From IMG/VR virus record IMGVR_UViG_3300020428_000009: 64,000 nt of DNA. One strand, given 5' to 3'. How positions within the stretch are numbered: the stretch's first letter is position 1; the number at the start of each line of letters is the position of its first letter. Origin of the DNA: an uncultured virus (IMG/VR IMGVR_UViG_3300020428_000009) (taxonomy: Duplodnaviria; Heunggongvirae; Uroviricota; Caudoviricetes). This document shows, one piece after another, positions 1 to 64,000 of this stretch. The position numbers and the translations under genes are program-made. Below the pieces are notes generated by a model. The model was not told where the DNA came from. It searched no databases and saw only the letters and a list, made by a program, of their open reading frames with translations.

Positions 1-2
1 CA

Positions 3-1076
3 GATGAGTTTTTCGCATCTGTATATCCTACTATCTCTGCTGGTGAGACAACAAAAATTCTTCTCACATCTACACCACTTGGGTACAACCATTTCTGGAA
101 ATTTTGGAACGAAGCAGAGAAGGGCGAGAATGGATTTAAGAATATGTTCATTCACTATACAGAAATACCAGGTAGAGATGAGAAGTGGGCAGAAGAACAA
201 TTCAGACTTTTGGGAGAACTAAAATATAATCAAGAAGTATTGTGCGAATTTCTAGGTTCGTCTAATACCTTGATTAATGCTAGAACATTGAGCGTTATGT
301 CTTCAAAAGATCCGATCTACACAAAAGATAATCTAGATATATACGAAGAACCACAAGAGAATAAATACTATGTGATAGTCGCCGACACATCGAGAGGTGT
401 TGGAGGAGATTATTCGGCATTTGTGTTACTTGATATAACGGAAATGCCTTTTAGACTTGTAGGAAAATATAGAGAAAATAAAATATCGCCTCTATTATAT
501 CCTAATGTAATTGAAAAGGTAGCAACTGACTTTAATAATGCATATGTTTTGACTGAGACTAATGATATTGGACAACAGGTAGTAGATATATTACATCAAG
601 AACTGGAATATGAAAATATTTTCAGTACTGTACAAGATAGAAATAAGCAATATATTTCTCCTGGATTTGGTAAGACAACTAGGTTAGGCGTAAAAACATC
701 TAAGGCTGTAAAAAGGCAAGGATGTTTTGCTTTAAAGTCATTGTTAGAAGAAAAGAAACTTTTATTATTTGATGCTGAGTGTATATCTGAATTATCCACT
801 TTTGTAGAAAAAAGCGGAACTTTTGTTGCAGATGAAGGTTATCATGATGATTTAGCAATGTGTTTAGTATTGTTTGGTTGGGTAACGACCAATGTATTTT
901 TTAGAGATTTGACAGATGTTAATATACGAGAGGAGTTGTATAATTCGCAGATGAGTTCAATATCTTCCAATTTAACACCTTTTGGTATAATCGACACAGG
1001 ACAAGAGCCTGAGGTATTTGTTGAGAATGGTGATGCATGGGTATGGGTTAATGATGAGAAATCGGGATTATTATAA
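3..1076 (+). CDS. gp17: Terminase large subunit, C-terminal part (5' truncated by window)
   Basis: Frame open from nt 3 (DEFFASVYPTISAG..TSTPLGYNHF); nuclease motifs VADTSRGVGGDYS and GYHDDLAM; precedes tail sheath as in T4-likes. Confidence 0.95.
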   Translation, partial: DEFFASVYPTISAGETTKILLTSTPLGYNHFWKFWNEAEKGENGFKNMFIHYTEIPGRDEKWAEEQFRLLGELKYNQEVLCEFLGSSNTLINARTLSVMSSKDPIYTKDNLDIYEEPQENKYYVIVADTSRGVGGDYSAFVLLDITEMPFRLVGKYRENKISPLLYPNVIEKVATDFNNAYVLTETNDIGQQVVDILHQELEYENIFSTVQDRNKQYISPGFGKTTRLGVKTSKAVKRQGCFALKSLLEEKKLLLFDAECISELSTFVEKSGTFVADEGYHDDLAMCLVLFGWVTTNVFFRDLTDVNIREELYNSQMSSISSNLTPFGIIDTGQEPEVFVENGDAWVWVNDEKSGLL

Positions 1077-1079
1077 ATA
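1072..1079 (+). promoter_or_regulatory. T4-type late promoter TATAAATA (gp18)
   Basis: Exact TATAAATA upstream of gp18 and its GAGGAG RBS. Confidence 0.8.
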
Positions 1080-1133
1080 ATTCAGACGAAAGACTTAGTA
1101 ACACTATAATAATTTAACATCGAGGAGATCAAC

Positions 1134-3068
1134 ATGGCTTTCCAGCTATCACCAGGAGTTCTGATACAAGAACAAGACCTTACGAATGTTGTTCCCGCTG
1201 TCGCCACTACCATAGGTGGCATATGTGGAGACTTTGAGTGGGGTCCTGTACACGAAATTGTGTCCGTAGACTCAGAAAATAATCTAGTAGATCGATTCGG
1301 TAAGCCAAGACTAACCGAATACGAAGATTTTATGACCGCGGGATCATTCCTAGCATATGGGTCAAATTGTCTTACTGTCAGAGAGGTTGGAAGTTCCGCA
1401 TTGAACTCTACTTCAGATGGTACAGGATTATTAATAAAAAATAACAGCGTTTATGAAGAATCTTACAGTGGAGGAGAAGCATCAAAGGGAATTTGGGCAG
1501 CCAAATATCCAGGTGCAAAGGGTAATTCACTAAAAGTTTCTATAGCAGACTTTACATCTTGGAATGCCACATCAGTCGCATCCCTAACAATAACTAATGC
1601 AGGAACTGGATATAGTTCAGCACCAACAGTTGCTATTGCAGCCGCACCGGCGGGTGGACAAACTGCTACAGCAACCGCTACAACTGGCGGCGGTGCAATT
1701 ACAGCACTTGTTGTAACATTCGGTGGCTTTGGATATGTATCAGCACCTGCTGTAACATTTAGTGGTGGAGGTGGCTCATCTGGTGCCGCTACTGCTGTTT
1801 TAGGTACAAACTGGGCATATCAGAGTGAGTTTGACAACGCACCTGCAAATACTCAGTGGGCAGTTGACAAGTCCGCACAGTTAGACGAACTTCATGTTAT
1901 TGTCGTTGACGAGGATGGAGCGTTCACTGGTGTAGCAGGAACAGTTTTAGAAAAATTTCAGGGCTTATCAAAAGCATCTGATGCCAAAGACGATGTAAAT
2001 CAGTCAAATTACTACAAAGAAGTCATCAATAGTAGATCAAAATACATTCACTGGCTAGATCATCCTACTAACGGAACAAATTGGGGTACTGCTACAGACG
2101 CTACTGCCGGCGGAACAATTTATGAGACTTTAACTTCAGGTCTTGCTGAACTTAATGTATCTCTTGCTGGTGGTGCCGATGATGCACCCGCTACTGCTGA
2201 TCTTCAAGCAGGATATTTACTGTTTGCAAATGATGAACTAATTGATGTGTCATTAATAATGGCTTCATCACACGCAGCCGCTGTTGGAGATTACATTATT
2301 GATAATGTTACCGACATCAGAAAAGACTGTCTTGTATTCATTTCACCGCAAAGAGCATCCGTAGTCAACCAAGAAGGTAGTGAAACAACTAACATTGTTG
2401 CTGAATTATCTGCTGGCAACTATACTCGATCATCATTTGCTGTATTAGACAGTGGATGGAAATACGCATATGACAAGTACAATGATCGATATGTATATGT
2501 TCCTCTAAACGGAGACATTGCTGGTACTTGTGTTGTAGCAGATTTACGAAACGATCCTTGGTTCTCTCCAGCAGGATATAATCGAGGCGCGATTAAAAAT
2601 GCAATAAAATTAGCGTGGTCACCTAGAAAATCAGAACGAGATACTCTGTACAAGAATGGTATTAATCCAGTAGTTGGATTCCCAGGGTCAGGTATTGTTC
2701 TCTTTGGTGATAAGACATTGCTAGATAAAGATTCCGCATTTAACAGAATCAATGTACGAAGACTATTTGTTGTACTAGAAAAAGCAATATCAACTGCCGC
2801 TAAGTTTCAGTTGTTTGAATTCAACGATGCATTTACAAGAGCCCAGTTTAGATCGCTCACAGAACCTTTCTTGAGAGATGTACAGGGTCGTAGGGGCATT
2901 TATGATTTCCGAGTTGTTTGTGACGAAACAAATAACACATCGGCTGTCATAGATGCAAACGAATTCAGAGCAGATATCTTTGTTAAGCCTGCTAAGTCAA
3001 TTAATTTTATTACATTGACATTTGTAGCGACAAGAACTGGTATCTCTTTTGAAGAACTTGGTGCCTAA
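1134..3068 (+). CDS. gp18: Tail sheath protein
   Basis: MAFQLSPGV N-terminus, PWFSPAG and FNRINVRRLF motifs; synteny. Confidence 0.97.
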   Translation: MAFQLSPGVLIQEQDLTNVVPAVATTIGGICGDFEWGPVHEIVSVDSENNLVDRFGKPRLTEYEDFMTAGSFLAYGSNCLTVREVGSSALNSTSDGTGLLIKNNSVYEESYSGGEASKGIWAAKYPGAKGNSLKVSIADFTSWNATSVASLTITNAGTGYSSAPTVAIAAAPAGGQTATATATTGGGAITALVVTFGGFGYVSAPAVTFSGGGGSSGAATAVLGTNWAYQSEFDNAPANTQWAVDKSAQLDELHVIVVDEDGAFTGVAGTVLEKFQGLSKASDAKDDVNQSNYYKEVINSRSKYIHWLDHPTNGTNWGTATDATAGGTIYETLTSGLAELNVSLAGGADDAPATADLQAGYLLFANDELIDVSLIMASSHAAAVGDYIIDNVTDIRKDCLVFISPQRASVVNQEGSETTNIVAELSAGNYTRSSFAVLDSGWKYAYDKYNDRYVYVPLNGDIAGTCVVADLRNDPWFSPAGYNRGAIKNAIKLAWSPRKSERDTLYKNGINPVVGFPGSGIVLFGDKTLLDKDSAFNRINVRRLFVVLEKAISTAAKFQLFEFNDAFTRAQFRSLTEPFLRDVQGRRGIYDFRVVCDETNNTSAVIDANEFRADIFVKPAKSINFITLTFVATRTGISFEELGA

Positions 3069-3073
3069 CCTAA

Positions 3074-3081
3074 TATAAATA
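3074..3081 (+). promoter_or_regulatory. T4-type late promoter TATAAATA (gp19)
   Basis: Exact intergenic motif. Confidence 0.8.
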
Positions 3082-3105
3082 GAATATTCGAGGAGAAAAA
3101 ACGAA

Positions 3106-3621
3106 ATGAATATTGAAGAATTTAAAGCAAGGCTAGGCGCAGGTGGAGCCAGACCCAATCAATTCAGAGTGTCCTTGGCATTTCCGAGTTATGTAACAGG
3201 GGTTGACACTTCCATGAGCCTACTAGTCACAGGAGCGGCATTGCCCGCTTCTAATGTGAATCCAGCGATTATCCAGTATAGGGGTCGTGAAGTTAAACTA
3301 GCAGGCGAAAGAATATTTGATCCGTGGACAATCACGGTGGTCAATGATTCTGAATTCTCTCTGCGCCGTCCTTTCGAGGAATGGATGAATGGTCTGAATG
3401 ACAGGAACAATAACGAAGGTATTCTCACACCAAGAGAATATCAAGCAGACATTACTGTTGAACATCTTGACAGAAATGATGAAGTTTTACAGGGTGGTAA
3501 ATATACTCTAAGAAACACATTCCCTATTCAGATGTCTGAAATAGCATTGCAATACGCACAAAACGATATTTTTGAAGAATTTACTGTGACATTTCAATAC
3601 ACACACTACGATGTAGTGTAG
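3106..3621 (+). CDS. gp19: Tail tube protein
   Basis: GGARPNQF, YRGREVKLAGERIFDPWTITV, EEFTVTFQY. Confidence 0.96.
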   Translation: MNIEEFKARLGAGGARPNQFRVSLAFPSYVTGVDTSMSLLVTGAALPASNVNPAIIQYRGREVKLAGERIFDPWTITVVNDSEFSLRRPFEEWMNGLNDRNNNEGILTPREYQADITVEHLDRNDEVLQGGKYTLRNTFPIQMSEIALQYAQNDIFEEFTVTFQYTHYDVV

Positions 3622-3642
3622 TATTTTTTAGGATAATATAAT

Positions 3643-5172
3643 ATGGACTTATTTGGCTTTGAAATAAAAAGGAAGAAGCCGGGGCAGGGTGAAAAAAGTT
3701 TCGTTGCACCGGATTCTGATGGCGCTTTAGAAAGCATTAATGCGGGCGGCTACTTTGGCACTTACTTTGATGTTGAAGGTGTAGCCGCTACTGAAGCAGA
3801 ACTAATCAAAAGATATCGGGATATATCGATGATGGCAGATGTTGATTCTGCTATTGAAGATATTGTTAATGATAGTATATCAAACACCGATGACGAAAAA
3901 CCCCTATCAATCGATCTAGACAATCTTAAAGCATCTGCTAACATCAAGAAGGCTATTGAGCAGGAATATGATAATGTAATGCGGTTGTTAGACTTTAATG
4001 ACAAGGCGCAAGATTATTATAAGCGTTGGTATGTCGATGGTCGCATATACTTTCACAAAGTAATTGATCTACAAAAACCTAAAGAAGGTATAAAGGATAT
4101 TCGTTATATCGATCCTAGAAAGATCAAGAAAGTTCGTGAAGTAAAAAGAGAGAAAACAAAAGGTGCTAATGGTAAAGGCGGCATTGATGTCATAAAAGAG
4201 GTCAATGAATACTTTATCTATGACGATAAGGGCATCAAACAAAAAGCAGGCAACTACACACCAGCAAACGCAAACGATAAAGCAATAAAGATATCGAAAG
4301 ATGCTATTGCTTATTGTCCTTCTGGTTTAGTAGATCAAGATAAAAATATACCACTTTCTTATCTACACAAAGCAATAAGACCTGCCAATCAATTAAGAAT
4401 GATGGAAAATGCGGTAGTTATCTATCGTATTACACGGGCTCCAGAAAGAAGAATCTTTTATATAGATGTTGGTAACTTACCTACGGGTAAAGCAGAACAA
4501 TATCTAAAAGATATAATGGAGAGATATCGTAATAAACTAGTCTATGATGCTGGTACAGGCGAAATTAGAGATGATAAAAAGTTCATGTCGATGCTTGAAG
4601 ACTTTTGGTTACCACGAAAAGAAGGTGGCAGAGGAACAGAGATTCAAACATTACCGGGTGGAGACAATCTAGGACAAATTGAAGATGTTATATATTTTCA
4701 AAGAAAACTTTATCAATCTTTAAATGTTCCTGTTTCAAGATTAGAGCAACAAGCGGGATTAAATTTTGGTCGATCTGCTGAAATAACTAGAGATGAACTT
4801 AAATTTACAAAATTCATTGCAAAGTTGCGTAAAAGATTCGCAATACTTTTTGACGATCTTCTAAGAACTCAGTTAATACTTAAAGGTATTATCAATGATA
4901 AAGACTGGGAAGATATGAGAGAAGACATTCGCTATATTTTTGCTTCAGATGTTTACTATACTGAATCAAAAGAGCAGGAAATTCTCAGAAGTAGAATTGA
5001 AGTATTGAATGGAGTTGCTCCATATGTTGGTCAAATGTTCAGTAAGAGTTATGTTCAGAAAAATATTCTCAAATTATCTGATGAAGAGATTGCTGAAATT
5101 GATAGTGAAATCGATAACCCAGAAGACCATCGTATAGGAGATGACGCCTGGGATCAAAATGAAGGACAGTAG
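3643..5172 (+). CDS. gp20: Portal vertex protein
   Basis: YRITRAPERRIFYIDVGNLP, MLEDFWLPRKEGGRGTEI. Confidence 0.97.
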   Translation: MDLFGFEIKRKKPGQGEKSFVAPDSDGALESINAGGYFGTYFDVEGVAATEAELIKRYRDISMMADVDSAIEDIVNDSISNTDDEKPLSIDLDNLKASANIKKAIEQEYDNVMRLLDFNDKAQDYYKRWYVDGRIYFHKVIDLQKPKEGIKDIRYIDPRKIKKVREVKREKTKGANGKGGIDVIKEVNEYFIYDDKGIKQKAGNYTPANANDKAIKISKDAIAYCPSGLVDQDKNIPLSYLHKAIRPANQLRMMENAVVIYRITRAPERRIFYIDVGNLPTGKAEQYLKDIMERYRNKLVYDAGTGEIRDDKKFMSMLEDFWLPRKEGGRGTEIQTLPGGDNLGQIEDVIYFQRKLYQSLNVPVSRLEQQAGLNFGRSAEITRDELKFTKFIAKLRKRFAILFDDLLRTQLILKGIINDKDWEDMREDIRYIFASDVYYTESKEQEILRSRIEVLNGVAPYVGQMFSKSYVQKNILKLSDEEIAEIDSEIDNPEDHRIGDDAWDQNEGQ

Positions 5173-5174
5173 AT

Positions 5175-7760
5175 ATGTCCCAGTACGAAGATGCACTAGG
5201 AAAATTTAAAACTGGAGCAACATCGGCATTTCTAAGTGGCGCAAAATTTCCAAATAACACAGGTGGAATATCAGAAAACCTTTTTGAAGGCGCCGTTGCT
5301 ACTGACAAAAATGCTACTAAATCGGCCGCACATACTGCTGTCGAAGGATTGGTAAATGCCTTAGGGAATATAACTAATACTAATACTGCTACTGATCCAG
5401 AAGAAGACCTCAATGAGCAAAGAAAATTTGCCGCAGGTAAACAAGTTGCCATAACAAAATTTGACACTGATTATGGATCAGTCTCACCATATTCTGGAAC
5501 TTATGGGTGGATAGATGCCGCACCTAAACGAATTGGTGGAAGTGCTACTATAACAGACAGTAGTTTTGTTGATAGATGGTCAACTAGATTATTTCAAGGA
5601 GTACATGCGTACTTATATTCAACATATCATGGAAGTGATTATGCATATGGTGGTTCTGATTACCCTGCATCATCAAATGATACCGAATATGCTATTAAGA
5701 ATCCAGAAGTTGAAGCAGAAGCACTCGCATTAATTCGTACCAATGAACCATCTCATTATTACGATGGAACAGATACAGATAATTGGCCAGAGTTTGATCC
5801 TGATGTAGTTGTTCCATCAGACACAAAGTTATATTTGCCAGGCGATGCTGGTGGCATCTCTAATCCTTTAAGAGTACATAATTTAAGTGATCAGTATCTA
5901 CTTGTTCAACCAGGTACGATTACTTCTATACCATGTGCAACGGGTCGTGATGGATTTCAGCGAGGTAGATTTGAAATATTACGGACTAATGCAGTCACCA
6001 AGGGCCCATGGCCATGGATAGGTTGGTTTTCAAAAACGCCTGGAGACAGAACACAGTTAGCAACTTTACTAAGCACTAGAGAAAGTGCTATATGGCCTGT
6101 AGGAAATAGAACAAGCCAAGGAACTCCTGCCGCTGGACAAGTTAAGGCAATGTATTTACACCATCAATATGTTCAAGGTTGGAGAGATTCTTGGACTTGG
6201 GCAACATACGATATCAAAGATAAAGATGACAACCTTCTTCCATATTGGTATTATGCTAGATTAGAACAGTCTACTCTATACTATTTGAATTTTATGTCGT
6301 GGGATTTTCTCGCCGATGGAGGAGGCACTTCTATTCAGCATGAAATGATTCCGGGACAAGAATACAAAGAAGGAACTAGGGCAGGGAACGGCTGGAAGTA
6401 TACGCAAGGATATAGATTCGTTACAAAACTAAGTCAGAATTCAAATGCGTTGAGAACAAATACTACTGTCAAACAAACTAACGATCATATATTAATGCAT
6501 GATGTTAATCTTACAGAGGACGCTCTTACATCACCAACATTAACTTCTGAAGGATTCGGAACACGCCCGTACGCTGGTCAGTTTACATCTGCACAGGGTA
6601 AATGCTCATACATTCCAATAGATACAACCGGTAAAACTGGTACTGCATGGAGAGCCGTTTTAGAATCAGATTCCGCATTGAATAATGGCAATAATCCAGA
6701 CCCGTTTATGGGAATGTGGATTTCAGAAACACCTGGAGATAAGCCGATAGGTACTGGTAAGAAAGCACACATGGCTACTACATTGCAGGGAAATTATGGA
6801 GTTGTAACTTACTCAGTTTTAGATGAAGCAAATGTCAAACATGTAAAGAGAGATGATGCAACTGCTGGAGCGACCGATAGTGGTGCTAGTGCAGGTGCTA
6901 ATGAGATAATGACTGCAAAAGAAATTAGTACTGCCGGAGGATTAGTACAGACATTCTTCTTGGGAACATCTACTAACAATAGAGTTATGTGTGTCAAAAT
7001 TGTCACTCCTCCAGCGACTGCTGATAGAACAAGTTTTAGATTAGAATTAGATATAGACGGCGCTACATTTGGTGGTACAAGTAATCTACATTGGATATCA
7101 GTTAATCCAAATGGATCTTTATTTGACTTTATTTCTGGTAATGGCGCTATTTCTAGATATACAAGTGGTTCTTCTCATTTCAGTTTTTATGGAACTGCTT
7201 CAGGTGAATCAACATCTGATGTTTTATTGCAAAATAATTCAATTCAGTTGGATATGGGGAAAACATATTATATAAATATAATTAATGCTACAGATGTATC
7301 ATCTTTAGTTGCATTAAGAAATGTTACTGCGGTGTCTGGTGCCTCAGTTGGTAGGCATAGATTTTCTGCGGTATGGAGCGTGTTGAATGACGGAGCACAG
7401 CAAAGTTCTGCGGCTACTTCAAGAGATTCGTTTCATGATTATGAACTAATTGCAGGTAGAACTTATTATTTAAATATGATGCATCTTGAAGTTGGTACTG
7501 GACACAATTATGCGAAATACGGAAAGAATTATTTTCTGTATGTACCATACAATAGACTAGATGCAAGCGAAGGTCCAGAAACATATAGTCTATTACACTG
7601 GACAGATAATGGTTTGTATGATGATGGGTACCCAGTTAGTGGTAATGCAGGAGAATATATTGGACTATCGTCTAGAAATCCTGTTATACAACATCATCCA
7701 TTGCGTGGAATAAAATATGCAGATCGTTTGGCGGGTATAAGTCAAGGTTCCGCTACTTAA
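5175..7760 (+). CDS. 861-aa hypothetical protein, probably virion-associated, with internally repeated beta-rich module
   Basis: Long ORF in late head operon; G/T/S/Y/W-rich; three W-x-S-x-x-P and three YY[LI]N motifs. Confidence 0.6.
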   Translation: MSQYEDALGKFKTGATSAFLSGAKFPNNTGGISENLFEGAVATDKNATKSAAHTAVEGLVNALGNITNTNTATDPEEDLNEQRKFAAGKQVAITKFDTDYGSVSPYSGTYGWIDAAPKRIGGSATITDSSFVDRWSTRLFQGVHAYLYSTYHGSDYAYGGSDYPASSNDTEYAIKNPEVEAEALALIRTNEPSHYYDGTDTDNWPEFDPDVVVPSDTKLYLPGDAGGISNPLRVHNLSDQYLLVQPGTITSIPCATGRDGFQRGRFEILRTNAVTKGPWPWIGWFSKTPGDRTQLATLLSTRESAIWPVGNRTSQGTPAAGQVKAMYLHHQYVQGWRDSWTWATYDIKDKDDNLLPYWYYARLEQSTLYYLNFMSWDFLADGGGTSIQHEMIPGQEYKEGTRAGNGWKYTQGYRFVTKLSQNSNALRTNTTVKQTNDHILMHDVNLTEDALTSPTLTSEGFGTRPYAGQFTSAQGKCSYIPIDTTGKTGTAWRAVLESDSALNNGNNPDPFMGMWISETPGDKPIGTGKKAHMATTLQGNYGVVTYSVLDEANVKHVKRDDATAGATDSGASAGANEIMTAKEISTAGGLVQTFFLGTSTNNRVMCVKIVTPPATADRTSFRLELDIDGATFGGTSNLHWISVNPNGSLFDFISGNGAISRYTSGSSHFSFYGTASGESTSDVLLQNNSIQLDMGKTYYINIINATDVSSLVALRNVTAVSGASVGRHRFSAVWSVLNDGAQQSSAATSRDSFHDYELIAGRTYYLNMMHLEVGTGHNYAKYGKNYFLYVPYNRLDASEGPETYSLLHWTDNGLYDDGYPVSGNAGEYIGLSSRNPVIQHHPLRGIKYADRLAGISQGSAT

Positions 7761-7788
7761 AGTGAGTTAATATAGTAAGGAGATTATA

Positions 7789-8136
7789 ATGTCAGAAGTA
7801 GAACAAGAAATAGAAGTAACTGATGAAATCAGTTCACAAGATCAAATCAGAAGTATGATGGATAAGTGGGCAGACGGAGATGTTACAGGTGCACAAGATG
7901 AATTTAATGCTATTGTAGGATCAAAAGCAGATGCTTTAGTAGCAGGACGGAGAGAAGAAATGGCAAATACAGTATTCAATGCTGATCCTAAGCCAGATGA
8001 AAGATTAGTGCCAGGTGCACCACCTGAAGACGAACCTGAACCAAAAGAAAGAGAGGAGTCTGAAGATGCTCCTGAGGAAGAAGAACAAGAAGAACAAGAG
8101 TCGGGCGAAGAAGAGCCTGAAGATTCAACCAATTAA
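7789..8136 (+). CDS. Acidic prohead core protein (gp67-like)
   Basis: Small, very Glu-rich; position between portal and protease. Confidence 0.6.
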   Translation: MSEVEQEIEVTDEISSQDQIRSMMDKWADGDVTGAQDEFNAIVGSKADALVAGRREEMANTVFNADPKPDERLVPGAPPEDEPEPKEREESEDAPEEEEQEEQESGEEEPEDSTN

Positions 8137-8152
8137 TTAATAGGAAGAAGAA

Positions 8153-8542
8153 ATGGCAGTCACAGTAGATGTTTTGAAATTAACTCAAACTCAAGGAGTT
8201 GTCGCAGTTCGTGGAACAGCCGCTACTGGGACAATCGCTTTAGCAACAACGCTAAAGAAATCATCGGAGACTCAATCTTCTCCTAAAGCAAACATAAAAG
8301 CAATTCACTGGACATTATCTAGTGGTGCTAGTGCAAAAGTAAATCGAAATTCAAAGACACTTTATGAATTACAAGTAGAGGGGCATCGTGATTTTTATGG
8401 ATTCTCTGACAATGACGAGAACGACTCTAATGTAGAGATTGTTATCGCTGGCGGAGATGGTGGTACAGTAATCGTAGAACTTGCTAAGATTTCTGGTTAT
8501 GGCTCTCAGCAACATCAAGACGCAGATGGGACACTAGGCTAA
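8153..8542 (+). CDS. Hypothetical head-region protein (gp68 position)
   Basis: RBS and position directly before gp21; function inferred from synteny only. Confidence 0.5.
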   Translation: MAVTVDVLKLTQTQGVVAVRGTAATGTIALATTLKKSSETQSSPKANIKAIHWTLSSGASAKVNRNSKTLYELQVEGHRDFYGFSDNDENDSNVEIVIAGGDGGTVIVELAKISGYGSQQHQDADGTLG

Positions 8543-9195
8543 TGAAACTTATTAAAGAACTTACAGAAGATGTTCAATACATCGTAGAAGAAAAAGACGG
8601 TAAGAAAAATCTTTATATTGAAGGCGTCTTCTTGCAATCTGATCTCAAGAACAGGAACGGTAGATTATATCCTAAAGAGATCATGCAAAGAGAAGTTGTA
8701 CGATACCACAAAGAACAAATCGACACTAAAAGGGCAATGGGAGAACTTGGACACCCTGACGGCCCGAATATCAATCTAGATCGTGTATCTCATATGATCA
8801 CTTCTTTAAAAGAAGATGGTCCTAACTGGATTGGTAGAGCAAAAGTATTAGATACACCCATGGGTAGAATAGCAAAAAGTCTTATTGAAGAAGGCGCACA
8901 ACTTGGCGTTAGTTCAAGGGGACTTGGAAGTTTGAAAGAGAAAAACGGAATCAATGAAGTTCAAGATGATTTTGTTCTATCTACTGCCGCTGATATAGTT
9001 TCTGATCCTTCAGCACCTGATGCATTTGTTAACGGCATCATGGAGACTAAGGAATGGGTTATCGTTGATGGTGTATGGCATGAAAGAGAAATGGCACAAG
9101 CCAAAGCGTATATTAGCAAAGCCAGTACTGGTGAACTGGAAGAGGCAAAGATGCATGTATTCAGTTCTTTCATGAATAAACTGTCAAAAATCTAA
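8542..9195 (+). CDS. gp21: Prohead core protease
   Basis: NRNGRLYP, GELGHP, GVSSRGLGS, DIVSDPSAPDAFV. Confidence 0.97.
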   Translation: MKLIKELTEDVQYIVEEKDGKKNLYIEGVFLQSDLKNRNGRLYPKEIMQREVVRYHKEQIDTKRAMGELGHPDGPNINLDRVSHMITSLKEDGPNWIGRAKVLDTPMGRIAKSLIEEGAQLGVSSRGLGSLKEKNGINEVQDDFVLSTAADIVSDPSAPDAFVNGIMETKEWVIVDGVWHEREMAQAKAYISKASTGELEEAKMHVFSSFMNKLSKI

Positions 9196-9200
9196 TTTTG

Positions 9201-9208
9201 TATAAATA
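9201..9208 (+). promoter_or_regulatory. T4-type late promoter TATAAATA (gp22)
   Basis: Exact intergenic motif. Confidence 0.8.
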
Positions 9209-9242
9209 ATTATCAGCAAACGAAATCTCAAGGAGACTAAAG

Positions 9243-10469
9243 ATGGCAATCGAAAGCAAAATCAGAGAACTTCTCTCTAAGAGCCGCGAAGTAGAAGCGG
9301 AACTTAATGAAGAAGTTACCGAACTGGACGAGAAGACTGCGGCAGCACGACCTCTTGACAAAGATCAAGGCGATGCAACCAATCCTACTCAAGGTTCATC
9401 AAATCCTAATCCAGAGCAACAAGACTTATCTGGAACTGGAGACGCTAAGGGCGGATTAACTGCTCCTGTTGGAAAGGCGGCAGCCGCGAAAGCAGGAAGT
9501 GCAACTGCACCTCAAACTACTGGCGCTGGACAGGCTCCCAATTTTACAGATCAAACAGGTAGCGAAACTGTTGTAGCACAATCTTCTTCTAAGGGCAATG
9601 TTGCTCAAGAAGAGACAGAAGAAGATGAAGATCAAGAAGTAGTTGCAGAAGACGAAACTTCAGAAGAAGAAGTGGAAGTAGTTGCAGAAGACGAATCTTC
9701 AGAAGAAGAAACAGTTGAAGCCGAAGAAGAAACAGAGGAAGAAACTCTGTTTGAAAACGATATTCAAAACCTTTTCGCTGACGAGGAACACCTCTCAGAA
9801 GACTTCAAAGTTAAGGCGGCACAATTATTTGAGGCAGTTGTTACAGCCCGAGTAGCCAACGAGATGGAGAAAATAGAAAAAGAATTGGCTGAAGAAGCCG
9901 ACATTCAGAAAGAAACATTCAAAGAGGATATGGTACAAAAGATTGATCAATACCTCAACTATGTTGCAGAAAACTGGATGAAAGAAAATGAACTTGCTAT
10001 TGAGCGTGGTTTAAGAACTGAAATCACAGAAGATTTTATCAAGGGCATGAAGACTCTTTTCGCAGAGCATTACATTGATGTGCCACAAGACAAATATGAT
10101 GTGCTTGGCGAAATGCAGGACGAAATTGAGGATCTGAAGAAGAAACTTAATGAGTCTGTTGAAGAGAAGATTTCTATCACTAATGACAAGATCAACCTTC
10201 AAAGATCGAAAGTTGTTGCAGAACAGACAGATGATCTAACCGCAACTGAGAAAGAAAAACTTGAATCTTTGATTGAAGACATCGAATTCGGAAGTGAAGA
10301 AATTTTCGCTGAAAAAGTTGCAGTAATTAAGGAAAATTATTTCCCCAAACAACAGACTGCATCATCTTCGGACGATAAACTTGAAGACACGGTTGCACCA
10401 GAATTTATTGAAGAGTCAGGTTCAATCAGTCGTTACGCTCAAGCGATTACGAAATCCGTTAGAAAATAA
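9243..10469 (+). CDS. gp22: Prohead core scaffolding protein
   Basis: Acidic coiled coil; YLNYVAENWMKENELAIERGLRTEI; lies between gp21 and gp23. Confidence 0.93.
   Translation: MAIESKIRELLSKSREVEAELNEEVTELDEKTAAARPLDKDQGDATNPTQGSSNPNPEQQDLSGTGDAKGGLTAPVGKAAAAKAGSATAPQTTGAGQAPNFTDQTGSETVVAQSSSKGNVAQEETEEDEDQEVVAEDETSEEEVEVVAEDESSEEETVEAEEETEEETLFENDIQNLFADEEHLSEDFKVKAAQLFEAVVTARVANEMEKIEKELAEEADIQKETFKEDMVQKIDQYLNYVAENWMKENELAIERGLRTEITEDFIKGMKTLFAEHYIDVPQDKYDVLGEMQDEIEDLKKKLNESVEEKISITNDKINLQRSKVVAEQTDDLTATEKEKLESLIEDIEFGSEEIFAEKVAVIKENYFPKQQTASSSDDKLEDTVAPEFIEESGSISRYAQAITKSVRK
9636..9710 (+). repeat. Near-perfect tandem duplication inside gp22 (EVVAEDE[TS]SEEE x2)
   Basis: gaagtagttgcagaagacgaa(a/t)cttcagaagaagaa occurs twice. 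Confidence 0.8.
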
Positions 10470-10475
10470 TTGTAT

Positions 10476-10483
10476 TATAAATA
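10476..10483 (+). promoter_or_regulatory. T4-type late promoter TATAAATA (gp23)
   Basis: Exact intergenic motif. Confidence 0.85.
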
Positions 10484-10521
10484 ATTGTTAAACAAAAGAC
10501 CTTAATAAGGAGAAAACGAAA

Positions 10522-11787
10522 ATGTATCTTTCTGAACAAATCCAAGAGAAATGGGCACCTGTTCTCGACCATAGTGATTTGGGTGAAATCAAGGATCCCT
10601 ATCGCAAGGCCGTAACAGCCGTCGTTCTTGAAAACCAAGAGAAAGCACTCCGCGAGGAGAAGGCTGCTCTATTCGAGGCAACTCACGCTAACGCTACAGG
10701 GGCATCTGTTGATAACTATGACCCTATTTTGATTAGCCTGGTTCGCCGAGCATTACCTAACCTCATGGCATACGATGTATGTGGTGTTCAGCCAATGACT
10801 GGACCTACTGGACTCATCTTTGCTATGAAATCACATTACACTTCACAGACAGGAACAGAAGCCCTGTTTAATGAAGCAGACACCGACTTTGCTGGTGCAG
10901 GTACTCACGCTGGTTCAAACCCAGTTGACGGTACTTACACAACTGGTACTGGCGTTGCTACTTCAACTGCTGAAGGTTTCGGTGATTCAACTACCCTTAA
11001 TCAGATGGCTTTCTCAATCGAGAAGACAACTGTTACTGCTAAGTCAAGGGCGTTGAAAGCAGAATACACTGTAGAACTTGCACAAGATTTGAAAGCAGTT
11101 CACGGTCTTGATGCAGAATCAGAATTATCAAACATTCTGTCTCAAGAAATTCTTGCTGAGATCAACCGAGAAGTTATTCGTACAATCTACAAAGTTGCTA
11201 AGACTGGCGCCGCATCAACTGCTACTGCCGGTACTTTTGACCTTGATGTCGATTCAAACGGCAGATGGTCAGTTGAGCGATTCAAAGGCTTACTTTTCAA
11301 CATTGAAAGGGATGCTAATGTCATTGCTCAAGATACTCGTAGAGGAAAAGGTAACTTCATCATCTGTTCTTCAGATGTAGCCTCTGCACTTTCAATGGCT
11401 GGTGTTCTTGACTATGCACCTGCACTTCAGACTAATCTGGATGTAGATGACACAGGAAACACATTCGCAGGAACTCTTAACGGACGCTACAAAGTGTTTG
11501 TTGATCCATATTCAGCAAATACTGGCGCCGCTTCACAGTTTTATGTATGTGGCTATAAAGGAACTTCTGCATATGACGCAGGCCTTTTCTACTGCCCTTA
11601 TGTACCTCTGCAAATGGTTCGTGCAATCGATCCTTCCACTTTCCAACCTAAGATTGGATTCAAGACTCGGTACGGCATGATTGCTAACCCATATGTTACA
11701 CAATCTGATGGTACTACAGACGCGGCAACATTTACTGCTGACCGTAACCAGTACTACCGTTCAGTTAAAGTAACGAATCTTATGTAA
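10522..11787 (+). CDS. gp23: Major capsid protein
   Basis: GVQPMTGPTGLIFAM, KSRALKAEYT, YCPYVPLQM, FQPKIGFKTRYG. Confidence 0.98.
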   Translation: MYLSEQIQEKWAPVLDHSDLGEIKDPYRKAVTAVVLENQEKALREEKAALFEATHANATGASVDNYDPILISLVRRALPNLMAYDVCGVQPMTGPTGLIFAMKSHYTSQTGTEALFNEADTDFAGAGTHAGSNPVDGTYTTGTGVATSTAEGFGDSTTLNQMAFSIEKTTVTAKSRALKAEYTVELAQDLKAVHGLDAESELSNILSQEILAEINREVIRTIYKVAKTGAASTATAGTFDLDVDSNGRWSVERFKGLLFNIERDANVIAQDTRRGKGNFIICSSDVASALSMAGVLDYAPALQTNLDVDDTGNTFAGTLNGRYKVFVDPYSANTGAASQFYVCGYKGTSAYDAGLFYCPYVPLQMVRAIDPSTFQPKIGFKTRYGMIANPYVTQSDGTTDAATFTADRNQYYRSVKVTNLM

Positions 11788-11816
11788 CAATAAGAAGAGT
11801 TCTTTTAAGAACCTTG

Positions 11817-11846
11817 AGGGGAGATCATCGATCTCCCCTTTTTTTT
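11817..11846 (+). terminator. Intrinsic terminator after gp23
   Basis: aggggagatc-atc-gatctcccct stem followed by T run. Confidence 0.9.
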
Positions 11847-11850
11847 GTCG

Positions 11851-11858
11851 TATAAATA
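11851..11858 (+). promoter_or_regulatory. T4-type late promoter TATAAATA (gp3)
   Basis: Exact motif directly after terminator. Confidence 0.8.
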
Positions 11859-11879
11859 GTAGCATGAAAGGAGAAATAA

Positions 11880-12464
11880 ATGGCTTATGATCCAATAGTT
11901 AGTGTTACTGAAGGAACTTATGCGGCGCAAAATCCGTCTGAGTTAGACTATCTTAGGCCTAACGGTTTTAGATTTCAAATACATAATATACCCAATGTTT
12001 CTTTTTTCTGTCAGGCTGCTAATTTGCCTGAAATTTCAATGGGATTTCCTGAAGTACAAACACCACTTTCAAACATTCCTTTTCCAGGAGATAAAGTACA
12101 ATTTGGTGAATTGATGATTCGTTTTCTTGTTCAAGAAGATATGTCTAACTATAAAGAGTTATACAATTGGATAAGAGCGTTAGGGTTTCCAGAGAAACAT
12201 TCCGAGTTCAAAGACTATATCAGTAGTCAAAAATATAGAACTGCATTTTCTACTGACTCAAAAGCAGAAGGTATTGCTCAAGTTAGTGATGCGACTCTAT
12301 TTGTTCTAGACTCAAATAACAATCCAACACAGGCAGTTAAATTCTTAGATGCCTTTCCGATTTCATTATCTGGTCTAGACTTTGATATCACCAATGGCGC
12401 TGGCAATTATTTTATTGGACTTGCGTCATTTCGCTACAGGATATACGATATCGAGAATGTATAA
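11880..12464 (+). CDS. gp3: Tail completion / sheath stabilizer protein
   Basis: FFCQAANLP, PGDK..FGEL..RFLVQEDMSNY, DAFPISLSGLDFD; follows gp23 as in marine T4-likes. Confidence 0.88.
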   Translation: MAYDPIVSVTEGTYAAQNPSELDYLRPNGFRFQIHNIPNVSFFCQAANLPEISMGFPEVQTPLSNIPFPGDKVQFGELMIRFLVQEDMSNYKELYNWIRALGFPEKHSEFKDYISSQKYRTAFSTDSKAEGIAQVSDATLFVLDSNNNPTQAVKFLDAFPISLSGLDFDITNGAGNYFIGLASFRYRIYDIENV

Positions 12465-12467
12465 ATA
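12460..12467 (+). promoter_or_regulatory. T4-type late promoter TATAAATA (uvsY)
   Basis: Exact motif overlapping gp3 stop. Confidence 0.7.
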
Positions 12468-12490
12468 GCAACATATATTATGAGAGGTTT

Positions 12491-12937
12491 GTGATGATAT
12501 CTTTAAATGAGTTACAAGAAATATGGAGCATCGATTGTAAGATAGATGATCTTCAACTTGGTAAAGAAAGTACCAAAACACCAGAGTTACACGCAAAATA
12601 TTTAGCACATTTATCAACTGCAAAATTACAATTACGAAAAGCCGAAGCCGATCTCTACAAACTGAAGGCAATAAAAGTAAAATACTTCAGAGGAGAATTG
12701 AGTAGAGAAGAATTGTCTAACCTAGGTTGGGAACAATATCTCGGCATAAAGCCACTAAAGAATGATCTGCAGGAAATATTAAACGCTGATGATGATGTAA
12801 GTAAACAAGAAGACAAGGCAGAATACATCAGGACGATAGTAGACTTCCTTGAGCGAGTGTTAAGATCACTCAATAGTAGATCGTTTGATATAAAGAATTC
12901 TATTGAGTGGGAGAAGTTTACTAATGGATTACTGTAG
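12491..12937 (+). CDS. uvsY: Recombination mediator UvsY
   Basis: PELHAKYL, RSFDIKNSIEWEKF; precedes uvsW. Confidence 0.9.
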   Translation: MMISLNELQEIWSIDCKIDDLQLGKESTKTPELHAKYLAHLSTAKLQLRKAEADLYKLKAIKVKYFRGELSREELSNLGWEQYLGIKPLKNDLQEILNADDDVSKQEDKAEYIRTIVDFLERVLRSLNSRSFDIKNSIEWEKFTNGLL

Positions 12938-12939
12938 TT

Positions 12940-14421
12940 TTGATTACTGTCACTAAGAAAGACGAAGTTCACCTTCTTATTGAGACTGACCCATCTACCG
13001 CAAAAGAGATTGTCGATTTCTTTACATTTGAAGTACCAGGTGCAAGATTTATGCCTGCGTACAGAAATAGAATGTGGGATGGGAAGGTGCGTCTGTTCAA
13101 CATGTACACAAGAGAACTCTATCTTGGCTTGTTAGACTATCTTAAAGAATTCGCAGACCAATTAGAATACAAAATAAAAATCGATATGGAAGATGTTGGT
13201 GAACCAATTTCATCAACTTACATTAACAATTTAATACAGGAGTTAAATTTACAAAGCAATGGTAGACAAATTGAAATACGAGATTACCAACTTGACGCTG
13301 TTAGCCAAGCCATACGGAAGGGCCGCTGTCTCCTTCTTAGTCCCACTGGCAGTGGTAAGTCTCTCATTATCTTTACCCTTGTTCATTATCATAGTAAGTT
13401 AGGCAGAAAACAGTTAATAGTCGTACCCACGACTAGCCTAGTTGAACAGATGTATGGAGATTTCGCAGACTACGCCTCTGCCATCGAGTGGGATGTCTCC
13501 AAAAATTGTCACAGAATTTACAGTGGTAAAGAAAAGTCAAATGAAGCGCCAATAGTTATCAGTACTTGGCAGTCCATATACAAATTTCCGAAATCTTGGT
13601 TTGATTCTTTCGATGTCATATACGGTGACGAAGCACACCTGTTCAAAGCAAAATCTTTAACTACATTGATGGACAAACTAACACATACTCCTTATAGAAT
13701 AGGAACTACTGGTACGCTAGACGGTGCAAAAACAAATAAGTTAGTATTAGAAGGAGTGTTTGGTCCAGTACATAAGGTTACTACTACAAAGAAACTGATG
13801 GACGATAAACAATTAGCCGATCTAAAGATCGTTTGTTTATTGATTGAATATCCTGATGAGCAAAGAAAAGTTGTTTCTAAAATGACCTATCAAGAAGAGA
13901 TAGATTGGATAATAAGTAATCCCAAAAGAAATAATATCTTAACTAATTTAGCATTATCACAAACAGGTAATACATTATTGTTATATCAATTTGTTGAGAA
14001 GCACGGTAAAATTTTATACAATTTAATTAGAGACAAAGCAAAAGAAAACAGGAAAGTATTTTTTGTTTATGGTGGAACGGATGCAGAACAAAGAAACCAA
14101 ATTAGAGGGTTGACAGAGAAGGAAAAGGATGCTATAATTATCGCTAGTTACGGAACATTTTCAACAGGTATAAATATAAGAAACTTACACAATGTTATAT
14201 TTGCTTCTCCTAGCAAAAGTAGAATTAGAAATTTGCAATCGATTGGTAGGGGATTAAGACAAGGTGATCAAAAAGAAACCTGTAATCTATTCGATGTTGG
14301 CGATGATCTATCTTGGAAATCTAAAAGAAATTTTACTTTAGATCATATGCTAGAAAGAATAAAATTGTATAACGAAGAAAGTTTTAAATATAAGGTAGCA
14401 AAGGTACAAATCAATGACTGA
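12940..14421 (+). CDS. uvsW: SF2 DNA helicase UvsW
   Basis: SPTGSGKS, DEAH, QSIGRGLR. Confidence 0.96.
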   Translation: MITVTKKDEVHLLIETDPSTAKEIVDFFTFEVPGARFMPAYRNRMWDGKVRLFNMYTRELYLGLLDYLKEFADQLEYKIKIDMEDVGEPISSTYINNLIQELNLQSNGRQIEIRDYQLDAVSQAIRKGRCLLLSPTGSGKSLIIFTLVHYHSKLGRKQLIVVPTTSLVEQMYGDFADYASAIEWDVSKNCHRIYSGKEKSNEAPIVISTWQSIYKFPKSWFDSFDVIYGDEAHLFKAKSLTTLMDKLTHTPYRIGTTGTLDGAKTNKLVLEGVFGPVHKVTTTKKLMDDKQLADLKIVCLLIEYPDEQRKVVSKMTYQEEIDWIISNPKRNNILTNLALSQTGNTLLLYQFVEKHGKILYNLIRDKAKENRKVFFVYGGTDAEQRNQIRGLTEKEKDAIIIASYGTFSTGINIRNLHNVIFASPSKSRIRNLQSIGRGLRQGDQKETCNLFDVGDDLSWKSKRNFTLDHMLERIKLYNEESFKYKVAKVQIND

Positions 14422-14800
14422 TTTAAAAGTTGTAACATTCACGGACGATTTTCAACTTATATGTGGAGTTGAAGAATCAACGAATCATTACAGGTTAATT
14501 ACGCCTTTAAAAATAATGCGAAACTTCTTTGAAGATGAATTCGGTCACGCAGAACAAATTGCTTTAATGGGATGGATTCCTTTTACCGATGAAAAAATCT
14601 TTACTGTACAAAAGAGCCACATTTTAAATGTTTCCACTTTAGATGAAAGTTATGTGGCAGATTACGAAGCCCTTGTAGATAAAATTTATAACTACAAAGA
14701 AAGATTGAAGCAAGCGAAAAAAGAGATTTCTGAATCGGGAGCATCGCCAATCGATATGTTAGAATATCTAGAAGCAAGAGATAGAAATAAAATTAATTGA
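14414..14800 (+). CDS. Conserved hypothetical protein between uvsW and gp55
   Basis: Start overlaps uvsW stop; position typical of T4-likes. Confidence 0.6.
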   Translation: MTDLKVVTFTDDFQLICGVEESTNHYRLITPLKIMRNFFEDEFGHAEQIALMGWIPFTDEKIFTVQKSHILNVSTLDESYVADYEALVDKIYNYKERLKQAKKEISESGASPIDMLEYLEARDRNKIN

Positions 14801-14820
14801 TTTCAAAAAGCGACACGCCT

Positions 14821-14849
14821 ATTATACAACGGCGATGTTCATTTGTCAA
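14821..14849 (-). promoter_or_regulatory. Perfect-consensus sigma70 promoter on the minus strand (TTGACA-N17-TATAAT)
   Basis: + strand reads attata-N17-tgtcaa in the intergenic gap before gp55. Confidence 0.7.
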
Positions 14850-14880
14850 GTAATTTCTTACATTATGGAGAAAAAAAATT

Positions 14881-15513
14881 ATGCCTAAACGAGATAAAAA
14901 CAGCCGACATTATGTCGATAACAAGGAGTTTCTGGTAAACATTACAGAATACCGTGAAACTGTACTTGCCGCGAAAGAAGATAAAAGCAAGTACGATCCA
15001 GAGGCTGAAGAATGGATAGGAGAAAAACCCAGGGTAACAAATTACTTGGGTGAATGTTTTGTTAAGATCGCAAATCATCTTGCATACAAATCGAATTTTG
15101 TGAATTATACTTTCAGAGATGAAATGATTCTAGATGGTATTGAAAATTGCATAACTTATATTGATAACTTCAATCCCGCAAAATCCAAAAATCCTTTTGC
15201 GTATTTCACGCAAATTACCTACTATGCTTTTATTCGTAGAATTCAGAAAGAGAAGAGACAACTTGAAACTAAGTTAAAGTATATTCAGAATTCTGATATA
15301 GACTCCGTATTATCACAAGAACATGATGGTGATACACATACGAATGAATACTTGCAGTATATTAGAAAGCAAGTAGACGAAGCACAGAAACATCATGAGG
15401 ATTACAAAAATGAGAACGCTAAGATACCTAAGCGTAGACCCAAGTATCTAGATGACAAGCAAGCACTGGAGATGGCTAAGGAAAAAATTCCTGCATTGAA
15501 AGAAAACACTTGA
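14881..15513 (+). CDS. gp55: Late transcription sigma factor
   Basis: HYVDNKEF, NFVNYTFRDEMILDGIENC, NPFAYFTQI. Confidence 0.96.
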   Translation: MPKRDKNSRHYVDNKEFLVNITEYRETVLAAKEDKSKYDPEAEEWIGEKPRVTNYLGECFVKIANHLAYKSNFVNYTFRDEMILDGIENCITYIDNFNPAKSKNPFAYFTQITYYAFIRRIQKEKRQLETKLKYIQNSDIDSVLSQEHDGDTHTNEYLQYIRKQVDEAQKHHEDYKNENAKIPKRRPKYLDDKQALEMAKEKIPALKENT

Positions 15514-15538
15514 CATTGCCCTCTATTTTTGTTATGAT
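15510..15538 (+). promoter_or_regulatory. Sigma70-type promoter TTGACA-N17-TATGAT
   Basis: Near-consensus, with TG extension before -10. Confidence 0.7.
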
Positions 15539-15569
15539 GGTACCAATTAACTTGAAAAAGAGGCAATAA

Positions 15570-16112
15570 ATGGGTTCTCCGACACATCCTAAGCAGTCTC
15601 ATGTGATGATAGATATAGAAACTTTATCTACATGTAACAATGCATGTATTATTTCTATAGGGGCTGTTTTGTTCAATGTCAAAGAAGGCATATTAGATAC
15701 ATTCTATCGAAATATAGATGCTCAGACTTGTAAAGATGTGGGTCTGGTGATATCTAAAGATACAGTCGAATGGTGGGCAAAGCAAGATCATGCGGCAGTC
15801 GCGGCTTTGATGAAAGATCAAAAGCCAATAACAGAAGTTCTTCAAGATTTCAATAAGTGGTTAGATGGAGAAAGAATCATGCCATGGGGTAATGGTTCTT
15901 CTTTTGATATTACCATAATGGAATCTGCATTTCAAGCAACAGGCGTTAGTGTGCCATGGTTTCATTGGGATATCATGTGTTTCCGTACTGTGATGAATTT
16001 GATGGGTATAAGTAATAAAGATATACGCTCAGCCGAAGATGACATTCATCACCATGCATTGGACGATGCACTAAGTCAAACAAAAACTTTATTAAAAATC
16101 TTACGCACATGA
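15570..16112 (+). CDS. DEDDh 3'-5' exonuclease (DexA / RNase AS-like)
   Basis: MIDIETL, WGNGSSFD, HHALDDA. Confidence 0.85.
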   Translation: MGSPTHPKQSHVMIDIETLSTCNNACIISIGAVLFNVKEGILDTFYRNIDAQTCKDVGLVISKDTVEWWAKQDHAAVAALMKDQKPITEVLQDFNKWLDGERIMPWGNGSSFDITIMESAFQATGVSVPWFHWDIMCFRTVMNLMGISNKDIRSAEDDIHHHALDDALSQTKTLLKILRT

Positions 16113-17176
16113 AAATAGCATTAGTTACTGATACACACTTTGGTGCAAGAAGTGATGCTCTTGCATTTGATAACTTTTTTCGCAGATTTTACAGCGAGTT
16201 CTTTTTTCCTGAGATACAGAAGAGAGAAATAAAAACAATAATGCATTTGGGTGATGTTTTCGACAGACGAAAATATATAAATTATAATACACTTAAATCT
16301 TGCAAAGAGTATTTTTTTGATAAAGCACGGAGTCTAGGGATAGATGTGCATTTGATTCCTGGTAATCATGATACTTATTTTAAAAATACAAATGAAGTTA
16401 ATTCACCAGAATTACTTCTAAGGGAGTATGACAATGTTCAAATTTATCCCGATGTTACTGAACTGGAATTTGATAAGAGAAAAATTCTTTTTGTCCCTTG
16501 GATCTGTAATGAGAATTATCAAGACACCATGGAAAAAATCAAATCTACAGATGCATCGGTCTGTTTTGGACATTTTGAGTTCTCTGGTTTTCAGATGTAT
16601 AGAGGCATTGCAAACGATCACGGAATGGATACTGACCCGTTTAGCAATTTTGATTTGGTTTGCTCTGGTCACTATCATCACCGTTCTAGTGATGGTAATA
16701 TTTTGTATCTTGGTAATCCTTATGAAATTACATGGAATGATTATGATGACCCTAGAGGGTTTAACATCTATAATACGGAGGATAACTTAGTTGAACATTT
16801 ACAAAACCCTTTCAAAATATTTCACAAGTTTTATTATGATGACACATCTGATTCCTTCAGAAGCGATCTTGATACTTTCGATTATAATATTATTGCTAAT
16901 ACCTGCGTAAAGGTAATTGTTGTACGAAAGAATGATTTTGTTTACTTTGATAGTTTTATTGATAGACTCTACCAATGTAATTTAATAGAGTTGAAGATAG
17001 TAGAAGACTTTTCAGAGTTTGAAGATGAAGCAGTTGGTGAGATCGAAGTTAATCCAGAAGATACTCTAACGCTATTGAATGATTACATCGATAGTATATC
17101 TACTGAATTAGATACTAATAGATTAAAAACTGTTATGCGTACTCTTTATGTAGAAGCACAAAACTACGGATCTTAA
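16109..17176 (+). CDS. gp47: Recombination endonuclease subunit (Mre11/SbcD-like)
   Basis: DTHFG, GDVFD, GNHD, SGHYH. Confidence 0.96.
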   Translation: MKIALVTDTHFGARSDALAFDNFFRRFYSEFFFPEIQKREIKTIMHLGDVFDRRKYINYNTLKSCKEYFFDKARSLGIDVHLIPGNHDTYFKNTNEVNSPELLLREYDNVQIYPDVTELEFDKRKILFVPWICNENYQDTMEKIKSTDASVCFGHFEFSGFQMYRGIANDHGMDTDPFSNFDLVCSGHYHHRSSDGNILYLGNPYEITWNDYDDPRGFNIYNTEDNLVEHLQNPFKIFHKFYYDDTSDSFRSDLDTFDYNIIANTCVKVIVVRKNDFVYFDSFIDRLYQCNLIELKIVEDFSEFEDEAVGEIEVNPEDTLTLLNDYIDSISTELDTNRLKTVMRTLYVEAQNYGS

Positions 17177-17177
17177 A

Positions 17178-17993
17178 ATGTTAAAATATTTGGTTGCATC
17201 GGGGTGTTCATTCACCTGTGAGAATTTACAAAATCACACTTCAGACACCGTTGATTTTTTGACAACTTGGGTTACACCTCTCGCCAAGTCTTTAGGTGTT
17301 GATAAAATTAATATGGGATTAGGTTCACAGGGCAATGGTCTTATCATGAAAAAGGCTATGTGGGCAGTTAGTGATTTGCTTAAACAAGATGTGAGTCCAG
17401 AAGATATTCTCGCTGTAGTCATGTGGTCAGGTCCTTCTAGAATGGAGTGGTTTGATGAAGATAATACACAATTACCAAATCGTGATAATTGGATTCACTT
17501 ACGAAATCCTGAAACATTTATTCCTGATGCATCTGGTGGTTGGGTAATAGGAAACAGTCACTGGCAAGAAGGCCGATCAAAAACTTGGTATCAACATTTT
17601 CAAAATAATACTTATGATATTATAACAACCTATGAACACATTCTTAATCTACAGAACTTCTTTGATGTTCATGGCATCAAATATGTGATGACAACATACA
17701 CCGCTACTGCTTTAAATAACTATGGAATGAACAATCGAGTTGGCAACTGGCAATCATATAAAACGGCTTCTAATGTTTCATGGATGAATGACATGATAGA
17801 TTGGAGTCATTGGGTGCCTATTACAGGAGAAGCAGATTGGTTACTGGATAACTACGATGAGTATGATGTATTTAGACCCGGTGAGATAAAACAAAATCCA
17901 CATGGTTATTGGCATCCTAGTCCACACGGGCACAAATTGTTTAGTGATAAAGTGTTGTTGCCTTTTGTGAGGAATTTATATGATACGGTTTGA
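17178..17993 (+). CDS. SGNH/GDSL-hydrolase-like hypothetical protein
   Basis: N-terminal GCSFT, G-x-GN, C-terminal HPS..GH. Confidence 0.55.
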   Translation: MLKYLVASGCSFTCENLQNHTSDTVDFLTTWVTPLAKSLGVDKINMGLGSQGNGLIMKKAMWAVSDLLKQDVSPEDILAVVMWSGPSRMEWFDEDNTQLPNRDNWIHLRNPETFIPDASGGWVIGNSHWQEGRSKTWYQHFQNNTYDIITTYEHILNLQNFFDVHGIKYVMTTYTATALNNYGMNNRVGNWQSYKTASNVSWMNDMIDWSHWVPITGEADWLLDNYDEYDVFRPGEIKQNPHGYWHPSPHGHKLFSDKVLLPFVRNLYDTV

Positions 17994-19650
17994 GAAGTTA
18001 AGATGGAAAAATTTTCTATCTACTGGTAATGCTTTTACCGAGATAGATTTTACGAGACATCCTAACACGCTTGTAATTGGTGAGAACGGTAGTGGTAAAT
18101 CAACATTACTTGATGCTCTGTGCTATTCATTATTTGATAGACCATTCAGAGCAATTAACAAACCACAATTAATCAATACTATAAATCTGAAACAAATGCT
18201 GACCGAGATAGAATTTCGTGTGGGTCAGAAAAGATATCTTGTTAGACGAGGTAGACAACCAATTGTGTTTGAGATATATTGTGATGATGTTTTAGTTGAT
18301 CAAGATGCCGCAACTAAAGATACACAAAAATATCTTGAAGAAACTATTCTCAAATTAAACTACAAATCATTCACTCAAATAGTAATTTTGGGTAGTGCAT
18401 CATTTACTCCTTTCATGCAGTTACCAACTGGACAGAGAAGAGAAATAATCGAAGACATCTTAGACATTCAAATTTTTACTATAATGAATCAGGTGTTAAA
18501 AGAACAAACTAATTCTTTAAAAGACACAATACGAGATTTAGATACGCAGTTAGAAGTGGGACAGCAAAAAGCAAAGATACAAGAGCAGTATATTCAGACT
18601 CTTGAAGAAAATAAAAAGAACAAAATAGATGAAATCGAATTAAAAATAGGAGAGATGAATGAGAACATACAGGCGCTTGAAAATGATAAGGGACTTCTCA
18701 GCGAGAAAAAGAGTTTACTTAATGACCCGCAAGAAAGACACAGAAAACTCCAAACTTATTCAGAAAAATTCGCGGAACAATTAAAGAAGATCAGAAAAGA
18801 ACTTGACTTCTATGAAAATCATGATGATTGTCCAACATGTAAGCAGGGTATACCACATGATTTTAAAGAAGAAATAAAGTTAAAGCGAACAGACAAAGCC
18901 ACAGAACTTGAAGAAGGAAAAGAAAAACTTGAAAAAGAGTTTGCTGAAGTTGAAACTTTAGTGACAAAATTTCTAGAGTTGAATGAAGAAATACTTTCTG
19001 TGACTAATGATATTGTTACTAGTGAGAGATTTCTTCAGAGACTAACACTAGAGAAGAGTGAAGCAGAAAAAAATGTTGGTGATATAGATGAAGAGAAGTC
19101 TAAATTACAAACAATGGTAAAAGAAGGTCTTGCTACTGGAAAAGAAAAGTCTGTAAAAAACGAAGAATTGCAATACCAAAATATTGCATCATCTTTGTTG
19201 AAAGATACTGGAATAAAAACTAGAGTAATAAAGAAATATCTTCCAGTCATCAATCAATTAGTTAATAAATATTTGGCTGCCATGGACTTCTTTGTGCATT
19301 TTGATTTGGATGAGAAGTTTAGCGAGACAATTAAATCTAGACACAGAGATAGATTTAGTTATGCCTCATTTAGTGAGGGCGAAAAACAGAGGATAGATTT
19401 AGCGTTATTGTTTACATGGCGAACAATAGCAAAAATGAAAAATAGTGCCGCTACTAATCTACTAGTACTTGATGAAGTGTTTGACAGTTCACTAGATACG
19501 AATGGTACTGATTATGTAATGTCTTTATTACAAACTATAGGCGATGATGCTAATGTGTTTGTGATAAGTCATAAAGGAGATCAGTTATTCGATAAATTTA
19601 GAGGCGTTATTAAATTTGAAAAAAGACAAAATTATTCGGTAATAGCATGA
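17980..19650 (+). CDS. gp46: Recombination endonuclease ATPase subunit (Rad50/SbcC-like)
   Basis: GENGSGKS, CPTC hook, FSEGEKQRID, LDEVFD. Confidence 0.96.
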   Translation: MIRFEKLRWKNFLSTGNAFTEIDFTRHPNTLVIGENGSGKSTLLDALCYSLFDRPFRAINKPQLINTINLKQMLTEIEFRVGQKRYLVRRGRQPIVFEIYCDDVLVDQDAATKDTQKYLEETILKLNYKSFTQIVILGSASFTPFMQLPTGQRREIIEDILDIQIFTIMNQVLKEQTNSLKDTIRDLDTQLEVGQQKAKIQEQYIQTLEENKKNKIDEIELKIGEMNENIQALENDKGLLSEKKSLLNDPQERHRKLQTYSEKFAEQLKKIRKELDFYENHDDCPTCKQGIPHDFKEEIKLKRTDKATELEEGKEKLEKEFAEVETLVTKFLELNEEILSVTNDIVTSERFLQRLTLEKSEAEKNVGDIDEEKSKLQTMVKEGLATGKEKSVKNEELQYQNIASSLLKDTGIKTRVIKKYLPVINQLVNKYLAAMDFFVHFDLDEKFSETIKSRHRDRFSYASFSEGEKQRIDLALLFTWRTIAKMKNSAATNLLVLDEVFDSSLDTNGTDYVMSLLQTIGDDANVFVISHKGDQLFDKFRGVIKFEKRQNYSVIA

Positions 19651-20243
19651 GTGAAAATATAAATATAGATGGAACAGAAGTACCTGTTATATACTTAGAA
19701 GATTTGAAATTGATTCCGTGGAACGATCCTAGGTTGTCCAGAGCACCATCGTTATTTGACTTTGAAAATCCACAGAATGATCCTTTGTTATTTCACAAGA
19801 ATGTACATAAGACTATGGTTGATTTGCGTGGTGTTGGATTATCTGCTAATCAAGTCGGTCTTGATATGAGATTCTTTACTATGGGTATACAGAGTCCAAA
19901 GACAGGAGAGATTTTTACTAGAACATGTTTTAATCCTGAGTTGTTAGGAGTTAGTGAAGAAGAAGAACTTGCAGATGAGGGGTGTCTTAGTATACCTGGA
20001 CTAGTATTGAAAGTCAAGAGACCTAAAGAATGTGATTTGAGATATACGAATGAGCATGGCGAAGAAAAGACAGAACACTTTATGGGCATTGCCGCTAGAG
20101 TAGTCTTACATGAATACGATCACATGCTCGGTGTTAATTTCATGACAAGAGTTTCAAAATTAAAATTAGACAGGGCATTTAAAAAACTTAATAAGAAATC
20201 GAGGCAGATTAAAAAGGACATAGAAAATGGCGTACTCAGATAA
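19647..20243 (+). CDS. def: Peptide deformylase
   Basis: GVGLSANQ, EGCLS, HEYDH. Confidence 0.93.
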   Translation: MSENINIDGTEVPVIYLEDLKLIPWNDPRLSRAPSLFDFENPQNDPLLFHKNVHKTMVDLRGVGLSANQVGLDMRFFTMGIQSPKTGEIFTRTCFNPELLGVSEEEELADEGCLSIPGLVLKVKRPKECDLRYTNEHGEEKTEHFMGIAARVVLHEYDHMLGVNFMTRVSKLKLDRAFKKLNKKSRQIKKDIENGVLR

Positions 20244-20604
20244 AGTTATAGATCACTATGAGAATCCACGAAATGTAGGTAAATGGGATCCTAAAACTGA
20301 TGGCGTTGGAACAGGGATGGTTGGAGCACCTGCTTGCGGTGATGTAATGAGATTACAAATAAAAGTTGAAGATAATATAATTAAGGATGCAAAATTTAAA
20401 ACATACGGTTGTGGTTCTGCCATAGCATCATCTTCATTATTAACTGAATGGGTAAAAAACAAAACACTGGAAGAAGCGGGCGAGATAAAGAATGTAGAAA
20501 TTGCTGATGAACTTGCTTTGCCTCCAGTGAAAATTCATTGTAGTGTGTTGGCTGAAGATGCTATTAAGGCCGCGATCCAAGATTACAGGGACAAAACATG
20601 CTAG
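20227..20604 (+). CDS. iscU: Fe-S cluster scaffold IscU
   Basis: MAYSDKVIDHYENPRNVG, APACGDVM, GCGSAIASSS, LPPVKIHCS. Confidence 0.96.
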   Translation: MAYSDKVIDHYENPRNVGKWDPKTDGVGTGMVGAPACGDVMRLQIKVEDNIIKDAKFKTYGCGSAIASSSLLTEWVKNKTLEEAGEIKNVEIADELALPPVKIHCSVLAEDAIKAAIQDYRDKTC

Positions 20605-20924
20605 AGATAACAGAAAATGCTAGAGAATACTGGCAAAATATATTAGATAAAAAACCAGGTGCAAAATACATTCGTCTTTCTATCAAAGGTGGTGGGTGTG
20701 CTGGATTTGCATACGACTGGGATTATACTGATAACGATGAGAGAGGAACTTTAGTTGATGACTTGCTAGTTGTAGACGATATTGCATCTATGGCAATTAT
20801 AGGTAGCACGATTGATTTTGTTGAAAATTTAGGTGGCGCTCATGTGACCATAGAAAATCCTAATGAGCAGGGTTCATGTGGTTGTGGAGAGAGCATACAA
20901 TTTGATATGGCTTCAATGGCGTAG
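20598..20924 (+). CDS. iscA: A-type Fe-S carrier (IscA/SufA/HesB family)
   Basis: GGGCAG and CGCGES motifs. Confidence 0.9.
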   Translation: MLEITENAREYWQNILDKKPGAKYIRLSIKGGGCAGFAYDWDYTDNDERGTLVDDLLVVDDIASMAIIGSTIDFVENLGGAHVTIENPNEQGSCGCGESIQFDMASMA

Positions 20925-20932
20925 GAGGAAAT

Positions 20933-21295
20933 ATGGCAGACGATTTTGATTTTGGTTTTACCGCTGTAGATGAGATTCCAGCAGGAGAACCAAAAGAACC
21001 AATAAAAGCAGAAGTTCCAGATGATTTTAAAGATTCTATCATGGCAAAATTAGAACAACTGGAATCTAGAATTCTTGAAGCAGATAACAGTGGCATGGTC
21101 AACGAGCATAGAACATTGATAGAAAGTGATGTTGCTAGTAAGTTGCGTGATGTAGAAGACTTAATATTGCCGCTACTATCTAATCTAAAAAAGAATCCAG
21201 AAAAAGATTACATTCATTGGCCCAATCGAAATGTGATCATAGATAAACAGATTGAGAAGATACAAGCAGTAACGAGGTATTTTGAGAGAATATAA
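20933..21295 (+). CDS. Conserved hypothetical phage protein
   Basis: Strong AGGAGG RBS; DFDFGFTAVDE and NPEKDYIHWPNR motifs. Confidence 0.65.
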   Translation: MADDFDFGFTAVDEIPAGEPKEPIKAEVPDDFKDSIMAKLEQLESRILEADNSGMVNEHRTLIESDVASKLRDVEDLILPLLSNLKKNPEKDYIHWPNRNVIIDKQIEKIQAVTRYFERI

Positions 21296-22011
21296 TGATT
21301 GTTACATGTGGCGATAGTTTCGCCTGTTTTGATAAAAGAGAATCAAAAGAACTTCAATGGCCAGTTTATGTTGCCCGAAATCTAGGATATATATCTTCCA
21401 AACAACTTCATTTAGGCAGAGGTGCTAGTGATAACTGGTACATATATCTTCAAGCAAGATGGGCATTAGAAAATCATAATATAGATTACTTACTAGTTTG
21501 GTGGACCTCAACCGAAAGATTTTTTGTTAGACATCCTGATACAGAAGAAACGAAAATACCCTTGGCACCAAATCAGGTGGCCACTCATATAAATTTACCA
21601 GAAATAAATCATGTCTGGAAAGATTATGATCCTCAATATATTAGTGAAACATATAACAATGTGATACATGATTCAGATTTTCAATTTAATCAAAAATATA
21701 TGGACGAGTGTAGAGCGAGGCATAATTTATTAGAAGAAGATTGGATTGTTTTACAAAAATATTGGGAAAAATTTCATTCATCTAAAAAGAACGAGTTAGA
21801 ATTAGAGACTATGCAATATGTTATAAAGCATATGTGTGAAGAAAAGAAGATAAAATATATTAGTTTGCCAGATGAACACCTTAAGAATCTGAAAGCAGAA
21901 GAATTAGATACGGATATATTATGCAATCATTTTGGAATTAGAGGACATAAAGCGATAGGGGATTATATATTAAATGATCTTCTATTATACGAGACTAGAG
22001 TGAGGTTCTAA
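21295..22011 (+). CDS. SGNH/GDSL-hydrolase-like hypothetical protein
   Basis: GDSF, GASDN, C-terminal NH..GH. Confidence 0.55.
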   Translation: MIVTCGDSFACFDKRESKELQWPVYVARNLGYISSKQLHLGRGASDNWYIYLQARWALENHNIDYLLVWWTSTERFFVRHPDTEETKIPLAPNQVATHINLPEINHVWKDYDPQYISETYNNVIHDSDFQFNQKYMDECRARHNLLEEDWIVLQKYWEKFHSSKKNELELETMQYVIKHMCEEKKIKYISLPDEHLKNLKAEELDTDILCNHFGIRGHKAIGDYILNDLLLYETRVRF

Positions 22012-22142
22012 TGAAGGAAGAGATCGAACACCAGAAACAACAAACTAGATTTGAGAAGAAGAAGATAGAAAATCAAGCCGAACAGATCAAAAAACAGTGG
22101 GAAATGATCAAAAAAATGCTGTCCGAGCAAGAAAAAAAGTAA
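22011..22142 (+). CDS. Small coiled-coil protein (43 aa, not in ORF track)
   Basis: ATG overlaps upstream stop, GAGG RBS; MKEEIEHQKQQ...EQEKK. Confidence 0.5.
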   Translation: MKEEIEHQKQQTRFEKKKIENQAEQIKKQWEMIKKMLSEQEKK

Positions 22143-22163
22143 TTATTTTTCTTTTTCTTTGTA

Positions 22164-22176
22164 AATCAATGACTTA
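22164..22176 (+). promoter_or_regulatory. IHF-binding-site match (AATCAATGACTTA)
   Basis: Fits WATCAANNNNTTR, preceded by a T-rich tract, just upstream of a promoter. Confidence 0.55.
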
Positions 22177-22192
22177 AAAGTGTACAAAACCC

Positions 22193-22220
22193 TTGACTTT
22201 TACTCAGATTCCAGTATAAT
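22193..22220 (+). promoter_or_regulatory. Early sigma70-type promoter TTGACT-N16-TATAAT
   Basis: Motif; shares a 27-bp identical block with the promoter at 24554. Confidence 0.8.
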
Positions 22221-22247
22221 AGTATATGTAATTGAGAGAGTTTAAGT

Positions 22248-24548
22248 ATGCAAATAGCCCAAACAGATTATTTAGCGAAATTGCTTGCGACGGAAGATGT
22301 CAGTGTTAGATATGACAATGTTCCGACAGCAATGTTCGATCTAAAAACACGAACCATTATTCTCCCAAACTGGAAAGAATGTTCTCCTGCTTTGAGAGAT
22401 TTACTTGTTGGTCATGAAATTGGTCACGCTTTAGAAACTCCACCTGAGGGTTGGCATGATGCGATTTGTGATCAAGGTAAAGGATTCAAGTCATTCTTAA
22501 ATATTTGTGAGGATGCTAGAATTGAGACCGCAGTTAAGACTAAGTACCCTGGCATAGTCAGAAGTTTTTACGCAGGTTATAAAGAGTTGTTGGCAAAAGA
22601 TTTCTTCGGCATTGCTGGTAGAGATTTACAAGAATTGCCTTTAATCGATAGAATCAATCTTCACACCAAATGCGGCAGTTTGCTCGGCATTCAGTTTTCT
22701 GAGGAAGAGCAAGAGTTAGTCGATAGAGTTACGAATACCAATTCATGGGATGATGTAATGAACATTGCCTCAGAACTTTATGAGTATTCTAAAACTGAAG
22801 AATCTATGATAGAAGAACAACAAGACCTCTCTTTCGGTGAAGGAGATGATTTTGAATTCGATGAGTCTGATGATTACAGCGAGTCAAGTTCCACACCTTC
22901 ACAATCAGGTGAGTCTGAAGAGGAAGAAGACCAAGAGTCAGATTCTTCTGGTCAGAATGATGAGTCCGAAGAAGAGACTCAAGAAGAAAATTCATCCGCT
23001 TCTAATGAAGAGACTGAAGAAGAGGCTGAAGAAGAAAAATCTGAATCTAAAACAGAAACTGGTGGTGACATTAACGAAGGCTCTGATGCCGAATGTGACC
23101 CTGAAGCCATGACTGATACTAATTTCAGAAATAATGAAGAATCATTAGTCAATAATGATGTTAAATATATCGAAACTGTCAAGTGGATGAAATCTAAAAA
23201 AGATGATGTATATGTCATGCCAGTTTCTAAGACTTGGGACTTTGAGTTTGAATTCAGAAAAGGTGTTGCACTTGGTAATTACACTACCGTAACAAAAGCA
23301 ACGGCTGAGTCTATGTTGTGGAATGAATTCAATCAAAAGAACAAAACTTATATCAATCTTCTCGCCCAACAATTTGAGATGAAGAGAAAAGCATCCGTGC
23401 TTGCTAAAGCAAAGCAGTATAAGACTGGCAAGTTGAATGAAGATAAGTTGTGGGCATACAAGTTGACCGAAGATTTGTTCCTTGCAAATACAGTTATTCC
23501 TGATGGCAAGAATCATGGTCTTTTCATGATGATCGATATGTCAGGTTCCATGCATAATCAAATGGGTGCGACAATAGAACAGTTGTTAATCCAAGTTGCG
23601 TTTTGTAAGAAAGTAAATATTCCTTTCAAAGTGTACGGGTTCTCTGGCAATGGTCCAAAGTCTTCAGAAGTATATGACAAGATGGCGGCAAACATTGATT
23701 TCAGTGAAGGCAATTTGTTTATTGCTAATTCACATTTCTGTTTGATCGAATTGATTTCTTCCGAATTGTCTGGTAAAGATTATACTCAGACTTTCAAGAA
23801 ACTTCTCTCTTGGAAATTGGCATACACTTACCACAACTACTATGAAGATAGCGAGTTGTACCTTGAGAGGTATGATATTCCAGGTCACCTTCAGTTATCA
23901 CAAACTCCACTAGCACCAGCAGTTATGGTTGCTAGAAACTTAGCGATTAAGTTCCAGAGAGATAACAGAGTTGAGGTTTTAAATACGATAATTCTTACCG
24001 ATGGTGGTAATACTGATGAATTAGATATTGCTACTGGTGAGAACTTTGTTGATGGCGAGTTCAGACCTTACAAGTCTAAAAGACTTGAATACAGATGGGA
24101 TGAACTTCACATTAAAGAAGGTCCTGTTCTTACCAAATTCTCTACTGAAGAGAACAATGGAAGACACCATCAATCTATGTGGTACAAAGCCGCACTAAAG
24201 CATTACAAAGTTACCACTGGTTCTAGAATGATCTCCTTCTACATTTGTGATAATAAGAAAAGAGAAGTAGAACTAGCATATAGTGAGGCTACCGCTTCTT
24301 GGTGGAATGAAGAGTTTGATGCCAAGTACAAAGGCTTCAGAAAGAATAACTTCCTAGAAATCGAGAACGCTGGTTCTTTTGATTCAGTTTTCATCATTAA
24401 AGGTGGTAGAGACCTTGAAGTAGATGACGCAGAATTAGAGGTTGCTAGTGCTAAGAAAAGCGATCTCCTCAGAGGTTTTAAGAAGTTTAACAAAAATAAG
24501 TCAAATTCTAGAGCATTTTTGACTGCTTTTATTGAAAAAGTTGCATAA
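22248..24548 (+). CDS. CobT-like protein: HExxH metallopeptidase-like N-terminus, acidic linker, VWA domain
   Basis: GHEIGH; MIDMSGSM (MIDAS) and ILTDG; adjacent to MoxR/CobS ATPase. Confidence 0.8.
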   Translation: MQIAQTDYLAKLLATEDVSVRYDNVPTAMFDLKTRTIILPNWKECSPALRDLLVGHEIGHALETPPEGWHDAICDQGKGFKSFLNICEDARIETAVKTKYPGIVRSFYAGYKELLAKDFFGIAGRDLQELPLIDRINLHTKCGSLLGIQFSEEEQELVDRVTNTNSWDDVMNIASELYEYSKTEESMIEEQQDLSFGEGDDFEFDESDDYSESSSTPSQSGESEEEEDQESDSSGQNDESEEETQEENSSASNEETEEEAEEEKSESKTETGGDINEGSDAECDPEAMTDTNFRNNEESLVNNDVKYIETVKWMKSKKDDVYVMPVSKTWDFEFEFRKGVALGNYTTVTKATAESMLWNEFNQKNKTYINLLAQQFEMKRKASVLAKAKQYKTGKLNEDKLWAYKLTEDLFLANTVIPDGKNHGLFMMIDMSGSMHNQMGATIEQLLIQVAFCKKVNIPFKVYGFSGNGPKSSEVYDKMAANIDFSEGNLFIANSHFCLIELISSELSGKDYTQTFKKLLSWKLAYTYHNYYEDSELYLERYDIPGHLQLSQTPLAPAVMVARNLAIKFQRDNRVEVLNTIILTDGGNTDELDIATGENFVDGEFRPYKSKRLEYRWDELHIKEGPVLTKFSTEENNGRHHQSMWYKAALKHYKVTTGSRMISFYICDNKKREVELAYSEATASWWNEEFDAKYKGFRKNNFLEIENAGSFDSVFIIKGGRDLEVDDAELEVASAKKSDLLRGFKKFNKNKSNSRAFLTAFIEKVA

Positions 24549-24553
24549 AAGAC

Positions 24554-24581
24554 TTGACTTTTGGCAAAAAACCAGTATAAT
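24554..24581 (+). promoter_or_regulatory. Early sigma70-type promoter TTGACT-N16-TATAAT
   Basis: Motif; duplicate of the 22193 promoter module. Confidence 0.8.
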
Positions 24582-24615
24582 AGTATATGTAATTGAGAAA
24601 AGTGAGAGAGTAAAT

Positions 24616-25818
24616 ATGAATATACCTAAACCAAAACAAGACCTCTTTGAGGCAATCTCAGCGGCTGATGGAGATAATTTCACCAGAGCCGAGATTCAAA
24701 CTATCGCACAGTCTATTGGGCTAGCGAAGCAAGGTGCGGCTGTCGGGTGGATAGTGAGAAACTACGCAGTCGGTAAAAACCAGTACTCAGTTAAAGGAGA
24801 AGCACTTGGTGTCCAACAAGCCGTCAATAGTAATGTTGCACAACCTGTTGTTGCTCAGCCTCTTGAAGTTATCGAAACTAAGCCAGAGACTGTCGAAGCC
24901 TCTGCGGCTAAGATTTTGACCCAAGCAAAATTGGCTGTCGAAATTGACAATCTGGTTCCTGAAAAAGATGAGACCTATGTTCCTTTCGGTTTCTATAAAG
25001 ATTTGGTGAACATTGTCAAGTCTGATATGTTCTATCCAACTTTTATTTGTGGTCTCTCTGGTAACGGTAAGACTATGATGGTCGAGCAAGTTTGTGCCAG
25101 ACTGAAAAAAGAAGCGATCAGGGTCAATATCTCCATCGAGACTGATGAAGATGATTTGATTGGTGGTAATACACTGGTCGATGGCAATGTAGTTTACAGG
25201 GAAGGTCCTGTACTGACTGCTATGAAGAGAGGTGCGATCCTCATTCTAGATGAAATTGATAGGGGTTCTAACAAGTTGATGTGCCTACAAGCGATCCTTG
25301 AAGGAAAGCCTTACTTCAATAAGAAGTCTGGTGAGGTTGTTCAACCCGCTCCAGGTTTTAATGTGATTGCTACTGCTAATACCAAGGGTAGAGGTTCCGA
25401 TGACGGCAAGTTCATGGGTGCCCAGATCCTTGATGAGGCATTCCTCGAAAGGTTTGCTATTACTGTTGAGCAAGAATATCCTTCCAATGCCCAAGAGAAG
25501 AAAATTGTTCTCAATAAGATGTCAGTTGCCAATTGCATTGATGAAGAGTTCGCTACTAACTTAGTGAACTGGGCTGAAGTCATCAGGAAGACCTTCTATG
25601 AGGGTGCGATTGATGAGTTGATTTCGACCAGAAGGCTAGAACATATTGTCAAAGCCTTTGCAATGTTTGGTGATAGACTGAAAGCCATTCAGTTATGTGT
25701 CAATAGATTTGATACTGATACCAAAACTGCCTTTGTCGACCTTTACACCAAGGTCGATGAAGGGGTCGACCTCAATGCTGAAACCTCTGATGAAGAAACT
25801 GATGAAGAGGCAATTTAA
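24616..25818 (+). CDS. cobS: CobS-like / MoxR-type AAA+ ATPase
   Basis: GLSGNGKT, ILDEID, TANTKGRG, DEAFLERF, ISTRRL; start placed at ATG after GAGAGAG RBS. Confidence 0.88.
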   Translation: MNIPKPKQDLFEAISAADGDNFTRAEIQTIAQSIGLAKQGAAVGWIVRNYAVGKNQYSVKGEALGVQQAVNSNVAQPVVAQPLEVIETKPETVEASAAKILTQAKLAVEIDNLVPEKDETYVPFGFYKDLVNIVKSDMFYPTFICGLSGNGKTMMVEQVCARLKKEAIRVNISIETDEDDLIGGNTLVDGNVVYREGPVLTAMKRGAILILDEIDRGSNKLMCLQAILEGKPYFNKKSGEVVQPAPGFNVIATANTKGRGSDDGKFMGAQILDEAFLERFAITVEQEYPSNAQEKKIVLNKMSVANCIDEEFATNLVNWAEVIRKTFYEGAIDELISTRRLEHIVKAFAMFGDRLKAIQLCVNRFDTDTKTAFVDLYTKVDEGVDLNAETSDEETDEEAI

Positions 25819-25819
25819 A

Positions 25820-26170
25820 TTGAGTGATATAGATTACAAGTTCCGAGAGGACGAATTGATTTCCGAGTTGCAAACTTATATTGACAACACCTACGAAGGT
25901 CATTATGGTCAAGGTGGTTTGCAATCTTCTGAAGTCATAGTAGACCGCGGTAGAGGACTTGACTTTTTCCTAGGCAATGTCGATAAGTACAATGCCCGCT
26001 ATGGAAAGAAGGGTTCTGCTGACGATCACCGTAAAGATATACTGAAGATATTGCACTATGCACTATTGGCACTTTACGAACATGATCGCCAGAACCCTCC
26101 ACATCGCTCTGATAGTGATATAAATATTTCATATACATTACCAGAGTACAGTTTGAAGTTGACTGAATAA
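25820..26170 (+). CDS. Conserved T4-like hypothetical protein (DUF3310-like)
   Basis: TYEGHY, GNVDKYNARYGKKG, DILKILHYA; TTG start next to cobS stop. Confidence 0.65.
   Translation: MSDIDYKFREDELISELQTYIDNTYEGHYGQGGLQSSEVIVDRGRGLDFFLGNVDKYNARYGKKGSADDHRKDILKILHYALLALYEHDRQNPPHRSDSDINISYTLPEYSLKLTE
26119..26126 (+). promoter_or_regulatory. T4-type late promoter motif inside the 3' end of the 25820 ORF
   Basis: Exact TATAAATA about 55 nt before the hairpin. Confidence 0.45.
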
Positions 26171-26233
26171 ACAACTTCACCGACCCTCGGGGCTTACTCT
26201 CTCACTCTCTCAAATAGCCCCGAGGGTCTTTTT
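26132..26233 (+). ncRNA. Putative ~100-nt late small RNA with anti-RBS loop
   Basis: Late promoter plus terminator; loop complementary to GAGAGAGT leaders (see findings). Confidence 0.4.
26182..26233 (+). terminator. Intrinsic terminator with 13-bp GC-rich stem and unusually large 21-nt pyrimidine-rich loop
   Basis: gaccctcggggct / agccccgagggtc + ttttt. Confidence 0.85.
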
Positions 26234-26235
26234 CA

Positions 26236-26243
26236 TATAAATA
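26236..26243 (+). promoter_or_regulatory. T4-type late promoter TATAAATA
   Basis: Exact motif after terminator. Confidence 0.75.
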
Positions 26244-26275
26244 AGTAGAGTGAATGAGTTTAACGGAGACAAGAA

Positions 26276-26623
26276 ATGGCGTACAGATTCCAATATGTAC
26301 AAACAAGACCATCAACTGATGTTGAGTGGTACCAATTTAAATCAGATAGTTCTACGGAATGGAACACCCAAAGCGATGAGACTTTGGCTATTATTAATGA
26401 CGCTGGTGCAACTAAGTCTTTTACATTTTCTGATGACAATCTGACTTGGACAGTTTTAGTAGATTTCCCAAATAAAGCATCCGCTGATGCCTGTGCAGAC
26501 GCCTGTGCTTCCAATAATACATCCAAATACGCCGGTAAGAATGTTGACGAACATCCAGATTTCGTGGCTTACCGAAGTGCTAATAGTTTAACTTTTACGG
26601 AAACAGAAATCGGCACCGTATAA
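26276..26623 (+). CDS. Hypothetical late protein
   Basis: GGAG RBS, late promoter upstream. Confidence 0.6.
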   Translation: MAYRFQYVQTRPSTDVEWYQFKSDSSTEWNTQSDETLAIINDAGATKSFTFSDDNLTWTVLVDFPNKASADACADACASNNTSKYAGKNVDEHPDFVAYRSANSLTFTETEIGTV

Positions 26624-26633
26624 AATATTTCAC

Positions 26634-26662
26634 TTGACTTTTGTTTGTGAATGATGTATGAT
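26634..26662 (+). promoter_or_regulatory. Sigma70-type promoter TTGACT-N17-TATGAT (gp45)
   Basis: Intergenic motif. Confidence 0.7.
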
Positions 26663-26699
26663 GGATAAAATTTGATAATTGTGATGGAGACTTTATATA

Positions 26700-27347
26700 A
26701 TGAAAATATCAAACGAAACGCTGGAGATTCTACGGAATTATTCCACAATTAATACGAACATACTGATTAGACCCGGTAATGTTCTTTCAACTGTATCGAA
26801 TGGCATCAATATTTTTTCCCGAGCAGAAGTTAAAGAAACTTTTGATCGAGAGTTTGCCATTTACGATCTCAATAAACTGCTAGGAGTTCTGTCAGTACAC
26901 CCAGAAGCCGATCTTGAATTTACTGAAGATCGAATAATCATTGCTGGTAATGGTCAAACAGAATTCTTTTTCGCAGACCCATCGATTGTTACAGCCGCAC
27001 CAGATAAGACTATAGAAGTCGATAATTACTGGGCGTGTAGTATCGATGCCACCCTGATCAACAACTTGGTAAAGTTTGCCTCTGTTCTTTCTGCACCCAT
27101 ATTAAGCGTGGTGAGTAAGAATGGTAGAGTAACAATCGGAGTTGGTGATCCCACAACAGCCAAGACTGATAGCCACACAATAGAAATTGGTACATCACCA
27201 AATGAATTTGATTGCCGATTGCCTGTTGAAAATTTCAAGGTTATTCCTGGAACTTATAATATGATTCTGAGCCAGAAAAAGTTTATGTATCTTGAAGGTA
27301 CTGGTATTAAGTACTGGTTAGCCCTTGAACCTACTTCACAGATATAG
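26700..27347 (+). CDS. gp45: Sliding clamp
   Basis: MKISNETLEILRNYSTIN, FAIYDLNKLL, YWLALE. Confidence 0.93.
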   Translation: MKISNETLEILRNYSTINTNILIRPGNVLSTVSNGINIFSRAEVKETFDREFAIYDLNKLLGVLSVHPEADLEFTEDRIIIAGNGQTEFFFADPSIVTAAPDKTIEVDNYWACSIDATLINNLVKFASVLSAPILSVVSKNGRVTIGVGDPTTAKTDSHTIEIGTSPNEFDCRLPVENFKVIPGTYNMILSQKKFMYLEGTGIKYWLALEPTSQI

Positions 27348-27355
27348 GAGATATT

Positions 27356-27970
27356 ATGATCGAAGTCGGAACCAAAGTCCCTGATATAACTTTCAAGACT
27401 CGGGTACGAGATGAAAGTGTCGAAGGCGACAATCCATTTACTTGGAAAGATATAACTACTGCTGATTTGTTTGCAGATAAGCGAGTAGTATTGTTTGCTT
27501 TACCTGGTGCATTTACACCTACATGTTCTACTTATCAACTTCCTGGCTTTGATGATCTGTATCCAGATTTTCTAAATGCTGGTATCGATGAGATTTATTG
27601 TTTGTCAGTCAATGACAGTTTCGTTATGAACAAATGGGCAGACTGGGCTAAAGTCAAAAATTGTAAGATGATACCCGACGGCTCTGGTTTATTCACAAGT
27701 GCTATCGGAATGATGGTAGATAAAGATAATCTCGGATTCGGTTTTCGATCATGGAGATACGCTTTACTTCTTAATGACGGAGTTGTTGAGAAGGCATTCA
27801 TAGAACCTGGATTTACTGACAATGCAGAAGATGATCCATATGGTGAATCTGATCCAGCGGCAGTACTTAGTTATATAACAGGAGAAAGTCCTGTTCAACC
27901 CAAAGGTCGCCAGTTGACATTAGACCTAGAAGATGGTATAATGAACAAAGATAAACTTGGCGCAAATTAG
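27356..27970 (+). CDS. Peroxiredoxin (Prx5 family)
   Basis: PGAFTPTCS, SVNDSFVM, RSWRYA. Confidence 0.93.
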   Translation: MIEVGTKVPDITFKTRVRDESVEGDNPFTWKDITTADLFADKRVVLFALPGAFTPTCSTYQLPGFDDLYPDFLNAGIDEIYCLSVNDSFVMNKWADWAKVKNCKMIPDGSGLFTSAIGMMVDKDNLGFGFRSWRYALLLNDGVVEKAFIEPGFTDNAEDDPYGESDPAAVLSYITGESPVQPKGRQLTLDLEDGIMNKDKLGAN

Positions 27971-27978
27971 GAGAAGGT

Positions 27979-28155
27979 ATGCGGAAAAAGAATGTTAATG
28001 AGAGAAGAATCGTTGCATTGGAAAATCTGAAGAAGTCAGAGTTTTTTCCAAAGCAGATCAAATCTGGTAAGAAGATGATTGATCGTTCTGAAGAGGCTTG
28101 GAACGAAAAGAAAGCCTATAACATTGACATTTTAGAAAAGAGGATTTCAAGATGA
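27979..28155 (+). CDS. Small basic hypothetical protein (58 aa, not in ORF track)
   Basis: AGGAG RBS; stop overlaps gp44 ATG. Confidence 0.55.
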   Translation: MRKKNVNERRIVALENLKKSEFFPKQIKSGKKMIDRSEEAWNEKKAYNIDILEKRISR

Positions 28156-29084
28156 GCGAAGAATTTCTTTGGGTCGAGAAGTATCGACCTTCAACTATAG
28201 AAGACTGTGTTCTTCCAGATGTTGTAAAAGAAACCTTTGGTCAGTTTCTTGTTAAGGGTGAGATACCCAATCTTCTTTTGAGTGGTACTGCTGGAACTGG
28301 AAAGACTACAGTTGCCAGAGCGTTATGTGAAGAACTTGGTAGTGATTATATTATTATCAATGGCTCTGAAGAAAGTGGTATTGATGTTCTCCGCACAAAA
28401 ATCAAAGACTTTGCCAGTACTGTATCTTTTGAAGGTAAACCAAAAGTTGTCATACTAGACGAGGCAGATTATCTAAATCCCAATTCTACACAACCAGCAT
28501 TGCGTGGTTTTATAGAAGAGTTTTCTGCCAACTGTAGATTTATCTTCACATGTAATTTTAAGAATCGTATTATCGAACCGCTTCATAGTCGAACAACTGT
28601 GATTGATTTCAGACTAGCAAAATCTGACAAGCCAATTATGGCTGAGCGATTTATGAAGAGAATGATGACTATTCTTAATCGTGAACAGGTGAAATATTCA
28701 GATAAAGTTCTTGCAGAACTTTTGATGAAACACTTTCCTGATTACAGGCGAGTGATAAATGAACTTCAAAGATACAGCGCCTCTGGCATTATTGATGAAG
28801 GTATTCTCAGTAATTTAGCAGAGTTGAATACCAAAGATTTATTGAACAGTCTTCAAGATAAAGACTTTAAGAAGATGCGCCAGTGGGTTGCGAATAATTA
28901 TGATACTGATCCACAGGGAATCTATCGAAAGATTTATGATGCGTTGTTGGACAAGATTGAGCAACCAGCACATATGGTTTTATTAATAGCAGATTATCAA
29001 TACAAAGCGGCTTTTGTTGCTGATCAAGAAATCAACATTACCGCTTGTTTGACCGAGATCATGGTGAATGTTAAATTTAAATGA
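28152..29084 (+). CDS. gp44: Clamp loader large subunit
   Basis: LWVEKYRP, GTAGTGKT, ILDEAD, PLHSR. Confidence 0.96.
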   Translation: MSEEFLWVEKYRPSTIEDCVLPDVVKETFGQFLVKGEIPNLLLSGTAGTGKTTVARALCEELGSDYIIINGSEESGIDVLRTKIKDFASTVSFEGKPKVVILDEADYLNPNSTQPALRGFIEEFSANCRFIFTCNFKNRIIEPLHSRTTVIDFRLAKSDKPIMAERFMKRMMTILNREQVKYSDKVLAELLMKHFPDYRRVINELQRYSASGIIDEGILSNLAELNTKDLLNSLQDKDFKKMRQWVANNYDTDPQGIYRKIYDALLDKIEQPAHMVLLIADYQYKAAFVADQEINITACLTEIMVNVKFK

Positions 29085-29847
29085 TGCAACTCTAGAAGAT
29101 GCCCATAATATCGCTAGGAGTCTCGTCAGAGAGACTCCATGGGTAGCATTTAGCAAGCAAGACTTGACTATGCAACAAGAAGTAGACTTCTGTAGTATGA
29201 TTGGAGAGTGTCAGAAGGTGCTCGGAGAGCGATCTAAGCATATTGCGATACATGATAACATACTAAGAGTGACTGGAGAACTTGATGAAGCGGGTGAACC
29301 AGGTCTCTTTGGACATGAAGAAGCATTAGATTGGCATGCTAATCAAGCGAGTAACTATGAGCGATCTCCATTGATATGGTTGTACGCTAAGAAAGATACG
29401 CATGGTAGTGTCACCAGTTGGATAAATATGATTGAAGCGTATGATGATCTGTCCTCAATTACGAAAAGAGAGATCCAAGATATTCAAATTACTTTAGGAT
29501 ATAAAGTTGGTTCTTATTCTGACAGTAAATTTTTCGTAGAGCATCACGCTACCGACAAACCTTTTAATTTAGTTCATACTAATGATGGTGGACAGAAAGG
29601 TCTTTATTTTCCATTTCTTCAGATTTTTGGAATGGTAGGTAAAGGTGAGCGTGAGTTTGGTCAGTTGATGGAATTTTTAACTGAACATGTTTTGAAAGAT
29701 AAGTATAGATATGATCATGAATGGAATGATGGTGATGTGGTCATTAGTGAACAGTGGTTAAGTATTCATAAACGCCACACATTTAAGCACATGCAAGATC
29801 GTGTACTACATCGAATTGCTTTTGATTATGATAGAGTTGAAATATGA
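29068..29847 (+). CDS. TauD/TfdA-like Fe(II)/2-oxoglutarate dioxygenase
   Basis: LDWHAN, WNDGDVVI..IHKR, RVLHR. Confidence 0.78.
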   Translation: MLNLNDATLEDAHNIARSLVRETPWVAFSKQDLTMQQEVDFCSMIGECQKVLGERSKHIAIHDNILRVTGELDEAGEPGLFGHEEALDWHANQASNYERSPLIWLYAKKDTHGSVTSWINMIEAYDDLSSITKREIQDIQITLGYKVGSYSDSKFFVEHHATDKPFNLVHTNDGGQKGLYFPFLQIFGMVGKGEREFGQLMEFLTEHVLKDKYRYDHEWNDGDVVISEQWLSIHKRHTFKHMQDRVLHRIAFDYDRVEI

Positions 29848-30059
29848 AAGATATAATTTTGTACTTGGTAGATTTTTTTGTTAGGATATTGAAGTTAATT
29901 ATATGGGTAGCGATAGCATTTTTAATAATAGAAATATTTCTGGCACTTTGGCCAGGAGCAACTATATATTTACAAATTGGCGAACCAATAACTGGAGTTG
30001 CCTGTGAATATATGGCAGTTAACGGACAGGAGAATTCGGTCTTGTATAACTGCGGCTAG
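29844..30059 (+). CDS. Small membrane protein
   Basis: Hydrophobic N-terminal segment; overlaps upstream stop. Confidence 0.5.
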   Translation: MKDIILYLVDFFVRILKLIIWVAIAFLIIEIFLALWPGATIYLQIGEPITGVACEYMAVNGQENSVLYNCG

Positions 30060-30093
30060 AAATAGCACGAATAGAGAATTTCAGGAATTCTGG

Positions 30094-30123
30094 TTGACAA
30101 CTGCTAAGAAAGTGGCGTATAAT
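30094..30123 (+). promoter_or_regulatory. Sigma70-type promoter TTGACA-N18-TATAAT
   Basis: Consensus hexamers in intergenic gap. Confidence 0.7.
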
Positions 30124-30142
30124 AAAAATGTTGTTTTGAACG

Positions 30143-30304
30143 ATGAAAAGATTTTGGAAATTATGGGCAATGTCCCTCGGAGAAAAAGCGTCTGAAGATT
30201 CGCATGAAGCAGACATGGTTGCAATCATTAGAACCATTGTTGTTTTGGTAAACTTCTTTACCTGTTTCTTTATTATATCTGGAGTGTTAAGACATTGGGG
30301 TTGA
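30143..30304 (+). CDS. Small membrane protein (53 aa, not in ORF track)
   Basis: MKRFWKLWAMSLGEKA..EADMVAIIRT..GVLRHWG; resembles, from recall, a small family in marine T4-likes. Confidence 0.65.
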   Translation: MKRFWKLWAMSLGEKASEDSHEADMVAIIRTIVVLVNFFTCFFIISGVLRHWG

Positions 30305-30305
30305 T

Positions 30306-30746
30306 ATGTTAGATTTAGGTATGAAGCCAAAAGAAGAGATCGATATCGATCAATTCAAAGTGAAGAAGAAAGCGATTAGTCCTTTTGATTTCGCAAACAG
30401 TATTAATTATACCAAAGAAAACTTGGTAGTTGATGAGTGGTCAGAGAAACAATATAATCCATTTATTGTAAACAAAGCATTGTCATACGGCAAAGATACC
30501 GTTAAACTTGCGAATGAAATGAATAGTAGACCTCACATCGATGGCAAATTGCAGTATGATTTTCTCAGAGATATGGTAAGAAAATCCAAGAGATTTAATA
30601 AGTGGTTAAAGCCAGAGCAAATTGAAAAACTTGATATTATCAAAGAGACATATGGATATAATGATATCAAGGCACAAGAAGCCATGCGCCTATTGAGTGA
30701 TGAACAAATTGCTACATTAGAAAAGCGACTATCAAGAGGCGGATAA
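30306..30746 (+). CDS. gp62: Clamp loader small subunit
   Basis: YNPFIVNKALS, ANEMN, LQYDFL, KRFNKW; precedes regA. Confidence 0.92.
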   Translation: MLDLGMKPKEEIDIDQFKVKKKAISPFDFANSINYTKENLVVDEWSEKQYNPFIVNKALSYGKDTVKLANEMNSRPHIDGKLQYDFLRDMVRKSKRFNKWLKPEQIEKLDIIKETYGYNDIKAQEAMRLLSDEQIATLEKRLSRGG

Positions 30747-30768
30747 TGACACTCTAGAGATGAGATAA

Positions 30769-30776
30769 TATAAATA
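30769..30776 (+). promoter_or_regulatory. T4-type late promoter TATAAATA (regA)
   Basis: Exact intergenic motif overlapping the left arm of a start-codon-sequestering inverted repeat. Confidence 0.65.
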
Positions 30777-30815
30777 TCTACATAAACACCATATTATTAA
30801 GGTAGAGATGTAGAT

Positions 30816-31235
30816 ATGAGTAGTGATTTCTTTGAAATTGATTTTCCTGGTTATGAACCATTAGAGATCAAATTAAAAAATGCAGATGACTTTTTGAAAG
30901 TGCGAGAAACATTGAGTAGAATTGGTGTAGCCTCTAAAAAAGATAAAGTCTTGTATCAGTCTTGCCACATTTTACATAAGCAAGGCAGATATTTTATTAC
31001 CCACTTCAAAGAATTATTTGCCCTAGATGGTAAAGGCGCTGACTTTACCGAAAATGATATTCAGCGAAGAAATACGATTGCAAAACTTTTGAGTGACTGG
31101 GGTTTAATTGAAATACTAAATTCCCAAAAGTTTGTAGAAGACCAAGCACCACTAAGTCAAATTAAAGTGCTATCATTTAAAGAAAAAGATGATTGGTCAT
31201 TAGTCACGAAGTATAACATTGGGAGGAAGAAATGA
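30816..31235 (+). CDS. regA: Translational repressor RegA
   Basis: DDFLKVRETLSRIGVAS, LYQSCHILHKQGRYFITHFKELF. Confidence 0.97.
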   Translation: MSSDFFEIDFPGYEPLEIKLKNADDFLKVRETLSRIGVASKKDKVLYQSCHILHKQGRYFITHFKELFALDGKGADFTENDIQRRNTIAKLLSDWGLIEILNSQKFVEDQAPLSQIKVLSFKEKDDWSLVTKYNIGRKK

Positions 31236-31387
31236 AATATTTAAGTATACTTCTGGTGTGTTTGTTTGTAACCGCGTGTTCTGGTAGAATCTCTTTGATC
31301 GCAGAACTTCCTAAAGATCAAGACTTAGATGTAACTATTAAAACATCACAGGCTGGCGGCGTACACAAAACACCGACCGCAGACTGA
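31232..31387 (+). CDS. Small lipoprotein (51 aa, not in ORF track)
   Basis: GGAGG RBS; MKYLSILLVCLFVTA-C lipobox. Confidence 0.6.
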   Translation: MKYLSILLVCLFVTACSGRISLIAELPKDQDLDVTIKTSQAGGVHKTPTAD

Positions 31388-31553
31388 AAAGTAAAGGAAC
31401 TGACCTGTTTGTCATACGCGCCAAATTTTTGTTATGAGGCCGAATAATTGATTACGGAAAATTCATTTTTTATACATATTGCATTGAGAGTTTGTTCATC
31501 GAACAAACGGAGCCCTCGGGCATAATACTAACCCTTTGAAACAAGGAGTAACA

Positions 31554-31841
31554 ATGAAAGTGAAATTGGTCGCTTTGGCGGCACTATTTTTTATGATGTT
31601 TTCAACCTCAACCCTCGCAAGCAACAAAACTAGCATCAACACACTCTGTAAGGCTACCATAAAATCTCTACCCAATGATTTGGGTCGTGTAGAACTGAAA
31701 GGTTTTAAACGCCAAGATTCTATGCCAGTGGCAAGATATCGCCTCTGGTTGGATGGTGAGATTCGCCAGTTGAATTGTGTATATGATCCTAGAACTTTAA
31801 CCGTATCCATAGTTGATCGAAAGACAGGTATGAATCTTTAG
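31554..31841 (+). CDS. Hypothetical exported protein
   Basis: AAGGAG RBS; signal-peptide-like N-terminus; two Cys. Confidence 0.6.
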   Translation: MKVKLVALAALFFMMFSTSTLASNKTSINTLCKATIKSLPNDLGRVELKGFKRQDSMPVARYRLWLDGEIRQLNCVYDPRTLTVSIVDRKTGMNL

Positions 31842-31862
31842 CAGTAAATAGGGCTTCTACCT

Positions 31863-31890
31863 CTTGATTTTTGAGGTAGAAGTCTTATAT
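31863..31890 (+). promoter_or_regulatory. RpoH (sigma32)-like promoter CTTGAT-N15-CTTATAT, embedded in an inverted repeat
   Basis: Resembles proteobacterial RpoH consensus; directly upstream of hsp20. Confidence 0.45.
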
Positions 31891-31933
31891 ATAGTAGTGT
31901 GAATGCCGTATGTTTCGGGTTCACTTTTAATAA

Positions 31934-31952
31934 TCTTGCTTAATAAAGGAGA
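31934..31952 (+). promoter_or_regulatory. ROSE-like RNA thermometer hairpin over the hsp20 SD
   Basis: UCUUGCUU-aaua-AAGGAGA pairs with a bulged G. Confidence 0.6.
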
Positions 31953-31957
31953 CTAAA

Positions 31958-32449
31958 ATGGTTACTACAAGATTGACCGCGTCTGACATGGACGCATTTT
32001 TCAGACCCTTCACTATAGGGTTCGATAGAGTTTTTGATAATTTACACACGGTGAAAGATATCGCTTCAAATTATCCACCCTATAACATAATCAGAAAAGA
32101 TGAAGATACTTATTCCATAGAATTGGCTTGTGCTGGTTTTAGGGAAGATGAGTTCAATATTCATCTCGTACCTGAAGGCAACAAATTAGTTGTTCAAGGT
32201 GTTCAAGACAGAGGAGAGGATAAAAATGACTATCACTATCAGGGTATTAGTGCTAGGAATTTTACAAGAACTTTTGCTCTTGCTGAACACACCAAGGTAG
32301 ATAATGCCGAGTTCTCGGACGGCATGTTGATCATTACCTTAAGTCGAGAATTACCTGAAGAGTTAAAAGTCCAAGAGATACTGGTCAATGGTGTGCCACC
32401 ATTGGGCGGCAAGAAGACTGAGAAAACTCTTCTGAACGAAAACCAATAA
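31958..32449 (+). CDS. hsp20: Small heat shock protein (Hsp20/IbpA family)
   Basis: IGFDRVF, NYPPYNI, IELACAGF, GISARNFTRTF, DGML. Confidence 0.95.
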   Translation: MVTTRLTASDMDAFFRPFTIGFDRVFDNLHTVKDIASNYPPYNIIRKDEDTYSIELACAGFREDEFNIHLVPEGNKLVVQGVQDRGEDKNDYHYQGISARNFTRTFALAEHTKVDNAEFSDGMLIITLSRELPEELKVQEILVNGVPPLGGKKTEKTLLNENQ

Positions 32450-32483
32450 CGCAAGTAAGTACTTACTATAATATGATGGAGAC

Positions 32484-32840
32484 TTGTCTATGACAGACGA
32501 AAATGAAAATAAAGGGTTAGAAGAACCAATGATCTGTGGTATCATTCTGACTTCTGGGCATGAGGTTATTTGTGTCATGCAACATGAAAAAGAAAAAAAC
32601 AGATACTTCTTAAACAATCCTGCTATTGTGGGACTGAAGCCAGATCCAGAAGATCCAACTAAGATGAATGTTTTCTTCTCACCTTTCTGTCCGTCAGCCG
32701 CTTTAGGGCAAGTCTCCGTTGTTCCCCAACAATTGGTTGCACTATACGCTCCATCTGAACAACTGACCGCGGAATGGAAATCAAAATTCAAACACCCAGG
32801 ACTTCCTAAGGGAGAAAAAAGACCGAAATTCGAAGGATAG
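32484..32840 (+). CDS. Conserved hypothetical protein upstream of gp43
   Basis: L-x-SGHEVI pattern; position typical of T4-likes; start may be the ATG at 32490. Confidence 0.55.
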   Translation: MSMTDENENKGLEEPMICGIILTSGHEVICVMQHEKEKNRYFLNNPAIVGLKPDPEDPTKMNVFFSPFCPSAALGQVSVVPQQLVALYAPSEQLTAEWKSKFKHPGLPKGEKRPKFEG

Positions 32841-32843
32841 TAC

Positions 32844-32872
32844 TTGACTTTTGAACAACTATTTGTTACAAT
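32844..32872 (+). promoter_or_regulatory. Sigma70-type promoter TTGACT-N17-TACAAT (gp43)
   Basis: Motif with TG extension. Confidence 0.7.
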
Positions 32873-32904
32873 GGTCTTAATAATATCTGGAGTGAGTCTT
32901 TTTA

Positions 32905-35409
32905 ATGTCTGAATTTTATTCTTATGCGTGGCAATACGGAAATAGCATATTAGTTCGTGGTGTTAGGGACGGTGAACGATTTCTTGAACGCCATCCTTTC
33001 TCGCCTACGCTATATGTCCGTACTGATGGAAAATCAAAGTTCAGAGGACTCTATGGCGAAAATCTTAAAGCCATAAATTTCAACAATAATTCTGCTTGTA
33101 AAGAATTTATCGACAAGTATTCAAAAGTAGAAAATTATCCTATCTATGGTCAACAAGATTTGACCTATCAATATCTCTCGGAAAAATATCCAGAAGCGAT
33201 TGACTTTGACTTAACAAAATTAAATATTCAAGCGATAGATATTGAGACTACTGCCGAACATGGCTTTCCTTCTGTAGATAATCCTATAGAAGAAGTTCTA
33301 CTTATTTCCAGCGTTAATAACATCACAAAGAAGATCACGACCTTTGGTGTCGGTGAATGGTCTCCTGTTTCTGAAGAAGTAAACGGCTTAGATGTTGATT
33401 ATGTTTACTGTGATAATGAAGAAGACTTGTTAAACAAATTCATGGCATGGTGGGCAAATGATTATCCAGATATTATTACTGGATGGAATAGTCAGTTGTT
33501 TGATATACCATATCTTGTATCTAGAATTGAACGATTGTTTGGTAATGAATCGAAGAATGGTTTGAGTCCTTTTAACATGACCAGACGAAGATCCGTTACT
33601 ATTAATAATCAAGAAATGACAACTTATGATATCAAGGGTATCGCTTCTTTAGATTATATTGATTTGTATCGTAAGTTTACATACAATCAGCCAGAGTCTT
33701 ACAAGTTAGATCACATTGCAGAGATAGAACTTGGCAAGAAAAAACTAGAGACTGAATACGATACCTTCAAAGAATTCTATGACAAAGATTGGAATCGTTT
33801 TATTGACTATAACATTATCGATGCCAAGTTGGTCGATGATCTTGATGACAAAATGAAACTCATTGAATTGATTGCTACCATGACATATGACTGCAAATGT
33901 AATTTTAGTGATGTGTATTCGTCTACGCGGACATGGGATTGTTTGTTATACAATCATTTGTTAGAGCAAGGCATAATGATTCCCCCCAAGTCTGACAAGC
34001 CAAGTCGTGGTATCAAAGGTGGCTATGTCCAAGAACCAGTTCCTGGTAAATATAAGTGGGTTGTATCTGTTGATGCTACCTCTCTGTATCCATCAATTAT
34101 TATGCAACATAATCTATCGCCAGAATGTCTGTCTGATGTTAAGCCACTAGATTGTACTGTTGATACATTACTTGGCAGAGAACATAATACCGAGAAGTTG
34201 AAAGAGAAAAATCTTTCAATGGCTGCCAATGGATATTGTTTTACAAGAAAGCGACAAGGCATATTTGCTGATATTACTCAGAAGTTTTTTGATGATCGTC
34301 AAAAATATAAGAAACTCATGCAACAGGCACAAAAAGATTATGAGTCAACTCATGATGAGAAGTTTTTGCCGTTGATTGCCAAGTATAATAATTTTCAGAT
34401 GGCAAGAAAGATTCAGTTGAATTCATTATTTGGTGCGATGGGTAATAGATACTTCAGATACTTTGATGAGCGAATTGCCGAGGGTATTACGCTTACTGGT
34501 CAATATATTATTCGTGAAACTGCTGATGCGGTTAACAGGTATCTAAACAAGTTTTGTGGTACCAAAGATGTTGAGTATTCATTCTACACCGATACTGATT
34601 CTTGTTATATAACTCTTGATGCATTAGTAGAAAAGTTTCTTAAAGATCAACCAAAAGATAAGATTATCGATGCACTTGATAAGATTACAGAAGATAAAAT
34701 AGAACCAGCGATCAATAAAGCAATGTCTGATCTTGCTGATTATATGAACGCATTTGAAGAAAAGATATTCTTTAAGCGAGAGGCTATTGCTGATACTGGT
34801 ATATGGATCGCAAAGAAAAGATATGCATTGAATGTATATGATAATGAAGGGGTTCGATACGAAGAACCTAAACTTAAAGTTATGGGTTTAGAAATTGTTC
34901 GCTCATCTACGCCTGCACCAGTTAGACAATCTTTACGAGATGCCGTATCTTTATGTTTGAGTGGCGATGAGAATAAGTTACAGAATTTTGTGGAAGAATC
35001 TTGGCAAGATTTTAAAAGTATGCGACCAGAAGAGATTGCATTTCCTAGGGGTTGTAATAATCTAGGTAAATATGCATCATCATCTGATATATATGGTAAG
35101 GGTACACCAATGCATGTTAGAGGTGCCTTGTTGTTTAACAATCAAGTTAGAACAAAATCATTGACTAATAAGTATGAATTGATAAAAGATGGTGATAAGA
35201 TTAAATTTGTTTATCTTAAAGAACCAAATCATATCAGAGAAAATGTTATAGCATTTAATGGTAGATTACCAAGCGAATTTGAGTTGCATAATTTTGTTGA
35301 CTATGATACAATGTTCAATAAATCTTTTATTGAGCCACTAAATACAATTACCTCTTCTTTAAATTGGAATACTAGACCAGTGGCATCATTAGAGGGTTTA
35401 TTTGCGTGA
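32905..35409 (+). CDS. gp43: Family B DNA polymerase
   Basis: DIET exonuclease motif, DATSLYPS, KIQLNSLFG, YTDTDS, KKRYAL. Confidence 0.98.
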   Translation: MSEFYSYAWQYGNSILVRGVRDGERFLERHPFSPTLYVRTDGKSKFRGLYGENLKAINFNNNSACKEFIDKYSKVENYPIYGQQDLTYQYLSEKYPEAIDFDLTKLNIQAIDIETTAEHGFPSVDNPIEEVLLISSVNNITKKITTFGVGEWSPVSEEVNGLDVDYVYCDNEEDLLNKFMAWWANDYPDIITGWNSQLFDIPYLVSRIERLFGNESKNGLSPFNMTRRRSVTINNQEMTTYDIKGIASLDYIDLYRKFTYNQPESYKLDHIAEIELGKKKLETEYDTFKEFYDKDWNRFIDYNIIDAKLVDDLDDKMKLIELIATMTYDCKCNFSDVYSSTRTWDCLLYNHLLEQGIMIPPKSDKPSRGIKGGYVQEPVPGKYKWVVSVDATSLYPSIIMQHNLSPECLSDVKPLDCTVDTLLGREHNTEKLKEKNLSMAANGYCFTRKRQGIFADITQKFFDDRQKYKKLMQQAQKDYESTHDEKFLPLIAKYNNFQMARKIQLNSLFGAMGNRYFRYFDERIAEGITLTGQYIIRETADAVNRYLNKFCGTKDVEYSFYTDTDSCYITLDALVEKFLKDQPKDKIIDALDKITEDKIEPAINKAMSDLADYMNAFEEKIFFKREAIADTGIWIAKKRYALNVYDNEGVRYEEPKLKVMGLEIVRSSTPAPVRQSLRDAVSLCLSGDENKLQNFVEESWQDFKSMRPEEIAFPRGCNNLGKYASSSDIYGKGTPMHVRGALLFNNQVRTKSLTNKYELIKDGDKIKFVYLKEPNHIRENVIAFNGRLPSEFELHNFVDYDTMFNKSFIEPLNTITSSLNWNTRPVASLEGLFA

Positions 35410-35422
35410 TAAGGAGAATACT

Positions 35423-36484
35423 ATGAGTTTAATAGAAAAATTGAAAAAGAATACGACTGTCAAAGAGACATCGGTTCTTACCAAATCTAAGTTTTTTGAT
35501 TCAAAAGATTTAGTTCAGACAACTGTTCCTGCACTTAATGTGGCATTGTCTGGAAAATTAGATGGAGGACTTACCCCAGGTCTTACTGTGTTTGCTGGTC
35601 CATCAAAGCATTTCAAGACTGCTTTTGCTTTGATGCTTGCAAAGTCCTATTTAGATAAATATGATGATGCAGTAGTATTATTTTATGATTCTGAATTTGG
35701 TGCACCTGAAGGCTATTTCAAAACATTTGAGATCGACACGGATAGAGTTATTCATACTCCAGTAACGGACATTGAACAACTAAAGCACGATGTTATGAAA
35801 CAGTTAAGCGACATAGAGCGAGGAGATCGTGTTATAATTCTCGTAGACTCTGTTGGTAATTTAGCATCAAAGAAAGAAGTTGAAGATGCACTTGAAGGAA
35901 GGTCTGTCGCAGATATGACCAGAGCGAAACAGATGAAGTCTTTGTTTCGTATGGTCACTCCGCATCTTACCATCAAAGATATCTCTGCTGTAGTTGTCAA
36001 TCATACATACAAAGAAATTGGATTGTTTCCAAAAGATATTGTTAGCGGTGGTACAGGAGTTTATTACTCGGCTGATAATATTTACATTGTTGGTAGGCAA
36101 CAAGAAAAACAAGGTAAAGAAGTAGTTGGCTACAACTTTATCATAAATGTAGAAAAGTCGAGGTATGTTAGAGAGAAATCAAAAATCCCAATCGAGGTGT
36201 CGTGGGAAGGTGGCATTAGTAAGTGGAGTGGTCTGCTTGATATGGCTCTTGAGTCTGGACATGTTGTCAAGCCATCAAACGGATGGTATGCGAAATCTGG
36301 CGAAGATGATGCAAAGAAAGTCAGACTTAAAGATACATACACAAAAGATTTCTGGCTACCTATTTTGACTGACCCAACATTTATCTCATGGATCGAGAAT
36401 AGATACTTAATCTCTTCAGAAAAAATAATGAATGAAGAGATCACGGAAGAGGACATAGAGAAAGCATATGGCGACGGACTTTAA
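35423..36484 (+). CDS. uvsX: RecA-like recombinase
   Basis: AGPSKHFKT, YDSEFG, VNHTY, SGGTG; ATG after AAGGAG. Confidence 0.96.
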   Translation: MSLIEKLKKNTTVKETSVLTKSKFFDSKDLVQTTVPALNVALSGKLDGGLTPGLTVFAGPSKHFKTAFALMLAKSYLDKYDDAVVLFYDSEFGAPEGYFKTFEIDTDRVIHTPVTDIEQLKHDVMKQLSDIERGDRVIILVDSVGNLASKKEVEDALEGRSVADMTRAKQMKSLFRMVTPHLTIKDISAVVVNHTYKEIGLFPKDIVSGGTGVYYSADNIYIVGRQQEKQGKEVVGYNFIINVEKSRYVREKSKIPIEVSWEGGISKWSGLLDMALESGHVVKPSNGWYAKSGEDDAKKVRLKDTYTKDFWLPILTDPTFISWIENRYLISSEKIMNEEITEEDIEKAYGDGL

Positions 36485-36713
36485 AAATCAGCAACAAGAT
36501 TTGACAGAGTTGAATTCTGACGGAAACAGGACCAGAGGACGCTATGGTGAAGACGAGGCGAAGTATGCCAAATGTGATCGTTGTCAAAAGACAATAAGTC
36601 TTGACAATGACGCGGCAATATGTTTTAATGAGAAACTTTATATGTGTGAAGCATGTGTCGAAGAGGTGAAGAAAGAATTTTATGATGAAGTTAGAAACTC
36701 AAATACTGGGTAG
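36468..36713 (+). CDS. Small hypothetical protein with two CxxC pairs
   Basis: CDRC...CEAC; overlaps neighbours. Confidence 0.55.
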   Translation: MATDFKNQQQDLTELNSDGNRTRGRYGEDEAKYAKCDRCQKTISLDNDAAICFNEKLYMCEACVEEVKKEFYDEVRNSNTG

Positions 36714-38067
36714 TTTAATTGATGATGAGAAATATACTAGAAGGGTAATACCTTTTTTAAAAGAAGAATATTTTTCAGATGTAGAAGATAAAGCCGTATT
36801 TACCAAAATACGAGACTTTGTAGAGAAGTATAATTCTTTACCAACAAAATCTTCTCTGTTAATTGCACTACAAGATGATCGCAAAGTCAATGAAGATGTG
36901 TATCAAAAGTGCGAGACTTTAATCAATGGTCTTGTGCCGAGTGAAGATACGAGCAACTGGTTAGTTGATGAGACTGAAAAGTTATGTAAAGATAAAGCAT
37001 TGTATAATGCTATCATGCAGTCTATTCAGATAATCGAAGGTGACAATAGAACTTATACCAAAGACGCTCTTCCAAGTATTCTTTCTGAAGCCTTAGGCGT
37101 TGGATTTGATAACAATGTTGGTCATGATTACATCGAAAATTCTGCTAGTCGTTTCGATTTCTATCATAGAGAAGAAGAAAAGATCCCATTTGATTTAGAT
37201 TACTTTAATAAGATTACCGAGGGTGGTCTTCTTAATAAGACTCTGAATGTGGCTTTGGCTGGAACTGGTGTTGGTAAATCTTTGTTCATGTGCCACATGG
37301 CGGCATCATGTATCTCTCAAGGTAAAAATGTTCTGTACATCACATTAGAAATGGCAGAAGAAAGAATTGCTGAGAGAATAGATGCTAATATGATGAATGT
37401 TTCTATGCAAGATTTAAAAGATTTATCTAAGTCAATGTATGATGAGCGAATATCAAAGATTAAAAACAAAGTTGATGGTCGTTTGATCATTAAAGAATAT
37501 CCAACTGCATCTGCCCACACAGGTCATTTTCAAGCATTGATAGATGAGTTGAAATTAAAGAGAAATTTCACACCAGAGATTATCTTTATAGACTATCTGA
37601 ATATATGCTCCAGTAGTAGATACAGAAATGGATCTAATATGAATTCATATACAATTATTAAATCTATTGCTGAAGAACTCAGAGGTTTGGCTGTTCAATG
37701 CGACTTACCTATAGTGACTGCAACACAGACCACTCGCGGTGGATACAATAATAGTGATGTCGAATTGACTGATACTTCAGAGAGTTTTGGATTGCCTGCC
37801 ACTGCTGATCTAATGTTTGCGTTGATAAGTACTGAAGAGTTAGAACAACAAGGACATCTTATGGTGAAGCAGTTGAAGAATAGATACAGCGATCCCACAA
37901 GAAACAAACGATTTATGATAGGTATAGATAGGGCAAAGATGCGTTTACATGATCTTGAAGCATCCGCTCAAACTAACTTAACAGATTCTGGACAACCTAG
38001 TGTTGATGATGATGTTCCAGTTTTTGATCGTGGTAGTCGCTTGGGATTCGGAGATATTAAGTACTAA
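36682..38067 (+). CDS. gp41: Replicative DNA helicase
   Basis: AGTGVGKS, ITLEMAEE, IDYLNI, SESFGLPATAD, KQLKNRY. Confidence 0.97.
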   Translation: MMKLETQILGSLIDDEKYTRRVIPFLKEEYFSDVEDKAVFTKIRDFVEKYNSLPTKSSLLIALQDDRKVNEDVYQKCETLINGLVPSEDTSNWLVDETEKLCKDKALYNAIMQSIQIIEGDNRTYTKDALPSILSEALGVGFDNNVGHDYIENSASRFDFYHREEEKIPFDLDYFNKITEGGLLNKTLNVALAGTGVGKSLFMCHMAASCISQGKNVLYITLEMAEERIAERIDANMMNVSMQDLKDLSKSMYDERISKIKNKVDGRLIIKEYPTASAHTGHFQALIDELKLKRNFTPEIIFIDYLNICSSSRYRNGSNMNSYTIIKSIAEELRGLAVQCDLPIVTATQTTRGGYNNSDVELTDTSESFGLPATADLMFALISTEELEQQGHLMVKQLKNRYSDPTRNKRFMIGIDRAKMRLHDLEASAQTNLTDSGQPSVDDDVPVFDRGSRLGFGDIKY

Positions 38068-38071
38068 TTTG

Positions 38072-38079
38072 TATAAATA
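38072..38079 (+). promoter_or_regulatory. T4-type late promoter TATAAATA
   Basis: Exact intergenic motif. Confidence 0.8.
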
Positions 38080-38097
38080 GACACATGGAGACATTCT

Positions 38098-38484
38098 ATG
38101 ATAAGTAAAATACTTTTTGGTATATTAATCGCAGGTGGTGCTATGGGTTATATCTATTACAAACAGACCCAAGTGGAATTGATTGAACTTAGGGAGCAAG
38201 TGGCTGCCTATGAGTTGAAATTTGAAACCCAAGATAATACTATTAAAGTCATGGAAGAAAGACACATTCAACAATCTAACGCAATGTTGCAAATGTCTGA
38301 AAAGAATAAAGAGATTATAGCCGAAAGAGATCGCTATCTTGATATCTTCAAGAGGCATGATCTTTCAAAGTTGGCAGCCGCCAAACCTGGATTAATAGAG
38401 CCGAGAGTTAATAATGCAACCAAAGATGTTTTTGACAGCCTGGAAAACGACAGCAACTACGATTTTACTCCTGCTAACCCTTAG
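38098..38484 (+). CDS. Putative inner-membrane spanin (Rz-like)
   Basis: N-terminal TM plus coiled coil, KPGLIE..VN; late promoter; overlaps a lipoprotein gene. Confidence 0.6.
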   Translation: MISKILFGILIAGGAMGYIYYKQTQVELIELREQVAAYELKFETQDNTIKVMEERHIQQSNAMLQMSEKNKEIIAERDRYLDIFKRHDLSKLAAAKPGLIEPRVNNATKDVFDSLENDSNYDFTPANP

Positions 38485-38917
38485 TGGTTGTACTAGCATA
38501 GGAGGTCTATTCGGAGGCAAGCAAGAGCCTCGGGAAATAGAAATCAAGACAGTTGAAATTCGTACACCAATACAACAACCAGTAATGCCACGCCCTATCG
38601 ATATGAAAGAGCCAAAGTGGTATGTGGTATCCCCTAAAAATATGGACGAATTCTTAAAGAGAATTCAGAAACAATCTGGCGGAGTATTTTTCGCCATGAC
38701 TCCTGCAGGCTATGAACTGATGGCTTATAATCTGCAAGAAATAAAACGATTTGTAAAAGAAACCAAAGAAGTGATCGTATATTATCGTACTGTGACCCTA
38801 CCTGATGAAGAATTGGAAACCCAACGATCTGAAGAGACTACGCCTAAGCGAGAGTCTTTGATTGATCAATTCAGAAATAGGATCAAGCCCGATGACGGAA
38901 ACGGAAAACAAGACTGA
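38414..38917 (+). CDS. Putative outer-membrane spanin lipoprotein (Rz1-like)
   Basis: LLTLSG-C lipobox; Pro-rich segment; overlaps upstream gene. Confidence 0.6.
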   Translation: MQPKMFLTAWKTTATTILLLLTLSGCTSIGGLFGGKQEPREIEIKTVEIRTPIQQPVMPRPIDMKEPKWYVVSPKNMDEFLKRIQKQSGGVFFAMTPAGYELMAYNLQEIKRFVKETKEVIVYYRTVTLPDEELETQRSEETTPKRESLIDQFRNRIKPDDGNGKQD

Positions 38918-39215
38918 TACATTACCTGCTGATGTAAATGGTGATGGTAGAGTTGATGATGAAGAAAAGCGAATGTATATGGAATTTAAACGAAAGGAAC
39001 TTGAAGATCAGGATGCAATGCGTGATTCTCAACGCAAGATGGCTTGGTTTGCCCTTGGAGGCATGTTGTTATATCCTTTTGCCGTGGTCTGTGCGTCTTT
39101 GGCAGATTTAGACCAGGCTCAGAAAACTTTGGGAGATATGGCGCCAACATATTTTGTTGCCGTTGCAGGTATCGTAGCCGCGTTCTTTGGCGCCCAGGCG
39201 TTTACTAAAAAATGA
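38892..39215 (+). CDS. Two-TM membrane protein (holin-like) with EF-hand-like loop
   Basis: DVNGDGRVDDEE then two hydrophobic helices; in the late block with the spanin-like genes. Confidence 0.5.
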   Translation: MTETENKTDTLPADVNGDGRVDDEEKRMYMEFKRKELEDQDAMRDSQRKMAWFALGGMLLYPFAVVCASLADLDQAQKTLGDMAPTYFVAVAGIVAAFFGAQAFTKK

Positions 39216-39337
39216 ATAAGACAAGCATCAATATATTATTACACGGCGCTTTATTAGTATGGCTTGTTGCATCGTATGAGGTATTATACATGGCAATGTT
39301 AGAATTGTGGTGCCTTGCTTACGGTATATTCATGTGA
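39212..39337 (+). CDS. Small hydrophobic protein (41 aa, not in ORF track)
   Basis: ATGA overlap with upstream stop and GTGA overlap with next gene. Confidence 0.4.
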   Translation: MNKTSINILLHGALLVWLVASYEVLYMAMLELWCLAYGIFM

Positions 39338-39528
39338 TAGATGGAGTTTCACCAGTATCGGCTATACCAAGTTCTTATACACATAAGAATGTAGTATCTA
39401 GAGTATATGATTCGGGTGTTCCTGGACAACATAGAGTTGTTCAAGATGTTTATGTGGTTACAATTTATGATGCGATGGGTAGACTGAATACAGTTACGAC
39501 ATCTCATAGAGTAGATTTTTTAGTATGA
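39334..39528 (+). CDS. Hypothetical protein
   Basis: GTG start coupled to upstream stop. Confidence 0.45.
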   Translation: MIDGVSPVSAIPSSYTHKNVVSRVYDSGVPGQHRVVQDVYVVTIYDAMGRLNTVTTSHRVDFLV

Positions 39529-39540
39529 ATAAGGAAAGAC

Positions 39541-39723
39541 ATGCCAACTAAGTACAAGCCAAGTATTGTAAGATTTGACAAAAAAGAAAATAAAAGAACA
39601 GTCCAACATTTTTATATCAAGTCGCTGACTGTTAAGCAATTAACTGAAATGTTAAATAGCACTAGCACTAGACCGAAACACAAACAAAAGTTTAGGAACG
39701 AACTTCAACGAAGAGGGTTCTAA
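39541..39723 (+). CDS. Small basic hypothetical protein
   Basis: AAGGA RBS; coupled to next ORF. Confidence 0.55.
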   Translation: MPTKYKPSIVRFDKKENKRTVQHFYIKSLTVKQLTEMLNSTSTRPKHKQKFRNELQRRGF

Positions 39724-40262
39724 TGTTTTCTTTTCCGATAGAGAGTGAATTGCCGTCTGCAATTAAAGAGGCATTTCTGGGCGATTTCAAAAAAGACAGA
39801 GCCGCCGAACACTATCGACACAGACCAAAAGATGACAATGATGAAAGAGTTGATCATAATTTAGATATATTGTTTTACCATGATACTAAGCCAATGCATT
39901 GGGAGTATGTGAGAGGTCTTTTTAAAGTTAAACCTAGTGCTATCACTTTGATGCATGTACCTGCTAATGGAATCGTTCCAGAACACTCCGACAATGTGGT
40001 ATATAAAAGACAATCTTCTGTAGTATATCCTCTCTCACCTGAGCCAGAGCATTATGCTCCGTGTCTATCAGTTGCACAAGTTAAGCCAGATGGAAGCATA
40101 GGTGCTGATTCTGTACCCTATTCTAGTTGCTATGCATTTGACACAAAACAGCGACATTCTGTTATAAACAACGAATATGAGCGATTTGCAGTACAAATAT
40201 GGTTCGATATTGACCTTCCAGACCTACTTTTTATCTATAAAGATGGAAATTTATTAAAATAA
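39723..40262 (+). CDS. 2OG-Fe(II) oxygenase / cupin-like protein
   Basis: PEHSD (HxD) ... HSVIN ... R pattern. Confidence 0.6.
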   Translation: MFSFPIESELPSAIKEAFLGDFKKDRAAEHYRHRPKDDNDERVDHNLDILFYHDTKPMHWEYVRGLFKVKPSAITLMHVPANGIVPEHSDNVVYKRQSSVVYPLSPEPEHYAPCLSVAQVKPDGSIGADSVPYSSCYAFDTKQRHSVINNEYERFAVQIWFDIDLPDLLFIYKDGNLLK

Positions 40263-40266
40263 TTTA

Positions 40267-40279
40267 TAAGTTATTGATT
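40267..40279 (-). promoter_or_regulatory. IHF-binding-site match (AATCAATAACTTA on minus strand)
   Basis: Fits WATCAANNNNTTR; upstream of an early promoter. Confidence 0.55.
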
Positions 40280-40307
40280 TCCAACGAGTTCTTTTTTAAA
40301 AAAATGC

Positions 40308-40335
40308 TTGACATTAGTGTAAGTCCTGCTATAAT
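40308..40335 (+). promoter_or_regulatory. Early sigma70-type promoter TTGACA-N16-TATAAT
   Basis: Consensus hexamers with TG extension. Confidence 0.8.
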
Positions 40336-40368
40336 GGATGTATAAATTGAGTTGAGAGAGTAAATATT

Positions 40369-40638
40369 ATGAGTGTACCAACTGTTAAGAAAATGATGCT
40401 GACTATGAGTCAGAAAGAGTTGTCCCAGATAATCGCTTTGGCACAACAAATTAAATCGATCTCTGCTACCGCTACTTTTTCAGTCGGTCAAGAGGTTGTC
40501 GTTGTTCAGAAAACAAAACGCACCGCTGGTGTCATCGTCAAGATGAACCCCAAGAAAGCCGTTGTCAGTATGTTGTTCGGTCGATCACAGCGAGTTTCTC
40601 AAGTGTCTGTTCCATTTTCAATGTTAGAGGCCGCTTGA
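40369..40638 (+). CDS. Early hypothetical protein (SH3/KOW-like beta fold suspected)
   Basis: FSVGQEVVV..GVIVKMN..VSVPFSML; GAGAGAG RBS. Confidence 0.55.
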   Translation: MSVPTVKKMMLTMSQKELSQIIALAQQIKSISATATFSVGQEVVVVQKTKRTAGVIVKMNPKKAVVSMLFGRSQRVSQVSVPFSMLEAA

Positions 40639-40703
40639 TGATTGGGTCACTAGAGAGACCTGCGAAAGTCTCTGGGGTTGATGCCCGAACATCCGAGGGG
40701 GGA

Positions 40704-40913
40704 ATGAAAACGCCCCCCACCAAATTTAAATATCTCAAAGAGATTACTAAGTGGGATGAAGATATACCCAATCACACTTACATCTTTGATGATAAGAATC
40801 GTAATGTCGGCTATATAAAGACTGGCACTACCGAAGAAATATTTTATTCCAAACCTTCTACGCTTTTTAGTAAAACCCGTAGAAAATTTATAACCCTCAA
40901 GAGAGAGAATTAA
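40704..40913 (+). CDS. Hypothetical protein
   Basis: ATG after GAGGGG; KYLKEIT..PNHTY..FSKTRRKF. Confidence 0.55.
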   Translation: MKTPPTKFKYLKEITKWDEDIPNHTYIFDDKNRNVGYIKTGTTEEIFYSKPSTLFSKTRRKFITLKREN

Positions 40914-40914
40914 T

Positions 40915-41139
40915 ATGAGTGAAACAGTTATTGCTAGCCTAGGTAATATGGGCGAAGAAGAGTTGTCAGTTGAGGAATTTTTTCCTATACTTGAAACTTT
41001 ACGAGAGTCTGGTCGCATGAATATGTTTGGTGCACCTCGATGGCTCCGTGAGAATTGGGGTTTGAGTCGAGAAGACGCAAAAATGGTTTTTATAAAATGG
41101 TCAGAGTTTAAGGAGGCTGAATGCCGAGACAAGAGTTAG
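40915..41139 (+). CDS. Hypothetical protein
   Basis: LRESGRMNMFGAP motif; GAGAGAG RBS. Confidence 0.6.
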   Translation: MSETVIASLGNMGEEELSVEEFFPILETLRESGRMNMFGAPRWLRENWGLSREDAKMVFIKWSEFKEAECRDKS

Positions 41140-41897
41140 CCCTCGCTGGTTGTGGTTTTGTTGGATCTACTTACTTAAATGCTCTTGAAGAAGGGCATTC
41201 GGTTTATGTAGTGGATCCAAAAATAAATGAGAATAGTATATCAGACAGAAAGTTTGATGGTATTGTTCTCTGTCTTCCTACGCCCTCTGATACAGAAGGC
41301 AAATGTGATTTCTCTATTTTACAATCATGCTTTAGAGATATTGTCGATTCAGAAACTCCTGTACTGATAAAAAGTACCTTGAGTATGGAAGGATATGAGG
41401 CTCTAGAATCTGAGTTTGAGAATCCTATTACTTTTTCTCCAGAATTTTTGAGGCAAGATTCCGCTGAACGAGATTTGAGAAATTGTAAGAATGTTATTTT
41501 GGCTGGTAAACACAGCGATTTTTGGCACAAAATATTGCTAGAATGTCCAATCTTCAAGATGAAGATGTATTCTCTTATGCCCGATATTCGGGAAGCCATA
41601 ACAGTTAAGTATATGATAAACTCTTTTCTTGCTACCAAAGTCTCTTGGTTTAATCAGTTGTATGATTATTGTCAAGCGAATGACTTGAATTTTGAGCGAG
41701 TGAGATATCATATCGGTGGTGATGAGCGTATTGGAAAATCACATACGAATGTTACCGAAGAGCGAGGATTTGGTGGAGCATGTTTTCCAAAAGATACTCG
41801 ATCACTCTTGTCTGAGGAACATGGCGATCTTCTTACTTTGCTGAATAATGCGGTGAGATACAACAGTATTATAAGAAAGGAAAATATCGATGACTGA
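41121..41897 (+). CDS. UDP-glucose/GDP-mannose dehydrogenase family protein (short form)
   Basis: GCGFVG, SPEFLR, KYMINSFLATKVS, GFGGACFPKD. Confidence 0.88.
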   Translation: MPRQELALAGCGFVGSTYLNALEEGHSVYVVDPKINENSISDRKFDGIVLCLPTPSDTEGKCDFSILQSCFRDIVDSETPVLIKSTLSMEGYEALESEFENPITFSPEFLRQDSAERDLRNCKNVILAGKHSDFWHKILLECPIFKMKMYSLMPDIREAITVKYMINSFLATKVSWFNQLYDYCQANDLNFERVRYHIGGDERIGKSHTNVTEERGFGGACFPKDTRSLLSEEHGDLLTLLNNAVRYNSIIRKENIDD

Positions 41898-42198
41898 AAA
41901 AGAAAACGATTTTCATCCTAAAGAAATAGAAAATTCAAAACGAATTTTTAAATCTGCTACACCCAAACAGGACTTCAGTTGGTACATTAAATGGAGTTCA
42001 TCAATCTTAATTCTTATCGCACTATCGATACGAGCCGCAGATTATCCTAGAATATGGGACATGTGGTTTGGATTTGCAGGTATGGTAGGATGGACATATG
42101 TAGGATATTTGTGGCAAGATAGAGCGATACTAATATTAAATGCTGTTAGTGCAGTTCTATTAGTTATTGGGTTACTTAACTATTATAAGCCTATATAA
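41890..42198 (+). CDS. Membrane protein (about 3 TM)
   Basis: SWYIKW, WQDRAILILN; hydrophobic. Confidence 0.6.
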   Translation: MTEKENDFHPKEIENSKRIFKSATPKQDFSWYIKWSSSILILIALSIRAADYPRIWDMWFGFAGMVGWTYVGYLWQDRAILILNAVSAVLLVIGLLNYYKPI

Positions 42199-42201
42199 AT
42201 A
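42194..42201 (+). promoter_or_regulatory. T4-type late promoter TATAAATA
   Basis: Exact motif. Confidence 0.65.
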
Positions 42202-42232
42202 ATTCTGCAACTAACGGTATAATGAGGTCAAT

Positions 42233-42541
42233 ATGCCACTTTATGAAATAGAGAACACCGATACAGGTGAAATCTTTGAAATTATGATGAAGATTAGCGA
42301 CAAAGAAAGTATGCTACAAAAAAATCCCCACTTTAGACAAATACCATCTGCGCCAAACATTAGTAAAGGTGGTGTAGGTGACCGCGTGAAAAGAGATGGC
42401 GGCATGAATGAAGTACTTTCTAGAATCGCTGACAATAATCCTAATAGTCCTCTTGCAGATGATTTTGGAAAGAAAGATGCTAAGTCCGTAGCAAACAGAA
42501 AAGTTGCGAAAAAGGTACGAGATTCTTTCACAAAAGATTAA
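42233..42541 (+). CDS. FmdB-like conserved T4-like protein
   Basis: MPLYEIENTDTGEIFE N-terminus; GMNEVLSRI..NPNS. Confidence 0.65.
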   Translation: MPLYEIENTDTGEIFEIMMKISDKESMLQKNPHFRQIPSAPNISKGGVGDRVKRDGGMNEVLSRIADNNPNSPLADDFGKKDAKSVANRKVAKKVRDSFTKD

Positions 42542-42549
42542 ATGTCTAT

Positions 42550-42557
42550 TATAAATA
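42550..42557 (+). promoter_or_regulatory. T4-type late promoter TATAAATA
   Basis: Exact intergenic motif. Confidence 0.75.
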
Positions 42558-42594
42558 GTCAATGTAACAGTATGTTACTAATATTCATGGGCAG

Positions 42595-43515
42595 ATGAGG
42601 ACTTTAGATATGTCTAGACTATTAAAGGTGGGCACGGTGCTGGTGTCTATCTTGATGGTAGGGTGTGCCACTGGTGGTACACAATATTATGATGCTATTC
42701 GAGATGCGGCCGCAAGTCAAGCCTTAGTCTCAGAAGCCAGATACAAGGCTTTAGCACAATTAGCACAATCGGGTGATCCAGGAGCCGCAAGCGCCGCTGT
42801 TATGGCTATTGCACTATCAGATGATACTCCAATAGTTCCCCAATTAGTAGAAAGCGATGCTCTTAAATGGGCACAAGTCGTTGTTCCCACAATGGGAACT
42901 CTCGGTGGTCTTTGGATGCAAACAGACCTTGCTAAGACACAATCGAATAACAGTAAGGCAGTTCAACTTGCCAGTTTCCAATCTAATGAAGCGATACAGT
43001 TGGGTAACCAACAAATGGTCGTAGGGTTAGGAGAACAGTGGTCAAACGCTGGCGTAGGAAATACTGAAGCGATGTTGCAGTTAGGGCTGGGTGGATTTGA
43101 AGCATTAAACAATGCTGGTGATCAAACGCTAGGTGTAGCAGTTGCCGGTTTTGATGCGATTGATAATGTTGCTACCGAGGGATTCACACAAATAGGTTCA
43201 GTAGCAACTACTGGATTTAATGCCATTGAGAATGTATCGACTGCTGGTTTTACACAGTTGGGAGCAGTATCAACCGCTGGCTTTACCCAGATAGGAACAG
43301 TAGCGATGGATGGATTTGATGCGTTAAATGCGATGTCAACTAATTATAATACCACTATTTTAGGTATTAATGACGATTGGGCGGCACCAATAAATGCACT
43401 CATAGCAAGTCCTTTGACTAACATCACTACTACCACCACCAATACAACTACCGGAACCAATATACAATGCAACATCGTAAATAACGCTGTTGTTTGTTCA
43501 GTTGTTGGATCATAG
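42595..43515 (+). CDS. Lipoprotein with 11-aa GF-containing repeats
   Basis: LMVG-C lipobox; periodic GFxxI/GFTQ repeats; Thr run. Confidence 0.65.
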   Translation: MRTLDMSRLLKVGTVLVSILMVGCATGGTQYYDAIRDAAASQALVSEARYKALAQLAQSGDPGAASAAVMAIALSDDTPIVPQLVESDALKWAQVVVPTMGTLGGLWMQTDLAKTQSNNSKAVQLASFQSNEAIQLGNQQMVVGLGEQWSNAGVGNTEAMLQLGLGGFEALNNAGDQTLGVAVAGFDAIDNVATEGFTQIGSVATTGFNAIENVSTAGFTQLGAVSTAGFTQIGTVAMDGFDALNAMSTNYNTTILGINDDWAAPINALIASPLTNITTTTTNTTTGTNIQCNIVNNAVVCSVVGS

Positions 43516-43533
43516 TCGTAGTATCGTATTCTA

Positions 43534-43556
43534 AGGGGACATATGTCCCCTCTTTT
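43534..43556 (+). terminator. Intrinsic terminator
   Basis: aggggac-atat-gtcccct then ctttt. Confidence 0.75.
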
Positions 43557-43558
43557 CT

Positions 43559-43566
43559 TATAAATA
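43559..43566 (+). promoter_or_regulatory. T4-type late promoter TATAAATA
   Basis: Exact motif after terminator. Confidence 0.75.
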
Positions 43567-43605
43567 TGCATAGATGCTGGCTATGGTTAGTGGTTTTAAT
43601 AAATA

Positions 43606-43947
43606 ATGAGGTATATTATGACAGAAGAACATGATGAAAAAGATGAATTTTCACCTGAATATATCAGGACTCTTGAAGAAGCGTTAAGAATTGATTATTT
43701 GGAAAAGTGGAAAATTTATGCTCAGTTAAAGGTGGTTCAAAAATCTTTGGGCGATACTACTGCTGAATTGAAAAAAGTAAAAAGAGCCTATGAACTTGTT
43801 TCGGATAATTTGAAAAGATATGAGGCCGACATGACAGAGTTTAAGGGTAGATATAAATTTGAAAAGGAAAAATCTGAGAAACTTGCGAAGTCTAATAAAG
43901 ACTTTAGGGCACAAATTCGCAGTCTCAAAAAAGAAAAAGAAGAATGA
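43606..43947 (+). CDS. Coiled-coil hypothetical protein
   Basis: Charged heptad pattern; start could be 43618. Confidence 0.55.
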   Translation: MRYIMTEEHDEKDEFSPEYIRTLEEALRIDYLEKWKIYAQLKVVQKSLGDTTAELKKVKRAYELVSDNLKRYEADMTEFKGRYKFEKEKSEKLAKSNKDFRAQIRSLKKEKEE

Positions 43948-45197
43948 TAAAATTTTCATATTTTTTGACGGAAGATGTCGATGGAAAGAATCTTCACTTA
44001 GAACATCTTGAAGACGAGATTATAAATTTCGGGATAGGTGGCGCTAGAGGCGCAGTAAACTTTTTAAGATCGTTAAGAGATATGATGGCTGGTAGTTCCA
44101 GATCCTCAGTTAATATGACAGTTAAATGGGATGGTGCACCAGCAATATTTGCAGGCACAGATCCTTCTGACGGCAAATTTTTCGTAGCCAAAAAGTCAGT
44201 TTTTAATAAAAGTCCTCTACTATATAAGTCTTCACAAGAAATAGATGGAGACGCTAGACTACCCAGTTCTCTTAAATCTAAATTCAAAATAGCACTATCA
44301 GAGTTTAGCAAACTAGGTATTAAAGGAGTTTTGCAGGGCGATCTGATGTTTACTAATTCAGATTTAGAGACAGATAGAATAGATGGAGAAACATATACAA
44401 CTTTTCAGCCGAATACGATTGTTTATGCAATTCCTAAAGGCACAGTTTTAGAAAAAAGAATTCGACAAGCAAAAATTGGTGTTGTTTGGCACACTACATA
44501 TTCTGGCAGAAATCTTGAGAGCATGAAAGCATCATTTGGTGCAAACATTAATTCACTACGAAAGTCAAATAGCATTTGGATGGATGATGCATCATATAGA
44601 GATGCTAGTGGAATTGCAACTTTTACCAAAACAGAAACTACTGCTATAACTGCTAAGTTATCAGAAGTAGGAAAACAATTTCAAAAAATAAATTCTTCAG
44701 AATTAACCAAATTTCTAAACATTCAAAATTCTTTTACTGGTAAGTATGTTGGTGCTAGTATTAAAACTTTTAACAATTCAAAAGTTAGAGTTGGTGCCGA
44801 GATTAAAAATCCCGCTCAACATGCGAAAGAATACTTAAAGTGGGTAGAAGAGAAGTTCGATAAAGAAAAAGACAAAGTGAAGACTGATGCTACTAAACAA
44901 AAAATAGAAACTAAGAAAGTAGAATCAATTCGTGAACTAAATAAGTTGACAGGACTATTAACTAATGTTATAATATTCCAAAATCTATTAGTATCTGCAA
45001 AAATGGACATCGTTAGAAAGTTAAACAAAGTAAAACAATTAACAAATACTTTTGTAAGGACTTCTAATGGATTTAAAGTTACCAATGCTGAAGGATATGT
45101 TGCTATTGACAGAGTATCTGGTAACGCTGTGAAGTTAGTTGATAGAATGGAATTTAGTTTTAATAACTTTACAGCAATCAAGGCATGGGATAGATGA
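43944..45197 (+). CDS. Conserved T4-like protein with ATP-dependent (RNA) ligase-like motifs
   Basis: TVKWDG (motif I), LQGDLM (III-like), EGYV (IV), VKLV (V). Confidence 0.6.
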   Translation: MIKFSYFLTEDVDGKNLHLEHLEDEIINFGIGGARGAVNFLRSLRDMMAGSSRSSVNMTVKWDGAPAIFAGTDPSDGKFFVAKKSVFNKSPLLYKSSQEIDGDARLPSSLKSKFKIALSEFSKLGIKGVLQGDLMFTNSDLETDRIDGETYTTFQPNTIVYAIPKGTVLEKRIRQAKIGVVWHTTYSGRNLESMKASFGANINSLRKSNSIWMDDASYRDASGIATFTKTETTAITAKLSEVGKQFQKINSSELTKFLNIQNSFTGKYVGASIKTFNNSKVRVGAEIKNPAQHAKEYLKWVEEKFDKEKDKVKTDATKQKIETKKVESIRELNKLTGLLTNVIIFQNLLVSAKMDIVRKLNKVKQLTNTFVRTSNGFKVTNAEGYVAIDRVSGNAVKLVDRMEFSFNNFTAIKAWDR

Positions 45198-45781
45198 AGA
45201 CAATCGTATTCGCATTTGGAAGAATGAATCCACCTACCAGTGGACATGGTAAACTTATTCAGAAAGTCAAACAGATTGCTCAGAGAAATAGGGCTGATCA
45301 TCTTATAATTGCCAGTCACTCACAAGATAAGAATAAAAATCCATTGACACCAAAAAAGAAAGTTGCACATCTAAAGAAGATGTTTCCTAACACAAAATTT
45401 AAGGCTTCAGATAAAATCAATCCCAACTTCATTAAACAGTTGGGACTATTGACAGGCAAGTTTGATAGTGTTATAATGGTCGCAGGTTCTGATCGAGTAA
45501 CAGAATTTCAAAGAATTGTAGATAAGTATAATGGTAAAGACTTTACTTTTAAATCTATCAAAGTTGTATCAGCAGGAGAAAGAGATCCTGATGCTGAAGG
45601 AGTAACTGGAATTAGTGCTAGTAAAATGAGGCTGTTTGTCAAGAATAATGATTTTGCAGGATTTAAGAAAGGTTTACCACCTGGTTACAGTGGCGCACAA
45701 CAACTTTTTAATGATGTGAAAACTGGCATGGAACTCAAAGAGGGAGTACATCACTCCTTTACCTCATTTTTAAAAGGATAA
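45194..45781 (+). CDS. HxGH-superfamily (cytidylyltransferase-like) nucleotidyltransferase
   Basis: FGRMNPPTSGH, AGSDR, ISASKMR. Confidence 0.85.
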   Translation: MKTIVFAFGRMNPPTSGHGKLIQKVKQIAQRNRADHLIIASHSQDKNKNPLTPKKKVAHLKKMFPNTKFKASDKINPNFIKQLGLLTGKFDSVIMVAGSDRVTEFQRIVDKYNGKDFTFKSIKVVSAGERDPDAEGVTGISASKMRLFVKNNDFAGFKKGLPPGYSGAQQLFNDVKTGMELKEGVHHSFTSFLKG

Positions 45782-45785
45782 GTAG

Positions 45786-46262
45786 ATGACAATTATTAAC
45801 TACCGGAACGAAGTATACGAACAACTCAAAATAGACGAAGGCGTGAAGTATGAAATATACAAAGATCACCTCGGGTATCCCACCTTTGGTGTCGGTCACC
45901 TCATCACAGGCGAGGACGAGGAACACGGCAAACCACTCGGCACACCAATCAGCGAAGAAAGAGTCCAAGAGTGTTTCGACAAAGACCTCGACACATCAAT
46001 CTCAGAGTGTGTTGCTCTATACGGAGAAGGGTTTAATACAATGCCCGATACAGTCCAGCAAGTCTTGGTTAATATGATGTTTAACATGGGCAGGACTCGC
46101 CTAGCAAAGTTTAAAAATTTTAGAACTGCATTAGAAGCCGAAGATTGGAAACAAGCGGCGGTAGAAGGCAGAGACAGTCTGTGGTATAGACAAGTTACGA
46201 ACCGAGCAGAACGACTGATGACTCGATTGGAAGAATTGAAGCCAACACAAGTTCTCGCTTAA
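45786..46262 (+). CDS. Endolysin, T4-lysozyme-like (GH24)
   Basis: DEG..YKDHLGYPTFGVGH, NMMFNMG, DSLWYRQVTNRA. Confidence 0.92.
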   Translation: MTIINYRNEVYEQLKIDEGVKYEIYKDHLGYPTFGVGHLITGEDEEHGKPLGTPISEERVQECFDKDLDTSISECVALYGEGFNTMPDTVQQVLVNMMFNMGRTRLAKFKNFRTALEAEDWKQAAVEGRDSLWYRQVTNRAERLMTRLEELKPTQVLA

Positions 46263-46274
46263 ACGGAGAATATT

Positions 46275-46679
46275 ATGAAGATGAGTAAGATGTTTGATTT
46301 CCCAAATTATGTTTACATGTGGGGACCAACCATGCTGTTAATGTTTACAATAGCAGGTTGTGCAGTTATGGACAAACTTCCAGATAAGTTTGACAGTATG
46401 GAGTATGGTGAATTAGTTCGTTTGAATTTGATATCAGAACAAACTACATGTTCAATAGAAGATATTAAACAAGCGTACAGAATGGCAGCCTTTTTAGATA
46501 AATATTCTGATCATAGAATGAATAGCAATAATCAAAAGATTTATGATCAGATTTTTGACTTGGTAGCAGAAATGGAATCTAGAGAGACTCCTTCCGATGC
46601 TTATTGTCGTATCAAATGGCAGAATATCAACAGCGTAACAGAATCCGCCCTTGAAGTATCAGGTAAGAGGTCCAGATAA
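46275..46679 (+). CDS. Lipoprotein
   Basis: FTIAG-C lipobox; follows endolysin. Confidence 0.55.
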   Translation: MKMSKMFDFPNYVYMWGPTMLLMFTIAGCAVMDKLPDKFDSMEYGELVRLNLISEQTTCSIEDIKQAYRMAAFLDKYSDHRMNSNNQKIYDQIFDLVAEMESRETPSDAYCRIKWQNINSVTESALEVSGKRSR

Positions 46680-46901
46680 ATGAACGAAATAGAAGATCAA
46701 CTAAAAATAATCGAAAAGTATCAAGACAAAGTTGCTGAACTTAATCATTTGCGCCATGAAGGCATGCTTGATAAAGACGAGTACGATGAATTAATTCAAG
46801 ATTTTAAAGATGTCGATGCGATTAGAAACGATATCAAAGACGAAGAATTAAAACAATATGCAGAAGTGGTTGTCAAAAACCTAGCCAAATTGCTCCTCTA
46901 G
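46680..46901 (+). CDS. Hypothetical protein
   Basis: Abuts upstream stop. Confidence 0.5.
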   Translation: MNEIEDQLKIIEKYQDKVAELNHLRHEGMLDKDEYDELIQDFKDVDAIRNDIKDEELKQYAEVVVKNLAKLLL

Positions 46902-46904
46902 TTT

Positions 46905-46912
46905 TATAAATA
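46905..46912 (+). promoter_or_regulatory. T4-type late promoter TATAAATA (predicted leaderless mRNA)
   Basis: Motif ends 5 nt before the ATG; no SD. Confidence 0.7.
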
Positions 46913-46917
46913 GTGTT

Positions 46918-49173
46918 ATGGAAAAGACACTACAAGACTTTATTCCTTTAGACGAAGGAGTTTACGATCCAGGCATATTTAAAGCCGTGTTTTTGGCTGG
47001 CGGTCCTGGCTCTGGAAAATCTTTCATTGTCGGTCAAACTGCACTTCCCGCACTTGGACTAAAACTTGTCAATTCTGATCAGGCATTTGAACGAGCATTA
47101 GAATTAGCAGGGTTAGAGCCAACTCAAGATAACATATTTTCCAGTAAAGGACAATCTATCAGAGATCGTGCTAAATTTGTTACTAACAAAAGAAAGCAAG
47201 GATTTGTTGATGGTCGTTTAGGTTTAACGATAGACGGCACTGGTAGAGATGTTAAGAAAATACTTTCCCAGAAAACAGAACTAGAAAAACTGGGTTATCA
47301 AACTGCTATGATATTTGTGAATACAGATTTAAATACTGCTATAGATAGAGATAAGGCACGACAAAGAACGCTAGGTAAAGATCAAGTTTCTCCTATGTGG
47401 AGAGCAGTACAGAATAACATAGGGCAATTCCAACAGCATTTCAGACATAATATGTTTATTGTTGATAATTCAACTGATGCTGATTATAAAACGCAGACAT
47501 TAGATGTTTACAGAAAGATTGGTGCATGGATTAGATCGGCACCGACTTCTAACAAAGCAAAGAAGTGGATTAATAATCAGATGGTTATGAAGCGATCACT
47601 AAAACCAACAAAATTCACTCGTATGGGAGAACAGTTGAACAATGCCCAATATGCATTGTCTGGAATAGGTGAAGAAGATATTGGAAGAAACGGTAGTGTT
47701 ATAAAAAATCGAATAGGCAAATCTTCACAGCAAAGAAAAGCAGAGAAGAAAAAACAGAAGATCAAAACTCTTTCCATAAAAATTGATGAGAAAATAAAAG
47801 ATATGGAAATGGGCGAAGTCATTAAAGATTTCTACAAAAGTGACGCCCCACAATTCAAAGGCAAATCCAAGAAAAAACGCCGAGAGATGGCTATTGCCGC
47901 CAAATTGGCTACCGAGTGTGTAGACGAAAAAGATTTTAAACCACACATGATGTACGATCCTAAAACTGGGAAAGGTTACATGGCAAAGAAGTATGAAGAC
48001 CATGTAAGAATGGACAAAAAAGGATATGTACATGAAAAGCCAGAAGTAAAAGAAGCATACAAGAAATTGTCTGCACAACAAAGATTCAACAATAGATTAA
48101 AATCTAAACATGGTATTGATCTGGACGCAAATGCAAAGTACTATAAGAGCGTAGCAGACAAATATAGACAGAAAATAAAAGATGCAGAGGTCAAGAAAGA
48201 AGAGATAGTACCTCGATATATGAAGAGACCTATCGGCAAAATAGTACATAAGAAGAAGTATGAGTACGCATTAAAACTCTTAAAAGATTTGTTAGCCAGA
48301 AAGAGAAGAGAATCTGGTGGACATATGCGACATGCTGACAACTATTATGCCGCTCAAATTATTAGGTCTACATTTCCTAAGTACTTAGATAGTAAAGTAC
48401 TCGTTGGCATGCTTGGAGAAACTGCCGAATATAAAGCGGCAATGGGACCAGGTAGTCACGAATGGGGAACTCCGCAAGGCACAGAATACTTTAAGAAATT
48501 AACTCCGGGTCAATCTACACAAGATGACTATAAAGAGACTAATAGCAAAGAGTTTTTAGAAATACCTAAAGACTTTGAGTTTAGTGAGGTAGAGATCGCT
48601 CAGATGGAAACTGACATCGATAACTTAACATTTGATGATATGATTAAGTTAGATATGTATGATCCAGAAGAACTGCAAGACATAGAAGATTCTGCGGCCT
48701 TCGAATCACTTCCTCCAAATGATATAAGTAGTAGTGATGAAGAGGTCCAGATCATTGAAGTTCTGTCAATTCAAGGTAGAATGAAGCGTAGATTCGCCGC
48801 TAGAAGGAATCGTCAAAAGTTGAAAGTTGCTAGAATGAGAGCATCAAGACGAGCGGCAGATCCTGCTAGAATTAAGAAAAGAGCAACTAGAGGTGCTAGA
48901 AACATAATCAAGGCAAGATTCGCTAGAGGTCGTGATATGTCTGCAATGCCGCCTCAAGAGAAAGCCAGAATTGAAGCAATGGCAAAACGATTTGCTCCTC
49001 TAGTACAAAGATTAGCCGTGAGAATGGTTCCTCAAGTAAGAAAGAATGAGTTAGCAAGAATTAAAAAAGGTAGTGCAGGAAAACCACAGAAAGCGAAGAA
49101 ATTTAAAGTAAGTAAGGGCGGTAGTGCTAGTAAATATGCCGCTAAAAAATTCAAGGTAGCGAAAAAGAAATGA
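46918..49173 (+). CDS. Multi-module protein: N-terminal P-loop kinase (PNK/zeta-toxin-like) followed by basic modules; probable internal virion protein
   Basis: AGGPGSGKS, NSD, IDGTG, R-x-x-x-R lid; K/R-rich remainder. Confidence 0.7.
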   Translation: MEKTLQDFIPLDEGVYDPGIFKAVFLAGGPGSGKSFIVGQTALPALGLKLVNSDQAFERALELAGLEPTQDNIFSSKGQSIRDRAKFVTNKRKQGFVDGRLGLTIDGTGRDVKKILSQKTELEKLGYQTAMIFVNTDLNTAIDRDKARQRTLGKDQVSPMWRAVQNNIGQFQQHFRHNMFIVDNSTDADYKTQTLDVYRKIGAWIRSAPTSNKAKKWINNQMVMKRSLKPTKFTRMGEQLNNAQYALSGIGEEDIGRNGSVIKNRIGKSSQQRKAEKKKQKIKTLSIKIDEKIKDMEMGEVIKDFYKSDAPQFKGKSKKKRREMAIAAKLATECVDEKDFKPHMMYDPKTGKGYMAKKYEDHVRMDKKGYVHEKPEVKEAYKKLSAQQRFNNRLKSKHGIDLDANAKYYKSVADKYRQKIKDAEVKKEEIVPRYMKRPIGKIVHKKKYEYALKLLKDLLARKRRESGGHMRHADNYYAAQIIRSTFPKYLDSKVLVGMLGETAEYKAAMGPGSHEWGTPQGTEYFKKLTPGQSTQDDYKETNSKEFLEIPKDFEFSEVEIAQMETDIDNLTFDDMIKLDMYDPEELQDIEDSAAFESLPPNDISSSDEEVQIIEVLSIQGRMKRRFAARRNRQKLKVARMRASRRAADPARIKKRATRGARNIIKARFARGRDMSAMPPQEKARIEAMAKRFAPLVQRLAVRMVPQVRKNELARIKKGSAGKPQKAKKFKVSKGGSASKYAAKKFKVAKKK

Positions 49174-49469
49174 AGACATTTTTTGAGTTTTATGATTTTG
49201 GCTGGATCACAGAAGATAATGCGGAAGGCTTGTCTGTCGGTGGTGGACATAAGCGATCTGTCAAACAAGGTGCAGGACTCACAAAGAAAGGTGTCGAGAA
49301 GTATCGTAGACAAAACCCAGGTTCTAAATTACAAACCGCAGTTACTACTCCTCCTTCTAAGTTGAAAAAAGGAAGTAAGGCTGCTGGTAGACGAAAATCA
49401 TTTTGTGCCCGTTCTCGTGGATGGACGGGAGAAAGAGGTAAAGCGGCCAGACGCCGCTGGAACTGTTAA
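49170..49469 (+). CDS. Basic conserved phage protein (RRKSFCAR..RRWNC family)
   Basis: GLTKKGV..NPGSKL..RRKSFCARS; MKTFFEF N-terminus. Confidence 0.7.
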   Translation: MKTFFEFYDFGWITEDNAEGLSVGGGHKRSVKQGAGLTKKGVEKYRRQNPGSKLQTAVTTPPSKLKKGSKAAGRRKSFCARSRGWTGERGKAARRRWNC

Positions 49470-49482
49470 TAAGGAGAAGGAT

Positions 49483-49563
49483 ATGTGTGAGAATCCAAAT
49501 TGTAAATGTGAAAACTGCACTTGCAACCCTTGCAAATGTACAGGTAGAGATTGCGGGTGCTAA
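49483..49563 (+). CDS. Cys-rich metallothionein-like peptide, 26 aa (not in ORF track)
   Basis: AAGGAG RBS; MCENPNCKCENCTCNPCKCTGRDCGC, 9 Cys; next ATG abuts the stop. Confidence 0.75.
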   Translation: MCENPNCKCENCTCNPCKCTGRDCGC

Positions 49564-49704
49564 ATGGGTAGAGCAATACCGCCAGGTAAGTATGTTAAGA
49601 AGCCCAAATTGAAAACGGTAAAAAAGTCTGACGCAATGAAAAGACTGTGGGGTGCTGGACAGACAAAAGTTGGATCACAGGATACATATAAAGAGAAGAG
49701 TTAA
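49564..49704 (+). CDS. Small basic protein (46 aa, not in ORF track)
   Basis: Tiles between neighbouring genes; MGRAIPPGKYVKKPK... Confidence 0.5.
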   Translation: MGRAIPPGKYVKKPKLKTVKKSDAMKRLWGAGQTKVGSQDTYKEKS

Positions 49705-49707
49705 ATC

Positions 49708-49959
49708 ATGTGGGATCGCATTGTAAGATATATAAAGACATTGTTTCTAGAAGAATATGTTTTAACAATATATTTTCCAGATAAAATACAGAAGAACCCA
49801 GATGGTTCTACTATTCAAGGATTTGCGCCAAAGACTTTTAATTGTAAAGCGATAAAAAAACTATCTGATAAAAATATAGTGTTTATAGACACAGATGATA
49901 TACGACACGAAGTAAAGGTCACGCAACCCGTCGGGTACGATTTGAAGAAAATTTATTAA
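49708..49959 (+). CDS. Hypothetical protein
   Basis: Tiles within operon. Confidence 0.55.
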   Translation: MWDRIVRYIKTLFLEEYVLTIYFPDKIQKNPDGSTIQGFAPKTFNCKAIKKLSDKNIVFIDTDDIRHEVKVTQPVGYDLKKIY

Positions 49960-49971
49960 TATGGAAGAAAG

Positions 49972-51579
49972 ATGGCAGTTGATGTTTTGCTTTTTACAGG
50001 GCTTGCTGGGTATTCACACGATACCGATTTTTTAACGGGTGAACCCATATACGAAACTAGGGGTAGAACTTCTGGAAGTTACCGCCTAGCCACTTATCTA
50101 AGAGAAGAATGTGAATTAGATGTCGAGGTAATCGACTTCATGTTTTCTTGGAGAAAAGAGGAACTAGAAGAAATTATAAAATCTAGAGTTGGTGCTAACA
50201 CTAAACTCTGTGGTGTAGGTGGTCTATTCATGATACACGCACCAGTTATCCAACACGCATTTGCATACATTAAAGAAAATTATCCGCATGTGACAACATG
50301 TGCTGGCAGTCAAGATATTTGGTCAATAGCACAAGTCCAAAATATAGATTACTATGTCTCTGGTTATGGAGAGTTAGGCGTAGAGGCAATAATTAAGGGT
50401 AATCCTATTTTCAAAGAAGATCAGATAATGCCAGGTGCACCTAAGTTCAAACACATCGATTGCTTAAACACAAAAGAATATAATGCATTTCCTTGGACTA
50501 AATTGTCAATTAACTATCAAGATAGAGATTACATTCTTCCTCATGAAACGCTGTCTATGGAAACTTCAAGAGGATGTAAGTTTGCATGTTCGTATTGTAA
50601 CTTTCCTATTCTTGGTGTTAAAGGAGATTATACCAGAAGTGCTGAAGACTTTGAACTTGATGTTAAAAGAAACTTTGATAAGTGGGGAACCACAGACTAC
50701 ATTATAACTGATGATACTTTCAATGACTACATAGAGAAAATTAGAAAATATGCTGATGTTGTCCAATCATTAGATTTTAGCCCAAATTTTATGGGATACA
50801 TTCGTGCTGATCTGATGACCCTGAGAAAACATGATGTTGATGAATTAATAAGAATGCGGTTCAATAGTCATATGTATGGTATAGAAAGTACCAATCATGC
50901 ATCAGCGAAATCGATAGGTAAAGGCGGTAAGCCAGAAATTATATTACCTAGAATACTAGAAGCAAAACAAAGATTTTTAAAAGAAACTGGTTTCTACCGA
51001 GGAGAGATGAGTTTTATTTGGGGTCTGCCATACGAAACGCCAGAGACTATGCAAAAGACGCTTGATTGGCTAGATGAAAATTGGGTAGGTGAAGCAGTCT
51101 CCCTGTTTCAATTAAATATCATTAAGGCTGGTGGTATTACAAGAGAGAATGACATGAGCCGCAACATGCACAAATATGGTTACACTACCGCAGATCCTGC
51201 CACAGTGACTAGAGTGACCAATCAGTTTGACGAAATATTGGCAGATCCAGAAATAACTGAATATCAAAAAAGCAGAATACGGACTCAGATGCCGAATCAA
51301 ACACCAGATCATCCTAGATTTAAAATTCATACTGAACTATGGCAAAACGAACATTGGGATGTTATTGGTGCATGGGTTGAAGTCATGAAAAATTTGATTG
51401 GACATAAAAGATATCTTGACAGAGGTATTCCCACATTTAATCAGGGTAATTGGCTAAGTGTGGGATTCAAAAAAGAAGATATGATGAAGACTTTTAGAGA
51501 ATTGCCCAGTATGATGAACCCACCACAAGAGATGGTAAAACAATCCATTGAAGATTATAAGTATAAGAAACTTTCATGA
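49972..51579 (+). CDS. Radical SAM protein with N-terminal B12-binding-like domain (class B type)
   Basis: ETSRGCKFACSYC, DDTF, GIES, GLPYET; GYGE motif before the SAM core. Confidence 0.85.
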   Translation: MAVDVLLFTGLAGYSHDTDFLTGEPIYETRGRTSGSYRLATYLREECELDVEVIDFMFSWRKEELEEIIKSRVGANTKLCGVGGLFMIHAPVIQHAFAYIKENYPHVTTCAGSQDIWSIAQVQNIDYYVSGYGELGVEAIIKGNPIFKEDQIMPGAPKFKHIDCLNTKEYNAFPWTKLSINYQDRDYILPHETLSMETSRGCKFACSYCNFPILGVKGDYTRSAEDFELDVKRNFDKWGTTDYIITDDTFNDYIEKIRKYADVVQSLDFSPNFMGYIRADLMTLRKHDVDELIRMRFNSHMYGIESTNHASAKSIGKGGKPEIILPRILEAKQRFLKETGFYRGEMSFIWGLPYETPETMQKTLDWLDENWVGEAVSLFQLNIIKAGGITRENDMSRNMHKYGYTTADPATVTRVTNQFDEILADPEITEYQKSRIRTQMPNQTPDHPRFKIHTELWQNEHWDVIGAWVEVMKNLIGHKRYLDRGIPTFNQGNWLSVGFKKEDMMKTFRELPSMMNPPQEMVKQSIEDYKYKKLS

Positions 51580-51591
51580 GCATTTTGAATT

Positions 51592-51599
51592 TATAAATA
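51592..51599 (+). promoter_or_regulatory. T4-type late promoter TATAAATA
   Basis: Exact intergenic motif. Confidence 0.8.
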
Positions 51600-51636
51600 G
51601 TATGACATAATAAAAACGATCAACGGAGATTCAGAA

Positions 51637-54036
51637 ATGCCAGTCGAAAGGAATATACGGGAGATTCTCAGTGGGCAAGCCGCATTGAACGAGGCAGACA
51701 CTAACAAAAGATTGGATATGCTTGTTAGACAGGGTTTAATGTCTCAAGCAAAATTACCTATCTTACGCAGAGGTCTAGATAAACTCAAAGGCGGGAAAGC
51801 ACTTGCTCCAAATGAGAGGGATGCAGTAAATACTTTAATGAATTCATTTATGTATATTGTTCTTGGAGACGATACAGTTTTCACAAGAGCCAAGATGCAT
51901 ACTCAGAAAAATAAATATCAATCAGAAGAAGAACATCACGATAACCCAGAAGAACATGATGATGATGAGTACGAAGAAGTTCTTGCTGATGGTGATAATT
52001 TTGTAGGAGAAGAAGACTTGACAGAGAAAGATATAAAGCAACCCAAAGCAGAAGAGCCAACCGCAAATCATCCAGCAGAGACTAGCACAGAAGGAGACAC
52101 ATCACCGCCAACACAAGGCGATTCAGATGCTAAAGATAGAGAGCATATGTGTGTCAGTAAAATGTTCAAGAAAGACTTGGGAGAAGGCAAATGTATCCCT
52201 GGCGAACATGCTGAACCAGATGCTGATGGACATGTTGAATGGTATACAGTCATGTTTGAAAGTGGCATTGAAAAGGTATACATCAATGAAGATGATGTTG
52301 AAGTTCTTGAAGAAGCGGGACACTCGCATAAGTCTAAGAAGATGAAGTATGAAGATATGTCTAAGGACAAAGCGGGTCATACCACTGGTGGTTTCAGAAT
52401 TTCCAATAAAGAAGCAGATGCCGCTAAGAGTAGATTGAAGAAAAAGCAATCAGCGAAGGCACAAGTACAAGCCGCGGCTAGAAACATTGATGAGCCTATG
52501 AAAGTGCAACTCGCAAGACGAGCCGAAAATGCGAAGAAGGCTAGGCAACAACTAAAAAAAGAAGATTATGATCTTGTAGCAGACGCCGCAGAAGTAACTT
52601 CGGAAATCGAAGAGGGCAAGAAAAGAGGCTTATGGGATAATATTCATGCTAAGAGAAAGTCTGGTAGAAAAATGAATCCTAAAGGACATCCAGATGCACC
52701 TACTGATGCTGAACTGAAAAAAGCACAGGAAGCATATGACCAGCCTGCTAAGAAAAAGCCAGTGTCTCAAATGACTCCTGCTGAAAAGAAAGAGAATGAT
52801 AGTAGACGAAAGGCTTATAACGAGTTTCAAAAACAAAACCGCAAAGAAGAGACTGAAATAGAAGAGTCAGAATATTCCATGCCTGCAGAGAAGTCCAGAG
52901 AAGAAACTAAAAAGATAAAGGACAAAATGAAGGCAAAAAATAAATTAAGACCTAAAGGATACAGCGAAGAAACGGTATACACAGAAGACTATAAAACTGG
53001 TCACAAGTCTTATACTGATGCAGTTAATCACGCAATGGATCATCACAAAAAGGGTGGATTAGAATCTTCCGCAGATGACAAAGCACAACATATAGGTCTG
53101 GATTCTAAAAAGCCAGGAAAAGGTAAAACTACCCGTGTAAATCTTCCTGCTAAAGATAAAAATGGCAAGAAGCATATGGTCCACATGCAAGTCTATAACA
53201 AAGGTGGTTCACATCCATATGAGTTAAACACATACTCAAGCACATCAAAAGCATTACAAAAAGAAGGAGCATTTAAGAGAATGGCTACCGATGCTGAAGA
53301 AGATGCAAGATTGAAAGCACAGAAAAAAGCCGCTAAGACATCTAAAAATGCCGCAAATAAAGAGAAGGAAACTGATCCTGGCATAAAAGAAGCGTACAAA
53401 AAGAAATTTGATGCTATGCTGAAGAAAACTGGTAAATCTCTTGGAGACATGTCAGATGACGAGAAGAAGAAATTCTTCAAAAAAGTTGATGCATCACACA
53501 CAGCGAAGAACGAAAGTTTAATTTCTTTTGACGATTTCGATCTCAAAGAATACATCACATCTAAGCAAGTTAAGATGGCAAAAGGTATTGCTTTTGACAA
53601 GAGACATAAGGGCGGAGATATGACGGGCGCCGCAAAGAAGATGGAGAAGATTAAGAAAGGTCTCTCTAATCACCCTGGCGCACAGAAAGCATTACGAAAA
53701 GCGAATGAAGAAACTGATCTTGAAGAAGGTGCTTATAGCGATGCACGAAGAGATGCCGCTAGAGATAGTCGAGGACTAGCATCAACGAAAAAAGACAGAC
53801 CTGATGTAAAACATGATGCAAAGAAAGATTCGGGTCCTGAACACATTGTTCCTCAACTGCGAAAGGCTGTTAGTATAGGAAAGCATGTAACTTTTAAAGA
53901 TGGCAAAAGCCATAGAGTTTCACAAGCACATGCAAGTAAATTCCTAAACAAATATCTATCTTCTAAGCCAGCAGACAAAGAAAAAATGCAGGATCACGCT
54001 CATCAAAGTCATAAACACTTTATGAAACATGTCTAA
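51637..54036 (+). CDS. Large K/E/H-rich modular late protein, probable internal head protein
   Basis: Late promoter; N-terminus resembles gp22; basic modules separated by xxE/EE sites. Confidence 0.6.
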   Translation: MPVERNIREILSGQAALNEADTNKRLDMLVRQGLMSQAKLPILRRGLDKLKGGKALAPNERDAVNTLMNSFMYIVLGDDTVFTRAKMHTQKNKYQSEEEHHDNPEEHDDDEYEEVLADGDNFVGEEDLTEKDIKQPKAEEPTANHPAETSTEGDTSPPTQGDSDAKDREHMCVSKMFKKDLGEGKCIPGEHAEPDADGHVEWYTVMFESGIEKVYINEDDVEVLEEAGHSHKSKKMKYEDMSKDKAGHTTGGFRISNKEADAAKSRLKKKQSAKAQVQAAARNIDEPMKVQLARRAENAKKARQQLKKEDYDLVADAAEVTSEIEEGKKRGLWDNIHAKRKSGRKMNPKGHPDAPTDAELKKAQEAYDQPAKKKPVSQMTPAEKKENDSRRKAYNEFQKQNRKEETEIEESEYSMPAEKSREETKKIKDKMKAKNKLRPKGYSEETVYTEDYKTGHKSYTDAVNHAMDHHKKGGLESSADDKAQHIGLDSKKPGKGKTTRVNLPAKDKNGKKHMVHMQVYNKGGSHPYELNTYSSTSKALQKEGAFKRMATDAEEDARLKAQKKAAKTSKNAANKEKETDPGIKEAYKKKFDAMLKKTGKSLGDMSDDEKKKFFKKVDASHTAKNESLISFDDFDLKEYITSKQVKMAKGIAFDKRHKGGDMTGAAKKMEKIKKGLSNHPGAQKALRKANEETDLEEGAYSDARRDAARDSRGLASTKKDRPDVKHDAKKDSGPEHIVPQLRKAVSIGKHVTFKDGKSHRVSQAHASKFLNKYLSSKPADKEKMQDHAHQSHKHFMKHV

Positions 54037-54073
54037 ATAATAAATAGTATTAAACTTTTAAAGGAGAAACAAA

Positions 54074-55894
54074 ATGTCAGGTTGGGGAAAAGCAGATGAT
54101 AAGACATCTACTGGAACGGTAACGCTAACCGCTCCCACCGTTACTTTTAACGGTGCCAGTGCTGTTGATTCCAATACTATCACAAGTTCCGCACATCCTT
54201 TCCGTAATGGCGATTATGTCAAATACGAAGATGGAGGTGGTACTCAAGTAGTTGGTCTAACAGACACATCTAGTTACTATGTTACTAATGTAGCGACAAA
54301 CACTCTACAGTTGGCGGCAAGCCAGGCAGATGCCTTGCACAATAATCCAACTGTAATTACACTTTCAGACGGTGCTGGTGCATCACACACTCTTACGCTA
54401 GAATTTGCTAGGGGAACACGAGGCAGTATTGCCGGTGGTTCAACTGCATTTACAACTGAATCCGCTACTGGCGATATTTTGGTTGTAGGCGATCAGCAAA
54501 TGCAAATTCTCTCTATAGCGAGTAATACTTCTGCTATCGTAGAGAATTTAGATCGTGCTACTGCACTATCAGCATTTTCTGGACAAGCGTATACGCTGAA
54601 CGAGAAACCTAATACAATTGGAGCAGACGCTAACACATTGGGCTCTTCAGTATTTGGTGTAGACAATACAGAAATTGTGCGTGGCTCAGATAACATCGTT
54701 AGTATCGGTGTTAATGAGGCTGGCGCAGGATATCTAGAAGCACCTACAATTACTGTTGCTGGTCCTACTGCAAGAACTATTGCTACTACCGCAGTAACTA
54801 CGGCTTCTGATAGTATTACAATTTCTGATCACAATCTTACCACTGGTTCTAAGTTGACTTACGCTGATGGATCTGGTACTGCTCTTGCTGGTTTGTCTGA
54901 TGGAACCACTTATTTCGTAATCAAGGTTGACAACGACACTATTAAGTTGGCAACAAACTTGACAAATGCAAATGCTGGTACCGTAATCACACTTACTGGA
55001 ACTGGTAACAACGCTCAGACACTTACTGGTGTAACTGCTACTGCTACAGCCGCAGTTTCTGGTGGTGTTATAACAGGATATACTGTAACAGAAGTTGGTA
55101 GTGACTATCTTGCCGCTCCTGCTGTAACTGTACCTATTCCTGATAGGACTATTCCTACATCGGGTGTTACAACTGCAAACACAGATTCTATTGCATATAC
55201 AGCACACGGACTTTCATCACAATTTGAAGTCAAGTATCAAGATGGTGGTGGTACTGCACTTGCTGGTTTAGTTGATAATACATCGTACTTTATATCTCAT
55301 GTTGGTCTGTCTGCAAACGCATTCCGACTTGCTACAACATCTGATCTTGCCGGTGGAACTGATTTATCAACGGTTGTTATTGCTAATACATCTGGTGGAT
55401 TTACTTGTGCCAACGCAACTTTAGCCGCAAATGATCGAGTAGTAATTTCTGGAACATTTGGTGGTTCGGGTTCAATATCTGGTTACTCTGATTCGACAGT
55501 TTATTTGGTTTCTGCTGTAACGGGTACATCACCTAATGTTACTGGTTTCACGCTACAAACTGAAGCAGGTGGTGCTCTAACAACTGTTGCTGGTACACCT
55601 ACTGGTGTAACATACAAGATGGGTACTATCATCAATCTAACAGGAACTGGTAACAACGCACAGACTTTCGATGTTCTTGCAACTAACACTGGTATTACTC
55701 AAGGAACTGCAAATGCTAGTATGGGTGTTGGTGCCGCAGGTGATCAAGGATCAAGTGCCGCACACAGTGGTTGGGTTAAGCGAACAGAAGGAACTGGCGC
55801 GAGGGCTGGTCGAGTCCAATATGAAGTTCTAGTTGCACTCAGCAAGAACGGCATAACAAGTGACGCGGCTGACGATACCGAATTCTCAGAATAG
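54074..55894 (+). CDS. Virion structural protein with three repeated beta-rich domains
   Basis: T/A/G/S-rich; repeats of H..Y.DG.GT...GL.D.T.Y; C-terminal HSGWV..GRVQYEVLVA. Confidence 0.7.
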   Translation: MSGWGKADDKTSTGTVTLTAPTVTFNGASAVDSNTITSSAHPFRNGDYVKYEDGGGTQVVGLTDTSSYYVTNVATNTLQLAASQADALHNNPTVITLSDGAGASHTLTLEFARGTRGSIAGGSTAFTTESATGDILVVGDQQMQILSIASNTSAIVENLDRATALSAFSGQAYTLNEKPNTIGADANTLGSSVFGVDNTEIVRGSDNIVSIGVNEAGAGYLEAPTITVAGPTARTIATTAVTTASDSITISDHNLTTGSKLTYADGSGTALAGLSDGTTYFVIKVDNDTIKLATNLTNANAGTVITLTGTGNNAQTLTGVTATATAAVSGGVITGYTVTEVGSDYLAAPAVTVPIPDRTIPTSGVTTANTDSIAYTAHGLSSQFEVKYQDGGGTALAGLVDNTSYFISHVGLSANAFRLATTSDLAGGTDLSTVVIANTSGGFTCANATLAANDRVVISGTFGGSGSISGYSDSTVYLVSAVTGTSPNVTGFTLQTEAGGALTTVAGTPTGVTYKMGTIINLTGTGNNAQTFDVLATNTGITQGTANASMGVGAAGDQGSSAAHSGWVKRTEGTGARAGRVQYEVLVALSKNGITSDAADDTEFSE

Positions 55895-55903
55895 GATTAA
55901 CTA

Positions 55904-56347
55904 ATGGCTGATTCTAAGGTATCCGAATTAACAGCGGCTACAGCAGTAGCCGCCGCTGACCAGTTTTACTTAGTTCAAAGTTCTACTAGTAAGAAACTCA
56001 CAGCGGCCAATTTGTTTGCGAATGTCGCAACGCCTGTTAGTTTTTCAGATAAAATCAATATTGCTGGCACCGCTCAAACTTTGACTGGTGCTGGCACTAT
56101 TTCCACTGCAAGCACAATCACATTATTAAATCCTGGTAGCAGTGGCACCTTGGATATCGGCTCTGGCACAGAGGGCCAAATCAAAATTCTTATTATGATT
56201 GCTAATTCTAGTGCGTATGTACTCACGCTAGAAGATTCACAACTTGGTCATACGAGCATACGATTTGATGCTGTGGGAGAAACTGCAACGCTGATATATA
56301 CTAATAGCAAATGGTATTGCATTGGAGGTAATGCCACAGTTTCATAA
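55904..56347 (+). CDS. Probable virion structural protein
   Basis: MADSKVSELTAAT N-terminus; T/A/S-rich. Confidence 0.6.
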   Translation: MADSKVSELTAATAVAAADQFYLVQSSTSKKLTAANLFANVATPVSFSDKINIAGTAQTLTGAGTISTASTITLLNPGSSGTLDIGSGTEGQIKILIMIANSSAYVLTLEDSQLGHTSIRFDAVGETATLIYTNSKWYCIGGNATVS

Positions 56348-56363
56348 TAAAAAGAAGTACAAA

Positions 56364-56741
56364 ATGATTGAGTTGAATGAAGAGAATTTCCTAGTTTATG
56401 CATTGAAGAATTATAATAGTCCCGAGTGTACAGGGATGGATGATTTTGAAGAGGATGTAAAAAGATTCAAATATCTGAAAAGATTGTTTAGACGATATGC
56501 GAAGACAGATATATTGAGTCACCGTCTTATAATAAATCACTTGATTGTTCTTTATAATGTGTTTGGTGGCGCGGCGACTCCCTTGTTGTTTTACAAAACA
56601 GACAGAGATCACTGGCCAATTTTAAAGACTTTTTTGGTATTTTTGAATAGAATGCCAATGGAACAAATTGTAACCGGTGGAGTAAGAGAAGAAGACATTC
56701 CCCTGGACTATAAGATAATAAACATACTTAGGAAAATTTAA
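56364..56741 (+). CDS. Conserved T4-like hypothetical protein
   Basis: LNEENF..Y.SP.C, KRFKYLKRLF, RLIINHLIVLYNVFG. Confidence 0.7.
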   Translation: MIELNEENFLVYALKNYNSPECTGMDDFEEDVKRFKYLKRLFRRYAKTDILSHRLIINHLIVLYNVFGGAATPLLFYKTDRDHWPILKTFLVFLNRMPMEQIVTGGVREEDIPLDYKIINILRKI

Positions 56742-57319
56742 TGTCTGCCGTTGTTGATACACTAGTCGTATACAGAATACTCAGATTATTCGCACAGAAG
56801 ATCGAGGATATGGATGCGTTTAAATTAGGCATAATAGACGCTGACGGCAAGAAAATCAAACAACCATCTACTAGCGAAGAGAGAGCATCCTACACTCTAC
56901 TAACCAGATTCGTACTAAAAGTCAAAAAAGCATTAACTAGATCGCCCGATATGAACGCAAAAAGACTCTTGACATTTGCGGCGGCAGTTGCTATACTACG
57001 AGAACATGGTGAAAAAATAGAGGACGATGAATTAGAAGTGCTATTAGAACTTTATACCAATGACGAAGATATAGTAAAAGAAGCAGAATTATTAGAAGGA
57101 TCGAATTTATTCTCTTTTAGAAACTTCTTAATCGATGATATGGCCGCTAATGCAGTTGGAGGTGGCGCAATTCATGGAGTAGGTGTAGGACCTAAGGGAG
57201 AACCTGGAAAACCAGTCAAGAAAAAGAAGAAAAGTGATCAAGAATACCCTATTCTTTTACCAATGGCAAGGCGAATAAATCAGAAGATAGCAGAACAACG
57301 CCAACGAAGAAGAGGGTAA
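56741..57319 (+). CDS. Conserved T4-like hypothetical protein
   Basis: DAFKLGIIDADG; ANAVGGG..GPKGEPG. Confidence 0.65.
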   Translation: MSAVVDTLVVYRILRLFAQKIEDMDAFKLGIIDADGKKIKQPSTSEERASYTLLTRFVLKVKKALTRSPDMNAKRLLTFAAAVAILREHGEKIEDDELEVLLELYTNDEDIVKEAELLEGSNLFSFRNFLIDDMAANAVGGGAIHGVGVGPKGEPGKPVKKKKKSDQEYPILLPMARRINQKIAEQRQRRRG

Positions 57320-57320
57320 C

Positions 57321-57821
57321 ATGCCTGAGACAGCCCTAGAAACCAAAGTTGCAATATTGCAAAACGACATGAAACAGATGGAAGGTCTGTTTGGTAGGCT
57401 TGATACTGCTATCGATAAGATGTCTGAGGTATCAAATTCAATTAATCAGTTATTGGCGGTGCATGAAGAGAGAATAGGGCAAGCCGAACGAGAGACAGAG
57501 GATTTATTTGGTCTCATGGAAAAGCGTAGAGTAGAACAAGAAGAAGCAAGCAAGGAACTCCATTCTAGAATTACCTCTCAATCTAGAGAAATACAGAAAG
57601 AGGTAAAACATGAAGTTGATCGCCTTGGTGAACTAATGACAAAACAACACGAAGAAGTAAAAGAAGTTATAGAAACTCGTAATAAGCAACAAGACGATGA
57701 AATCTCTGATCTTGAAGATAGAATCAGAAATATAGAGAAAAAGCAATGGATTGTCATGGGTGGAGCCATTGTTATTGCATGGATAGGTGCTAATATACCA
57801 GCAATTATTGAATTATTTTAA
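57321..57821 (+). CDS. Coiled-coil protein with C-terminal TM
   Basis: LLAVHEERI; hydrophobic C-terminus; precedes primase. Confidence 0.6.
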   Translation: MPETALETKVAILQNDMKQMEGLFGRLDTAIDKMSEVSNSINQLLAVHEERIGQAERETEDLFGLMEKRRVEQEEASKELHSRITSQSREIQKEVKHEVDRLGELMTKQHEEVKEVIETRNKQQDDEISDLEDRIRNIEKKQWIVMGGAIVIAWIGANIPAIIELF

Positions 57822-57830
57822 AATAATTAC

Positions 57831-57859
57831 TTGACATCCAACCTTAAATTATGTATAAT
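57831..57859 (+). promoter_or_regulatory. Sigma70 promoter TTGACA-N17-TATAAT (primase)
   Basis: Perfect consensus; ATG 8 nt after the -10. Confidence 0.85.
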
Positions 57860-57867
57860 GTGGTCAT

Positions 57868-58953
57868 ATGAGTCTATACCTCGATGTTAAATATCTGAAC
57901 ATGATTTCTCACAGATTTGAGATTTTCAAACGAAAGGATGATTATCTCTTTAATGTGAGATGTCCCGTCTGTGGCGATTCCGCCAAAAATAAGCGAAAAA
58001 TGCGTGGCTATTTCTATCGTAAACAAAACGATATGTTTTACAAATGCCATAATTGCTCTCATGGTGCGTCTTTTGGTAATATGCTTAAAATGCTAGATCA
58101 AAACGCATACAAAGAATATGTCTTAGAAAGATACAAAGATGGAGTGAGCAAGTTTAAGCCCCACAAAGATCCAGAATTTCCTGATTTTGTACCTGACTTT
58201 GATAAAAGCAAGCATAAGTTTGTGCCTGACTTTGATAAGAAAGAGAAGCCTCCGTTTAAGAAATCTTCACCCGCTCGTATGATTGATCGAATCATGGATA
58301 GAGTTGACAATCTTCCATATGATCATGAAGCGGTAAAGTATTGTGAAGAGAGAAAAATACCTAAGCAAGTTTTTGATCGACTCTATTACATCGACAATGT
58401 GCAAGATGTAATTCAGTTGAATGATAAGTATAGAGAGAGTATAAAGACAAAAGAGCCTAGATTAGCAATACCGTTTTTTGACCAGCGCGGTCATTTGATG
58501 TCGGTAACACTAAGAGCGATGCGAGGAGAAACATTGCGATATATCTTAGTGAAAGTTAATGAAAGGGCTCCTACAGTATTTGGTTTAGATGAAGTTGATG
58601 TTTCTGAACCCATACTGGTTGTTGAAGGACCAATAGATAGTTTGTTCTTAGAAAATGCTATTGCAGTATCTGGCACATCTTTCTCCAAGATAGATGAGTT
58701 AGATTTACCACAAGAACAAATGACTATAGCCTTTGATAATCAGCCAAAGAATAGTGAAGTCTGCAAGTTGATGAAGAAGTATATCGATTTGAACTATTCG
58801 ATTTGTATCTGGCCGAATGACATAGAAGGTAAAGATATAAATGACATGATAATGAGCGGTATGACTACTGAAGATATTTCTAATTGTATTAAAGAAAATA
58901 CATTTCATGGTCTATCTGCTCAAATGAAGTTAACCGATTGGAAAAAATGTTAG
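57868..58953 (+). CDS. gp61: DNA primase
   Basis: RCPVCGDS, YKCHNC, VEGPIDS, DNQP, KDINDM. Confidence 0.96.
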   Translation: MSLYLDVKYLNMISHRFEIFKRKDDYLFNVRCPVCGDSAKNKRKMRGYFYRKQNDMFYKCHNCSHGASFGNMLKMLDQNAYKEYVLERYKDGVSKFKPHKDPEFPDFVPDFDKSKHKFVPDFDKKEKPPFKKSSPARMIDRIMDRVDNLPYDHEAVKYCEERKIPKQVFDRLYYIDNVQDVIQLNDKYRESIKTKEPRLAIPFFDQRGHLMSVTLRAMRGETLRYILVKVNERAPTVFGLDEVDVSEPILVVEGPIDSLFLENAIAVSGTSFSKIDELDLPQEQMTIAFDNQPKNSEVCKLMKKYIDLNYSICIWPNDIEGKDINDMIMSGMTTEDISNCIKENTFHGLSAQMKLTDWKKC

Positions 58954-58963
58954 GAGAAAATCA

Positions 58964-59242
58964 ATGGAATTTTTAAAAAATTTGTGGAATAAGATTTTCA
59001 ACTTCTTAGATTATAATAAAGATGGCTCAGTAAACAAACAAGATGCGACCGATGCCGTTGATGATGTGAAAGAAGAAGTTGCAGAGACTAAGGCAAAAGT
59101 CAAGAAGCGAGTAAAACGGATCAAAGAAGAAGTTCAAGATGTCAAAGATGCCGTTTCCGACGCTGTTGATCAACTAGGTGATATTGCTGATGCCGCTAAG
59201 GGCAAGCCTAGAAAAGGAAGAAAGCCAAAGGCTAAGAAATAG
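58964..59242 (+). CDS. Small hypothetical protein with EF-hand-like loop and basic tail
   Basis: AGGAG RBS; DYNKDGSVNKQD; KGKPRKGRKPK. Confidence 0.55.
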   Translation: MEFLKNLWNKIFNFLDYNKDGSVNKQDATDAVDDVKEEVAETKAKVKKRVKRIKEEVQDVKDAVSDAVDQLGDIADAAKGKPRKGRKPKAKK

Positions 59243-59820
59243 TGCCAGTTGCTTCAAGCGAGGTAAAAAGTTTTTGGCCGCTCGCTTGGCCTTTTGATCA
59301 AATTGTACCAGAGTTACCCAATAGCGGTAGATTACTGGAAATAGGACCTTACTTAGGTAAATCAACTATTTCTTGGGCAGAGCAATTTGCTTCTGCTGGT
59401 TACATGTATGATATTCATACTGTTGATGCCTTTCGTGGTATTCAAGGTGACGCTGGTGCAGACTTTACAAATGTTGATGTAGAATTTTTAAAATCTCGCA
59501 GTATTTCTGAAGAAGATCATCTAGAAACTTTTAAGCAGAATGTAGAGGGCTGGTCAAATATATCTTGGGAAAAAGCAGTATTTGATGAGAACTATACACC
59601 ACCTGCAGGATTTGAAGATCCAACAGTTATATGGTATGATGCACTACATTCATATGAAGCAGTAACTAAATTTATAAATTGGACTAATGATAAATCTAGT
59701 ATAGTAATTATAGATTGTTATGATGATCACCATCCAGGCACGAAACAAGCCGTTGATGAAGCAACGCAACTAATGAAGGTCTACGAAGAATCCTTTAAAG
59801 GAATAGTAGTACTTAAATAA
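59242..59820 (+). CDS. Class I SAM-dependent methyltransferase (Methyltransf_24-like)
   Basis: LEIGPYLGKS, VDAF, YDALHSYE, GTKQAVDE. Confidence 0.75.
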   Translation: MPVASSEVKSFWPLAWPFDQIVPELPNSGRLLEIGPYLGKSTISWAEQFASAGYMYDIHTVDAFRGIQGDAGADFTNVDVEFLKSRSISEEDHLETFKQNVEGWSNISWEKAVFDENYTPPAGFEDPTVIWYDALHSYEAVTKFINWTNDKSSIVIIDCYDDHHPGTKQAVDEATQLMKVYEESFKGIVVLK

Positions 59821-59838
59821 AATAACTAGGACTATATT

Positions 59839-60498
59839 ATGAATGAAGTGAGTTTAGTGGCTCTTTCAAAGCCATCAGCATACACAGATTGCCTTACTGC
59901 TGGAGAACTAGTCGCATATGCGGCAAGAGTAAGCAACCCTGGTAATCAAAACAATACTAAGACAGCACCCGGACTGTTGAAGTATCTGATTAAACATGAA
60001 CACTGGTCTCCTTTTGAGATGGTTCATATGACACTGGAGATAAAAACAACCCGTGATATAGCACGGCAAATTCTTAGACATCGAAGTTTTAGTTATCAAG
60101 AATTTAGCCAAAGATATGCTGTATCTGATGAATGGGTAACACGGGAAGCGAGATTACAGGACCCTCAGAATAGACAGAACAGCATTGAACTTGATGAGGG
60201 TGCTAAAGAAATTGAAGAAACTTGGAGAATGAAGCAGACAGAGGTAGTGCGTAAGATTAAAGAAGTCTACGAATGGGCACTAAACTCTGGAATAGCAAAG
60301 GAACAAGCCAGAGCAGTTTTACCAGAGGGTAATACTGTATCGACATTATATATGGCAGGTTCTTTACGATCTTGGATACACTATTGTCAGTTGAGAATGG
60401 GCAACGGTACTCAGAAGGAACATTCTGAAGTTGCTGAAAAATGCTGGAACATAGTTACGCAACATTTTCCTGAAATCAAAAAGGCAATAGAGGGTTAG
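59839..60498 (+). CDS. thyX: Flavin-dependent thymidylate synthase
   Basis: HWSPFEM, RHRSFSYQEFSQRY, LRSWIHY, TQKEH. Confidence 0.97.
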   Translation: MNEVSLVALSKPSAYTDCLTAGELVAYAARVSNPGNQNNTKTAPGLLKYLIKHEHWSPFEMVHMTLEIKTTRDIARQILRHRSFSYQEFSQRYAVSDEWVTREARLQDPQNRQNSIELDEGAKEIEETWRMKQTEVVRKIKEVYEWALNSGIAKEQARAVLPEGNTVSTLYMAGSLRSWIHYCQLRMGNGTQKEHSEVAEKCWNIVTQHFPEIKKAIEG

Positions 60499-60503
60499 AA
60501 CAG

Positions 60504-62303
60504 ATGGCAAAAGAGGATTTTTTAGGTATCCAGATAGATCGGGCGAGAGATGGGTTGTTTGATAAACTTGGCATACAACGATTACAAGAAAGTTATATGC
60601 GAGAAGATGAAGAAAGTCCTCAAGAAAGATTTGCTTTTGTAAGTAAACATTTTTCTTCTAATGAAGAACACGCACAAAGACTTTACGAATACTCAAGTAA
60701 GCATTGGTTGTCGTACAGCACTCCCATTCTATCATTTGGTAGAAGCAACAAGGGTATGCCTATCTCTTGTTTTTTAAATTACATTAACGACACAGCGGAG
60801 GGATTAGTTGAAAACCTTTCAGAAACGAATTGGCTCTCTATGCTTGGCGGTGGAGTTGGGATTGGTTTTGGCATACGGTCTAGTGACGATAAGTCTACTG
60901 GCGTTATGCCTCACCTTAAAACATATGACTCCTCCTGCTTGGCATATCGTCAGGGAAAAACTAGACGCGGTTCCTACGCTACCTATCTTGATATTAGTCA
61001 CCCTGATATCATCATGTTCCTTGAGATGCGAAAACCTACAGGAGACCAAAACATTAGATGCTTGAATTTGCATCATGGTATCAATATATCAGATAGATTT
61101 ATGGAACTCATAGAAAGATGTATGGGTGATGAGAACGCAGACGATAGTTGGCGACTCATTGATCCACATTCTGGTGTTGTAAAAGATACTGTATCTGCAA
61201 AAGCATTGTGGCAAAGAATATTAGAGATGCGTATGGAAACTGGTGAGCCGTATATTCATTATATTGACACCAGCAATCGACATTTACCAGAATTTCAAAA
61301 AGAAAAGGGGTTAAAGGTACATCAATCAAATCTCTGTTCAGAGATTATTCTACCAACAAATAAAGATAGAACGGCTGTTTGTTGTTTGTCTTCAGTAAAT
61401 CTTGAGTACTATGATGCATGGAGTAAAGATTCCATGTTTCTCAAAGATGTAGCAGAGATGCTAGATAATGTACTCCAGTACTTCATAGACAACGCTCCAG
61501 ACGAAGTTAGCCGTGCAAAGTACTCAGCACAACAAGAACGCTCTATAGGAATAGGAGCATTGGGGTTTCATGCATATCTACAGAAAAAGAGTATTGCATG
61601 GGAAGGGATTTTTGCAAAGAGTACGAATATCAGATTATTTAAACTTATAAGGAGTAAACTGAATGATGCAAACTTGGAACTGGGTAAAGAAAGAGGCGAG
61701 GCTCCTGACGCAAAGGGGACAGGCAGAAGATTTAGCCATGTTATGGCTATCGCTCCTAATGCTAGTTCTTCTATTATTATGGGAAACACCTCGCCGTCCA
61801 TTGAACCATATCGTGCAAATGCTTACAGACAAGACACATTATCGGGAGCGTATCTCAATAAGAATAAGCATCTGGATGCTCTCATTAAAGATAAGGCTAA
61901 AGAAAATAGCAAAATCGATTATGATGAAGTTTGGTCTTCAATAATTGCAAATGATGGCTCAGTACAACATCTAACAATATTAGATGAGAATGAAAAAGAA
62001 GTTTACAAAACGGCAATGGAAATAGACCAGAGATGGGTAGTAGAACATGGATCTACGAGACAGGAGTGGATCGATCAAGCACAATCTTTGAATCTATTTT
62101 TTAGACCAGATGTGAATATTAAGTATTTACATGCCGTACACTACATGGCTTGGAAGCAGGGCTTGAAGACTTTATATTATTGCAGGTCAGAAAAACTAGG
62201 CAAGGCAGATAAAGTTTCTAAACGAATTGAGCGAGAGGTTATCAAGGAAATAGATATGTCCTCACTCTTAAACGAAGATTCTTGTCTGGCTTGCGAAGGA
62301 TGA
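60504..62303 (+). CDS. nrdA: Ribonucleotide reductase class I alpha subunit
   Basis: PISCF, SNLCSEI, APNASSS, KTLYY, CLACEG. Confidence 0.96.
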   Translation: MAKEDFLGIQIDRARDGLFDKLGIQRLQESYMREDEESPQERFAFVSKHFSSNEEHAQRLYEYSSKHWLSYSTPILSFGRSNKGMPISCFLNYINDTAEGLVENLSETNWLSMLGGGVGIGFGIRSSDDKSTGVMPHLKTYDSSCLAYRQGKTRRGSYATYLDISHPDIIMFLEMRKPTGDQNIRCLNLHHGINISDRFMELIERCMGDENADDSWRLIDPHSGVVKDTVSAKALWQRILEMRMETGEPYIHYIDTSNRHLPEFQKEKGLKVHQSNLCSEIILPTNKDRTAVCCLSSVNLEYYDAWSKDSMFLKDVAEMLDNVLQYFIDNAPDEVSRAKYSAQQERSIGIGALGFHAYLQKKSIAWEGIFAKSTNIRLFKLIRSKLNDANLELGKERGEAPDAKGTGRRFSHVMAIAPNASSSIIMGNTSPSIEPYRANAYRQDTLSGAYLNKNKHLDALIKDKAKENSKIDYDEVWSSIIANDGSVQHLTILDENEKEVYKTAMEIDQRWVVEHGSTRQEWIDQAQSLNLFFRPDVNIKYLHAVHYMAWKQGLKTLYYCRSEKLGKADKVSKRIEREVIKEIDMSSLLNEDSCLACEG

Positions 62304-62908
62304 TAGAAGTACCTGTAGATAAAAGAATTGCCGTTGTAGTATCTGGTGGTTGGGACAGTGCTGTACTTTGGTACATGGTAAAGCGAATCTGTCTAGAAAG
62401 AAAGCAAGAATGTACCGCATTTACTGTACCGAAAATCGATGGTGCAGAACATTATGCTAATAAAGTATTGCGATGGGCATCAGATAGATTGAACTATGAA
62501 TTTGCTCCTACTAGGATAGTAGGACAGATAACATCTGATAACCCATCTGATTATGTTACAAGTGGCGCATACGAAATATTTGAAAAAGGATATGCAGATT
62601 TTTTATTTAATGGCATGAACAAATATCCGCCCAATCAAAGAGATATGATGCCAGAGGGGTACCCACTACCAAATGACAGATGGGTACCAAATGAGAAGAC
62701 AAAAGATTATGTTGCACATCCTTTTGCTGATATGACTAAAGATCAAACCATTCAGTTGGGATTTGATCTAGATATTGCCATGGATATTATGCCGATAACT
62801 CATAGTTGCACAGAGTTAGACAGAGGCAGATGTAATAATTGTTGGTGGTGCAAGGAGCGAGAGTGGGGCTTCAAGCAAATAAGGAAAACAGACATTGGAA
62901 GAGAGTAA
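62300..62908 (+). CDS. QueC-like PP-loop ATPase
   Basis: SGGWDS; HSC-x7-CxxCxxC zinc motif; ATGA-coupled to nrdA. Confidence 0.7.
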   Translation: MIEVPVDKRIAVVVSGGWDSAVLWYMVKRICLERKQECTAFTVPKIDGAEHYANKVLRWASDRLNYEFAPTRIVGQITSDNPSDYVTSGAYEIFEKGYADFLFNGMNKYPPNQRDMMPEGYPLPNDRWVPNEKTKDYVAHPFADMTKDQTIQLGFDLDIAMDIMPITHSCTELDRGRCNNCWWCKEREWGFKQIRKTDIGRE

Positions 62909-62909
62909 A

Positions 62910-63896
62910 ATGACACCCAAAATTTCTAAATTAACAGACGAAAGAACATATTTTAAGCCGTTTAATTATCCATGGGCGTATGAGGCATGGTTAAAACATG
63001 AGCAATCTCATTGGTTACATACAGAAGTACCTATGTCAGAGGATGTGAAAGATTGGAAAGAAAGGTTATCTAAAGAAGAGAAATCATTTCTTACTAACAT
63101 ATTTCGATTCTTTACACAAGGTGATATTGATGTAGCAGATGGATATGTAACTAATTATTTACCATATTTTCCACAGCCAGAAATTCGTATGATGCTATGT
63201 GGATTTGCCGCAAGGGAAGCATTGCATGTAGCCGCATATTCACATCTGATCGAAACAGTTGGAATGCCAGAGTCTACATATAACGAGTTTTTAGAATATA
63301 AGGCTATGGCAGACAAGCACGACTATTTTGTTGGACTGTCTAAGGCGAATGGATCTAAAGAAAGCGTGGCTACAAACATAGCCGCTTTTAGTGCATTTAC
63401 CGAGGGTATGCAGTTATTTTCTTCATTCATTATGCTATTGAATTTTCCAAGACACGGTACTATGAAAGGTATGGGTCAGATTGTTACATGGTCTATTGTA
63501 GATGAAACAATGCATGCCGAATCTATGATTAAGTTATTCCGTCAATATATAGAAGAGAATAAAGAGATATGGAATGACAAACTAAAGAGTCAGATTTACA
63601 CTATCGCTGAAAAGATGGTAGAACTTGAAGACAAGTTCATTGACCTAGCATTTGCTATGGGACCTATGAACAATTTGACTTCAGAAGGAGTCAAAAAATA
63701 TATTCGGTATATTGCCGATAGAAGATTGATCAGCCTCGGAATGAGAGGCATTTTTAAGGTAAAAAGAAATCCTTTGCCATGGGTAGAAGAGATGATCAAT
63801 GCTCCCACCCACACCAATTTCTTTGAGAATCGGGCGACTGATTATGCAAGAGGTGCTTTAACGGGTCAATGGCAGGATGTATGGGGTCAAGCGTGA
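62910..63896 (+). CDS. nrdB: Ribonucleotide reductase class I beta subunit
   Basis: FFTQGDIDV, EALH, EGMQLFSSF, DETMH, NFFENR. Confidence 0.96.
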   Translation: MTPKISKLTDERTYFKPFNYPWAYEAWLKHEQSHWLHTEVPMSEDVKDWKERLSKEEKSFLTNIFRFFTQGDIDVADGYVTNYLPYFPQPEIRMMLCGFAAREALHVAAYSHLIETVGMPESTYNEFLEYKAMADKHDYFVGLSKANGSKESVATNIAAFSAFTEGMQLFSSFIMLLNFPRHGTMKGMGQIVTWSIVDETMHAESMIKLFRQYIEENKEIWNDKLKSQIYTIAEKMVELEDKFIDLAFAMGPMNNLTSEGVKKYIRYIADRRLISLGMRGIFKVKRNPLPWVEEMINAPTHTNFFENRATDYARGALTGQWQDVWGQA

Positions 63897-64000
63897 AAGA
63901 AAAATTTATAAAATATTTTAGTAAGATTGCAGAAGAGACTGCCAAGTTATCTTATGCAAAGAAATTGAAAGTTGGATGTGTCATAGTAAAAGATAGACGA
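63893..64000 (+). CDS. dCMP deaminase, N-terminus (3' truncated by window)
   Basis: GTG coupled to nrdB stop; A..TAKLS.AKKLKVGCVIVKD is the typical dCMP deaminase start. Confidence 0.75.
   Translation, partial: MKEKFIKYFSKIAEETAKLSYAKKLKVGCVIVKDRR

Follow-up and report, generated by a model that had tools for sequence, protein, structure and literature searches.

A terminator-like hairpin whose conserved CU-repeat loop is complementary to the 5' leaders of its own early phage operon

Introduction

Several phages silence their own early messages at the RBS, by the c4 antisense RNA in P1/P7 and by RegA and RegB in T4, and c4 is cut from the very transcript that it regulates. In T4-type phages the translational shut-off of early genes is known to proceed via the proteins RegA and RegB. 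To our knowledge, pairing between the 5' and 3' ends of a bacterial-type mRNA is known from only a few cases (icaR, hbs).

In Staphylococcus aureus, the 3'UTR of the icaR mRNA contains a UCCCCUG that pairs with the SD of the same message and blocks initiation (PMC3868564). In Listeria monocytogenes, the LhrC sRNAs bind the SD region of lapB with a CU-rich terminator loop (PMC4132741). In Bacillus subtilis, aSD-like sequences located hundreds of nucleotides downstream base-pair with the RBS, with inhibited initiation and promoted decay as the result (PMC12697547, a preprint). Finally, T4-type phages carry PeSL cassettes, repeated composite units in which a stem-loop is combined with a promoter, an SD and a start codon (PMC4122927). 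No description of a terminator-loop anti-leader element was found in the full-text literature, supplements aside.

Here we analysed a hairpin in a stretch of 64,000 nucleotides from the genome of an uncultured marine T4-like phage, called the window below, for which the original prediction had proposed a late small RNA with a loop antisense to the RBS of early genes, or alternatively the 3' end of an operon. All genes of the window lie on the plus strand, to which all coordinates refer.

Results

The hairpin and the operon that it ends

A cobT-like gene of 766 aa (22248-24548; phrog_459 'peptidase', with a weak match to a cobalamin-biosynthesis PHROG) is preceded by a predicted early sigma70-type promoter (22193-22220) with TTGACT, a 16-nt spacer and TATAAT, matching the consensus at 11 of 12 positions. 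A near-identical cassette (24554-24581) forms the predicted early promoter of cobS, which encodes a MoxR-type AAA+ ATPase (24616-25818; phrog_249), and the final gene of the operon is p122 (25802-26170; phrog_480), encoding a DUF3310 protein. A third early promoter cassette is found at 40308-40335. Transcription starts are those predicted from the position of the -10 box.

The hairpin (26182-26228) begins 11 nt after the p122 stop codon and outside every ORF. Its perfect 13-bp stem (26182-26194 / 26216-26228, 10 GC pairs) is the longest and most GC-rich among the perfect stems of the 64-kb window, and encloses the 21-nt CU-repeat loop TACTCTCTCACTCTCTCAAAT (26195-26215), in which ACTCTCTC occurs twice. 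A T5 run (26229-26233) follows and gives the hairpin the look of an intrinsic terminator. Stem, T5 run and loop with both ACTCTCTC copies are just as originally predicted. The hairpin, the strongest of the window, by itself folds at -27.1 kcal/mol, and a 122-nt stretch containing it at -36 kcal/mol (z = -6.1), equalled by none of 200 shuffles. A small 8-bp hairpin extends across the p122 stop codon (26154-26179); in relatives, too, a short hairpin rich in GC occupies this position.

A GC-rich stem with a U-run after a stop codon agrees with an intrinsic terminator, while the loop is far from the short loop (about 3-8 nt) of this class, and a terminator consensus scan of the window with loops of 3-8 nt did not have the hairpin among its matches. 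In Rfam, a 21-kb scan gave no family match at the hairpin, the C4 family included. On 201 nt the best models were LhrC (RF00616; 22.5 bits against a gathering score of 110) and Pseudomon-1 (20.9 against 50 bits), both below gathering score; at such an LhrC score the hairpin is an analogue of LhrC and not a member. The CU-loop hairpin family is absent from Rfam. A weak ROSE_3 match before the hsp20 gene folded no better than shuffles (z = -0.67).

Five metatranscriptome runs share 5-7% of sampled words, and the contigs of four of them were compared with the region. They cover 24400-24631, 25054-25236, 25666-25973 and 26627-26800, with the hairpin outside, and are uninformative on RNA ends and levels.

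Conservation of the hairpin in related phages

Among 80 cobS loci from IMG/VR and the window, 25 distinct CU-loop hairpins stand at the syntenic place. Their stems are unrelated in sequence with pairing kept, and their loops of 19-33 nt are all CU-rich, with a CU core, CTCTC, that is invariant in all clades between variable flanks. TTTT occurs within 10 nt of 17 of the 25 and is missing there from the other 8; three have no T-run at all. At this place, relatives lacking the CU loop show either a small terminator of the ordinary kind or no terminator. Complete genomes hold one or two CU-loop hairpins each, about one per genome, and members of the family abound in marine viral metagenomes.

A covariance model built from two sequences found 18 plus-strand copies of the hairpin. 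In a MAFFT alignment of 24 hairpins (A1) the stems were out of register, and an alignment fitted to the model's own structure, which contains two reverse-strand rows (A3), was used in its place. In A3, 98.5% of cells were paired, versus 60% when shuffled and 27-45% when slid; both-sided changes occurred at 13 of 13 stem pairs, and the stem covariation score was 0.814 versus 0.182, with 0 of 500 shuffles reaching 0.814. On this model-fitted alignment, compensatory changes keep the pairs, as in a conserved structured RNA.

The best cobS match among cultured phages was 52% (HTVC008M), with cyanophages at about 50%. No large-loop hairpin was found in the cobS region of HTVC008M, and no CU-repeat motif in HTVC008M or Mosig. 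In the cultured relative Melnitz the sequence shows a CU-loop hairpin that stands alone, with a sigma70-type promoter of its own and, in addition, a separate terminator. In its 141.5-kb genome no leader was outstanding as a target, and the best site (-24.9 kcal/mol) lies inside a coding region.

Loop-leader complementarity in the window

The loop was compared with every 30-nt segment of the plus strand of the window. The top site was the cobS leader at -26.1 kcal/mol, followed by a second site at -20.6 kcal/mol; none of 300 shuffled loops reached -26.1 kcal/mol, the best giving -19.3. Among 75 gene leaders the top four were those of cobS, gene 40369 (-19.4 kcal/mol), gene 26276 (-15.8) and cobT (-15.7), with a median of -6.6 kcal/mol. 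The proposed single-stranded anti-SD loop, directed against the GA-repeat RBS of early leaders, is supported, and genes with AGGAG sites paired poorly with it (the same median).

The cobS leader segment (24592-24613) pairs with 20 of the 21 loop bases in 12 + 6 pairs separated by a small bulge. The duplex spans the GA-repeat RBS, stops 2 nt short of the ATG (24616) and takes up about the whole predicted 5'UTR, and the leaders on their own are unstructured. Its exact complement is AGTGAGAGAGTAA (24601-24613). The cobT leader segment (22231-22249; ATG 22248) contains the exact 10-mer TTGAGAGAGT at 22232-22241, and the leader of gene 40369-40638, on another transcript, contains within 40348-40363 the exact 11-mer TGAGAGAGTAA (40353-40363; ATG 40369). 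A GAGAGAG before the 40915 ORF is found at 40901-40907, as predicted. The longest exact loop complements in the 64 kb measure 13, 11, 10 and 10 nt, and all four fall within the three sigma70-cassette leaders; equally good matches are not scattered over non-RBS sites. Two observations count against: the cobT leader is only 18th by energy across the window, and the bare 7-mer GAGAGAG is unenriched (11 seen, 11.35 expected).

This lack of enrichment, like the GC-rich stem and T-run immediately 3' of the stop codon, would suit an ordinary intrinsic terminator whose functionless loop matches the leaders by chance, from low-complexity sequence. Against it stand the 25 distinct hairpins that keep long loops with a fixed CU core on unrelated stems, the shuffled loops that never attained the observed energy, the co-variation of loop and leader described below, and the relatives without a CU loop, which carry a small terminator or none here. 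This explanation is already hard to hold, and we give it almost no weight.

Because the early cobT-cobS-p122 operon ends with this hairpin, one and the same transcript carries the loop and its best targets; for cobS, the 3'-end anti-SD and the SD region complementary to it both lie between the 24554 promoter and the hairpin. The operon 3' end, offered originally as an alternative, fits this arrangement, in which predicted early sigma70-type promoters drive the operon that the hairpin ends. Genes bearing the promoter were enriched among the best loop targets in the window (p = 0.0075), but p was 0.08 and 0.55 in the two relatives with complete genomes, where no such enrichment was found. A general early-to-late switch for all early genes is therefore only weakly supported; the targets that prove robust are the leaders of cobS and cobT, within the operon itself. 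CAATG[AG]CTTA, present upstream of the cobT promoter, was considered as a general mark of target leaders and ruled out by its counts: one promoter in the window, three in G002 (four motif copies, two before one promoter) and one in G004.

Co-variation of loop and leader

In a preset comparison among relatives, the loop co-varied with the leaders. The window combines leader GAGAGAGTAA with loop TTACTCTCTC, whereas L008, L030 and L032 combine leader GAGAGAGGTCA with loop TGACCTCTCTC; in L034 one loop complement contains both GAGAGGAGT of the cobS leader and GAGGAGTTAGA of the cobT leader. Of 21 loci, 15 had their longest loop complement in an RBS-proximal leader, and a further 3 had it in the next gene's leader. 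For 10 clade representatives, the longest matches between own loop and own leader summed to 102, equalled by none of 200,000 random assignments, and for 6 representatives the observed sum of duplex energies was reached by 4 of 720 permutations. In the two complete relatives the cobS leader came second among all gene leaders (of 202 and of 200), and that of cobT third of 202. Leaders of cobS with a GA repeat occurred in 17 of 19 hairpin loci, and GTGAGGA leaders in 15 of 19 hairpin-less loci (Fisher p = 4.7e-5, relatedness uncorrected).

Counting against, the own leader was the row maximum in only 6 of the 10 representatives (uniquely in 4), cross-clade duplex energies often equalled own-clade ones, and much of the loop-leader signal is generic pairing of CU with GA. 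The 10 representatives are related to one another, so the co-variation amounts to about 5-6 independent events, not 10.

An alternative is that the CU-repeat loop is a site for a protein or host factor (e.g. a pyrimidine-binding ribosomal or RNA-chaperone protein), or targets host RNAs, with the leader complementarity being secondary. The invariance of CTCTC beside variable flanks would be expected of such a site, as would the stand-alone Melnitz copy without a phage leader target and the hairpins for which no clear leader match was found within their loci (L068, L080, and L100/L123/L139). Yet the bases outside the core co-vary with the leaders (GTAA/TTAC, GGTCA/TGACC, GAGGAGTTAGA, TATAGTTAGGAA), which a protein site does not predict, and the presence of the hairpin tracks the leader type; we consider this alternative improbable.

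In L053 the leader contains TATAGTTAGGAA, and the complement of the loop is the 5'-most segment of the leader, 22-33 nt upstream of the ATG, not the SD. This position, and the extent of the complement in general, which goes beyond the RBS to nearly the whole predicted 5'UTR, raise the alternative that the 3' loop, by pairing with the 5' leader, circularises the message, protects both the 5' end and the AU-rich leader against host RNases and so stabilises the cobT-cobS message. Bacterial mRNAs with base-paired 5' ends are protected from RNase E, and cyanophage mRNAs are protected from it by duplex formation. In most clades, however, the match lies at the RBS (-20 to -3), where pairing must compete with ribosomes, and the analogues studied experimentally (icaR, LhrC and long-range aSD) all repress. 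A stabilising role thus appears unlikely to us.

The late promoter motif

The motif TATAAATA occurs 18 times in the window, always on the plus strand, against an expectation of 5.9 on both strands, so most copies are real late promoters. Four of the 18 are intragenic, and about 3 would be expected by chance on one strand. The original prediction had taken the copy at 26119-26126 as the late promoter of the RNA. The motif is indeed there, but it lies within the p122 coding sequence and is unconserved: only 1 of 20 loci, that of the window, has its core, ATAAATA, in the 160 nt before the hairpin, and even L002, a relative at 82-85% protein identity, lacks it. It is therefore probably not the RNA's promoter. 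A conserved upstream TATAAATA, as a late small-RNA gene would have, is accordingly lacking, and a late RNA driven by gp55 is unsupported. An independent RNA of some 100 nt, made late from 26119 by gp55-RNA polymerase to shut off early mRNAs, would draw on the presence of this motif and on the reality of most other copies; with the intragenic copy confined to one locus, within the number expected by chance, and with a sigma70-type promoter before the Melnitz copy, we regard it as very unlikely.

Just downstream of the hairpin, in contrast, TATAAATA at 26236-26243 is kept in 19 of 20 loci, as the late promoter motif for the next gene (26276-26623). The start of that gene's leader (26243-26260) is a weaker complement of the loop, and in the L017 group, where the cobS-leader match is only 7 nt, the best match of 11 nt is found here, just after the late promoter. 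T4 genes e and soc provide a precedent for an arrangement that silences a late gene on early transcripts. By analogy, the loop could act as an anti-SD that silences the gene at 26276 on read-through early RNA, while late RNA from 26236 would be free of the loop and translated. The order of loop, late promoter and next gene in 19 of 20 loci, the rank of this leader as third-best target among 75, and the L017 group, with its best match (10-11 nt) directly after the late promoter, would all suit such a device. The SD of the next gene is nevertheless outside the match, the match to cobS/cobT is much longer in most clades, and in L008 and L032 the downstream match has a length of merely 4-5 nt. We judge this arrangement quite unlikely to be the function of the hairpin.

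Discussion

In conclusion, we lean, with modest confidence and on the strength of the sequence, towards the reading that the hairpin is a terminator and 3' end with an anti-leader loop, by which the operon's own translation is repressed, and perhaps also that from similar early leaders. Since relatives keep the loop-leader match with different sequences, the hairpin probably limits translation of the operon's messages.

The hairpin with its T-run (26182-26233) would be the intrinsic-terminator-like 3' end of the unit running from the 22193 promoter through cobT, the 24554 promoter and cobS to p122, and selection would maintain both the paired stem and an unusually large unpaired CU-repeat loop, antisense to the short 5' leaders of the operon. 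Once the 3' end is made, the loop could pair with the GA-repeat RBS region of the cobS and cobT leaders, in the same molecule, between molecules or via a stable 3' fragment, and look-alike early leaders such as 40348-40363 might be paired too. Pairing would hide the RBS and limit further translation, and the duplex may lay the message open to double-strand-specific cleavage. A closed loop of 21 nt would be strained by a full helix of 18-20 bp, and perhaps only part of the predicted duplex forms. We infer from the complementarity that the RNAs would pair in the cell, that pairing would be repressive, and that it may act in cis or in trans.

More tentatively, such a message might time itself. 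With the anti-leader loop transcribed last, each early cobT-cobS mRNA could initiate only between the synthesis of its leader and that of its 3' end and would then close itself. The hairpin, resistant to nucleases and outlasting the message, may afterwards work in trans on similar-looking early leaders elsewhere in the genome. If true, early genes would be shut off by RNA alone, from within a terminator, in a device that evolves by co-variation of loop and leader and is common to a widespread clade of uncultured marine T4-like phages. An RNA device in the terminator of an early operon would, if confirmed, be a new layer of phage gene timing and a case, natural and conserved, of a bacterial-type mRNA whose 5' and 3' ends pair. 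The unusually clear co-variation, of an intermolecular style, makes the family a good test case for the co-evolution of anti-SD and leader.

With respect to phage systems, RegA and RegB are proteins, whereas the hairpin is an RNA element; as this phage itself encodes a RegA homologue (30816-31235, by Pfam), the RNA device would be an additional layer. The three near-identical early promoter-leader cassettes of the window resemble the PeSL idea. The PeSL stem-loops (PMC4122927) are repeated many times in a genome, each directly ahead of a sigma70 early promoter, and recombination is the role discussed for them, as substrates. The present hairpin, of which there is about one per genome, is followed by a late promoter and does not qualify as a PeSL. 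The word 'complementary' is absent from PMC4122927, so no loop-leader pairing is described there.

Among the bacterial systems, the B. subtilis case, likewise with pyrimidine-rich sequences far downstream, makes cis pairing over kilobases physically plausible; those aSD-like sequences are synthetic substitutions or generally avoided, while the phage loop is positively conserved and structured. LhrC shares with the hairpin a CU-rich motif in a terminator loop, directed at an AG-rich RBS with a block of translation, and loops as first contact, and differs as a multicopy sRNA that stands alone, is induced by stress and has three redundant sites. In icaR, a pyrimidine-rich anti-SD in the untranslated 3' end is likewise complementary to the RBS of the same message; by this analogy, blocked initiation and a double-stranded RNase substrate might be expected here. 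The icaR site is within a long 3'UTR, whereas the present element is the loop of a terminator hairpin, and this loop mirrors nearly the whole of a short 5'UTR, with as many as 13 pairs in a row and about 18 in all, and matches two leaders of a two-promoter operon. It belongs, moreover, to a lytic phage, is known here from sequence alone, and is conserved with covariation across a clade.

Operon and phage context

The window comes from an uncultured marine T4-like myovirus and carries genes on the plus strand only. The major capsid protein shares 66-68% identity with its counterparts in Pelagibacter phages HTVC008M and Mosig and in Methylophilales phage Melnitz; for CobS, identity to cultured phages does not exceed 52%. 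An early sigma70-type promoter at 22193 (+) precedes a cobT-like gene (22248-24548, +), and a second, nearly identical early promoter-leader cassette at 24554 (+) is followed by cobS (24616-25818, +) and the gene p122 of a 122-aa DUF3310 protein (25802-26170, +). Then come the hairpin, a late promoter TATAAATA at 26236 (+), a 115-aa gene and gp45. No ORF covers the hairpin, and this gene order therefore places it at the 3' end of the early operon that carries the leaders matched by its loop, a location that the original prediction had named merely as the alternative to a late gp55-dependent small RNA.

Several neighbouring features were recorded. The motif AATCAATG(A/G)CTTA (22165-22178) precedes the -35 box of the early cobT promoter by about 25 nt, is retained in distant relatives (loci L020, L022, L027 and L053 and the complete genome G002) and is a candidate site for a regulator or of the UP type; it stands ahead of one promoter in the window, three in G002 (four copies, two at one promoter) and one in a second complete genome, G004. 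The full-consensus early promoter of the primase gene (TTGACA, 17-nt spacer, TATAAT; 57831-57870) ends just 8 nt before the ATG, so the primase message from it would be nearly leaderless. A homologue of the translational repressor RegA (30816-31235; Pfam Translat_reg, E = 1.2e-47) with a late promoter ahead at 30769 means that the phage additionally has a protein-based repressor of early messages. A weak Rfam match to the RNA thermometer ROSE_3 (31897-31963, +; 25.6 bits against a gathering score of 43; E = 0.15) stands immediately ahead of a phage Hsp20 gene (31958-32449; Pfam HSP20), and this region folded no better than shuffles (z = -0.67), which leaves a thermometer without support so far.

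Structure and conservation of the hairpin

As originally predicted, the 21-nt loop TACTCTCTCACTCTCTCAAAT (26195-26215) is closed by a perfect stem of 13 bp (26182-26194 / 26216-26228, +), and T5 follows (26229-26233). No other perfect stem of the 64 kb is as long or as rich in GC. The folding energy was -27.1 kcal/mol for the hairpin by itself and -36 kcal/mol for the 122-nt stretch (z = -6.1), equalled by 0/200 shuffles. An 8-bp small hairpin (26154-26179) spans the p122 stop just before it, and since short GC-rich hairpins with differing stems occupy the same place in several relatives (L003, L004, L017, L023, L030, L032), the operon may end in a module of two hairpins.

An IMG/VR search based on cobS gave 80 syntenic loci (cobT-cobS-p122...gp45), which together with the window yielded 25 different hairpins whose loop carries a CU motif. 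These lie just past the p122 stop, or about 1.1 kb further and still before gp45 (L011, L027), and no other large-loop hairpin of these loci was found to carry the motif. The stems share no common sequence (e.g. GACCCTCGGGGCT, GCCGGACACTGGTG, GGGCGGCGGTAT, ACCTAGGTAGTCATGTGTG) yet pair. A covariance model built from the window and L002 alone retrieved 18 plus-strand copies (E <= 1; 52 sources), and in the model alignment 98.5% of cells pair, versus 60% after shuffling and 27-45% after sliding. Changes on both sides were found in 13/13 pairs with a covariation score of 0.814 versus 0.182, which 0/500 shuffles reached, in an alignment that is fitted to the model and takes in two reverse-strand rows. 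No Rfam family matches this conserved structured element. The loops measure 19-33 nt and always contain CTCTC as their core. TTTT follows within 10 nt in 17 of the 25 hairpins and a T-run is absent from L041, L068 and L080, so termination alone is insufficient to explain retention of the hairpin; that the loop is a terminator loop without function is hardly credible.

The loop core ACTCTCTCACTCTCTCTCA was also seen on other stems right past a stop codon in another phage lineage (L100, 2993; L123, 2578, reverse strand; L139). Those hairpins have no T-run, TATAAATA follows about 60 nt on, and within their own loci the loops gave no match of 10 nt or longer to a leader.

Complementarity between loop and leaders

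The reverse complement of the loop matches exactly just upstream of the ATGs of cobS (13 nt; 24616), of the separately transcribed gene 40369-40638 (11 nt; 40369) and of the cobT-like gene (10 nt; 22248), and the originally reported GAGAGAG before a small ORF at 40915 is likewise present. When the loop was compared with every 30-nt plus-strand stretch of the 64 kb, the cobS leader ranked first (-26.1 kcal/mol, reached by 0/300 shuffled loops; next site -20.6), the 40369 leader fourth and the cobT leader 18th. Against 75 gene leaders (median -6.6 kcal/mol) the top four were cobS, 40369, the gene just 3' of the hairpin, and cobT. The predicted duplex takes in 20 of the 21 loop bases and leader positions 24592-24613, most of a 5'UTR of about 27 nt predicted from the -10 box, its transcription start being inferred. 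A closed 21-nt loop could not attain this whole helix without strain. The leaders have no structure on their own. The bare 7-mer GAGAGAG is not enriched in the window, which counts against a match beyond chance. Genes 21295 and 40915, in or beside early operons, have GA-repeat ribosome-binding sites TTTGAGAGA and AGAGAGAGA (21281-21297, 40898-40917), whose pairing with the loop is only weak, at -12.5 and -12.0 kcal/mol.

Across loci, the bases beside the CU/GA core change jointly in loop and leader. The window has leader GAGAGAGTAA and loop TTACTCTCTC, and L008, L030 and L032 have GAGAGAGGTCA and TGACCTCTCTC; the L003 loop holds the exact complement of the 14-nt leader AATTGAGAGAGAGT; the cobS (GAGAGGAGT) and cobT (GAGGAGTTAGA) leaders of L034 both fall within one loop complement ATTGAGGAGAGGAGTTAGAGTTAT; and TATAGTTAGGAA (12 nt) in L053 is the 5'-most leader part. 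For 10 clade representatives, the summed longest match between own loop and own cobS leader was 102, reached by 0/200,000 random assignments, and the own leader was the row maximum in 6/10. By duplex energy (6 representatives) the observed sum was reached by 4/720 permutations, cross-clade energies being also strong through generic CU/GA pairing. GA-repeat cobS leaders occur in 17/19 hairpin loci (one exception is a start-codon miscall) and GTGAGGA leaders in 15/19 loci without the hairpin (Fisher p = 4.7e-5, not corrected for relatedness). There were about five or six independent co-variation events. A 5'-3' closure that stabilises the message would also pair loop and leader, and is unlikely.

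The longest exact loop complement in the locus lay in an RBS-proximal leader in 15 of 21 loci, in the next gene's leader in three (L017, L019, L020) and in no leader in three (L039, whose leader DNA is absent from the locus; L068; L080). Silencing of that downstream late gene on read-through RNA, as for T4 gene e, is very unlikely. In the clade of L017, L019-L022, L026, L045 and L023 the best loop complement (10-11 nt, AGAGAGTAAGA) stands directly after the downstream late promoter and not in the cobS leader.

Proposed late promoter, and a stand-alone unit in Melnitz

The motif TATAAATA is present at 26119-26126, but its assignment as late promoter of an RNA did not hold up in relatives: ATAAATA occurs at most 160 nt upstream of the hairpin in 1/20 loci, the window only, and the 26119 copy sits in a C-terminal extension of p122 absent from most relatives. 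Directly 3' of the hairpin, TATAAATA was found in 19/20 loci. The window holds 18 copies, all plus-strand (5.9 expected over both strands); four are intragenic, about the chance number for one strand. In the cultured relative Melnitz (MZ577097.1), a stand-alone unit has a sigma70-type promoter ahead of a 15-bp stem (loop ACCTCTCTCTCGACTTTCTCTCTCA), with a terminator of its own as a separate element, and this promoter also tells against a late origin; a late small RNA is highly improbable. The Melnitz loop has no outstanding leader target in the Melnitz genome, which leaves room for a function other than leader pairing and speaks for a CU loop that targets a protein or the host, a reading we consider unlikely overall. 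The unit overlaps the annotated CDS MelnitzEXVC044M_66 (locus L152 4548-4727 = MZ577097.1 38547-38726), which, given this overlap with promoter, CU-loop hairpin and terminator, is probably a small-RNA gene and not a protein gene.

Complete relative genomes

Two complete relatives (165.6 and 165.1 kb) have one CU-repeat hairpin each. The leader of cobS is the second-best target among their 202 and 200 gene leaders, respectively, and that of cobT the third-best among the 202. Of the 14 longest same-strand matches in G002, 6 fall in leaders that follow sigma70-type promoters at scattered places in the genome, and matches of at least 9 nt number 20 on the same strand versus 5 on the opposite one, the hairpin itself aside; these scattered leader matches make action in trans possible. 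With crude promoter calls, enrichment of promoter-bearing genes in the top ten targets was significant for the window alone (p = 0.0075), the two genomes giving p = 0.08 and 0.55. G002 (the record behind L006) also has a second terminator-like hairpin (reverse strand, 1238-1272) with a 17-nt all-pyrimidine loop ending CUCCUCC, then a T-run and a late-promoter-like TATA.

Proposed mechanism and comparison with known systems

We somewhat favour the reading that early operon transcription would end at the hairpin as terminator and 3' end, and that the loop would pair with the operon's own leaders, perhaps similar ones, hiding the ribosome-binding site. The sequences show how the hairpin is built and where it lies, that its stem covaries, and that loop and leaders are complementary and co-vary. 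Pairing in the cell, the sign of its effect and action in cis or in trans are what we infer. Of the metatranscriptome contigs aligned to this region, none extends to the hairpin. Each step is feasible by precedent: the icaR 3'UTR pairs with the SD (PMC3868564), the LhrC terminator loop binds an SD region (PMC4132741) and anti-SD sequences act over long range, hundreds of nt from the RBS (PMC12697547).

No prior description of the element was found in a full-text literature search. The hairpin is outside the definition of the promoter-stem-loop (PeSL) cassettes of T4-type phages, since it stands ahead of a late promoter and is present in about one copy per genome. In its working it would resemble icaR and LhrC, but it is a member of neither. 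Anti-SD elements at 3' ends are known, whereas one that sits in the terminator loop of a phage and co-evolves with the leaders it matches would be new.
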